64,000 nucleotides of DNA from Vitrella brassicaformis CCMP3155 (taxonomy: Eukaryota > Protista > Chromerida): NCBI GenBank assembly GCA_001179505.1, contig CDMY01000275.1, forward strand, positions 186,001 to 250,000. The letters run 5' to 3'. Of the stretch, positions 1-64,000 are shown one piece after another. Each line of letters begins with the position of its first letter. Position 1 is the stretch's first letter. The notes beneath the pieces were generated by a model. That model did not search any database. It saw only the letters and a program-made list of their open reading frames with translations, and was not told the DNA's origin. The position numbers were made by a program, and so were the translations under genes.

Positions 1-62
1 CCTACCTGCCAGCAAGCCGCGCGTCTATTTGCTCTGTGTGTCACATCCATCCATTCTTTCAG

Positions 63-721
63 TTGCGTGAGAGTTCCGAGAGCAGCGACAACTCTGTGGA
101 CGACTCTGTGGTGGACGTCCTGCCACAGCTCCTCGACTACCGCGTGTCGCGGTGGACGCAGGACCCTGACTTCCTCGGCAGCTACTCATTCATACCAAAG
201 GTGGGTAGGTCACCGTCAGCAACGAGGGAGACGACACGCAGCGCAGCCACGGGAGGGGGTGTGGAATGGAATGGTGTGGTGTGCAGGGCAGCGATGAGCG
301 TCTGATCGAGCAGATGGCCTCCCCAGAATGGGACGGCAGACTCATATTCGCCGGTCAGGCAGCGCATCGCATCGCATCGCATCGCAGCACACACACATAG
401 CCAGCCAGACGGGGCGTGTATGCATCTGTGCTGACCCCTTTTGCCTCTGTGTGTGCAGGTGAGGCGACGAGTCGTGTCGGCTTCCAGACGGTGACTGGGG
501 CATGGTGCAGCGGCCTGAGGGCAGCCGACCAGGTCATCCAGGCCATACAGCCACACCTAGCCGTCCCTGCAGCACAACCGTCACAGCAGCATCCTGCTGC
601 AGCAGCAGCCGCTGCTGGTGGTGGCTTCGGCGGGGATGGCGGCGACAAGAGGGAGGACACAGAGATGTCGGTGGGCGGCCTGCCGAGTGGAGATGGGCAG
701 GCAGGTGCTGGTGAAGCTTAG
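63..721 (+). CDS. Flavin-containing amine oxidase (MAO/PAO/LSD1-type), 3' end only
   Basis: Exons 63-200, 287-353 and 459-721 join at GT-AG sites. They give ...YRVSRWTQDPDFLGSYSFIPK-GSDERLIEQMASPEWDGRLIFAGEATSRVGFQTVTGAWCSGLRAADQVI, the typical C-terminal W..DP...GSYS and FAGEAT...TV.GA..SG.RAA motifs. The 5' part lies outside the window. Confidence 0.9.
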
Positions 722-1552
722 TGGACAATTATATTGGAAGGACAGACATGTGCGTGTGGCAGTACAGTACGTGTGGGATGTGCGTGGAGGAAGGCTCACT
801 CACTGCAGTTGCTGACCAGCAGTCGCGAGGAGTGAGTGGAGTGGCGCGGTCCTTCTGTGCCGGACCAGAAGGCACACGCTCGGTGGTCGCTCTAGCTAGC
901 TACGTGTGGATGTAGTTCTGTGTGCGGTGATGCGCTCTTGATCAACCAACCAACCAGTGCATCCATCAACTGCATACTGTCTGCAGGGCGACTGACTTAA
1001 CCCACCACGTACACCCACACCAACGGCTCACCAGACACACTCCATGGTTCCCACGTTGACGCCGTGGCCAAACCGACAAGCAGCAAGGCCGGGATCGAGG
1101 AGAAGCCTTTGTCGCCGGGACAAAGGCGATATGTAGTGGCTGCTGATGCCGCCGCTGCGGCCGTGACGCAGTGCGTGGCCTGGCAGGTTCCGCTCCATCG
1201 GAAGAGCAGCACACTGGATGGCTCGGCAGATAATTCGCTTTGTCCGGAGCGATGGTGAGAACGGATGCGCGAGGGAAAACGGCGGGAGCTTTGGTTTCCT
1301 GGCCGGAGGTGTTCGGTTTCGAGAGCATCTGGCCATAGCCAATTTTGTTACAACGCACGCGTACTTGTATAGCGGCCATTATCGAACACGGCGGGGACTT
1401 CTCATCTTTACTTACCTGTGTGCCGATGACGCGCGCCGGTAGCCCATAAGGTCAGCTGGGAGGGCGCAAGGGAGCGTGTTGGATGGGCCGCACCACCGTC
1501 GCCGTGTGCTGTGTGCCGTGTGTTGTGTATGGCATGCAGATCAGATCGGATC

Positions 1553-4018
1553 ATGGAAGGGCAACCCAACGTCAAATCCAGCGCCCTGCCCAGACGCAAA
1601 CGAGGTCCTCAACCATCACAGCAACACACCACACCGCACCACGCCACACCCCTCTCTCTCTCCGTGTGTGTGTCCATCCATCCCATCCATCCATCGATCA
1701 GGTGGCGAGAACCAGCACATGTCCTCCATCTCGTCCAGCAGTCAGATGAGCCAGGGCAGCGGGGCGGCACCGAATCGCAGCGGGCAAGGACGGGGCGAGG
1801 CGGGGGGCGGACAGAACCGAGGTCAGGCATTGGGTGGCACAACCCACAGACAGACAGAGAGAGAAGTGCACGCACGCAGAAATCGCCAATCACTTCACTG
1901 CCGTCCATTTATTTGTGTGTGCAGGGGGTAGAGGTAATGATGGTGTGTGCGGGGTAGCTGGCACGACCGGCACATCGTTTCGTTTGATCCATCAGTCGGG
2001 ACGACGGTCAACCAACGAGGGACCGGTAAGATGAGAAGGAAGCCAAATTTGATGCGTTCGACGATGGTGGAGCTTCTCCCATCGCAGGTAGGGAGGCGTC
2101 TGTCGCGTGAGGACCTCATTCACATCTCTGGCTATGGCGTGTAGCCGCTCTACAACAACAGCATCGCCACGGAGGCCGGGGCTCAGTGCCGCGAGCTCGA
2201 CATCGACTGCTCCAGGGCCGCCGACAGGGTCTTCTGGCAGGCGATGCCCGTCAACGTGGCTAAGAGGTGGGGCGGCCGCATGCCCAAACTCACCCGCATC
2301 TGGTGCTGTCACCCGGCTGGCGAGGGCGCCTGGTGTCTGGACGCTGTCACGGCGCTCATCGAAGGCCACACAGAGGGCCGCACAGCCATGGTCGCGGAGA
2401 AGAGAGCAGAGGCGGAGAGGCGGGGAGAGGCGGCCAACATCCCCGACGGCTCAGTCACGACAATCACATTTGAGGCGGCTGAGCTGACCGACGCGGACAT
2501 GCTGTCCGTCGGGCGCACCAACCCCACCCTCCCCCCTAGCTGTGCCCAGCCCCCCTCCCTCCCCGCCCTCACATCCATCAGCGGCCTCACTGCCCACCAC
2601 CGTGGCATCGGCAACCGCGGCTGGCGCGCCCCGTCGCTGGAGCGGGTGCAGGCGCACGAGCACATCGACACGCTGGGGCCACTCGTCGGCTCGTCGGGGT
2701 GCCTGAGGGTGCTCGACGTGCCCTCGACGGTCAACCAGAAAGCCGAGGTGATGGAGCAGGTGCCTGTTGCTGAAGAGGAGGGACAGCCGGGGCCGCTGGC
2801 GAACTTGGAGGATATCGGGCCGATTGAGGTCTCCGGCGACGATATTGCGAATTTGCTTACGTTGACGGTCTGGTCCACTCGGTTGCAGGTCAGCAGGCTA
2901 TCACTTTCAAATGGACAACAGATGACGCACTTACTGTGTCTATACTTTTCCTTCCTCAGATGCTGGGGTCGACCCTCGAGGCACGAGGCTGTCGTCGGTC
3001 CCTCAAGTCGCTGAAGGTCAAGTTCATCGACTTTGCGGGTGCGAGCCACTGGGTCTTCGGGTTCGCCGAGGCCCTGCAGACATTCGCCAGTGCGGTGTGC
3101 ATCGGGGACGCCCCGATCAGCTTCACCAGTGCTGCAGGATCGTTCAGCCTGATGACCCTGCACAGCCACCTCTCCCCCCCTGCACCCTCACCCCTCCTCA
3201 AGACACTCATGCGGCAGCTGGCCGACCAGGCGACAGAGGTGGCAGTCGACCTCAGGGGGTCCGACCTCGCCATCCCGCCCACGCCTGCGATGCTCGACAT
3301 GGCCAGAGGCCTGGCATTCAACAAGGCCACGAGTGTGTTTGTGTTGGGTGTCCACCAGCCTGCACCAGCCGCCCCCGCCCCCGCCCCCGCCCCCACCCCC
3401 ACCCACCCGGCCATCGCCATCATCGACCAGATCCAGCCGATGCCGCAACCGTCGCAGCTGGTTCTCAACAAGCAGACGGCATTGGCGGCCGGCACCCACA
3501 TGGCTGACAAGATGCCCAACTTGCGGATGCTGTCCGTCCTGGGCGGTGTGCCGGCGAAACAGGCGTCTGAGGCTATCAAGGCGATCGGGTGTGAGCGGGA
3601 GCTCGACATGGTGGCTGCGATTGATATTCGGGGTGTGGGCAGCGGGGGCATCGACGTAGGGGAGCATAGAGAGGGATTCCCCCAGACGACCACACTGGTT
3701 GTCGATCTCACAGGTGGGTGGGTTGGAGGGTAGACAGTCCCACAAAGACAGACACACAAAGAGACCTGCATACGAATGTCTGTCTGTGTGTCTCCATCAG
3801 TTCCTGCTGGCGTCTCCGACTTCGTCGAGTTCATCTGCTCGAGTACGAGATCGCTGCTGCAGCTCAAGTGCAAGGCGCTGCTCCTCGAGCTGCGGGGCCT
3901 GGACGCGAAGACACGCAGCCTGCTCGAGTCTGCCGTGCCTGCACAGCTCAGCAGCCTGGAGGGCACGGCCATATCGTGCTCGCAGCGAGATGATAAGCTC
4001 AGTATATATGCATCATGA
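1553..4018 (+). CDS. Hypothetical protein, lineage-specific multi-exon family
   Basis: A phase-consistent chain runs from ATG 1553 (MEGQPNVKSSALPRRKR) through long exons (about 2145-2890, 2960-3713, 3801-4018) with coding-like codon usage. No known domain was recognised and the start is uncertain. Confidence 0.6.
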
Positions 4019-4519
4019 TCGCTGCCAAGCATTACAGTGGGTAGCTGCGGGCGTATGGAAATCGGACGGCCTGTCTGTGAGTTCGTGCCGTTCATGTGTT
4101 GCATGGCGTGAGACAGACGTTCACGTGATGCTCAATTGAAGATAGATTGCTGACGCGTGACGCGTCGAGACGGTCCCATACATGCAGTCATACCTTCCTC
4201 CTCTCCCTTCTATCCATTCGTAATTACCCGATGCCGATCGTGCCGAAGTAAGTCGCAAGACGATGCACACAAAGACACAAAAACACAAACCAGTCCCTCT
4301 TTCCGTCACTGCTTAGCATTTGTATGCGCCTCTCTTTGAGGCGAGGACTTGTACATATATATGTGAATGGGCGAGTGGGCAGATCGGATGCGTGTGTGAC
4401 CGTGGGGCACATCGACTTCCTTTTCTCTAGTATACATGTCAGTTTCGTCCCTTGTCTGTGTGTCTGTGCGCCGTGTTGTCTTTTGTGCGTGTGAGTTCAA
4501 TTGACCCCCCCCCCCCCCC

Positions 4520-4819
4520 NNNNNNNNNNNNNNNNNNNNNNNNNNNNNNNNNNNNNNNNNNNNNNNNNNNNNNNNNNNNNNNNNNNNNNNNNNNNNNNNN
4601 NNNNNNNNNNNNNNNNNNNNNNNNNNNNNNNNNNNNNNNNNNNNNNNNNNNNNNNNNNNNNNNNNNNNNNNNNNNNNNNNNNNNNNNNNNNNNNNNNNNN
4701 NNNNNNNNNNNNNNNNNNNNNNNNNNNNNNNNNNNNNNNNNNNNNNNNNNNNNNNNNNNNNNNNNNNNNNNNNNNNNNNNNNNNNNNNNNNNNNNNNNNN
4801 NNNNNNNNNNNNNNNNNNN
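4520..4819. other. Assembly gap (300 N) preceded by a C15 run
   Basis: Run of N; poly-C at 4505-4519 abuts the gap. Confidence 1.
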
Positions 4820-5321
4820 CTCACAGACCTGGACCGAATGTGTAATGCATCCATGGCCGGTGGCGTGGCTGGACAAACGTGCGAAATGACCGGTCGAATC
4901 AACGGATCGAAATCCCTTGTCGCGCATGCCCACTAGCTAAAGGGTGGGTGGGTCTTTGGGGGACGAGTGGAGTGAGCGGTAGACGCTGTGCATGTGTGTG
5001 TGTGTGTGTATGTTTGTGTGTATGTTTGTGTGCGCTTGTGTGCATGGCCCACGAAACACAGCTTGCATGCTAACTAAAATGGTGTGCAACGAGTCAGTAA
5101 GAGTCTCAAGGTTTTGTCCACCCATATGCATGCACACACACTCGCATTCCCATTCATCCGCAGTACGCTACGCTACAGTCACCTTGAGCGGCCCTCTCCT
5201 CAACACATCCAGCTTGTCAGCACAACTGCATATATAACATGAAGGAGACACGTCTCCACAGACACAAACACACAGGCGCATCATCATCCCATTGCGTGTG
5301 TGGCCCTCTCACTTTCACGGT

Positions 5322-7241
5322 CTAAGGCGCCTGGCCGTCGAGCACGATGGCTGCGGTCGGCCCGAGGACGCGACGCACCTTGGCGGCCGTCCGGGGGAAT
5401 CGCTGGGTGAAGGGCGCGTCATGAGGGACACCTGCTGCTGGCGCCTCGCTGGTACGGATGGTGACGTGGACTGCATGCAGACAACAGCCGACGACACGAC
5501 AGCATGAGCATATGCTGTGAATATATGTCGATGAATGCGTACCGTCCTGGTTGTTGCCTGGTTGGATGATGAAGAAAATCCATGAGATGAATGGGTCGTC
5601 TGATGACGTCAGCCGATGCGCCTGCCCACACCACCCACTGGCACACTCGTATGCCATCACGTGTGAGCATCCGTTGAGGGGCGCGTGCTGCGATTGGGTC
5701 ATGATGCGGTCGAGGTGGCCACCCCGCACACTCCTGACACACACATCAATAACGCACCACATAGCCATTCGCCCTCTCATTGGGTGCCGTCCATCCACTC
5801 ACCGGTCAACCACCACTGTTGTTGGTGAGTCGATGAAGCCGCCCACAGCCAACAGCCGGTGACGCAGCACCAGACGCTTCAGCATGGAACTCGCCGATGC
5901 GTAAACAAGCCCGTTGTTGGCGCCAACCGTCGCCCAGCCCACACCGTTCTGCCACACAAGGCAGCTGCGGACGGGCGGGTCGTGTGTCTTGGCGTGGTGG
6001 GTGAACGGGTGCTGCGAGAAGGGATGGACGGGGCGGCTGGGGAGGGGGAGGGGCGGGTTGAGTGTGATGGTGAAGTTGGGCTCGTTGCGGATGATCCGGA
6101 CCTCGTTGTTGTTGTGGCGGAACAGCTCGAGTGTGCCGTCATGCTGGCCGGTGGGGCGGCGGAGGGCCACATAGCGACCGACGAGCATCCACTGAGCACA
6201 GAAACGGGGCAGCGCCAAGAAGTCCTGCATCCAACAGCTCACATCCAGCGGCTCTCCCATTGCCTCTTCTGTGTGTCGTGCTTACCGCCTTGGTGGCGTG
6301 TGTCTGCAGATCTGCAGCACCCACAGTGACCGGCAGCTGGCAGTAGCCGCAGTGCTCGGCGACGCTGAGTGTGTCGCCCACCTCCCCCCAGCCGCCCTCG
6401 CCCCCCTCCTCCATCACCCACATGGCCTTCATCACATCGCCGTGGCTCAGCTGATCGTCGAACTGCACCACCCCGCCCACCCTCGCCCGCTCGATGGCCT
6501 TCGGCAGCCGAAGGCGGCGGACGATCGGCCGGAGGGCATTTCTGATGGGCCGGGCTGTCGACTTGAGGTTGGAGACGGTGGTGAGGTCAGACAGTGCCAG
6601 GATGACGCTCATGGGACTGGCGGGAATGTCAGAGATATGCAACAGTCGCGCCTGATGACACACACACAGAAGGACATGCACCACACACGCATAAGAGGTG
6701 CACACCACATCAGTTTGTGTCTTGTGTTTGTGCCTGTGGTCAGTCACTCCCCCACCTGTGTGCGGCTATGTCGTGTGAGTGCGATGGTCGAGTTGATGGT
6801 GTCTGCCAACTCGGCCAGCAGGTCGGACACCGCAGCAAATTGACGACTCACCTTGGCCACCATCTGACGAATGAATCAACACGATGAGAGCAACGCCAAG
6901 CAAAGCAGACTCGACAGACACAGAGAGAGCTCCGTGGTGTGTGGTGTGTTTGGCAGCCTGCCGCACCAGTGGTGCCATCGCAGCTGCTGCGGTGTCCATC
7001 CACAGGAGTTGGTCGATGCAGCTGTTGACCTGCACACGCACACCGCACACACACAAGCAAGCAGCCGATGAGCTTTGGATGCACTGACTGCATGGAATGG
7101 ATGAGGTGGTTGGTGTGTTGGTTAGCTGGCTACCTGAGCCTGCTTCAGCCGATAGACTTGTACCCGGGGCAGCAGCTGCTCCCGTATCGCTGTCATCGTC
7201 TGCAGAGATTCGCATGACAAAGCCACAGACAAACATGCCAT
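5322..7241 (-). CDS. Hypothetical protein of a Vitrella-type expanded orphan family (N-terminal coiled coil)
   Basis: Spliced exons encode IRQMVAKVSRQFAAVSDLLAEL..., ...VVQFDDQLSHGDVMKAMWVMEEG..., WMLVGRYVALRR...LELFRHNNNEVRIIRNEP...HDPPVRS..., ending VRRVLGPTAAIVLDGQAP* (stop 5322). The family is recognised from memory only. Candidate ATGs are 7241 and 7196 (alternative frame 7236/7215). Confidence 0.7.
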
Positions 7242-7252
7242 GGATCAGATCA

Positions 7253-7265
7253 CGCGCTTTGCTCA
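7253..7265. repeat. Target-site duplication, left copy (CGCGCTTTGCTCA)
   Basis: Exact 13-bp direct repeat of 7855-7867, flanking the retroelement fragment. Confidence 0.92.
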
Positions 7266-7854
7266 GGGGGGGGAACTGTCATTAACCGTAACACTCGTCT
7301 GTGTGTCCGTGATACTCATACAAATACAGTCCCATCAGCACGCAGACTCAAACAGGCTCAAGGGGAGGAGGGATCAATTTCCGCCCCATCAGCACACCCC
7401 AGTCCCGCAAACCCTCCCCTCCCTCCCCCACGCAGACAGAAGCTAGTCGCACGCGCGAGGGCGATAGACAAGCGAGAGCGAATCCATCCAGACACATGAC
7501 TGAACCCCCGACCCTTCCACCCCTCCTTCTCCAACAGCGCATGAGCCATGTGGGCGATGAACACGTTGGCATCGTGTCCCCACACACCGTCACACGTCAC
7601 CACCAGAGGGCAGAAGGTCACGCGGGAGTCGCAGACGGCCGAGCGGTATTTCTTCTTCTTGGCGGTCTCGTGCTGCTTCAGGATGGACTTAGTCGATCGG
7701 TTCTTGGAAGCGTAAGACGTTGCGTCAGGATCCGTAATACAGATGTCAAACGACGCAGCCGCCTGCCGCTCCCACACGCCCCGAGCGACGATGTCCGCCC
7801 TGACCCCACCCTCCCCCTCCTCTCCCTCCTTCAACACCACCTCCCGACGCACAC
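7266..7854 (-). mobile_element. 5'-truncated non-LTR retrotransposon (RLE/CRE-like), C-terminal restriction-like endonuclease domain plus 3' UTR
   Basis: Uninterrupted ORF 7852-7358: RADIVARGVW...SFDICITD (PD..D-type core), HETAKKKKY (E..K..KY), F.PLVV..DG..G and GWIRSRLSIALARATSFCLRG. These motifs are typical of CRE/RLE element C-termini. The fragment is bounded by a 13-bp TSD, and the sense 3' end is ...GTTAATGACAGTT-C8. Confidence 0.9.
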
Positions 7855-7867
7855 CGCGCTTTGCTCA
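7855..7867. repeat. Target-site duplication, right copy (CGCGCTTTGCTCA)
   Basis: Exact match to 7253-7265. The ORF frame hits a stop inside this copy, which marks the 5' truncation point. Confidence 0.92.
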
Positions 7868-8153
7868 TGCTTTGCTTGGCCTGCAGGCTTCTATTCCCTC
7901 ACCCGAGTGGTGACGCCGTCCATCCTCAAGGTGTCTGAATCAAACTGATTGATGCTTGGATGCTTCAACAGGCTTTGCTCGTCTCCGTCAGTCATCACAC
8001 TGGGAGCATTCCCGCCATTAAATTCGACGCTGCTTTGATGCAATGAGCTCAGGATCTGTCGCCCATCGTGATTGCATAGCTCACGCCAGGAGAAACGAAG
8101 GAGCTCGAGTGCAAGCTTGAGCTCGCGACTGGAGCGAGGCAGCTGACGTGATT

Positions 8154-10941
8154 ATGGCGTCAGCTTGTCCCTTTTGCTGCCGAAGGACGACATTCTTCCT
8201 CTGCGCCGACTGCATACACGTCCGGTCAGCTCAGCAGCAAGATGTGCATGGCATGGATGGAACCATGCATGGGCAGACAGACAGACAGACAGACAGGCAG
8301 GCAGACAAAGCAGACGACGGACGGATAGACAGTCTGACGAGAAGCAACAACACCCGCCCTCCAACCTTCCGACAATCTAATCTACCAACATGTAGTTAGT
8401 GATGTGATCTCATCTGTTTTGTTGCCGTGTTGTGTGTTGTCTGGTCTGTGCGTCGTGCAGGATTGAGAAGGCTCGGCATCCGCCGCTCCACCAGCACGTG
8501 CAGCGGCTGAGCGAGCGCGTGCAGCGTCGGCTGAGCCGGCTGCAGGGATGCCGAGAGAAGCTCCTGAGGGAACGCAGGGATGCGCTGCGCCAGTCGGTCG
8601 ACAGACTCAAACACACTCTACACGCCAAACGGAACGAGGCAAACGAACGTACGCACACCAGACAGACAGACAGACAGACAATCACAGACAGATAGAGAAA
8701 GGATGCCATATACTCAATGCTTGTTGTCGTGGATGTGCGCAGGTTCGTCTCGTGTGGTGCGTCTGCGGACAGCTCTCGAGAAGCGGCGGCGAGCACTGGA
8801 GGAGCAGAGGGAGCACCTGACGGAGGTCACACGCATCCTGCAGTCAAAACTGCTGCCCATGACGCTCCACAGGGTGGGTGGGCCGAACAGCGGGGGACAC
8901 TGCAGTGCACATGCGTCATTCGATTGATTCAGTCGCTTCCCTCTTGTCGTGTTGTGTCGTGTGGTTGTTTGTGTGGTCTGTGGGTCAGTTTCTGGATGAT
9001 CCGCCATGCAATGTGGCTGGCCTGGGCGCCTTCCACATCTACCAGGAGCTCAAGGCCGTCATGGAGGCCATGCAGACAGAACGGAGGAAGAAGTGCTCGG
9101 AGCTCATTTGGTAAGTAAGGTGGACAGGACAGAGGGGAAAGGAAGAAGCTGCACTGATAGATGATTTGAGCGTCGGATGCATTGCATCGTGATGCTTGCT
9201 GTGTGTGTATGTGTGTGTGTGTGTGTGTGTGTCAGTTTGTTCCCACTGAAGAAGATTGTGTGCAATGGGCAGAAGATGCTCACACTGGCGGAAGTAGAGA
9301 GCTTCCAAGGTGAGCGACGCACTCACATCGAATCGGATTCATTCTTCCTCGGTGCGTTCGTTGATTGATGTGATGCTTGTGATGCACCTGAGTGCAGCGA
9401 GCGGCGAGATGCCGTTTGAGAGGGAGATGGAGGTGGAGGCCGCACTCTCCTTCATCGCACCCATCGTCTTCGGCCTCGCCGCCTACCTAGACGTGCCACT
9501 CCCCTTCCCCATCGTCTACGGCCACTACTGGAAGTGCCAGGCCTGCCAGCGCAACATCAGCGCACGAGACCCCATCTACAGGCTCGCAGACACCCCCTCC
9601 CACCCCCGCCCCCACCCCTCTCCCTCGCCCATCCCCCCTCCACCCGCCATGCCGTCCGATCTGCCCAACAGGATGCCCTCCAATATTTCTGACGACCAGT
9701 CGACTCACTCCCACCAGGGCGACTACCCATTCTCACTCTCCCTCGCCACCCGCGGGCAGGTCAAGCGCTCACCCGCCTCACACGCATCATCGCGCAGCCA
9801 GTCGATATCGTCGTCTGTGGCCCAGACAGTGACCATGGGTGTGGCCAAGGTGACGACCGAAGTGGGTCAGCAGCTGCGGCATGGCCGTGGGTCGCTCAGT
9901 GGTGTGTCGGCCATGCTGATGGCGCGGAAGGGTGGCTTGGGGAGGGGCGGGCATCGCGAGCAGAGGGACGGCGGCACCAAGGGATGGGCCGTGCCCAGAG
10001 TCATACACAGGGGCACTGGGTATGTGAGTGGAGGGGGGGGAGGAGGCATCAAGGCATCCAGCATGTGTGTCCTTGGCTTGTGTGGTGTGGCTGCAGTGTT
10101 GCGCATGCCTTCACGATTTACGACGGCGTGTGCACATCGGATTTCTCTGCGGCGCTGCATCTGCTGAATCAGTCGCTGCTGCACATGTGCGAACGGCAGG
10201 GACAACACCCACCACTCAGGCAGCACGGTAAGACACTACACCCTTGTGCAGGTGCGGACTGCGGAGGGACGAGCGATGCACTCCGCCCCGCCTCATTCAT
10301 GCCATTCCATGCTCTGTCCGTCGGGTCTCTGTCAGATGACACACTGCAGCTGTTGAACTCAATTATCAGCTCGCCACATCTCGGCTGGTACACCACGTCA
10401 CGCACTCTTATCCCATTGGCACGCCAGCCGGATCCCTGCATATATTCATTCCCTGTGCCATTGGATTTTTCCCTTTGTCCCTTGGCCTTACATAGCCTGG
10501 TTCCGCCGCGGCCTGCATCTGCCCTCGGCGACCTCTTTGGCCACCACTACGGCGAGGAATCATTCAAAGGTGAGCACACAGCACAGCCACACGCACTGCA
10601 CTCGCACTCGGAAAACAGAAACACACATCTATGATGTGTTGTCGCCATCCATGGCATCGATTCGATCAGGTTATGAGGACGGCGACTGGATCGTCTTGTC
10701 GGATCTGGTGGGAGCGGTCGATGAGACCAGCCACCACCGTGATAGAGACAGAGGAGGGATGGACGAGTGGCCCAGCACCCCGTCGACGAGCGAGCGGGAG
10801 GGGCGGCAGCAGCACCTGTCTCCCTCGCCGGCTAATGTCACATGTGAAAGGACGCCGTCTCAGTACCACACACCGTCGAGTGGCAGTGTGGGGGAGGGCA
10901 ACGAGCACCAGAAAGTGGCCGAGTTCCATCTAGACGGGTGA
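8154..10941 (+). CDS. ATG14/UVRAG/Vps38-family class III PI3K complex subunit
   Basis: N-terminal MASACPFCCRRTTFFLCADCI (CxxC...CxxC), spliced coiled-coil exons, then AALSFIAPIVFGLAAYLDVPLPFPI and DFSAALHLLNQSLLHMCERQG. The last two match the AALG...L..YL.VPLPYP and F..AV.LLN..I..L motifs of the ATG14/Vps38 domain. Confidence 0.75.
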
Positions 10942-12001
10942 TGTGATGGGATGTGTCCATACCGGTCGGTCGATCCGTCTGCTGGATTGGCGAGAGAGAA
11001 TGATGGATGGATGGATGCATGGATGGACGGATGGATGGACGGAGAGAGGGTGATATGAGCGCGGTAAGGCGCTCACGTCCTTGCCCGGCTCAGCTCAGTT
11101 GTAGCTGTTTATCTGTGCCGTGGGGCGGGGTGGGGTGGGGTGGTCTTGTCTTGTGTACAGTAAACACGTAAATGTATACCTACCGGTAGAGGGAGGGGCG
11201 GTGCGGTACGGTAGTGGTATCCATGCCTGCTGCTGTGTGTTATGATGGATGTCAATGTGACTTTACGGCGATGGCGCCAGACAGACCAGAACAAACAAAC
11301 CGTGGTAGTCAGTCATGTCATTTGTGTGGATGTAGACACGACACATGTATGTGTCTGCATCACACGTACGTGTCTCGTACCCGTCTCGATCGACTCGTGA
11401 GTGAAATGCGTGGAGTCAGCGGTACTCCCGAGTTATGCTATCACACATCTGTCTGTCTGTCAGTTGGGCGGCCACAAATACGTACGTGTCACAAGATGGG
11501 CTACACCACACACACAACACAGCTCAACGGCTGTCTGTCTGTCGATGTGTATGCGATATGATAGATATCTAGAAGAGCACAAGCAGGTAGTAGAAAAGTG
11601 CGATGGATGCGACCCAACTACAGACATACATCACATACCGACCTACACAGAACAGACAGCACATGCCCCTCCCGGCCCTACTACCCGTCCCTCCCATCAA
11701 TCACCCACGTGCACTATAGTGCTCTGATGAAAGCAGAAGTACACAAAGAGGCACACAGCACACATGGCACTCGCTCTTCTGAGCGTCAGTCACCATCCAT
11801 CCATAGGACGACCGATAGATACACACCAGACAGCAGCCAGTCGTACGCAGCAAAAGCAAGCACTTAGACGTCGCAGCACAGCGCATCGCATCGCTCATCG
11901 CTCTCCAGACAAACAGAAGAGAGTTCCAGAAAATTCGCAGCCACCCACCCAGCCACCCAGGTCGCTCACCAGTGAGCCTCCCTGGTGGCTCCCTCCCTCC
12001 C

Positions 12002-13265
12002 TTACACGACCATGAGGCGGACGGGGCAAGTCTTGCTTACATGCTTGTCGCCCTTGGAGAACTTGAAGTGCACAGGCACCGACACTTCCTGCACACACAC
12101 ATACACACACACACACACACGTGGGTGCCATGGATCGACCACAGTAGTGGGCGTGTGGTGGGGGGTGTGGTGTGCGCCTTTTTGAGAGGTTTTGCTTCTG
12201 GGACGGATATGAGTATGAGGGACTGGGTGCCGATGTTCTTCTTGAGCGCCAGGCCCATGTTCTTCGTCTTGGGGCCGTACATCTTGTTGAACGACGCGGG
12301 CACGCTCACACCGACAGCCTTCCAGCCCCCACTGCCGCCCTCCACACGTGCAAAGGCCCTGAACACACAGAGAGAAACACCACACCACAGCACAGCACAG
12401 AGAGCCGTTGACACATCATACCCGCCATTGAGCACAGTAAGCAAGTCTTCCCTCCGGTGCTACGTACGTGATGGGCTTGCTTGTGTCCTCTCCGGGGCTG
12501 CCGTTGAGCTGTTGGTCCATGCACTTGACGCTGAACTCATCGCCTGTGGGTGCCGCCGTGGTGGTGTTTGTGGGCGGGGTCACACATGTCGCCTGGACGG
12601 GGCAGGTCCTCTCGAACGGCACCGGGTCGTCACCTGTGGCGAAGTTGACGTCGAAATTGATGAAGTACGTCACCTCAGCTGTCACAGGCTGTGAGCAGCC
12701 AAGCACACGCACAAGCAGACACCACACACACACACACACACGCACACGAGCAAGATGGCTGGGTGGCATGTCCTCTTGACTTTCATTGCGTTCGTGTGCG
12801 TCCGTACCTCGTCGACGATGGGTGACTCTTCGCATCTGAGCTGCAGCTCCTGTGTGTTGATGAGCCCGTCCAGACGGATACCCCGTTCGCCTCGTCGTCA
12901 AAAGGAGGGGAGACCGTCACGTTGGTCACCGCCTCGCCCAACAACTCCGGACCGCCCGGGAGCCCCTCGGCAAAAGTCAGGAACTCGCTGCGTGTCACCA
13001 CACACACAGAGCCGACAGACAGTGCAATGCAGTCAAGGCGAGAGATACGAAAGGCAGGAGCAGCCAGTGGTGCGCCTTACCTGAGAGGGAGGGTGGCGAC
13101 TTCACCCACGAACGCCCTGATTGGGGTGGCGAGGCACTCGGCCGTCTGCTTGGGCTGCTGGCGGTGGCTGCCCTTGCCCTTGCCCTTCTTGAGGGTCTCC
13201 TGCGGCTTGGCCGCCGCCACAGCTAGTGAAACCACCACGACAACCAAGACGAACCGCACCATCAT
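12002..13265 (-). CDS. Hypothetical secreted protein (signal peptide)
   Basis: Starts MMVRFVLVVVVVSLAVAAAKP. Several GT-AG exons follow, ending ...VSKTCPVRLMVV* at 12002. No domain was recognised. Confidence 0.7.
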
Positions 13266-13356
13266 GTGTAAGAAAGGAGAGGAAAACGACGGGAGAAACA
13301 GGCTGGGCGAGGGCAACAATCTCCGTCTTGCTTGCCGTCAAGATTAACGCCAGGTC

Positions 13357-13426
13357 GCCAGCCGTTTCAACCTGGCGTTCAACCAACGGTTCAACCTTGG
13401 AGGTTGCAACCGCCAGCCGTTCAACC
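13357..13426. repeat. Five degenerate GTT(N)CAACC units in a divergent intergenic region
   Basis: gccagccgtttcaacc, ggcgttcaacc, aacggttcaacc, ggttgcaacc and gccagccgttcaacc recur at 12-15 bp spacing. Confidence 0.75.
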
Positions 13427-13554
13427 CTTTCCTTTTAGGCCTCCACCCCCCCGGAAGACGCAAACTCAAACTCGTACAAGTCTCCCGACTTCGAAAGAGC
13501 GTTCCCCATCGCCTACAAAGAGCATTCCCCATCTCCACCCCCTAAAATTACAAC

Positions 13555-13569
13555 AACCCTAAACCCTAG
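13555..13569. promoter_or_regulatory. Telomere-like (CCCTAAA) / telo-box-like motif
   Basis: aaccctaaaccctag, with partial copies at 13540-13547 and 13586-13593, about 100 nt upstream of ATG 13665. Any function is inferred only. Confidence 0.35.
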
Positions 13570-13664
13570 ACACAAAACCCCCCCTCCTAAACCATTTCCC
13601 TTCAACGACAGCGATCCTCTGCAGCTTCCTGAAACCGTTGCGTTTACCCCGCCTGCGATAGAAG

Positions 13665-14482
13665 ATGCCTTTCTTTGTTCACCATCCCCGCACTCCGCAT
13701 CTGCGCAGGCGGAGATATGATAGGCAGCGGGACGCCCCCCACACGTATGGCAACACAGTTGAGTGCCTCAAGATGGTTCTGGTGTTCGCGTCAGGCATGC
13801 TCGCCGTGATAATGTTGATATCTGGAGGTGAGAGCACTCGCTGCATGCACACAGAACGCTCTGATCTGGTCCTTCCGTTCTTTTCCATGCAGGTCTCGTG
13901 TTCATGTCGCTGACACACGAGGGCAGAATCCAGCACATGGGCGGCCAACTGTCACGCCATGAAGCGGCCATCTCTCAGCTTGAGCAGTCACTGATGCAGA
14001 TGAGGCACGACCACAACGCGACGAAGACAGGCCTCGCGGACGTGCTGCGCCGCACGTTTCAGGAGCTGCAGACGACCAAGAATGAGGTCCGCGCCAGCAG
14101 GACGGCCCAGCAGGAGGACAAGGCCGCGATCGAGGGCATGCTGATGCAGATGGCCCAGAACAGCACCGGCCAAGACAAGAGGATCAGATACCTCGCTGAG
14201 TCTCTCCTCGACCTCACGAGAGCCCATGAACTGACAAGGCTGTGGGCACTGAGGGCGGGTGGAGCGACCGAGAGCTTGATGGATGACGTGGCGGCTCTTC
14301 GGGAGAACGTGTCCGATTTGGAGGCTATGCAGGAGCAGCTGCAGCTTCTGAAGGAGAAGGTGGACAGCTGGTGGCCGGGGTTCTGGGAGGCGCTGTTTGG
14401 AGGTGTCGAGATGATTCGGCTTGCGAAATGGCTGTCGTGCTTCTTTGCTGGAGGGGGCTGGTCCATCTGTACCATGCTGTGA
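13665..14482 (+). CDS. Hypothetical membrane-anchored coiled-coil protein
   Basis: Two exons with an intron at about 13829-13891. A hydrophobic helix (MVLVFASGMLAVIMLISGGLVFM) is followed by about 150 aa of heptad-like coiled coil and a hydrophobic C-terminus. Confidence 0.7.
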
Positions 14483-15025
14483 TGAGCTTTTCCCTGGTTG
14501 CATGATGGGTGGATGTACCATGCTTGTGCTATCCTCGGCTGCCCTGCGGCTGTCGTCTTGGGTGGCAGTGCTGTTGGTGAGGCAGTGTCTGCAAGTATGC
14601 CAGACACCGCCATTCCAACGGGGCCGGCATGCAGGATGGCAGGCGCAGGACAGGAAGGCGCTGAATCAGTGTGCGTGCGTGAGTGTCGGTATCGTCTGCG
14701 TATCGTATCGCCTTGAGCTCTGATGTTATGTGTGCGTGTGAGGGATTGGCCACGTTTTGGGTCACACACTCAGAGAGCTGAAGCGCGGGGCTTTGTACCA
14801 TATCACAGGAAGGCCTTGACTGACTGACTGACTGACTGATCGTATGCGTTTGCGCAGCCCAGACACACGAGTAGGTAGGGGGACGGTACTCCGTAGTTTG
14901 TGGACAGATCGACTGACACAACGACAGACATTCGACGCATCAAAAGCTTCAGTGTATGGCCAGTCTCACAAGCCACATACATACGTTCATCAACTTTTCC
15001 ACGCACATCGCAGAAATGCCCTTAC

Positions 15026-17231
15026 TCAGTCATCCCCGCTGTCGTTGTCTTCTTCCTCCCCCTCCTCGTCGCCTATCTCATCGTCACCGTCATCCTCGTC
15101 TCCCTCATCCACATCACCGTTCTCGTCCTCGTCAGAATCGCTCGCTTCCAGCGTGCCCTTGTCCTGTGCCGCCCTTGTGTTGGTCTTGGTTTCTTCATTC
15201 TCAGACTTGACAGCACGCAAGGGAGGCACGTAGGGGTCAGAGGAGAACAACGCCGCCGTCAGCTTCTGCTTTAGGTACACCTGACAGACAAGACGGACAG
15301 ACGGACGGACGGATGGACGGAGACAGTGGGTGGGGCGTGTCTTTCTTTTGTGTATGGTTGTAGTACCTTGGTCATGAGTTTTCGTGACTGGTTGTGGAAG
15401 ATGTATGCGTGCCGGCCCAGACCGACAGCAAGCACATACTCACCGCTCTCGTGGCAGCACATCGCTGGAAGGAAGAAGCAACACACACACACATACACAC
15501 ATCAAGATGAACAGCCAGCCAAACACATCCCCCTCAGTCTCGCTTACGACCTCACCCTTGATGCCTCCCATGACGCCCGCATAGCCCCCAACCATGTCGG
15601 CGCTGTATGCCACACTGGCCGCCGGAGCCTCCCCCTGCTGCTTCTTCCGCTTGCCTGCCTTGATCTCCCTCCTGGCTGTGACCCGATACTTCAGCAGTGC
15701 ACCCACCGTATTGCCCACAAGGATGACGGCACTCGTGGCAGAGTTGTCGGCTGGTGCGGGCGTTTCCTCACGAGCGGCGTCTTGTTCTTCCGCTTTTCGG
15801 CACGACGGCGGGACGGCAGAGGCGTAGAGGGTTGTGTTGGCCCGCATCGCGTCAGCGGCTGGATCCTCCTGTGGCTGTTTGTTGCTGCCATCCTGTGGTA
15901 GGTCCTCATCGTCATCGATGACATACTCCGTTATCTCGTCATCTGCCACACCACCCGCGGCACCCGTCTTGCGCCTCTTGGCCGGCCGCGCCACCTCTGT
16001 CTCCTCCTTGACCACACGATGACTGACATCACTCCAGCCCGCTGAGATGGACCGAAACACCGGCTGGACGGCCACACACACGACCGGCTGCTCGCTCACG
16101 CCCACATCAACCAGGGGCCGCCGCTGCTGAGAGATGTCGTAGATGCGCAGCCGGCCAGAGAGGGAGGCGGTGGCGATGACGTGGGACGTCGGTCTGCCCA
16201 GCGACAGGTGGCTGAGAAAGGCCACGGCAGTCACATTGACGGGCACCCGCAGGTCTAGCTCGTCGTTCTTGACGTTCTTGGCGGCCCATTCCATCTCACA
16301 CGTCCGCAGATCGGCCACCTTGACGTCATTGTCTGCACCGCCGAAAGCAACACGAGAGGGGCAGAGGGGATCTGACACCACGGCTGCGATGGGCCCCGGA
16401 AGCCGACAGGACATGATCACAAAGGGAGGCGGCCGGCCGTCTTGCTCGCCGCCAGAAGCCTCAGCCTCCTCCTGCTGCTCTCCCTCATCATCCGGCTCCT
16501 CCTGCTTGACCGTCACGCCCTCGCCATCATCACTGTCATGGCCGCTGTGCAGAGCTGCATGCCACTCGCAGGGGATTGACGCCGTCCTGGCCTTGATGGT
16601 CTTCTTGGTCTCCATGGCGGCCTTGCTGGCCACGCCAGGGAAGACCCACGTGTGAGAGCTGTCGAATGTGCCCCTCCAGCGGATGATGGCACACTCGCCC
16701 GCCGTCGTGCACACCAGCAGGTGACGGGGAGAGGCTGAACGGACAGAAGGTGCAGACAGAGATAGGGCATCCCTCCATCATGCTGGGTGACCGAAATGAA
16801 TGGTTGCTCACCATAGCGACTTCTTATCTGGTCGATGCTTCGCTTTGCGGGAGGGGCGTCGAGCCAGCCGACGTGGAGGACAGCCGATGGGAACAGACAT
16901 CGCCGCGTGCGGACCCCCTCAGCGGTGAAGCTCTCCACTCTGCCGTCCTGCCGCCCAATCGTCACCTCAGACTCATCCCACCCGCTGATGCCAGCAGGAC
17001 ACACAGAGAGAATCAATCAACTGGTGGCCATGAGGCATTCTTCAGCACGTGTTGGTGCTGCGGCATGCACGCACTGCACACTCACCTGCGTCCTCCCGTC
17101 CAGGCGACGCATCGAACAGCGAGGGAGCGGTCCTGCTTTCCGCCGCCCTGTTGAGCAGACACCGTCGGCTTCTCTCCATCGACGCAGACGCACTTCCACA
17201 GCCCACACTGATCACCACTCACGAAACGCAT
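15026..17231 (-). CDS. WDR74: WDR74/Nsa1 WD40 60S ribosome biogenesis factor
   Basis: N-terminus MRFVSGDQCGLWK (family M...GDETGL.K). Also WAAKNVKNDELDLRVPVNVTAVAFL, GRLRIYDISQQRRPLV, VGNTVG, GGYAGVMGGI and VYLKQKLTAALF, plus an acidic tail. Confidence 0.92.
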
Positions 17232-17430
17232 GTTGGCGAGATCTCTTTTTTCGGCGAAGCTCGCAAACGGCGTGCGAGCTCAAACGACAGGCTTGAGTCA
17301 GAGGCACTGGGTGTGAAGGCAGGAGGGATTGGCGTAGGATCTCGTGGTGTCCTGGCCACTGGGCTGAGACAAAAATCGACTCGCGACTGAGTCTGTGACA
17401 ATCCCATATATTGGGAGAGAGGCAGCGAGG

Positions 17431-19943
17431 ATGTTCTTCGGCGGGTTTCCGTTCGGCGGCTTCGAGGATGGGCCGCATCCGGGAATGCCGGGAATGAGAC
17501 GAGAGAAGAAGGGTCACTCACTCACTCACGCACTCACACACATGCACGCGCTTCGTTGGCATGAGGGAGGGATGGCTGACCTGACTGTCCGTCCCTCTGT
17601 GTGTGTGTGTCCTTCAGAGGTTGATAACAAGCGGTTCTACGAGGTGCTGGGCGTCAGCCAGAATGACGACCTCAACACTATCAAGAAGGCCTACCGGAAA
17701 CTCGGTAAGCGCATCGCGATTCATCGCACTCACTCACTCACTGAGAGGGCGTTGATTGCAACATCGGTCGCGGGTTGTGGCATCTTTGTTGTGTGTGGCA
17801 TTCACTTGTGCAGCGATGAAGCATCATCCCGACAAGGGAGGCGACCCTGAGTTGTTCAAAGAAATCGGTCGCGCCTACGAGGTGCTGAGCGATCCCGAGA
17901 AGCGGAGGACATACGACGAAGTCGGCGAGGAGGGGCTCGAGGTACGTACACATTGACGCTACGGCAACCAGCATGCACATCCAGAGTCCCATGCTGTGAT
18001 CGATCATCGATCACTGGTATCCTCTATCTACCTTCCTTGTATGCATGGTCCACCAGGGCAGCGGTGGTGGATCTGACCCGACCGACATCTTCGATTTGTT
18101 TTTCGGTGGCGGTGGTGGGCGGCGGGGAGGGGGCGGCGGCAGGCGGAAAGGGGAGGACGTCGTGCACCCACTCAAGGTAGCTACCCACACAGGGTCAGGG
18201 AGGGAGGGAGGGGAATAAATGAAGCACTGAGAATCGATGATGGACGGGCACATGGGATCGGTGTGTCTGCTTGTCAGGTGACCTTGTCTGACCTGTACAA
18301 CGGCAAGACGCGCAAGTTGGCCATCAACCGAGACATCATTTGCCCTGACTGCGATGGCGTCGGCGGACCAGAGGTACCGTAGCACACACATGGATGGATC
18401 AAGACACACAAGGATCCTCCGCGTGCGTGCGTGTGTGTGTGTGTGTGTGTGTTCAGTCTGCGATGGAGACCTGCTCTGCCTGCAAGGGCAGAGGCATCAG
18501 AGTCACCATCAGACAGGTGAGGTGCGCACAGACAGAAAGACAGACAGACAGACAGGAGTGAATGGCTGGCTGGCTGGCTGGCTGCCAGTGTCTCACTCAC
18601 CTCTGTTGCCGTGTGTGTGTATGCCTGTCTGTCGATGGCTGGCTGGATACACTCAGATGGGTCCGATGATTCAGCAGATGCAGTCTCCCTGCACCGAGTG
18701 CCGGGGGCAGGGCAAGTACATCCCGCAACACAAACAGTGCAAGAGATGCGGAGGGGTACGCCTGCCTTGCCTTGCCTTGCTGGCCTCACGCCCGCCCACG
18801 ACTGATACCATAATGCATGGCATGGACACAGACAGATGACATACATGCTTTTGTGTGCATGGTTTGCTGCAGGATGGCACGATCAAGGAGCGGAAGGTGC
18901 TGGAGGTGTTTGTTGAGAAAGGGGCGCCAGACAACAAAAAGATCATTTTCAGGTGAGTAGGGACGCACAGACACACACAGGTCTCTGCATTGCAATGCAT
19001 TCACGTGTGTGTGTGTGTAGGGGCGAGGCCGACGAGAGGCCGGGTCAGCTCCCCGGCGATGTCATCTTCGTCATCCAACAGCAAGAACACCCGGTGCGTG
19101 GCGTGGCGTGCAGGGAACTCGAACACACACTGACCTGCATCCAGGGACGGGACGTGTGTGTCTGTGTGTGTTTGTGTGTATAGGTGTTCACCCGCAAGAA
19201 GTCCCACCTGCTGATGAAGAAGAAGATCACTTTGTTGGAGGCTCTCACAGGATTCTCATTCGAGCTCGTACACCTCGACAACCGGTAGGTACATCCATAT
19301 CCCATGCATGGTTCTCCCTCTCTCTCCATGCATTGATATGCATGCCTGTGTGGCGTGCCCGACCCTTCCCTTCTGTGTGTGTGCAGCAAGTTGATCATCA
19401 AGAGCAACCCCAATGAGGTGATCAAGCCCGGCGAGATGAAGGCGATCGCCAACGAGGGCATGCCCTCGGTCAAGAACCCCTTCATCAGGGGCTACCTCTT
19501 CATCTCGTTCGATGTCGAGTTCCCCGACGCACTCGACGACAAGACCTGCAACGCACTCAAGAAGCTGCTCCCCTCACCCCGCAAGATGGACATGGACATC
19601 GACGACCAACTCGACGCTGAAGTCCACTACGTCGAGGTACTATACTACGTCCACACGCACTCACCCATGGGCACGAAGAGTTAGGTTGTGACATGTGTTT
19701 GCCCTTGGGGTGTGGCCAGACGGTCGACCCCGAGCGTTTGAAGGAGGATGCGGCCAGGTCGGGGGAGGCCTACGAGGAGGACGAAGATGAGGGAATGGGT
19801 ACGCACGCAAACACACACACACACACACCCCGACCGACTCACCGAGATGGTTTGTCTTGTCTCGTTTCTCTCTCTCTCTCTCTCTCTCTCCGTGTGTGTG
19901 TGTGTGTTCAGGTGGCCCCCGCGTGCAGTGCAGACAGCAGTGA
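17431..19943 (+). CDS. DNAJA: Type I Hsp40 (DNAJA/Ydj1-like), farnesylated
   Basis: About 12 GT-AG introns. J-domain with HPD, a G/F region, four CxxCxGxG repeats ([32 protein letters not shown]) and a C-terminal CaaX VQCRQQ*. Confidence 0.98.
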
Positions 19944-21319
19944 GGCGCGGAGCCTGCCGTCGATGAATGAAGGGACGAATGCAATGCAATGCGTGCAATG
20001 CATGGTGGTGGGACTCACTCACTGTGAGTGTGCGTGTGTGCATGCGATGCCGTCGGACAGACTGTATGTATGGACACACCGGTACACTCATATTATCCTA
20101 GATAACATAACATCTGTGTCTGTCGGTGCTGGCTGAGTGGATGGCTGGATGGATGGATGGACTGTTCGTTCGTTCGTTCATTCGTTGATTCGTTTGTTTG
20201 TTTGGGGTTCCTTTCGTATCTGTCTGTGCGTTGTAAATGTGTGCATTGCATTGGCCCGTTGGTTGGTTCATTGACGTGAGCGTCCTGACTTGACGATCAC
20301 TTGACAGTGGTCGTGGCGTGGTGTCGTGTGTGTTATACAAGTACTGACTGAATATATTGGATGGATGGATTGGACACACACATCATCATGATCTCACTCA
20401 CAGTCACCTCACTCACCCCCACACTTGGCCATCCATCGCCTCTGTCTTTTTTCCTTCAACCAACCATGCCCACCTGCCTGTCACCTGGCCTGACTTGCCT
20501 GACTTGTCTGCCTGGGGTTTTGCACGCACTGTCTGCCGGTGGTTTCTCATCACCTGCCTGATACTGTTGCCCCTGCCTGTCTACCTGCCGGCTGATCCGT
20601 GTGTGGGCATATCGAGCTACCAAGCGAGACTCGTGCCCATCCACTCACTCTTGTGTCGCTGGCTGGCTCACTCAGTGGTGGACTGCCTACCTGTCTGTCT
20701 GCCTGCCTGCCCCCCTTGTGTGTGTGTGGTCTGTGTGGGTGTCTGTGGGTCTTTCTGATGTGTGTGTGTGTGTGTGTGTGACACTGGCTAAGCCGACGGG
20801 CTGAATTTTGATGACATGACACCACAGCCACAGTCAGTCTCCCCTCAATCATTCTATCTGATTCTGGTTGGCGGCCAACGACCGGCGCAAAGCAATTAAT
20901 TTGTAAAACTCTTGAGGGACCAGCACCACCAGCAGCGGCCCATTCATCGATTCATTCCTTCGTGCGGGCAGGCAGGCGTTCACTGACATGTACACACCAT
21001 GCAGACAGACACGGCTGGAGGTCTTCCATGGCTGGTGGCCAGCTGTGGGCGGGACCAACCAGGCGTCAACAGACGAAGCATCCATCGTGATCCGTCCGCT
21101 TGTCTGTCTGTCTGTCTATCTGTGCTTTTTTAGTGTCAGTCTGCTTGCGGTCACTCTCAGACTCTGTCTGTCTGTCTGTCTGCTATATCCAATTGGCTAT
21201 ATCCGCCATCCAGCTAAGCCATCACTCACCAACCTGGCGGCACAGACAGAGCAGACAGAGGAAAGCTACCAGTGCCCTCCCCTCCCTCCCTCCCTCCCTG
21301 CCTGCCTCCCTCACCTCGA

Positions 21320-23965
21320 TCACTGCATGTCATCGGTGTTGTCAGGGTTGCTGTTGCTATTGTTGTCGGCAGCTGTTGGCCCTCCAGCAGCAGCAGCAGC
21401 ACTGCACACACAGAGTGAGAGGCACGAGAGCGGTGCGACTCCTCTCTTGAATGCATGTGCCCACCTGGGTGCGGCCATCTCATTCATCTCATCGTCCATG
21501 TCGTCGTCCATCTCATCGTCCCTGCACACAGGCAAAGGCACCATACATGTACACAGAGGGAGACACAAGAACGGTGTGTCTGTCTTGTCTCTGGCGTGTT
21601 GACGTGTGTACCTGTGTGTCCTCTGCCTGCGCATGCCAGCGATGAAAGTGAGGAACTCGCTGAAGCCAGGGCAAAAGGGCAGGCAGCCTTCCAATGAACG
21701 TCGATAATTGTTCACCCACTCAACCGCCCACCTCATTTCTCTCTCGTCCCGTCGTCTTTGCACTATACGCCCGATGTGCTGGTTCATCTCTCGGCAGTTT
21801 CTCTCCTCCGCTTCGTCCCGCTCCTCCCGCCGCTGGTCGCCCCCCTCCCCCTCGTCGCTGCTGTCCTCATCGGCGAATCGGCGTCGGTCGACAAACGTCG
21901 CCTCGTACTCACACTGGGTGTCGCCACTGATAGAGAAAAGGTCGCACGAGAGATGGCAGAGGGGTCGGATTGTTTGCGTGGGTTGCGTCCGTGCCTGATG
22001 ATGCTGTCTTCGCCCCACGAGGACACGAGCGAGTCCCAATCTGAGAACTGGGGGAGGCCACCATCCTGCACGCCACGCCACACACCACACACGACAAACA
22101 TGTGTCCACAGAGGGATGCAGAGAGGGATCTGGCGGGCGGGCTGACCTCATCTTGCTCGTGTTCGGAGTTCATGTCGATATCGTTACCGTCATCATCGAG
22201 ACCACCACCACCCTCGTCAGCCTCGCCGTCCACACCGTCATGCTCTTCTCCCTCCACACTGTACTGCTCCCCCTCCCCGCCCTCATCGTCAGCACACTCA
22301 CCACCATCCACACCCTTATCCTCCACACACACGCCCAGCTCGCTATCACCCCCCTCGTCAGGACCCACTCCCTCTTGCTCCCCTCCCTCCCTGTCGCCCA
22401 CCGGCCCCTCCTGCTCCTCGGTATCTCCTCCTGGCTGTGGCTCGTCGCTGATGTGAGCGGCCAGGTCGTCATCTTGGTTGTCGTGTGTGTCGTGTGTGTC
22501 ATGTGTGTCTTGGGGTGGGGGAGGGGGAGGGGGAGGGGCGGGGGCAGGGGCGGGATTGGGATTGGGATTGGGATTGAGCTGTTGCTGGCCGGGGAGGCCC
22601 AGCAGCCCCACCGCCGGCAGCGGTGTGGGAGTGAAGTACTCGTACTCGAAGAAACTCAGGAAGGGTCTGGCAAACTCAGTCACCGACGTACCCACACAAC
22701 GGCGGGCCACGATGCGGGGGTTCTGCACAGGCACGCAGGCATTGATGGGAGAGACCGTGGGCTCTCATCTGTCTGCATCCTTACGTTGGATGTGTCGCCC
22801 CGCTGTGCGCATCGGACCTTCCATGTGGCGCGTCGGTTGTTGCGCAGCTCGAGGCGGTACACTCGGGATGTGGTACCCGCTCGAGGCATCAGGAACGTGC
22901 AGTTGAGGTGGTGGTGCAGATACGTCAGCTGGGCAAACGTCGCCGGGTGACTCTGAACACACACACACGCACACACACACACGCACACACACACGCACAC
23001 ACACACACGCACGCACACACACGCACGCACACACACGCACGCACACACACGCACGCACGCACACACACGCACGCACACACACACGCACACACAGAGAGAG
23101 GGAGAGAGCGAAAGCGATGACGCAGGGCGCTTGTGTCCCCTACCCCCCCACCCCCACCTACCTTGTATGCCTTGGCGCTTGTGCTTGGGTGCCACTTGCC
23201 ACGGCCCTCACCCGCCTTGACCACCACCACCACCGGCAGACTGACGCCGTCCTGGGGGTCTGCAGCCGCGCGGGTCATGACGGGTCGCCAGGCCTCCCAG
23301 TCGCCGCCCTCCTCGCCCACCCACAACGTCGCCAACACACGACGAACCTTACGCTGATGACGCCACACAACGCAACGCAACACAACACACAGTGAGCAGT
23401 GGATTGTGGCTGTGTGGCTGCCTGAATGTGGTGACCGACCTTGGTTGAGAATTTGGGATCCTCAGCGACGGGGAAGGGGCCGAGGGGGTTGGGCTGAGGA
23501 CCGGCAGGGCGATCTTCGTACCAACCCTCCTCGGCGGAACGAATGGTGCCTGAAGATCAACGCACGCAAACACAGCAGGGGAATGGATGGGCCAAGATGT
23601 GTTGTGTCCCTTGCCTGCATTCTGCCTACCGGGCATTTCGGGCTTGAAGATGACCAAGTTGCGGGCGCTGTGAGTGGCGTTGAAGTGCTCGAGTCGCTGC
23701 AGCATGTACGTGAGCCCCAGACCGGCGCGGACGGCTTTGTTGAGTCGGCGCACACGAACCAACTCGCCGACGGTCATCTGGTCAGCCAACGCCCAGAGTG
23801 CGTCACCGGGAAGCGAACCGACGTCAAACATCTGGCAGATCAGCCATACAAACGACGCTTGATGCGGCTCATCGCTCGCGGCTGGTCATCTCTCTCTGCC
23901 GCCTCCGAGCTTACCTTGTGCGATGACTTAAAAACGGGGGAAGATTCGGACGCTGCGGCGCTCAT
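21320..23965 (-). CDS. Hypothetical protein with an F-box-like N-terminus and a long acidic low-complexity region
   Basis: Exon 1 (23965-23915, [17 protein letters not shown]) splices in phase to [32 protein letters not shown], an F-box-like LP.D...pattern. Later exons are D/E-rich; stop at 21320. Confidence 0.65.
22956..23092. repeat. Compound (CA)n/(CACG)n microsatellite in an intron
   Basis: About 135 bp of acac/gcac units next to the 3' splice site of a minus-strand intron; the sense strand is (TG/CG)n. Confidence 0.95.
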
Positions 23966-24050
23966 CCTGGCAAGCCGCTCTCCTGCGTCGACTGTACGGT
24001 GGCGCCAAAATTCTGGGGACTGATCGCCTTTCCCTTCTGCCCCACCCGAG

Positions 24051-25296
24051 ATGGACTCAGCCAGACATCGCAGCGCAACACGTCACCCCCACAACGCTGA
24101 CGTGCAAAGTAGCCAACAAGCCCAGCCCTGCACTTGCAGAGAGCAGCAAGAATCCGAGCCGGCATTAATTCAGCCCAGGGCAGAGCGGGCGAAGTCAACA
24201 TCCCTCCTTGCGGCGCTCTTTCTGGTCACTTCTCTGTCGGTCGTGGTGCTCAACTGCCTGGGGACGTCATCGCACCAGGGGGGCGTGCAGGCCTACTCGG
24301 ATGACCCTGTGGCGGCAACAACTGCAAAGGCGGCTGAGGCGTTCAGCATCATTGCAGTGCCTGTCGGGAATGCCTTTGTGTGTCACTGACAGGATCCCAA
24401 GTGGATCAGCATTCGCAGACACCGCCAGAGGTCTTCGTTTCCCTTCTATGTCGAGTCCCTGAGCGCACAGCCCCACTACACATCACCAGGGCAGCTTGAT
24501 GACCGTAAGCACCGCGCCCCCACTCTTTATCAGCAATAGACTCCTCCTGCAATGAATGTAACTCTCTGTGGCTGACATCCAGCGGACATCGCATCATCGT
24601 GGTCTGGCGTGTTGGTGCCGCAGAAGGAGATTGCCGCATCCCAGGACGACCATGCGGAGGTGGTGGTGAGGCCCACGGGCACTATCGCATCACTAATCGA
24701 GGCGTCCAAAGGTGCACAAGTCCCACCCATCATCACACAATGGAACGTGTAATGTTTGCTGCCAATCCCTTTGGCCCGATGTCAGTGGGGGAGGGTCAGA
24801 GCAGCATTTGCGATCACGTCGAGTGCCAGCATGGGGGACTATGTGTGGTTGACGGGCAGACCAAGTACCACTGCAAGTGCCAGGCTGCATACGAAGGACC
24901 GCACTGCGAACTGAGTCAGTGACCAACGCACAGACAGAGACACGCCCGCCTTCTACTGGGCCTGCATTGCATTCCCTCGGTGCGTTCCTTTGTAGGGAAG
25001 ACAGCAAAGGCAGCCGAAGAGAGTAAGTCGCTTGCTGGCAACAAGGTGGTTAAAGACGTACTCTTCTGCCTGCAGAGATACTGGGGATGGACCCGACGAC
25101 GTTCTACATTGTGGTGGGCGGGGGGTCGCTCCTTCTCCTTGCTGGAGGATACTACATGTGCTGCGCGTGAGTGACACACAGAGGGACGCAAAGTAGCATG
25201 CCGCAGTTCGTTTCGGCTGCTGATATGTGTGTGTGTGTGCGTGTGCGTGTGCGTAGCCCTCCGGCCTCTGGCGGCCCTGACGAGGTGTTCGACTGA
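24051..25296 (+). CDS. Type I membrane protein with one EGF-like domain, a TM helix and a short acidic tail
   Basis: Signal-like stretch SLLAALFLVTSLSVVVLNC and an EGF domain CDHVECQHGGLCVVDGQTKYHCKCQAAYEGPHCE (6 Cys). In-phase exons 24996-25022, 25076-25166 and 25257-25296 add RKTAKAAEEKILGMDPTTFYIVVGGGSLLLLAGGYYMCCAPPASGGPDEVFD*. Confidence 0.8.
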
Positions 25297-25606
25297 CCCG
25301 TTGCTGTCTTTTGGCGCTGGCCTACTGGGTGTATGGGCGGAAATGAATTGACGGCTTGGCGGTGTGGCTAGATTGGCTGACTACCCGACGATTAGTCGCT
25401 TGGTTCAAAGAGGCCACTCGTGTAAAACCCGCCCTGCCTTACATGTATGATTGATCCCAACCAATCCAACATCCAAAATCCAGCAAGCAAAGGGTCTCGA
25501 GGCTACTCGCTGTCTACCAGAGACACAAACTACGAGTGACACCAATTTGTCACCACCCACCCATCCAATGGAGCCCAAACCGATATATAACACACATACA
25601 CACGGG

Positions 25607-28601
25607 CTACTCCTCCCCCTCAACCACTTCGTTGGGCAGCGTCGTCCGGCTAATTCCCCCTTCATCCCTACTGTCCTCATTCCGCAGCACGTCCTGCCCT
25701 GGGCCGATTTCTCTCACCAGGTGCAACGGTGCGCTTTGTGTCTGCTCGTGGGGGTTGGTGTCATCTGCCCGCCTTGGCGACGTGTCATGGGAGAGTGGGG
25801 GTATGTCGGGGGGAGGGGGTGGGTTGCGGCCGAGGACGTCTCGGTATATTTCCGATATCATGATCTCCAGGTGGGAGATCCGAGCGTCTTGGTATCTCAC
25901 GCGCTTCGCCATCCTCTCTAATTGGACTTGTGCAAGGGCATTGCTGGTCGAGGTGCCATGCAGCTGCCAGAGAGAGAGAGAGAGAGGAAGACAGCGGAGA
26001 CATGGATAAGCGAGTGAAAACGAGCGACCCCACCCCTGTGTGGCCATCCATATCTGTCTTTCACCTGTCTGTGTATTCTTGAGGTGACGGCGTTGACCCT
26101 TTGAAGGTCGAACTTGGTCGCGTCAGCTGAACAGACAGAGAGAAGCGCATGTAGACGTGTGAATGGAATGGACAAACGACGGCCTCCATTCCCTCCACAT
26201 GTCATGTGGGCTTCACTTGCATACCCTTGAGGCTGAGCACACCCTGCGAGCATTGTACAACGCAACACAACACACAAGAGACAAAACGAAACGACGCATC
26301 ATACATACAGCATTCCGCTATGTATGGGTCTACTCGCGCACCTTGACGAATTCATCTGACCAAGAGAGACAGCACAGCAGACAGGACACCGCTTTACGGG
26401 GGCCCTTTCAGCCGCATATAATGCTGCCTGCTGTCCTGCGCCTTTACCTACCTATGTTGACGATGCCGTCATTGTTCTCATCCACGAGGTCGAAGCAGGC
26501 GTCCAGCTGCTTCTGTGTCAACCCTATATTGCATAACCGATCAGCCACCTCATCCTCCTCGACCAGCTCCAGCAACTCCTGAATGAATGAATGCATTCAT
26601 TAAGAGAGGCATGACTGACTCAAGCACCGCCTGAGTACCTACCTCTCGGGTGACGGTTCCGTCCTGGTTCTTGTCGGCCTCAACAAACAACTGATGCAGC
26701 TCTCGCACGATCTGAGACACATACAGCCATGCTCGTCTCGTGTGCATCGCATGCCGTCCTCTGTGCGACTCAACTCCGCCCATTCATTCTGCCCATCCAT
26801 CCATACCTGCAGGTGCTGGAAGTGGTGAAAGTCGGCCTCTTCGCGGGCCACCAGCATCGTCTGCTCCACAAATATACCTAGACACGCAGCCAGCACCCAC
26901 CGTACACATACAGATGTGTGTCAAGAATGCCGGTGGTGCCATGCATGGCCACCGGTGACAAGATTTAGTATCGCGAGTGTGGTGAAGCAGATGTAGACGA
27001 CAAAGAAGATCCACGCCCTCGGGTAGGCGCGCTCCATAGGACGAGCCATCGAGCTCGCCCACGCCTCTAGCGTCATGATCTGATCCATGATAAGATTACA
27101 TAAGCCATCTCCGGCGAAGCAAGCCAGAACATGTCTGTACACTAATGATGAATGTGCGTCGCTCATCCCACCTGGAAAAGAGAGTATGCGCTCTCGCCCA
27201 CGCCCCCGAAGTAGAAGCGGGACACAATGTATGAGCTGTCCTCATCGCCGCCCTGCCAGTCGATCTCATCCACCTCGTTCTCCGGCCTCTCTATACCGTA
27301 CATCTGCGTCGTGAACACCGCACAGCTGCACAAGCACACAGACGCTTCGTTGGTAGATGGAGAGACACACCGGAGGGGGTGGATGTGTGTGTCTCACGTC
27401 GCCCATTCATTACATGAAGATAAAGAGGCACAGCAATAGCATAACCCAGAAAAGGGCCGTGATGCCCTTGATCAGCCCCTTAACCAGCAGCTGCAGCTGC
27501 CTGAACAACTTGAGCACCCTTAGCACTCTCACCACTCGAATCAGCCGGACCACACGCAGCACGCTGAATGCCCTCAGTTTCGGTCCCCCTTGTGTGTCTG
27601 CCGTCTGGGCCGAGCCGTAGATGACTTCCCCAAACAAGCCAAAGGCGATGTCGTCCACCACCGACACCACCACCAACACAAAATCAAACCTGACAAACAA
27701 ACATACATACCCAACATATGGATCCCGGCAGGGCAGGAACAGCCAGCGATTTGCTGACCCACACGGACCAGTTGAATGCCCCTCTGAAGAACAGGAGGCC
27801 ATAGGCGTACAGCCGCAGCAGCAACTCGACCAGGAAAACCATGGAAATGGACACATTGAGAGGGATATTCTGCTGTAGCTCCCCCTTCTGCGCGCTCCGC
27901 TCGGTCTCAACGCAGACAACAATCGAGTTGGCCACAATCACCGACCCGATAAAGAGCCCGAACGTGTTTGACTCCACCAGCCGCCTCACCCTCCGCTGAC
28001 TCGGCAGCCTCCCCTGCAGCCCCAGTCTCCACGCATCCAGTGCAGTGTCCGGAGTCTCTGTCGAGAGCTGGAATGATTTGCGGGTCTTTCCCGGCTGGTG
28101 AAACGTCAGCTTTGACGTGTCCATCACTTTGGCCTTCGGAGGCGATTCGTCCGAGTCGCTGCTGCCGCTGGGCACCTCTCTCACGTCCACATCTGGGCTG
28201 AAGCGGCCCTTCTTCGGAGAGCCTGCCGGGGATCGCTCTTTCTTGGGCGACGCAGAGTGCGATGCGTAGGGGCTGCTTCTCGACAGCGTGTTGAGGAAGT
28301 CGTCGAACAAAGCGTCTTGGCTGCCTTGGGTCTTGTGCACAGGGGACCGGTTGGGCGACCGCAGTGCTGCAGAGGCGCCGCGAAAACTGCCCTTCATCAA
28401 GCCGCCGTCGCAGAGCTGCTGGAGATGGCGCGCTGACGAGCCGCACGAGAAGGCGCAGGCGAAGTTCAAGCCGTCTCCTGGGGGCCATGGGGGGCCTTTC
28501 GCGCTTTTTTCTGACTCCGAGTCGGAACTGAAGCGGCCAGTGGCACGATGGCTTTGCGGCTTAAGCAGAGGAGCGGGGCTGCAGTTCAGATCGTCCCCCA
28601 T
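25607..28601 (-). CDS. Single-domain (6TM) voltage-gated Na+/Ca2+-type channel with two C-terminal EF-hands
   Basis: S1-S3 helices; S4 RVVRLIRVVRVLRVLKLFR; pore YFGGVGESAYSLFQ|IMTLEAWASSMARP; S6 AWIFFVVYICFTTLAILNLVTGIFVE; EF loops DKNQDGTVTREE and DENNDGIVNIDE. Confidence 0.93.
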
Positions 28602-28651
28602 GGCTTCAGCAGCAGCGAATCATCAGACGCTGGCGGTGAGAGCGAGTCCAC

Positions 28652-31600
28652 ATGCAGTCATACAGGCACGAGAGGGCTTCCTTGCGTGTGCTGATCATCC
28701 CAGTCGATATATCTGCTGCAAGAGAGGAGTCTCTCTCGAGCTCGTCTTCGTCGGCAGCGCCAGAAGCACCAGAAGCTGACGCTCATGAAGAAGAAGCCGC
28801 TGTCGAGGCCGGCGAGCGGCCCCAGGTCACGGTGCGCATCGAGGGACAGCCGGCGGCGGGAGAGACTGCCGTACAAATGCCGGTGGTGAAGAGGAGGGAG
28901 GAGCGGGAGGGGACGGGGGCGTCCTACCGGTCAGCGCTGTCCTCCACACTCGCTGGAGGCATCAAGCTCGACCCCAAGATCAAACAGGCCGTCAGAGCAC
29001 TGAGTAAGCTGCTCGTTGTACTTGTGTGTATCTACGGGGTTCATGGAAAATTGTCTGCTGGGCACATTGTATTACCTACCTTTTGCCGGCAGTGAAGCCG
29101 GGCGCCGTGAGGGACGAACACGATCTGATGTTGCTTGAGGAGGTGTTGGGGGAGATACAGTTGCTGAGAGAGTCGAAGCTACCGCAGACATCGTCATTGA
29201 GAAAGGTAAGACCAGAGGAAGGACACTAAGAGCTCTCTTTTTCCATGGCATACATGTGTCTGTCTCTATCGATTGTGTGCTGCCAGGAGTTTTTCCGTGC
29301 TTTGAATGTCGAGAAGTACAAAGAAGGGGCCGTCATTATCAACCAGGTTTGTCCACCCAAGGATTTATGTATGTATGGATCGGAACGGAGCCAAACACGT
29401 ATCTTGCTCGTACACTCACTTGTAGGGTGAAGTGGGCGACATGGCGTACATCATACTGTCTGGGATTGTGGGGGTGTACAAGAAGATGATCGGCCAGGGC
29501 ACCAAGCGCGTGCATACACAGGTGGGGGAGGGAGTGGAACAGGCAGGCAGGCGGGCCGCCTCTCCTCATGTTTAGCGGTGGGAGGCGCATGTCTCGCTGT
29601 GGTGTACATAACATATAGGTATTGTGTTGCAGTATCCCATGGACATGTTCGGGACACTTGCTCTCATGAATGGTGCGCAGCGCAGCGCACATGCGATGCG
29701 TGTGCAGAGAGAGACATGAATTTTAAAGCAGGATCGAATCGACCACCCTTCCTTCCTTCCTTCCTTCCTTTTCTTTCGGCTGCAGATGCGCCACGTGCCG
29801 CCAGCTGCAAGGCTCTGACATATCCCACATATGTAAGACTGACTGTACTGATGCATACGTACGTACACACACGTTCAAATGGCGATAGATGTGTTTCTGG
29901 CGCGTGTGCCTGCAGGTGGCCACTCTCACCAAGGCGGAGTATCAGAGATTCGTCAAAGGTGCGGTGCGTCAGGCCAGCCAGGCCATCTTGACACACATGT
30001 AGTTGCTTTCTGTTCTTTACCAGTCGAGGGCAACAGGGAGCAGGTGGAGTTCCTCAAGGTTTGCGCACACAATCAACAGTCTCCCTCTATTGATTCGCTG
30101 CCCCCCGCCCTCAATAATCATTTGCAGGGCATATTGAGGAATGTGACGTATCAGGTGGTCATCAACATCTCATTCGTGCTCAAGAAGATCCGAGTCGGTC
30201 GGGGAGGCACCATCACACTGGCTGGACAGGTAGGCACCGACAGACAATGCAGAGGTCGCATTCCGTCTAATTCCTTTCCTTTCTCCATGAGCAGGAGGCC
30301 ACCCACATGTACTTTCTCACCTCCGGCATCTGCTGCGTGGTACAAACCGACAGACCCATCAGTAAGAAACACGTAGGCACAACAATGGCGCCATCGGTCT
30401 GCTCTGCCCCCCATTGACGGATGCAGGCGCCGACAACAGAGAGTCCCGAGAGCGTCGCCGCTCCTCTTTTGTCCCCCGTGCCAGCTCCCACTCACACGTC
30501 GATGTCGTGGAGGACATAACAGCGGCAGGAATGATGAGCCCCAGCTCTCACCGCAAATCGGACGCCCTCAGCTTGGCAACGGTGCCTTCTGGGACGCAGC
30601 TAGCGTCCTATCGGTCGCATGGCCAGATGGTCGCAGCGAGCAGCAAGACAAGTGTGGTTGAGGGTGAGTTTGCGCCAGGCATGCTCAACCGTGGCAAGGT
30701 TCTCAGTGTGCTGCACCCTGGGACCTACTTTGGCGACGAGGGATTGTTCAGTCCTTCGGGGAGGTGGCGCCACACGATTGTCGCGGCCACTCATGTCGAA
30801 GTGCTGGCACTGGACAGGTACTCTGTGTGCATGTGACCACCACACACGATGGACACCCGTGGATGCGATGCATGCGTGCATCTGACTGACTGACAGGGAG
30901 AACTTCTACAAGCGCATTCCAAAGTGGGTGGGACACCCACCAGCTCTCCACACACCAGATCCATCGCTCAACCGTCGGTGCGTGTGCGTGCAGGGGCCTA
31001 ATTCATCAGATGGAGGATCGGTATGAGCAGCGTCAAGAGTTCAGGAGGGCCCAGGAGGAGGGGCAGGCACCCGCCAGGGTGCCACCAGACGTCGTACGGC
31101 GGTTCGATGAGGGTAGGTCAGGAGGAGCCGGCATCCACTTAGTGAGCCACAACATGATCGACGATCTTGCCGTGGTTTTACAGACGAGAGACGGCATCTC
31201 CGACACGTCAAGTTTGGTGCGCATAGACGGGAGCGCCTCAGATGTGCTGTGCACTCACTTGCCTTTCTTTGTTCCTGCAGGCAAGTTCCCCCCGGTGCCC
31301 CATCAAGCCAACACACATGTAGGCAGCTCAGCTCACACCGGAGGAAGAAAAAGTGACCCGTCTTTCTCCCTTCAATGGATTGCATCTCATCTCAGGGTGT
31401 GTACAATATCGGCGAAATGAAAAGGCAAGAAGGAATGCTCAGGAGCATGGCGCTCATCCGAGCAGACACGAGCACACGTATGGGTATGGGTATCTATCTG
31501 TGCAGGGCGCGGGAGCTCAAGATACCTAGATGGTCTGAGAATCCAAGGTAGGCTTACAGACAGACAGCCTGCTGAGACACGTACTAAACACACCCATTAT

Positions 31601-32002
31601 GTGTGCGTGTCTCTCGCCGTCCTTCTTGTGCGCAGGTCTGCGTGGATGATCAGCTGCGACCTTTTCCTCAAGGTGTGCACGGCACGGACCCCTGCACTCA
31701 CTCGACGCCGGTCCGGTGACGTCCACATGAGAATGTGCTTTCCTTTGCAGCAAACGCGATCCCGCCGCTGCAAGAAGGACGACCTGCAGGCCTACTGCCT
31801 CGACGACATGTGAGCAATCACCAGCATGCCGACGGACGGGACACTTCGCGGGAGAAGACGTGCCTGGCTGGCATTCTCTGTTCCCTTCAGGTCGTTTCAG
31901 GTTGAGCCGATTCAGAGTATGAAGCGAACATGGGCCGCCGACAGAAAGAAGAAGAGACAGCAGCGAGTCCAGGGCATTCATGTGGGAAAGGGAGCTTCCT
32001 GA
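28652..32002 (+). CDS. Cyclic-nucleotide-binding-domain protein (2 clear CNBDs plus 1 degenerate), no catalytic domain seen
   Basis: CNBD1: YKEGAVIINQGEVGDMAYIILSG...MFGTLALMNGAQRSA...VATLTKAEYQRF. CNBD2: MYFLTSG...LHPGTYFGDEGLF...RHTIVAATHVEVLALDR. The exon chain ends ...GKGAS* at 32002. The start may be 28652 or 28877. Confidence 0.8.
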
Positions 32003-32279
32003 GTGATCAGTCGATTGGCGCTTTCCTTGTATTTTTCGTGGTGGATCACGCGGTTGATGGATGGATGCTCCATTAGCCTTTCCAGACGCACACATGAATG
32101 GATAACATTATCCGCATCTCACTCCATTCCACAGACCACGATAACACACACACACACACACTCGTGTCTTCCATTCATTCAGCTGTGAAGATCAGCCAGG
32201 CAGCCACTTGTCAACACACTCTGCAAGACTGTCAACACACTCTGCAAGAGCAACTCAGCCGGTTTGTCAGTAGACTCTC

Positions 32280-34662
32280 TCAATCGACACCCAGCATCAC
32301 CTCCAGCCGTCTGCCCGCATCTCCGGCCATCAGGCCGCTGGCGCCCTCGAACAGCCGCACAAAGTACCCATACACGACCATCTGCACACACTCGCTCACC
32401 AAAACGTCCAGGGGCTCCTCGAACTCACACACAGACCGAACCAGCCGACTGGAGAAGGCGCCCAGCCGCTCCAACGCCCTCTCTTGCTCATGCATCCGTA
32501 TCTTGAGCTCCTCCAGCCCGGCGGCCAGCTGCATGACACCTTCCTTGCTGTCCTTGGTTGTCTGGCCGGCCAGGTGGCTCTTCATGTCGGTCATGCGGGC
32601 GGCGGCCGACTCTTTCTGCGTCCGCAGGAGGGCGAGGAACGCAGCCAGGGGCCGCAGAGAGACCGACAGGTGCCCGTCAGCCTCATCCCAGTCCACCTGC
32701 ATGACCCACTCGACGGCATCGCGCCGCGCCGCAAGTGTCCTCGGCCTGCCGTGGTCGCTGCTGGTGACCGACATGGTCTCGTCCTTGTTCTCTCGCTTGA
32801 CCACCTCCCTGCTGGTCGCCACGCTCTTCTGCCCGTCATCGGTCTCCATCTTGTCATGGCCGCCACAGATGCTCGCCAAACTGAGCCGATCGAGTGCGGC
32901 CTGCAGGTGTGCAAGGGGCTGGGGGGAGGAGGGGGAGGAGGGGGATGGGGTGGCCGCGAGGAAGGGCAGGAGGGAACGCAGACGCTTCTTGACCTCCGGT
33001 TCGTCGATCAGCACGATGTCGAGCCGGCAGGTGCCGCCCTCAGACGCACCAGCATCGGCTGCCATGGTGCCGGCCTTGCTCGACTCGCTCATCGTTTCGT
33101 CCATGGCCAAGGACGGGGCTGCAGCCTCATTGCCAGCCCCACCGCGCGCCTTTGCGGGTTTGTCTGGCGCCTCGAGGTCGACCCGTATGACGGGGGAGTA
33201 GGGATTGTGTTTGGCGTTGAGGGCTGCCTCAAGTACGTAGCGAAACACCGTCCCGCGACAGCACGACCGCAGCAGCTGGTAGATCGAGTTGAGCACGTCC
33301 ACCTCCTCGGCCTGCTGGCCATCGCCGTCGCCCTTGGCTGGTTGGTCGGCCATGGGGGCATCCTCTCGCTTGCAAGCTGTGGCCGGCTTCTTGTGTGCCT
33401 GTATGCGGTGCAGCTGCAGGTGGAGGGTGTCGAGCAGAAGAGTCTCGAGCAGCACGTGCAGGGTAGGTTGCTGGGCGAGGGCAGCGGGAGCCGTCACACC
33501 CAGGGACGCTGACGATGACGTGCCCAGCAGCAACTCCACCCCAAGCACCTCCCAACTGGCCACCACCCAACAGCCGCCAACGAGACACAGACAGGGGTCA
33601 CTCACATATGTTGGTGTCAGTCATGACGTTTCCTCCGCTCGTTCGTACTTATCGAATTGGTGTCTGAGGTGGACCTTGAATTGGTTGGGCAGGGTGAGTG
33701 TGCACTTGCCCTTGGCCGTCTCGAACACGAGCTCGTCTTTGGGGCACTCGGAACGATAGAACTGCAGCAGCGCATTGGTATCCACCCACCGCGAGAAGGG
33801 CTCCATCTCGTCACCTGCAGTGCAGTGCAGTGCAGCAGCACGAAGAGATCCATACACAAACAGATGGACCCGACCCTCCCTCCTTCCATGTACGTGTGAT
33901 GTGTGTCCATGTCACTCACTAGGCAGCGGGGGCATCTCCGGCTGCTGAATCGGCCGGTTGAAGTTGGCGAGATGCGTGCCGAGGGACGACGGCAGAGGCA
34001 GTCCTGACGGCCACTCGACCTCATGCATAGCCTCTCGCCTTGTCGCACTGTCTGCTGCTCCTGATACGTCGCCCCTCAATGCTTGGAAGCGGTTGGCAGT
34101 GTGGCAGAGTGCAAGTGTGTGGGGCACCGCAGGGATGAGGGGAGCGGGCGGGAAGTGGCTCATCAGCTGTGCATACTTCATGTGCATCTCCTGCACACAA
34201 CAACAACAACAACCACACACACGACAGACAGAGATCTGTCCAGTCCATTCCACACACGCACATCCATCTCCCTCCCTCCGCCACTCACACCACACCCTCC
34301 CACCTCACCTCAATAAGGTTCTGCAGCATGTTGGTCTGTCCCTGTATGAGGTTCCTCAGATGCACCACCTCCGAGACCTCCTCGGTCAGCGGCGTGCACC
34401 CCAGCCCAACCATCACTATCAGCCGCAAGAACACCTCTCGCCACGAGCGGCAGTAGAGCCACAGCAGCTCCCGCGCCTGGCTGTCCGCGGGCTGGTCTTC
34501 CTGCAGCGCCACGTGGTTGAGCAGATCTTGCAGCTGCCGCCACGCATACTGGATGGAACGCTTCACCAGCAGGTCCACATTGACGGGCCGCGTCAGAGAA
34601 TTCTCATCCATCGGCGGCGGTGGTGGTGGCTGTGCTGGTTGAGAGAAGTTGTCAGGATCCAT
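32280..34662 (-). CDS. MED14: Mediator subunit MED14/Rgr1-like (about 688 aa, N-terminal part only)
   Basis: Exons 34662-34309, 34190-33920, 33814-33649 and 33555-32280 join in phase. Motifs: VDLLVKRSIQYAWRQLQDLL...ELLWLYCRSWREVFLRLIVMV; FETAKGKCTLTLPNQFKVHL...WEVLGVELLL; LHVLLETLLLDTLHLQ. These resemble the recalled Med14 N-terminal pattern. Confidence 0.65.
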
Positions 34663-36145
34663 GGTTTCTCTCCGCGCCTCCCATTCACTGCGAGCTTAGC
34701 ATGCACCAGCAGTGGCGATTGAACGCATGCGAGGTCCAACAGACGGCATGGCACACGACAGCCAAGATACAGTACACTCACTCATGCGCGAGAAAGAACC
34801 TACTTCACGCAGGACAGCTACAACGGAACACCTACAGGTCTCTCGCTCCGCAATCCGCAGAGGTGCAGACAGTACAGCGATGACTGTAATTACGACGGCA
34901 GCATTTCTTGCAGATCAGCCAGCCCTTGACAGAGATCACTCCTTCCATCGCACCTGCAGACAAGAAACACGAGAGGCTGGCAGAGAAACGTCCACAAAGC
35001 ATTGGCGACTCGAGAAGACAAGTTGAACCATGTCAGCTCTCGTGTGCAGCTCAAACCTTCGACTGTGAAGCTTACACGCCCTGTCGACTGTGCCAGTCGG
35101 TGGACGAGGGGGAGGGAAAGATGTGTCAGTGCAGATTCACATGCAGTGTCAGTAAATAATGCCCCGCCGGATACCATATCACGTCGCTCACCGACGCCTC
35201 CAGGGAGCAGCCCGGGCAGCACACACATGATGTCCACTTCCGCCTGAGCAGCAACAGCAGCTAAGTCTAGTCTTGGTGTCTTGACCGATGTGGTGAGGGG
35301 GGGATGAGGCAGCTCATGTGATGCGATGATTGGGATGACAACTCGACACGCAGTCTTGCAGGCTGGCTTTGTGGATGATGAGTGGTCCCTCTCTCTTTTC
35401 AGCTCGCTGCTGCACTGAAGCTTGTGCCCTCCCTAGTTGGTTGATGATGCGGATGCTGTTGATGTCGTCAGATAGCAACTCAGATAGATAGACCTTCCTT
35501 CTCTTCCTTCTCTTGTCGATGGGTGAGTTGCTTGCTCCGCTTTCTTGAATGCCATTTTGGGGCTTTCCTCTGCTGAGCTCACTCGGCCATAGACAAGTGG
35601 CATCCATCTCAGTGTGGGCTGGGCACGGTGCAGGCAGCCAGGCAGAAGTGGCGTGACAGACCTGCACCACTCGCCCTCCAGAGTAGCACCAGGCAATCCA
35701 TCAGCGTAGCATCCCAGCAAATGAGGACGATCCAGGCAGGATAGGACGATGTGCGTGTGTCGGTCGGTGTGCGCCGATGGATGAGTGCCCAGCCAGCCAC
35801 AGCCGGAGACACACACAGAAAACCGCACACACACCAGACAGAGACAGCAGGCAGGCACAGGTAGAGAGCATAATACAGAGAAATGATACAGCCAGCCAGT
35901 CGGAGACTAGGCAGAGAGGAAGGCAGTCAGTGCTTGTCTAGCTGCCTGCGCCTTCCTGTCTCTCTAATTCATTCATCCGCTTGCTGCCTGCCTCAGAAAA
36001 AAGGCTATCGAGGCAGACTGCCACCCGCCCAGCCACACAGCCCCGCCCGCGGCCCTCCCTCCCTCCCCTCCCACTACGTGCATTACCATCTGCAGCTGGC
36101 CTGGCCGTCGACTGATGTGTCTTGGTCGGTCGGTCGGTCGGTCCG

Positions 36146-37298
36146 TCATTCGCCGCAGAAGTTGATGCGGAAGAAGGGGTGGGTGAGCAGCTGTTTGGGG
36201 CCGGCCCGCATGGCTGGGTCGATCTGCAGCAGCAGCCGCACAAAGTCCGCAAACGCACGGTGCCGCGGGGACACCAGACTCTGACATGTCACACACACAC
36301 AGACACAGAGCCGGCAGAAACACATGACAGCGCGTCGCGTACGGCTGGGTGGGCGGGGTGGCGTGCGTCTCGTATGTGTCGGCTGTGTACCTACCTCTAA
36401 TGGCTTTGTGCGCTGCACGGCTCGCAGTGAGGAACTGCCCCCGGCACCGCTGGGCCTGATTGATGCACACAACACAAGGCAACGACAACGTGCGTGGCGT
36501 GTCCCTGTTTGCTGACTGAAAAGTGTGGTCAATGATTATTTCACACACCAGTTGAGTCGTCTGGTTCGTGGATTGACCAGCTCTTTGGTGGCCACGTCGT
36601 TGTTGATGAGGACGCGGTCCAGCATGGCCTGCGGAATCGGATGCAACGCAGCCTCCTGCATAGGTAGACCACACACAAAGAGGAACGCATAGCCGTGTGT
36701 GCGTGTGTGTCGGGTGGATGGATGCCTTGTGGGTGTGCAGTGCAGTGCGTGTGTAATGAATGTAGGTACCATCATTGCCAGGTGCTCGAGGCTGTCATGG
36801 GTGCTGAATAACATTTCGCCCGTATACTGCACAGACAGACAGACAGACAGATTCACACATGGCCAGATTCACTCACTGTTGCGTGTGCCATGCCATCTCT
36901 CCCTCCCTCCCTCCCCCCTCCCTCCCTCCGCTGTTTGGCTGACCATTTCCATGAGTATGCATCCGAGGCACCAGAGGTCGCTGCTGTAGGTCCACGAGAC
37001 GCCCAAGACCACCTCTGGGGCGCGATACTGCTTGGTGTTGATGACGCTACAGTGATGGTCGTGCTCGAACGTCGCACCACCGAAATCTATGACTGCAACA
37101 TTCCATTCAAAGCGCATGGCGAATGAGTGTGGTGTGGGGTAGTGGTTGGCTCTCTCTCTGTTTTGTGTTCCTTTGTACTTTTGATGTCAGATCTGGCGGG
37201 GCGGCAGAAGTGGTCGCACAGAGAGACGCCAGATATCTGCAGCGGGGAGAGCGACACAGACAGACAGACGGATGACGAATGTTCGTGCCGGCTGTTTC

Positions 37299-37331
<33 letters not shown>

Positions 37332-39804
37332 CATACCCGTGATGGCGGCACTGTGGACACCGTGTGCGGGTCGACGAACAACACATTCTCCGGCTGAACA
37401 CACACACACACACACACACAAGAAGCCACCCACCCAAGCATGTGGCACGACACCATCACGTTCCGCCCCGCCATGCCGGTGGTCCAGCTCACCTTGAGGT
37501 CGGTGTGTGTGAGCTGAATGCTCTGGAGGAAGTCCAGTGCCTCCAGCGCCTGCCTCGCCACGGCCTGGGTGTCCTCGAGGTAGAAGCCCTTGAAAGTATT
37601 GCGCTTCAGCAGGTCGTACAGACTCGACCCCAGCTTCTCGAACACCAGGCAGATGTGCTGCCCCTCATCGCCAACACCACCACACACATCGCCCCCCGGC
37701 ATGTCGTATGGCGACACAGAATGGGTGTGGGCGCGCACGTCGTTGCAGCGCTTGCAGAAGTAGAAGGTGTCGACAAGCCTCACGCAGTGGGAGAGGTCGA
37801 CAGGCCCGCCGCCGCCGAGCTCGGCCTCTCTGCTTGTGACTTCTCGCAGGATGTCGGCCTCTATCTTGGCGGCATCGGTGTACCTCTTGACGTCACGAAC
37901 CACCTGAATGGACGGACGACACAGAAGGGGCGCTCGAGCGTTGCTGCCTGTGTTGGCGCATGTGAGTGTGCGTACCTTGATTGCTACTCGCTGTCCGGTC
38001 CGCAGGTCTATGGCGGCCACAACGCGTCCAAACGTACCGTCGCCCAACAAACTCTCCTGCAGTGCATGCAGCAGACAGCACATGGGCAAGCAATAGGTCC
38101 ATCCATCCATCCCTCCTTTCATCCATCCCTCCATCATGTGTGTGTGTGTCCCCTCCGCTGACTTACCACTCTATATCTGTGCCCCATGATCATGCCGGCA
38201 GTCCACTCGAAATGCACTATCTCGTCGTCATCTTCATCCTTGTGCTTGGCCTTGCCCTTACCCACACCCTTGGCCCCCACATGCACCGCAGGCGCATGGT
38301 GCACTCCCACAGCTGGTGGCTGGGGCTGGGGCGGTTGCTGCACACCCACTGGCATGGCCCCCACACCGCCTCCGACATACACGGCCTGGTAGCCCGGCTG
38401 TGCCCCCGCGCCGCTCGTCATGCCCGGGTGATACCTGGGGGAGTTGTTGACCTCCATGCCTGATCCACAGAGGGGAGGGGGAGGGGCGACGGCCCGTGAG
38501 TGGGGTGGGGCGGGGGGCATGTAGTTGCGATTGTCGTAAGTCATGAGCGGCGAGCTGGAGTACCCTGCCGATGCCGCGCCGCTCTCCTGTCTCTCCCATG
38601 GCGCACAAGAGGGCACATGGGAGCCCAATGGTGGCACCTGGCCTGCCCCTGGCGGCCCCTGCCACTTGCGAGGGTCGCTACTGGAACGACCAGACGAGCT
38701 CTCGCCAGATGACGAACTGGACGACGAGCTCACCGACGACACGGCCCGCTGTGGCTGCCCCTCCGACTGCAGACTCTGCCCTCCAACATACAAGTGGTTG
38801 CCCATTGGCATGGCCCTCATGTGCCGATCCCGCGGCAGCGAACGAGACCGGGACGACGAGCACACAGCGATGCTTCGCGGCCGGTGGCCGTTGGCTGCGG
38901 TGGGGAGAAGCGGGGGCGTGTCGGAGGGGCGGAAGGGGGCGTGGGGTGGGGGGGCGTAGGGGTCGGCTCGAGGCTGTGGATGCGCAAACGGAGGGGCGTG
39001 GCGGAGGGCCGACGCCTGGTATGGTGGGGGCTGTGGCCGGCCGGCATATCGCAGGTCGACGGGGTGCTCCACGGTGGCGTTGTGAGTGCCGATGTCCACA
39101 CGCCGCATCTTCGCGCGCAGGCCGGGCGACGAGCGGTGCGCACCATAGTGAGGATGGTGGTGGGCCATGTCTCCACCAGAAGCCGCTTGCGCTCCACTGG
39201 GCGAGACAAAGCTCCCATGGCCGCCGTCGTGACTGTGACCCATGTAGGGATCCACCGGACCACCATAGCCTCCCTTGCCCGCAAACTGGGGCGACGTGCT
39301 CGTGAAATGACCATGCTTGGCAAACCGCCGCTGCTGACCACCCCGGTAAGCCGAGTGGTGCGCCTCCTCGATAGCATATGGCGGGTCAGACATGCCCCCA
39401 CCGTTGCCGACCACCCGCCATCCGTCGGCCGTCTGCATGGGCTGGTCCGAGTGCTGCGTCATGCTGCGATGCACCTGCATCCGGTCCGAGTAGTAGCTGT
39501 CGCTGCTGGGGGGGTATGCAGACGACGAGTCAGCGCTGAGAGGCCCCTCAGCCGTGGACATGTGGTTGAGCTTCCGCTTGCCCGACGGCGTGGGTAGGGA
39601 TGGTGCGGAGGGAGCAGCGGCCACGTCGGCCATCTCTGTGACGCTGGCGGTGGTGCTGTTGGTGAACCAGGACATCTGATGGTGCGGTTGGGGCTGCTGG
39701 AACGCGCTGTGATGGGCAGGAAGGGGCTGGTTAGCGTCATCAGCATACCCGTGAGTGCTCGGGAAGGTAGAGACACTGCAGGGGAAGCCAACCAAGCCAG
39801 CCAT
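36146..39804 (-). CDS. CLK1: LAMMER/CLK dual-specificity SR-protein kinase with a long disordered N-terminus
   Basis: LLGDGTFGRVV, VAIK, HTDLKPENVL, IIDFGGAT, QYRAPEVVLG, SDLWCLGCIL and the signature HDSLEHLAMM. Confidence 0.97.
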
Positions 39805-40283
39805 AGCCAAGATGGTGTCAGAAATAACGGACGCACCGTCACCGTCGTCTAAGGTCGACTTACGTGGTGTTATGTGGGTTCCACGGGTCGAATGGCTGTC
39901 CCCATTGGGGATGGGAGGTCATCCTGAACACCGAACAACGCCATCAAAGTCATCCGGCGAAATCCAAGTGAGCTCGCTCCGCTCCCCAGTGTTCCCCCTC
40001 CCTCGTCCCCGTCTTACCGAACGTAGGCAGTCGCCATCGCCCACCGCTACAGGCAAACGAACGACGCCTTCATCGCCACCGAGAGGGTCAGCTCCTCGTC
40101 GCCTCGCCGCATCAAATCCCAGCTTGTCGACAAAGCTGTCACGGGTGGGAAGCCAAGCTTTCTTCAGCCTCTTTTGTCATCGGAGTCTCAAACACGCTCG
40201 TTTTCTGACGGCTGGCTGCGTTTTTTCCACGGTGCGAGCCAAGAGCCACGGTTTCACGGAGGGGTAGAGTTGTGGTCGAGGGG

Positions 40284-43200
40284 ATGCCCCGGCGCTCTGC
40301 CGCTGTCGCTGCAGCAGAAACATGGGACTACGACAGTCAGCAGAAAGGTAAGCAACGCAGATCTGCCAATTCGACACTCCTGCACTCGCATCCTGGTTTT
40401 CTCCTCCCTCGTGTGATCTGTCACTCACTGCAGATTTCCTCAGCAAGCTGTATGCGCAGAGTCAGGACGGCCCCTCTGCTCGCAGACTGGCGCTCCTGGC
40501 CGTCTGGCGCAAAAGGCGATGGTTCGTGGTCGTGTGGCTGGCGTGCGTGGCGGTGTTGATGTGGCGGCTGGTGGTGTACATACTGGGTGCACTGTATGCT
40601 GTGGATGAGCCGTTTGTGCCCCGCAATGTGACGGACGTCGAGTTTGAGCCGTCGCGGGTGGGATTCTTCGCCATACCCAGATGGGAGCTCCCCGGTGTCG
40701 GTAATAAAGTGGAGGGAGCAGAGACCAACGGCAGCGGGTTTGATTTGCAGATCTGCTGCTTTCGTATGCGTCTGGATATGTTTCAGGCGGCCCCGCGGCG
40801 CCCGATCTCTGGAGCGGTGCCTTCTTTCGGAATGCATCATCACCACAGGGCCGTCGGCTGTCCGCCTTTGATGACCAGGCTGCCGACACATCCAACACAT
40901 CCGTCCCCCTCCCTCCCGCTCCCGCCCATCCGCTGCCCACCAACAAATGGTGGTCCAACCTCATCATGCCCCCCGGACATGGCGACAAACACGGCGTCAA
41001 CCAGGCGCCATATCTGGTGCGTGTGGTGGCCGATGTCCATCGGATCGGGCTGCACGTCCACGCCCCATACAGCGTGACCTACCAGGGGGGCGATGGCGAC
41101 TTTGTCAACACGGTGGAGGCATACTCGACGCCATTTGGGCCGGACGCCATGGGATGGTTCGTGGGCATATCGATCCCCGTTCGCTCGGCGTATCGGCATC
41201 TGGTGGAGGACTTCGACGAGCTGTCGGTGACCAAGGTGTTTCACTATGCCGACAGAGTGTCGAAGCGGGGGAGATTTAAGACTCTCCGCAGCTGGCTGGT
41301 CCGCGGCAGCCCTTTCATGACCCTAGAGTGGCCCCAGGACCATTTCGAGGCGAGACCTGTGTACAGAAACCGCAATGCCAACCTACCCAACACCATCCTA
41401 TGGTGAGATCAGATCAGATCGTGGATGGGGTGGGGGACGGATCAATGGGATCAATGGATGGGGAGTCTCCGTGGAGGGGTGTCTGTGTGTGAAGGTTTGG
41501 CACCCCTGGCGAGCAGTACAACTGCACGGAAGACACATTCGCCAACCAAACACCGGTCAGTTCTAAGGGATTGATCAGCGGCTGGGGAGCTTGGTCCGTC
41601 CATAAGCCGCGCGTGTCTGATGTCTGTCGTTGATGTGGATGTGTGCAGGTTGAGTCTGACCTCTTCTACATCCAGCTGATGGACGGATCAGAGTGGGGAT
41701 TCGTATTCTCAGCTCCAGTAAGATAGAAGGATAGATGCACCGCACCGTGGGCACACACATGACATGCCCGAGAGAGACATTCATTGCTTTACCTACCTTT
41801 GTCCATCCTTCAGGTGGTCCTCCGCTGCCATTACGACTCCCGCAGCCGCCACTCACTTCTCAAGAGCGACTACCCACTGGCCGAGGGGACGATAGTGCGT
41901 GTGGGTCTCATGTCTGCGTGTAAGCACGAGCATGTGGTGGGGCAGTACGACATGGACAAGATTAACGCCATGCACATGGAGGGAATCAGACGCCTGTGCG
42001 ATGAAACACGAGAGCTCAAGAGGTGAACACAGGCCTGCCTGGCAGGCCAGGCGGCCAGGGGGCAGCCAACATACATACCTACCCGCATTGTGTGTGTGCG
42101 TGCGTATGTGGTGTGGTGTTCAGGAGCACCTTCTGGTCATCGGCTGTGTGGTATCCTGTCGGCGGCACTGTGGAAATCGACCTGAAGGACGGCCATGCAG
42201 ACCTGTACTACCGTTATCGGTATCGCCGGCTGCCCTCCACTACCTCATCCCTCAACCATCCAAAGGCCATCGTCCTCTTACACGCACTCCACAGGTCCGC
42301 ACGCACACAAATAGAATGGCTGCCGGCTGTTCGCCAATTACGGCCCGCCAATGTGTGTTCCCTTCCCCCAATCTGTGTGCCGTGCCAGGTGGATGTTGCT
42401 GCCTGCATCGCGTCGCCCTCGGCCACTGCCAGACCCTACGTCGACCGACGACGACCCAGTGCCGCCACACGACTGCATCGACACTGTCCACGTGAGACAC
42501 AAAGACAGACCGCCCCACACCCATCCAGACACAATGAACACAGATACCATTCTGTTCATCTTTTGTGTATGTTTGTTTCAGGGCGAGCAGTGCGCGTGGG
42601 AAGCCGAGCCAGTGCCTGTGAGTGGGACGGGATGGATGCCGGGAGCCGACAGGGCGGCAAACCACTCACACCGGTGTGTGTGTTGTGTGGTTTGGTACAT
42701 ACAGGTCGAATCTGCGTCACACAGCCATGAGGTGGTAGTGGCCTTCAGGCGGCTGCCGTACTCACAGGTATCGTGGCACGGCCCCGCACCCATCCCCAAG
42801 CAGTGGGCCCTCCTGATCAGAGAGCAGTTGATCCGTGACGTCCGCGACAAGAATATCATCCCCCCTCAGAGGGTCATGAGGGGGCGGGTCGACCCTATCG
42901 AATTCGGACAGGTGAGTGAGAAGGGACGGACGGACGGACGGACGGCAGGAGGGCCTGCCTGTGCTGTGTAACCATCCCATCCCGCTCTCCTTTCAACCCA
43001 TGTATGCATCAATCAATCAATCAGGTCATGTACAAGTTTGGCCGCATGGCGCTGATCGCTGACGCACTGGGCAAGTCCAGCAAGCGGGAACTCAACTATG
43101 TAAGTGCGTCTGTCTGTCTGTCTGTCTGTCACGAGGAGAGAGAACCAATCGGGAGGGAGGGAGTAGGTCTGTCTGTGTCTCTTTCCTTTCTTTCGTCTGA

Positions 43201-45060
43201 TGATCAGGCCACCAACTACGCCAGGGACGGTCTTGAGCGTTGGCTCAACTTCACTGGGGGCAACAAGTTCATGTACGACACGCACTGGGGAGGTTTGGTG
43301 CCCTGTGGCTGTGATGTCTTTGAGGGCAAGTGCTACAACAAAGGTACGGTAGGTAGGTACCAAGGGGACAGCACGACATCCGTCCGCACCTCAAACATGG
43401 TCTGTCTCTGTGACTGGTGGATGGTGAATGAAAGGTCCCATGCATTGGGAGACGGGGGGATGCCCCGCCCTGCAGATGGCCGATGTCGACTCAGGTGTGC
43501 AGGCAAGCTAAGCTGCACACGTAGCGACCGACCGACACGCGTGGCCGGCTGGCCATTGATTGGGTTATCGCCGGCCGCCTGTTGTGTGTGGCTAAAGGTA
43601 TGGGTTTCTATTCGTCCCACATCATCGCATTCGGCTACCTCATTTTCCTCGCCGCCGTCACGGCAAGATTCTCGCCCAACTTCCTGACGAGGCGCATCCA
43701 AATAAGGGTGGGTGGGTGTACTGACTGCAACACATCATGGCCTGAGTGTGTGTCCCTCCCTGCGTGTGTTGCAGGTGTCTAATGGTGTGTACTTGAGTGC
43801 TTCCTACCACGACATAGTGTGGACGTGGATACGCAACGTGGCCACACCCGGACACATCATCGGACAACACACATACAGGTAGGGAGGTAGGGAAACGAGG
43901 AGGAAAGGCCTACGCCAGGCAGGCACCGTGGCAGCCTGTCGCTTGTGCGGCTTCCTTGCGTGCAGCAACGCGACGCTTCAGGGTCATTTGTCTGGTCACT
44001 TTGCTCCCCACCGACACAAGGACTGGTGGTACCTCAACTCGTGGACATCAGGTAGTAGGCAAAGGGCCGCTGACTGACTGAAGGGACACATCGATCTACT
44101 CGACTCGCTTTGTGGGCGTGCAGGAATGATGCCCGACGGTCGGGGGCCGCGTACCGACAGCGCATCGGAGATCGCCTTCGCCTACCACGCCATTGGCTTG
44201 TATGCACTGGCTGTGGGCGACAAGGACCTGCACACGTGAGAGAGACAACGGCAAGGCTGACTGCAAGGCTGACTGACTGACATTAGTTCCTTTCTTAACG
44301 CTGTGTGTGCAGGTGGGCGTCATTTCTGACTGGGACGGAGATCCTCTTCGCCAACGCATTCATGCACATCAACTCAGGTGTGTATGTATACCCACAAATG
44401 GTGGGCCAGCAGCAACACCCGTGTGGTGTGTGTCTGTCAGCGTCTGAGACCTACCCCGTGTCAGTCCGTCGCATGATGCGTCACGTGGGTGCCTTCTACG
44501 ACATGGAGGCCTCCTACTCCCCAGCCTACAGCACCTCACCCAACGCGGCCCACGGCACCCAGCTGCTGCCCCTCTCTCCCCTGTCCTTCGAAGCACTCGA
44601 ACCCAAGTGGATGCTCTGGGCCTGGGACAGGTAGGTACCTACCTGAACACACAGACAGACAGACGACACAGCGAGCATGCCTGACATGGCAACGCAACGC
44701 TTGTGTGGTTGGTGTGTCCGTGTCAGGTTTGAGGGTGCGTGTAAGGGTCGTGACTGCGTGGACAGTGGGTGGGTGAGCGCGCTCGCAGCTGCCCATGTGT
44801 ATGTGCGAGCAGCCGACATGAAAACCTCACTCAAGAAATTCCAGGCTATCGATTGCTTCAGGGTAGGCACAAACGTGTGTCTCTCATTCATTGATTGGTC
44901 TGTGTGTATGTATGTGTGTTTGTAGGAGCGGTATCCTGCGTGTCGGACGTTGAGCAGGAGTATCATGTACTGGTGGGGGGCCATGGTGGAGGCGGTCGAC
45001 GGCGCACTGGGCGTATCGGGCCCCTCGCCGCAATATGCCTACAACTTCACCGTCTTCTAG
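40284..45060 (+). CDS. GH81 endo-beta-1,3-glucanase-like protein with an N-terminal membrane anchor and degenerate active site
   Basis: PLPTNKWWSNL, SPFMTL, YKFGRMALIA, YDTHWGGLVPCGC, FY..H...GY.I..AAV.A.F.P, KDWWYLNSWTSG, DGRGPRTDSASE and HGTQLLPLSP. Signal anchor RRWFVVVWLACVAVLMWRLVVYILGAL; ends YNFTVF* at 45060. Confidence 0.9.
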
Positions 45061-45674
45061 ACCTTATTTACTCTGCCTCTCTCTGTCTGCCTATCTATCT
45101 ATCGGTGTGCATGTCATGGACGTATGTGTGTATGTGTGTCTATGTTATGTTATGTTTGTATACTGCCCTCTCTTCTCAGATCAGGTGAGGTGGACGAACG
45201 CAGGTGTGGTGTGGTGTGGTGTGCCATGGTTTCTATCTCCCTATCATCTATCTATTTGTCGGCATGCCTGGTATGGATATTCCAAAGTGCGTATGTTCGT
45301 AGGTAGGTATCGGGTGGTTCGTCTTGCATTTGGCGAGACATCCAGCCAGCCAGCCCCTTCTGAAAAAGGTCAGTCAGTCAGGCTCTTCCTTCAATCGAGT
45401 GAGTGTTTTGGTCAGTCAGTCAGTGTTTTGTAGTCACGAAGGCCAGTCAGGTGGCGCGTGCATGAGATGGTGTGATACATGTGATCTCAGGTAGGTAGCA
45501 GATGAATCAGGTAGCAGTCAGTGAATTAATTAGGTCAGCAGCGTGCCTGCAGTCATGTCATGCGTGCGATTGTCGATCGACGTCGAGTGAGTGTCAGTCA
45601 GCACGAAGGACTATCTCTATCTAGTACATGTATGTAACGTGAGCGGCGTCCGTCCGTTTGCACGGTCATGTCAT

Positions 45675-46536
45675 TCAGCATGCGAGTGGCTGCAGCCTGC
45701 CGTTTCCATCGGGCGATATCTCATGTATCAACTCGTCAGCCAGCCGCGACACACACTGCACCCACACACACGCACACACGGCAGAACAGACAGAGAATTG
45801 CCACGAGGGGCCCCGGGTGCCCTCGGCCATTTCGTCCACTCACCCACCCTCTCACCTCACCTCCTTGTCGACTCCGGTGACATTTGCTGGCACGGTGCAC
45901 TCATATAGACAGAATCGCTGCAGCAACAAACATCCATCATAAGGGCGCTGCTCGTCTTCGCCCTCCGTGTCTGTCTGTCAGTTGCATTGCCCACCTCGTA
46001 TTCCGCATACTATTTGCCCATCCATTCAAACAGAACACGCACAATCGGGGCGGGACACATGTATGCCATCTCTATTCATGTTTGCAATGGAAATGGGTGC
46101 GGTGCGCACCTCACCTCAGTCGCCGCGAGTATGGGGCTGCCCTGCAGTGCACACGCGTCGTTGCACCGTAGCCCCGATGACAGGGGAGGCAAACCACACT
46201 TCCTGCAGTCATCCATCCATATCTCGCGATCGATGGATGCACTTCACACCTCATCTCATGCATCTGACGTACTTACAGGTTGCAGTGGCCGTTGAGGGCC
46301 GGTTCGTTCTGCGGCAGCGGCTGCGTCAGGCAGCAGCTGCACGTGCATGGCTGCCTCGGGTCAGCCCGCCCTTGCCCGAGCGTTGTCAGGCTGGCGACGG
46401 CCTCGACGATGAGTTCGCCAGGATATCTGCCATGCGTCTGGGCTGCACACACTCCTTCAACAGACACGGCGGCCACGAGCAGAAAAGGGAAAATCACTCT
46501 CCGCTTTGCCACGTAAACACATACCGGGACGATCAT
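45675..46536 (-). CDS. Small secreted cysteine-rich protein (161 aa, 12 Cys in the mature part)
   Basis: Four exons (46536-46277, 46202-46115, 45917-45861, 45755-45675) join in phase at canonical GT-AG sites. Signal-like IFPFLLVAAVSVEG, then CTCSCC...HCNLKCG...RCNDAC...RFCLYEC...KEC...LAC*. Confidence 0.8.
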
Positions 46537-46818
46537 GAAATGAGAGCGTCAAGTCATGAGCAAGTCATGTCGTAATGACGCAGTCCCTTGCGTATCGGTT
46601 CACACGCTTCCGCCTCAATACATGCACGCAGCGCCGCGAAAAACCGCAACGCACCCGCCACAGACACAGACACACACAAAGCATCCGAGCCATCCCAAGC
46701 CACAGCCACCAGCTCAGACACACACACCGTCTCATACTGCGATGATGCTCTCCATGCTCTCACCCCAAGCTCTCTCTCTACGTGTGCCAAAGAACTGCCC
46801 CCGGCCTGCTGCCAAAGA

Positions 46819-48327
46819 TCAGAACTCGAGCATGTCCTCCTTTGGGTATCCGAGTGCCTCGAGGTTGGCCTTGCAGGCATACTTGATCATGGGCGGGGGG
46901 CCGCACATGAGGATGAGCGTGTCCGGGGCCGGGGGCGGCAGGTGCTCCTGGATCATCTCCTTGGTGATGAACCCGCTGCTGTACTTCCAGCCGGCCGAGG
47001 GGGGGCGGTCCAGTGTGTACCACAGCTTGAAGCGGTCGGGGTGCTTCTGCAGCTCGGCCTCCAGCATGTCACGCACAAGAATGTCCTCCTCTGTCTGGTT
47101 GGCGAAGATGAGCGACAGCTGGGTCGGATCGTTGGGGTCGGCCAGCACCGCCTGGATCACCTGAAGCATCTGCAGCAGAGCAGCCAACAGCAGCAGGGGG
47201 CAGAGAGGGGGGGGTGGGGGGGGTGGNNNNNNNNNNNNNNNNNNNNNNNNNNNNNNNNNNNNNNNNNNNNNNNNNNNNNNNNNNNNNNNNNNNNNNNNNN
47301 NNNNNNNNNNNNNNNNNNNNNNNNNNNNNNNNNNNNNNNNNNNNNNNNNNNNNNNNNNNNNNNNNNNNNNNNNNNNNNNNNNNNNNNNNNNNNNNNNNNN
47401 NNNNNNNNNNNNNNNNNNNNNNNNNNNNNNNNNNNNNNNNNNNNNNNNNNNNNNNNNNNNNNNNNNNNNNNNNNNNNNNNNNNNNNNNNNNNNNNNNNNN
47501 NNNNNNNNNNNNNNNNNNNNNNNNNNGGGGGGGGTGGGAGGAGAGGTCACTGGCAGGCGTCCATGAGTGCATGTGTGTGCCTACCGGTGTGATGCCGGTG
47601 CCTCCCGCCATCATGCCGATTTTCTTCTTGGGGATCTGCTTCTTGCCATACGTGAACAGACCGTTGCCCTGGATGGATGGATAGACAACAGCAGTGTGTT
47701 GATGGCCTGCCATGAGTGGTCGCCCTTTTAAAAGTGTCGGTCGAACCTTGTATTCGATCATGCCAATGGGCCCCATCATGTCAATCGTGTCGCCTATCTC
47801 AAGGCTCTCCAGATACTGCGACATCTTCCCACCTGCAAACACACACACACACACACACATCCAGCAGCTCACATCGTGCATCGCATCGTTCGCTCACCGT
47901 CAGGGAAGCTGTCCTTCTCCCCCCCTCTGTAGACCTTGATCATCAGGTCCACGTGCCCCGGCGTCTCGTCGCCCGTCACGGGCGTGTACTTCCTCTCTAT
48001 CTCTGCCTTGCCGGCCTCGGGATCCGGCCGCTTGTTCCACTCGCCCTCCACCTTGCCCTTCATGTTGGGTGCGAAGAGCTTGAAGTGCTTGCCGATGGGC
48101 AGCCCCAGGATGTAGTTCTTGCCCGGCAGACCCAGCCGGAACTTGCGCGTGTCGTGGGAGACGATGATCTTGTCGATGAGTGTCACCTTTTGCCGCTCCT
48201 TGTTGAGGAACTTCTTGGTCTTGGTCTTCTGGTGGTAGATGTACGCCGCGATGCCCACCGCACACGCGATGCCGGCGCCTGCAGCTGCCACCAGGGGGAG
48301 GGTCGAGCCGTTCGTTGAGTCGGACAT
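46819..48327 (-). CDS. CYB5R: NADH-cytochrome b5 reductase, N-terminally anchored
   Basis: TM anchor, then [54 protein letters not shown] and MCGPPPMI. The second assembly gap lies inside an intron. Confidence 0.97.
47227..47526. other. Assembly gap (300 N) within a CYB5R intron
   Basis: N run flanked on both sides by G-runs. Confidence 1.
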
Positions 48328-48532
48328 GGCTCGCTGATGGGTACGGTGCTGATCTTCGGACGATGAGTCCCTCCCTCGGCCGCCTTGCCGTCTGCTGCAA
48401 ATTTGCGCGCTTATTTGCGATCCGCAAGATTAGCCCGCAAACTTCCGCTACTCCCTTCGGCTGCATTCATTGCAGAAGGCCAAAGCATTTCTCACTGCAG
48501 AAGAAGGCCAAATCGTTCGGAAAGAGCGAGAA

Positions 48533-50135
48533 ATGAAGTCGCCCTTGGAGCGTCCGACAAGAGGCAGGACGAACACCCTCTTCTGGCTGAGGCAGATGAT
48601 CAAGAAGCCACACGGCGCCGCTCTCTCCCTCTCCACCGACACATTAGATGCAGCCCGCCTCTCCCTCGAGCAACGAGAATACATGTACAGACAGGGACTA
48701 TGCGCAGCACACAATGTGTTCATCGGGGTCTCTGTGCTGATCAGATACGACGAGTGGATAGGTGACATCAACAAGTACCTGACGTGTGTGGCGTGCTTCG
48801 CCTATGCCATCATGGGCCTCATCACCATTGTCGTCATATCCGTGCACTGGTCAGCCACACACTGAGTCTCAATGAAGCATGGATGGCTGGCTCTTCGGAG
48901 ACGCGAGTGGCGTGTGTCCATCCATTTGTTCACGAATCAATCCATCAGGATGGACGGGGAGACGTTTGTAATGCGTTGGTGTCTGCTGTTTCGTGTGTTT
49001 GCGTACGCCACCCTCATCGTGTCGTCGGTGCTGTCCCTCAACGACCGCGAGCCCTCCCACCCGGGGTACTACCTGCCGTGGCACGCCGTCTTGTTCATCG
49101 TCGTGGTCACCATCGTGAGCAGCTCCCGATATGGGGCCCACCCGCTGATGCATGCGTAAGCAAGCGGGGCTTGTGGGCGGCGGGAAAGGCATGCTTGGTG
49201 CTGCATGCCCCTGTGTCGTACGTCTGTGTGTGTGGGCAGTTATGGCTTGGTGACTGTTCTGGTGGATGCCATTCTTATCGCCTTCACGGTGAGCGCAGCA
49301 GCGATATGGGCACTTACATCTGTCTCTCATTGGCTCACTTGTGTGTGTTGCCCAGGATTGGCGGCTGAGGCTTTGCCTGGCAATCGTCCGCAGGTATGCT
49401 GCACACATTTCTTTGTCCATCCATCGCCTTGGTGTCTTGTATCGGTTGTGCCTCCAGAAAGCTCAATCTCGGCGAGATCACACAGTAAGCGAACTCTCTT
49501 GTGTGGCCGGCCATTCATGCATGTCTGTCTGTCTGTCTGTCTCACGGCTGGTTCCACGATCGACGGAGGCACGTGTGTGTGTTTTCATGGCTGTCTGTCT
49601 CCGTGTGTGTGTGCAGGTTGCACCTGCTGTCGTGGAAGTACCTGGCCTTCATCCCCTCAATCGAGCTCATTGACGTGTCCGCTCGACGGCTCCTGTGGCA
49701 GGACGCTGTGGTACGCACATGTCCGTCCCGTCCATCTACACGCGCACGCACTAAGGGCTCTCTGTTCGTCTATCGCAGGCCTTTGACGAGCTCCGAGACG
49801 TCGGTGGCATGAGGTCAGAGGCGGCCTTTGCCGACCAGGCTCGCGAGGAACGTAGGATGAGCGCCGCATACGAGGCCCCACTAGCCTCCCCTTCATCAGC
49901 AGCAGACTCCCCCAGGCCCAAGAAGGGCTCGTCCATCCAGTGGGTCGACCAGGCTAGGGGGAGCAAGGGTGATGATATCATTGGTGAAGGTGGCATCGGC
50001 AGGCCGCGGACACAGGTGACGATGCACAAGGGGTGGCTGTTCAGCGATTATTTGTTGGAAGAAGAGGTAGAACCGCCGCAACGTGGCGGGGTGGCCGTGA
50101 TGGGGCAGTCTGTGCAGAGACAGAGAAGCTTCTAG
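48533..50135 (+). CDS. GAP40: Glideosome-associated protein 40 (GAP40)-like polytopic membrane protein
   Basis: TDTLD...LEQREYMYRQGLCAAHNVFIG, GYYLPWHAVLFIVVVTIVSSSRYGAHPLMHA, LAAEALPG and LHLLSWKYL...ELIDVSARRLLWQ resemble apicomplexan GAP40 blocks as I recall them. Not database-verified. Confidence 0.7.
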
Positions 50136-50792
50136 GCCGGAAGCTTGATGTGCGGCCTCACTCTGAGTGCCACGGATTCTTTCTTCCATGCCTGACTGCA
50201 CTGCGTGCCGTGCGTATGTTCCGTGTGGCATTGTGGATGGCAGAGTGACCACGTCACGTGGTATTGATTGGATCATCAAGAAGATGAAGCGAGCAGAGCG
50301 TCTTGCTTGATATACTTAGTGCTTTGCACGGCAGTAGACAGAGTCCAAGCGAGGCCAGCCGTGCACTGCGCTCACTGCACGAGGGTTGTGCACATCCCAC
50401 GTGACGTGAGGCAGACAGTCCTTACACCGATCATAGCTAGCTCTACACATCATCTCATCATGCAGATGAGTAAGTAGCTCCACAGCTGGCTGTACACATC
50501 ACCTACCTGCCCACGGCCAGGCAACGGCGCATCCACATACACACACACGCACTCACACACGTATACATACATACAGTAGCATAGCAACACAACAGAAAAA
50601 GCGCTCCCTGCCGCGCCGCGAGTGACCCCACTCCACTCACTATCTCATCTCTCCGCTTCGCTGTCCAGCGGCGGATCTCCCTTGGCTATCTCCTTGACAC
50701 CCGCCCGCAGCTGAGGCTTCCCGGCACCCCGATCTGACACACACACACACACACACACACACACCCCATATATGGATTGGCCACTCCCTCCC

Positions 50793-51436
50793 TCACTCAG
50801 TCAAGTCACCCATGCCGTTGCCCTTGATGGTGACCTCCACTGTGCCATCCCCCACATCCATCTTTGCCACGTATGAGAACGCCCCGCAGTACTTGGGTGT
50901 GTAGTCGATACGGAATGCTGCAAACACACAAACACACACACACACAGGATGCAGTGACATCTGGAAGATGTCTAGTGCGACACGGATGGACCGTCTGTTC
51001 ACTTGTGATGCGATGTGCCCCTGATGCGGTGGGCGGCCGCCTGGATGCCGCGAAGTCAGAATCCGCCACCTCCTCCTCATCCAACTGAACACACACGTAC
51101 ACACACGCGGCAATGAGTGCCACGAACCGTCTGCCTCTGTATGCTGGATGCCGTGTGCGTGAGTGTGGTTCTGCTGACGTAGGTACATGTACCTACCTCA
51201 TTGATGCTCTCCAGATCTTCCCTCAGACTGATATCTGCGGATGGAGGTGTGATCTCCACCACTTTGACCTGTGCGTTCTTCGCCACTTTCAGCCGAAAGA
51301 AGGTCCGATAGGTGTTGTAAGTCCGCAGCATCCCGAACCGGACCAACACAGCATCGTCCCGCCCAGCGTCACCCGCAGCCGACTCATCGAATCGAAGCCC
51401 TTTCTTCGCTCCATCAGTCTTGACTCCTTTCTTCAT
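50793..51436 (-). CDS. Small protein resembling DUF4517/C20orf27 (UPF0687)
   Basis: Three exons. KGLRFDE...DAVLVRFGMLRTYNTYRTFFRL and FRIDYTPKYCGAF...VEVTIKG weakly resemble the recalled IHFDE...LVKVGFL...Y pattern. Confidence 0.45.
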
Positions 51437-51488
51437 CTCCTCCTCTCCCTTCCTCCCGATCGAGTTTACACATCACCAAGGGAAGGCG

Positions 51489-52828
51489 ATGGCTGCGCCC
51501 CTTCGCGAGTTCTGCTGCGGCTGCAGCCTCACATTTGGGGTACAGTACGCACACACAACACACAGCAAAGATTGCATGGCATCTGCGATGGTCGGTCGAT
51601 TTGTGTGTGAGCTGTGCTGTGCAGGTGCTGCTCATCGCAACGCTCCACCTGGTACGTACGTACCATGGACAGAGGAATCGCCCTCCCACACAGAACCGCA
51701 CCGGATGGACGAGCATTCAGCCCCTTTGTTCCTTCTTGTCCATCCATGAATCCATCCATCCCTCTGCAGATCCAGACGGTGATATTTGTTGCATTGACGA
51801 CGGCCACGCTGGTGTTGCGGGCGGAGGCGGGACCCACCCTATCAGACCAAGAAATTGCGCAACAAACATTGAGTACGGTACCCACCAGCCAGCAAACGTA
51901 CTGTACACACAAACTTGTATACTTTCGCCCTGTCTGTCCTGGACGTCAGCGGCCATATTCGGCTTGGTGGCGCTTCCCTTCATCATTACGGGTGGGTATA
52001 CATGCAGCCAAGCCCCGGTGGTCAACCATCATCCTCTTTCTGCATGTATGGCTGCTGGAGCTGCAGGGATTTGGGGCGCTCTGCGGCGAGTGGAGACCAG
52101 CGTGCGGCTCTACTTTGTGTTCCTCGCCATCAGCTTCGTCGTCGACGTCATATTCATCATTGTTGTCGGCGTGAAGACGGGGTTTTGCTCTAAGGCTTTC
52201 ATCCCCGGCGCGCTGACGTATGTATGCCGATCATGGAAGCGATGGATGGATGGATGGATGTGTGTGTGCAGAGAGCAAGGTGGCGAGGCCTTTGCCTGTG
52301 GGGCCACGCGTATGTTTGTGATAGTGTCGATGGTTTCGCTCACCTTGATCGAGGCGTACTGCCTCGCCACAGGTACGGAAGACAGACACCCACTGCTGGT
52401 GCACCACACACATGTGGCGTGGTGCGTCTGGATGTGTTGTTCCTCGTCGATGACTGCAGTGTGGTCATTAGCTGAAGACATCAAAATGGGAGGGAGCGGT
52501 CAGCCAGCACACGACGATAATGATTACATAATCCACGCACAGATGGACGGTTGGTCCACGTGTCTGTCTGTCCTTCATGCGTCACACATTTCACATCACA
52601 CACGAGTGCAGGCACAGGTTTCCCCCAGCTTAGGAAAAACGCCGCCATGAAGGCACAAAGCGCAGCGACATTCCGTAAGCTACTCTGCAGACCAAAAACA
52701 GACCGAGAAAAGCGGTCGATTGTTTGTCTTATCCCTCTGCCCCTCCCTTGGTTTGGTCAGGTGGCGACCTGACCTATTTTCCTTCGTTCGAGGCATACGG
52801 CTCACTGGCCGCACCCACACTCGGGTAG
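51489..52828 (+). CDS. Four-TM (tetraspan-like) membrane protein
   Basis: MAAPLREFCCGCSLTFGV, four hydrophobic helices, a Cys-containing loop (GFCSK...AFACGATR) and VWSLAEDIKMGGSGAGFPQL. The exon chain ends ...AAPTLG* at 52828. Confidence 0.75.
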
Positions 52829-53448
52829 GTACCAACCAAAGAAAGGCGTGACAGCCGCAGCCCCTCCTTCACCCATACACACACCTACTGATTGCATGTT
52901 GCCTCCCTGCCTTGTCTCTATCATAATATCAGAGGGAGCAGACGGTTTTTCGGCGGGACCAAGCACGTCATTGACTTCCCCCCGCCGCCCGAGTGACAAG
53001 ATAGCCGAGCCATGGGCCCGCACATGTAAATACAGACAGACGCACATCACATGCATGTCCCGTTGCTGCACAAGGAGGGGGCCGGCCGCGAGCGGCGGCT
53101 CTCCTTCCTCCCCTTTTCGCGGCAATGCAATGGGCTGACGATCGTATCATCTACTGGCTAGCTATGTCTTGGATGGACAGATTGGCAACGGCCATCCTTG
53201 TGAGCACTGGTGCATTGTAAGACCTCGGTGTGTGAGAGTGCCTACACGCATCCATGTCGCTGGAACGAAGCATATGTCGGTAGCCAACACGCGTCACCCA
53301 TCTGTGCCATACCATGCATCGGTCGGTCGGACAGAAATTAGCCAGCTCATCAAAACACTCACACACATGAACACATCGACACACGTCCTCTTCCCATACA
53401 CAGAGAGAGGGCTCACATTTCGTGGTCGCACGACCTTGACGAATGTCC

Positions 53449-56400
53449 TCACTTCTGTCCTCTGGGTATGTGGTCGCCCAGCAGTCGTTTTTCCCTGCCG
53501 GCCTCCCGCCGGTGCGGAGACCTCTCCCGCCCCCTCATCGACTGCCGATCATCCCTGTCCCTCTCCCGATCCCTCTCGCCGCCCCTGTCGCCCCGACTAT
53601 CCGTGGCCACCATCCGCTGCGGCCCATTGTCCCGACTTGCCCTGTCGTTGTCTGGCCGGTCATTCGGCTGGGCACCACGATCGCCCAGTCGGTTCTTGGG
53701 TGGCGAGGGTCGATGCGGATGGGGAGGCGACCAACCGAAGGGGTTGCGAGGTCGGCGGTCGATGTCGTCACGGCCGCGGTGGCGTCGATCGTCGTCGTGC
53801 CTGGGGCGCCTGTCGTCGTCTCTTGTGTCCCCCCTGTCGCGCGAGAGGTCCCTCGAGATGGGCTCCCTGCCCCGCGGCCTCTTGCCGTCGTCACTCTCTG
53901 CGCCTCGCCGATGCCGGCGGCCGCTGTCGCTGTCGCTGGAGGACTCCTCGGACGAGCTGCTGTGGCGGTGCTTCTTCTTTCTGTGCTGCTTGTCCGCACT
54001 GTGATGGTGGTGATGGTGATGATGTTTCTTGTGCCGCCTGCGCTCCCGGTGGTGCTCGTCAGATTCGTCTTCATCTGAATTGCTGCCCTTATCCTTGCTG
54101 TGCCTCTCGTGACGCCCGCGCCTCTCAGCCTCTTCTCTCCGACGCCTTTTGTGTGCAGACGAGCGAGATCGAGAGCGGCTCTTGATGTCCTGGGCGTGAC
54201 GCCGGTCGCCCAGGGCCCGCTTCCGCGACACTTTCACGGCCTCTCGTCGCTCATTATCCTTGCTGTCCCCCTTGGCCTTCATGCCGTCATCATCTGCACG
54301 CCCCTTGCGATGCGGAGAAGTGGCCGCCTTGGCAGCTACCTCCTTCTGATGACCGGGGGCCGCCTCACCGACCGCGCCGCCGCCCTGCCTTGCGTCCTTT
54401 GCGGCATCCGCCTTGGCATCCTCTGCAGCTGCGGCGGGGGCCGACTTGTCGCTCCCGCCTTGAGCTGCCTGCTTGGGTGAGGTGGCGCGAGCAGGTGGGT
54501 CAGACGGGGCGGGCGGAGGTGACTCGGTGGGCACCGGAGGGAGAGAGGGATGCTCAGATGTGATGGATGACGTGGACGAGAAGGGCCTGGGCTGCTTGCC
54601 GGCGTCCGGAGGCCTCCGTGGCCTGGCCGCTCCCTGCGGGCTGTACGACACTGAGCCGGCGCCAAAGCCAAGTGTGAAATCAGGCTTGTTGCTACTCTGC
54701 TTTGGCCGCTTGTCGTCCTTGCGGTCGTCCTCATCGCTGCTGACGGTCTCGAGACCCTCAGGTGCCTCACGGCGGGCCGGCTTCGGCAGCCACGGGGATG
54801 GCTCCGTGACGCCAGGGATGGGCGGCTCCTCAGACACATCGCCGCACATGGGGTCCTCGCTGATCGGCGGGGCGGTCACTTTGGGCTTCCTGGGCGGCGA
54901 CGGGGGAGGTGCGGGGGCGTGCACGCGCATCAAGGACTGCAGCATGCCCCGCACGCCGTCGGCAGAGATGACCGTCGAGGCCCTCTCGGCGTATCGTGAC
55001 ACGAAGAGCTCCTTGCCGAATGCTGGCCGCCGGGTGAGGTGGTTCCTGTCCTGCTGCCTCTGCTGTGCCTCTTCCATGAGGTGCTCGCCGTGCAGCCATT
55101 TGTCGGCACTGATGGCCTCGCATGGGAAGGAAAACAGAGGCGGCTGGCAGTCCTCAAAGGCGAGGTCAAACCCATCCTCGGGCGGGGGGGCCGGGGTGAA
55201 AGGCGGTGGGGGAGGCGGCGGCTGGCCGGGCACACCAACGAGCTCTGATTGATGAGGGGGCGACACAGACGAATTGCCTGCAGGCTCGCCATGAGTGGGG
55301 GGTCTGTAGAGTGTGCTTACGGCTGTTGGGTCGATTGTCGATGTAGCTCTGTTTGAGACGCTCCGATTCCTGCGTGTACGACGACAGGCCGATCTGGCCT
55401 GCACCCAAAATCATCTGCTACAAGCAGACGCAAGACAGCACGACACAATAGTGACTTGCACGCCACAGCAAACAGCGGCTGACTCTCGTCACACGGACCT
55501 GATTCAGTGCCAGCCGGTCACTGTATTCGGCCCTGGCCTCAGCGGCCGACTTGCCCTTGCCCTTGTCCTCCTCCCCTCTCGTACCAGCCTGCTCCTGATT
55601 CTTGTGCCTCTTGCGGTCGAGGAGGGCGCGATGCTTGCCCTCGATGGAGTTGAGCCCCACACGGGACCCCTTGACGAGGAACTCCCTGACGTAGTTGGCC
55701 AGCTGGGTAAGGTGGCCCTTGGCCTTGGCCACCTTGGGGTCTGAGATGAATCCCGCACCGCCGCCCTCCTTGTAGCCCCAGTTGGCAGGGTCCAGCACGA
55801 ACAGCATCGAAGGACCCTTACTGGTCGGCTGGTGCTGATGGCCGTCGGGGACCTTCACGCGCGGCATGTGGACGGCCCCCTTGAGCTGCTGCGCCTCCAG
55901 GATGCACTCGCCGATGCGCTCGAGGTGGGCGATGTCGAGGGATGGGTCGGTGAGGGGGCATATGTCGAAGTCGATGACGGGTGTGTTGAGGACCTTGCCC
56001 TTGATGTCGTCCACTTCCTTGGCGAGGGTGTCGCGGGCACCGCCCAGGGCGATCCACACCAGCTGGTCGGCGGGCAGTGACGCCCGCTCGCGGCAGGGGT
56101 GGAAGCAATCGGGCAGGGGAGATGAGGCGTCATCATGAAGCGCCTGATGGGAGGGGAGGGGAGGAGCGAGGAGAAGGACGGAGTGACGACCTGTCGATAG
56201 TAGCAGAAGTGCATGCCTACCACTTGTGTGTGGTCTGCTGCTCTTCTCAGCGCCTGAGCGTCGATGTCCATGTGAAGGGCGGCCAGGAGCTGGGCGTAGA
56301 GGGCGCACCGCTCCACCTGCTCGTCCAACATGTAGGGAGGCGAACCAGACCCTATCACCCAGTATATCACTGACACACACGCACACACACACGAGATGTC

Positions 56401-58531
56401 ATGCGTCCGTCCATGTGTGTGTGTCCATCCCTGTGTTCGTGACTCACTCTGATTTTTGTTCCTCTCCTTGTCTGCTCTCTGCAGCCAGTTGAGCACCGGT
56501 CGCTTGAGATAGTAGGGCACCTGGATGGCCGCCACGTCCGACCGCTCCCTCACCTCGTTCCACAACGACGTGACGGCGTCGAGGGCAGCCAGCGGCCCAC
56601 CCTGCAGCAGCACCTTCTTGGGCATGCCGCCCTGCTTGACCACCTCCAGGCCGTGCATCTGCCACTTGCCCTTGACGCTCTCCAGCACCTGCCCCAGCTC
56701 CCTCATGCGGTCCTCGCCGTCCCTGACCAGCCGACCCATCTCGCCTCGGTAACCCGCTATAAACGACAGACGCCAGTCGGGCACAGACAGGAAGACGGAC
56801 ACCACACTCTGTTTGAAGCGCTCGATGCGGGAGGTGGGGGCGGTGCTGTCGGCTGGCTGTTCGGCCGTGGGTGAGGCGGACGGGTCGTGAAGGGCCCCGA
56901 TGACCCGCAGCCATGATGTGAGGATGGTCTGGCGCTGCTCGAGGGATGCGGGGGAGGGGGAGGGGTCGGCCGTCAGCTGCAGGCGATGCTCCTCGAAGCT
57001 GGGCGAGCAATCGTACAGCTGCAGCTCCCTGAGGTGGGCAGAGAACACAACAGCGACGGGTAGGTGTAGGAGCGCGTGTGTGTGGGATGTCTCTCGGTCT
57101 CATGGTTACCAGATGGGAGCGATTTTGGCCTTGGCTGATGCATTGTGCCATCCGGGTGGTGGCTGCAGCTTGAGTTTGAGCCCCAGGAGGTGCCTCAGAG
57201 ACACGTCCAGCGCCTTGAGGGTCCTGACCATCTCCTCCGTCACAAATACCGACTTGAGGTACGGCTCAGATGCGCCGGCCGCTGCAGCGGCCATGGGCGG
57301 GGCCGCCACAGCATGACCCACGGGCGACAACGGACCTCTACTGTGGCTGTCTGTCGGGCTGCACCACACACACACACAGACATACGAAACGATCAGTCCT
57401 TGGTGGGAGATTTCAATGGATGCCTACGAGCGCGTCTCATTGACTGACCTGGGAGTGGGTGTCTTAGCTGTTGCAGCCGATGAGCCATCCTCCTTGGTCC
57501 CCGAGTGTGAGGTGGCCTTCTTGTCCTTTTTCTTCTTGCTGCGCGTCGACAGCCGCACGGGTTTGCCGCACGCCGGCGACGGCTCGCCCTTATCGCCTTT
57601 TTTCTTGAGGCTCATCACCTTCACCTTGGCCGCTGGGTGGGCAGATGCAGCCAGGGGCTGCGGCGACGCGCCATCGGCGGTTTGCGAGTCGAGACTCTGC
57701 TGGCTCTCGCCGGGCTGCGGGGACTGGGGACGTGGCTCATGGAAGGGGGCCGGGGGCGACGGCATGAAGTCGTTCTTGGGCTTCTTGACAACACCCTCTC
57801 CATCTCCCCCTCCCAGCCCCTCTTCGTCTAGCTTGCGCTTCTTGTGTGGTTCCTGAGCGTCATCGACGGCCATCGGGCCCGCAGCAGACCGGCCGTCGAC
57901 CGCTGCAGGTCCTGGGACGGCCTCGTCGGGCGCCTTGTCGTCACTGACGGCTGCCGAGGCGTTGAGCACGGGTGGCTGGGGGGTATCCGATGTGAGAGAG
58001 ACGTCCATGAGGTCATCGGGTTCAATGCCACCCTTGGACTTCTTCTTGGCCACCCTCCGCCTCTTCTTGATGCTCTTGGGACCGTTGGCCAGCCCAGGCA
58101 GCAGATCCTCCTTGTCACGGCTGGCCTTGATGCCCTTGTCCTCTGGACGGCTATCTGCTGACGGTACGGCTGGCGGCTGCGCCCCGAGACCGAATGGCCT
58201 GGGCGGTGAGTCGCCCGCCATCATCTCGTCGTGTGCGTGGCCGCCATCGATGGGCGCCGAGGGCTTCGCGAGACTATCAACATGGTTGCTGTGGCCGTGG
58301 CCGGAGATGGTGTCATTCCGGGCATGAGGACGTGACGACGATGGCACAGCTGCAGCCGAGGGGCCAGACGCATTGTCCTTGTCTGGATCTGCTTGACACA
58401 CACAAGAGGGAGAGTGAAGAAGGGCGACACAACGTGATCTGAGAAGGCTTCGTACCTGAAGGTTGTGCCCTGAGGACGGATGTGTCAGGCTCAGGCAATC
58501 TGTCCCCAGTCAGCTCATCAGCAGTCGTCAT
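53449..58531 (-). CDS. Large hypothetical, probably nuclear protein: disordered N-terminus, globular core, and R/S/D/H-rich tail
   Basis: Phase-consistent exon chain from ATG 58531 (MTTADELTGDRLPEP) through long ORFs 58397-57430, about 57350-57130, about 57025-56450, about 56130-55495 and about 55395-53449. It has K-rich NLS-like clusters, a His7 run and an RS/RD-rich C-terminus. Confidence 0.65.
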
Positions 58532-59415
58532 GGACAAGAGGACGCTCTCGCCAACATCGGATTCAACGCGGCAATCTCGCTATCTAAAGGCACGATGGGT
58601 CTCAGTGACTGCACTATGAGCCTCACGCACACGGGGGGAGTGGCAGAGGCCGAGAAACGCCGATCTGTGGTGCGAGCTATAGGGAACGACGAGAGCAGGA
58701 GCATGCCGTGTCATAGTAAGAGCCTGGTAGTAATCGCCTGCCTCTGCAATGCGGTATTCTGATCTTTCGCTTCCCACTCGCTGCACTGGCAGATGGATCA
58801 GCAAGCCCGAGGCAGAGAGCGACAGTCACTCTTCAAGCGGCAAGCCCGCCACCTCCCGACACCCTTGACGCTTCCCACGAGCGTCACGGGTCGCGTGGAT
58901 GTGTGCGTGCACTCTCGATCTCTGCAATGAATGATTCACTCATGAACGGCTCGGCCCGGCTGTTGGCAGCCCTCCCTCCATGCCAGCGCCATATCTGAAT
59001 CCTCTCGTCTGTCTGGCTGATGTCATCTACACAAAAAGGATGCCATCGTCGGGTAAGACTGTCCGAATGCGAGCGCGCAACGATGGCCGGAGATCATTTA
59101 AAACCACGCACGGGACATGCACTGCACACACGGCCGGACAGGTAAAAATCGAGGCAGGCAGGCAGGCAGGCTGTCTCTGGAGCCTCCGCTCATGATAAGG
59201 CACATGCAGGCAGCACATCACATCAGTTGGTGTAAAAATCATCAACAGATAAGCAGACATTGCTGTACAGTACAAGGGCAGGCCAGGGGCTCGCTGTACA
59301 GAGAGGAGGGAGCAGGGAGGGAGGGAGGAGGACAAAGGCATGGATAAACAGGCGCTTGAAAGGAAAAGAGCGCCAGTCAGTCAGATATCCCCTTGTTTGT
59401 TTCGCCATCGGATAA

Positions 59416-63088
<3,673 letters not shown>

Positions 63089-63124
63089 TCGCAGACAAAA
63101 CGAAGCGGAGAGTGCCAAGGGTTG

Positions 63125-63138
63125 AGGGTTTAAACCCT
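63125..63138. promoter_or_regulatory. Perfect 14-bp palindrome AGGGTTTAAACCCT (two back-to-back telomere-like AAACCCT half-sites)
   Basis: The sequence is self-complementary and lies 36 nt upstream of the CDC48 ATG in a divergent region. A regulatory role is inferred only. Confidence 0.4.
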
Positions 63139-63179
63139 ACTCTGAATTAGAAAGGACCCAACACCTGATTAGTAGGTCA

Positions 63180-64000
63180 ATGGACGAAGAGTGTCATGAA
63201 TTCCTTGACAAGGCCAATCGGCGGTATGTAAGTGGCTGTGGCGAGAGTTTCAGGTGCAGGGCTCGAGGAACCCCTCATTTTCCGTCCCGAAGCTCATGTC
63301 GAGAAAACGAGACGGGCGAGAAAAGGATACAAAGACTCTCAGCCGCAGGACACGTTTATGACAAGAGAAGATTGCCATCTTTTCCCGGATGAGAGGCTCC
63401 CACCACGATCTCGGCAGCCGGTCGATGCCCTGTCGGCCTGACTCCGGGAGGCGGCTTACGCCTTTTTTCATACTTCCTGAGGATGAGGTGCAGCCACAGC
63501 CTAAGGGCGGCGTCAAGCGCAGTCCCAGCCGCAGCCCCAGACGTCGCAGCCCTTCGTGGCTCCATTCGACAAGAACGAGAACCGCAGGTTCACGTGGGTT
63601 CAGGGGACGGAACAAACGCGACTACCGAAAGACCTGTGGCTGTCTCTGTGTGTGCAGTGAGAAGTTGATTCAGGCGGCTGATGATGTCTATTGGATGATG
63701 TGACTCCAGCCGCTTCGGCACACCTGCTTTACCGCTGGAAACGATAGACACTGCCGAGAAGGTACAAAAGACTCACTGTCTGACCGGTGGGATCGACAGG
63801 CGGTGGCTCGACTTCCTCGATATCGAGCCCCACGTGGCCAAATGCCTCGAGCGCACCAACCAAACAGACGCCTTCATCAACAGACCACCGCTACCGCCCC
63901 CAGCCAGCCCCGCCGCCGCAGCACCAACAGAAACACGAGCAGGCGCATCACCATCGAAAGCGGCAGGTATCGATAGTGGCAGCGGCAGCATGCAGCTCGA
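63180..64000 (+). CDS. 5' part of a hypothetical gene running off the window
   Basis: There are splice-like sites and an open frame THCLTGGIDRRWLDFLDIEPHVAKCLERTNQ... that reaches the window end. The start and exon chain are unresolved. Confidence 0.35.

Follow-up and report, generated by a model that had tools for sequence, protein, structure and literature searches.

An R2-type LINE family with an oligo(C) 3′ end in the chromerid alga Vitrella brassicaformis

Introduction

How does a non-LTR retrotransposon come to end in a run of C residues instead of poly(A)? The question is raised by an insertion in the genome of Vitrella brassicaformis CCMP3155, a chromerid alga and photosynthetic relative of the apicomplexan parasites. 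The insertion lies in a 64,000-nucleotide stretch of contig CDMY01000275.1 (positions 186,001 to 250,000 of the forward strand), which was analysed as a whole and is referred to below as the window; coordinates given without a contig or locus name are window positions. A preliminary description, made from the sequence alone, had assigned the run either to an RNA that itself ends in C or to a reverse transcriptase (RT) that adds non-templated G when priming, and had regarded both as an unusual priming mode. Here, the insertion, its empty target sites, its relatives and the tails of its sister copies are examined in turn.

Architecture of the window insertion

The insert occupies positions 7266-7854 (589 bp) between two copies of the 13-mer CGCGCTTTGCTCA in the window sequence, one at 7253-7265 beside the 3′ tail of the element and the other at 7855-7867 at its truncated 5′ end. 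The element is read on the minus strand. A run of G8 at 7266-7273, which is C8 on the element strand, directly abuts the first 13-mer copy, and the second copy has no such run. The C8 tail is preceded, in element orientation, by a 3′ UTR of 84 nt (7274-7357) that is conserved in all copies and terminates in GGTTAATGACAGTT, and by the TGA stop codon of the element ORF as judged from its translation (7358-7360). The remainder (7361-7854) consists of the final 164 codons of the ORF, which belong to a restriction-like endonuclease (RLE), together with 2 nt of a cut codon; the open frame proper, with its 164 sense codons, spans 7361-7852. Specifically, this frame retains the family-invariant residues E (7841-7843), D (7793-7795), D (7745-7747), K (7658-7660) and KY (7646-7651), all on the minus strand. 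The endonuclease C-terminus, the 3′ UTR of about 85 nt and the C8 tail of the preliminary description are thereby borne out. The predicted fold of the 3′ UTR is not different from that of shuffled sequences (z = 0.5).

Other genomic copies match insert bases 1 to 589 at 97-99% and then share further upstream sequence that is absent from the window copy; in homologues, the region upstream of the cut encodes the CCHC motif and the RT. Because homologous copies run on upstream beyond its 5′ end, the window copy is 5′-truncated. The two ends of the insert are thus defined by homology independently of the 13-mer repeats, which adjoin these ends exactly, and the probability that this specific 13-mer recurs by chance at those boundaries is approximately 1e-8. 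Together, the upstream extension of the homologues and the flanking target-site duplication (TSD) agree with the earlier reading of a non-LTR insertion of the target-primed reverse transcription (TPRT) type with 5′ truncation. The nearest copies are 99.3% identical to the insert, which is a recent, dead-on-arrival (5′-truncated) copy of a single-ORF LINE of about 3.5 kb.

Paralogous empty target sites

The flanks of the insertion belong to a separate repeated family of at least 40 copies with 68-88% identity and a length of about 535-700 bp. In particular, the left flank (6700-7252) is a member of this family, and the right flank (7868-7990) continues the same repeat unit with 81-96% identity to two paralogues. 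Many members of the target repeat (window positions 6700-7265 and 7855-7990) are clustered on contig C395 at 232-396 kb, and no Pfam domain is found in its ORFs.

Empty sites were judged from the flank alignment coordinates of paralogues. In the first C395 paralogue, the left flank aligns to 262265-262835 and the right flank to 262823-262970; in the second, the left flank aligns to 300412-300976 and the right flank to 300376-300424. In each case the left and right alignments share exactly 13 bp, such that both paralogues have contiguous flanks and carry the 13-mer once, which confirms 7253-7265 and 7855-7867 as an exact 13-bp TSD. Additionally, the alignment to the second paralogue pairs 49 nt with 49 nt at 96% identity, is gap-free and starts at the first base of the 13-mer, so that no G-run stands beside the 13-mer of that paralogue. 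With a single 13-mer in both empty sites and no G-run in the second, both the duplication and the C8 arrived with the insertion, as had been proposed for the G8.

These alignments bear on another account of the run, in which it would come from the target, through a preference for inserting beside C/G runs, or would be an artefact of assembly or of the homopolymer. Homopolymers are prone to error and this one sits right on the junction, both of which would suit such an account. The gap-free empty site without a G-run and the exact 13-bp overlaps in both paralogues speak against it. Moreover, in the six family members with a verified TSD (see below), the run is bordered by the UTR on one side and the TSD on the other, and the 5′ copy of the TSD lacks it; a run is present at 99 of 134 independent loci. 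A target or artefactual origin is, accordingly, scarcely credible.

A young family and its full-length element

In the Vitrella brassicaformis CCMP3155 genome searched (72.7 Mb, 1,064 contigs), the family comprises at least 160 copies. Among 234 candidates, 42 scored matches show 90-100% identity, and most of them reach upstream of the 5′ end of the window copy. The copies have a common 3′ end and 5′ ends at many different positions. Young copies are 99-100% alike, which supports the recent activity that had been supposed for this family.

The full element was pieced together by an upstream walk through overlapping copies, complemented by a metagenome relative. This relative, L067, is a gap-free public metagenome contig in which the element spans 169-3656 with 92-93% nucleotide identity over 3.5 kb; its ORF (198-3563) has 1,121 codons and no internal stops, and provides the full-length frame with RT and RLE whose recovery had been suggested in the preliminary description. 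The full element measures about 3,490 bp and consists of a very short 5′ UTR, a single ORF of about 1,120 aa, a 3′ UTR of 84-86 nt and a short pyrimidine tail. In L067, two telomere-like CCCTAAA units with one G between them (150-168) lie directly upstream of the element 5′ end.

A young full-length copy is located on contig C591, where the ORF starts at L033:7633 and the 5′ end shared with other copies lies at about L033:7577-7590. Its TSD is a 14-mer at L033:7446-7459 that is repeated directly after its tail. Between the 5′ TSD copy and the element 5′ end, about 117 nt (L033:7460-7576) occur in no other copy and may stem from a 5′ transduction or from capture of sequence at the 5′ junction. 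Two other candidate arrangements were rejected: a 1.3-kb element starting from an apparent common 5′ end at L002:748, which is the truncation point of the query copy, and tandem copies on C16, whose spacer is a scaffold gap.

Four very short copies are internally deleted (C385:257896-258343, C55:135697-136190, C242:140485-140885 and C588:17508-17776). In each of them the first 200-320 bp of the element, including the true 5′ end, are joined to the last 50-200 bp, and the breakpoint differs from copy to copy; these are internal deletions, not 5′ truncations. They recall deletions that have been reported in Hebe, a LINE of rotifers (PMC2861651). Solo 5′ pieces of the element are present in the genome as well, in much larger numbers.

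Target-site duplications and insertion sites

TSDs of 12-14 bp flank six copies, namely the window copy, L007, L021, L025, L030 and the C591 copy. In six longer copies for which both junctions are available (L002, L003, L006, L020, L022 and L024), no TSD is found, even when 400 nt upstream are searched, and integration is therefore not uniform; target deletions are perhaps the cause of the TSD-less integrations. The trinucleotide TCA immediately precedes the duplication in four of the six verified sites, which is a weak hint of site preference in a very small sample.

The 159 3′ flanks collected for the family are mutually unrelated apart from five pairs that resemble one locus assembled twice. 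The comparison of insertion sites that the preliminary description had called for therefore shows dispersal over unrelated flanks. Additionally, the TSD-verified targets offer no base-pairing partner for the C-run, which makes priming without base-pairing likely whether the tail is templated or made anew. Silkworm R2 is already known to prime in this way.

Protein domains and structural relatives

The ORF encodes, in order, a Cys-rich N-terminus, RT motifs including WYADDS, a CCHC motif and a C-terminal restriction-like endonuclease of the PD-(D/E)xK type. The residues C903, C906, H914 and C918 and the residues E951, D967, D983 and K1012 are invariant across 34 relatives. Pfam matches RVT_1 in 26 of these 34 relatives and gives no match for the Vitrella ORF pieces or the full L067 ORF even at E=10. 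In P0001, the RT contains, just before YADD, an insert of about 65 aa that is disordered, acidic and rich in Ser (residues 538-603, pLDDT <40), and the equivalent region is present in L045 and L058; the RVT_1 profile probably misses the Vitrella proteins because of this insert. No Exo_endo_phos match, which would indicate an APE endonuclease, is found in the full-length L067 ORF (1,121 aa) or in the 34 relatives, and no C2H2 or Myb module is detected in the Vitrella N-terminus.

A single-sequence search of the PDB (phmmer) returns nothing. Searched with a family profile, the PDB gives R2 proteins as the best sequence matches, at about 1e-6, and also matches the LINE-1 RT. For a sister-family protein modelled with AlphaFold (pLDDT 83, pTM 0.79), the top seven Foldseek matches are all R2 proteins (2.6e-18 to 1.6e-14). 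VIA alignments of the model to R2 cover 700-730 residues with Z scores of 19-22 and an rmsd of 6-8 Å, and they extend to model residue ~1095 and therefore include the endonuclease; LINE-1 ORF2p scores about equally to R2 in VIA alignment. The element is an RLE-bearing R2-type LINE that is not site-specific.

Hemipteran insects and sponges harbour relatives with 35-50% identity, as do many environmental contigs of 3-4 kb. The N-terminal module is swapped among hosts: CUT homeodomain-type, YEATS and C2H2 modules are seen in relatives (P0012, P0018, P0020, P0043), and the Vitrella module is Cys-rich (CXC-like). Such swapping suggests repeated retargeting.

Census of the 3′ tails

The tails were collected with a 14-nt core, GGTTAATGNNAGTT, as query, with exact matches only, and were tallied by hand. 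The core occurs 160 times in the genome, compared with three times for its reversed control. Two patterns in which the core is extended by 21 bases yielded 159 ends with tails and flanks, comprising 134 ends of the young subfamily (core ending in GACAGTT) and 25 older or other ends.

Among the young ends, 99 of 134 (74%) terminate in C4 or longer. The largest class, with 74 copies, has a T followed by Cn, where n is 2 (one copy), 3 (one), 4 (two), 5 (six), 6 (17), 7 (26), 8 (eight), 9 (12) or 11 (one); T followed by C7 is the commonest tail. Closely related forms are TT followed by C8 or C10 (two copies), Cn without the T (three copies, with C7, C8 in the window copy, and C12) and CT followed by C6 (one copy). 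The second class, TCT followed by Cn, contains 25 copies, mostly with n of 4-5. A further 13 copies end in TCCAC, usually followed by T, and have no long C-run. The remaining young tails are TCCCCAC (four copies), T(T)CAC (three), TCCCTTC (four), TCCCTC-like (three) and mixed pyrimidines (two). The oligo(C) end is consequently a trait of the family and not a one-off. A T adjoins the UTR in 131 of the 134 young ends, so that the C8 seen in the window belongs to a family-wide feature while its pure form is a minor variant of a norm in which T is followed by C6-C9.

The 25 older or other ends are mostly TCCC (seven copies), GTC(TCTC) or (TC)n, and the tail of L067 is CTCTCTC. The tail also varies among copies that are otherwise 99-100% identical; L021, for instance, ends in TCCCTTC. 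When the TCT + Cn tail is compared with subfamily markers, none is linked among only seven informative sites in the last 455 nt.

At seven 3′ ends, A8-A12 stands within 0-3 nt past the tail (C719:193-227, C189:75364-75398, C204:38629-38663, C290:97-131, C588:17508-17542, C1030:286-320 and C77:2744-2778), where far fewer than one would be expected by chance in a genome of 58% G+C. Two of the very short copies with internal deletions carry an A-run after the tail: C588:17508, one of these seven, and C55, with A6. About 95% of the ends have no A-run.

Origin of the C-run

On the pattern of tails across copies, the C8 would most plausibly be the 3′-terminal simple repeat of the family, present in the RNA template, copied with slippage and inherited, and we consider this account better than even. 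Several features point to inheritance. The same non-trivial variants, TCT + Cn in 25 copies and TCCAC in 13, recur at unrelated sites, which argues for a tail passed on through the RNA. That a T nearly always separates the UTR from the run likewise indicates an inherited rather than a fresh tail. Moreover, tail type tracks subfamily age: older elements carry (TC)n and TCCC and the youngest carry long C-runs, even though the proteins hardly differ. Because the TCT + Cn copies share no other diagnostic substitution, inheritance is inferred here from recurrence and not from a subfamily tree. Run lengths vary about modes of 7 and 9, which is consistent with homopolymer slippage either at initiation or later in the genome.

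The tail variation among otherwise identical copies also fits a run made anew at each insertion. In such a scheme the RT would add non-templated G, with an occasional A, or stutter in a telomerase-like manner on a terminal C; the G residues would be added to the nicked bottom strand before the copying of an RNA that really ends in ...AGTT(T). In vitro, R2 RT adds non-templated nucleotides as it primes, and the (TAA)n of the I factor is built during insertion. The tail length that differs among copies 99-100% identical elsewhere, the missing T of the window copy and the targets that offer the C-run no pairing partner would all be accommodated. However, random addition would not give the patterns of the census: discrete variants at unrelated sites, including 13 TCCAC tails that have no long C-run; a T beside the UTR in 131 of 134 cases; and older subfamilies, with elements about 93-97% identical, that end in TCCC or (TC)n and not in long C-runs. 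Synthesis of the run afresh at each insertion is thus unlikely, with the proviso that one form of it, stutter on a templated terminal C, is inseparable from an inherited repeat by these data. If the RT did build the oligo(C) while priming on the nicked target, through reiterative copying of a terminal C or preferential addition of non-templated G, which we think doubtful, Vitrella would host an R2-like LINE with a new priming mode; to our knowledge, such a mode has not been described for any LINE.

The seven A-runs raise a different option, in which a different LINE, dependent on poly(A), would have made the copies from polyadenylated mRNA in the manner of processed pseudogenes, and the C-run would simply be the sequence immediately upstream of the poly(A) site. 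The A-runs, including those on the short deleted copies, would be as expected from such an origin, but about 19 in 20 ends show none, and the TSD directly follows the C-run in all six verified cases. As an explanation of the family it is very unlikely; it could apply to a small minority of copies, not to the window copy. For the A-runs themselves, their position suggests that the mRNA is polyadenylated just downstream of the tail; alternatively, they could reflect insertion into A-rich targets.

The element entered a member of another repeat family by target-primed reverse transcription. The bottom strand would be nicked and cDNA synthesis would begin at the 3′ end of the RNA, and a top-strand cut about 13 bp away would give rise to the 13-bp duplication. 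Under the preferred reading of an inherited, templated tail, the C-run, normally T followed by C6-C9, would belong to the RNA template and be copied, with slippage of a few bases, as reverse transcription begins, and daughter copies would inherit the tail. The mRNA would be polyadenylated just past the C-run, with the RT usually starting at the run and rarely in the poly(A).

Of the two sources named in the preliminary description, the C-tailed RNA is therefore favoured, since the recurrent variants look inherited, and non-templated G is disfavoured. The unusual priming mode attached to both is not supported by the present data, as many LINEs that lack poly(A) are known to carry a simple-repeat tail that is inherited and is copied with slippage. 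What is unusual is the repeat unit of a single C, and only that.

Comparison with known elements

LINEs are usually divided into two groups, one priming on poly(A) and the other recognizing its own 3′ UTR and carrying a short tandem-repeat end. Tails of the latter kind are found in the I factor, (TAA)n, in Dong, (TAA)n, and in eel UnaL2, (TGTAA)n; they vary in copy number between insertions and are needed or rebuilt when reverse transcription initiates. Like these elements, the Vitrella family has no poly(A) and ends in a simple repeat whose number of units varies. Unlike them, it has a repeat unit of a single C, which goes back to a (TC)n-like ancestor. With its more than 160 copies, a young family in a chromerid alga that ends in a C homopolymer can now be set beside both kinds. 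In full-text searches of the literature, no description of an oligo(C) or poly-C tail on a LINE was found, nor anything relevant on Vitrella LINEs or on CRE/Ambal/Odin.

Two features define the CRE clade (CRE1/CRE2, SLACS and CZAR): RT phylogeny and insertion into spliced-leader genes. The Vitrella family shares with it the RLE-bearing, single-ORF architecture of early-branching LINEs; in contrast to CRE elements, it is dispersed and does not reside in spliced-leader RNA genes. For this family, labelled CRE-like in the preliminary description, R2 proteins are the best structural matches. The likeness to R2 (R2Bm, avian and turtle; PDB 8gh6, 9nl2, 9nl3 and 9dou) extends to the single ORF with an N-terminal nucleic-acid-binding module, RT, linker, CCHC motif and PD-(D/E)xK endonuclease, to the lack of an APE endonuclease and of LTRs, to TPRT-type insertions with 5′ truncation, and to structural matches that are the best obtained and cover almost the full length. 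Unlike R2, the family is not specific for 28S rDNA, as its 159 unrelated 3′ flanks and the unrelated repeat around the window copy illustrate, and it differs in its 12-14 bp TSD, its Cys-rich N-terminus, its sequence identity of 13-17% and its T + Cn 3′ end.

Five RLE clades have been listed, among which HERO holds many families that are not site-specific (Kojima & Jurka 2015, PMC4640811), and NeSL/Utopia relatives are widespread among eukaryotes and vary in their N-terminal zinc fingers (PMC4640811). The Vitrella family resembles these HERO- and NeSL-related RLE LINEs in that its relatives in insects, sponges and protists carry swapped N-terminal modules. An oligo(C) tail is not mentioned in the text of that study, which was searched for the word ‘tail’ (PMC4640811).

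The Vitrella insertion is an ordinary TPRT event, and what is new is the C-homopolymer tail on a known kind of element. For annotation of the Vitrella genome, the present analysis delimits a full element of about 3.5 kb with both ends and a TSD of 12-14 bp. Additionally, the tails T + Cn, TCT + Cn and TCCAC form a natural series for studying how R2-type RTs choose their start site. R2-type proteins are under development for gene insertion, where the 3′ tail of the RNA determines efficiency, and such work could be informed by a relative that initiates on a C-run unpaired with its target.

Among more distant relatives on metagenome contigs, A-runs or the repeats (TAA)n, (GAA)n and (AGT)n are found 100-200 nt past the stop codon. 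These runs resemble tails and are suggestive of putative element ends.
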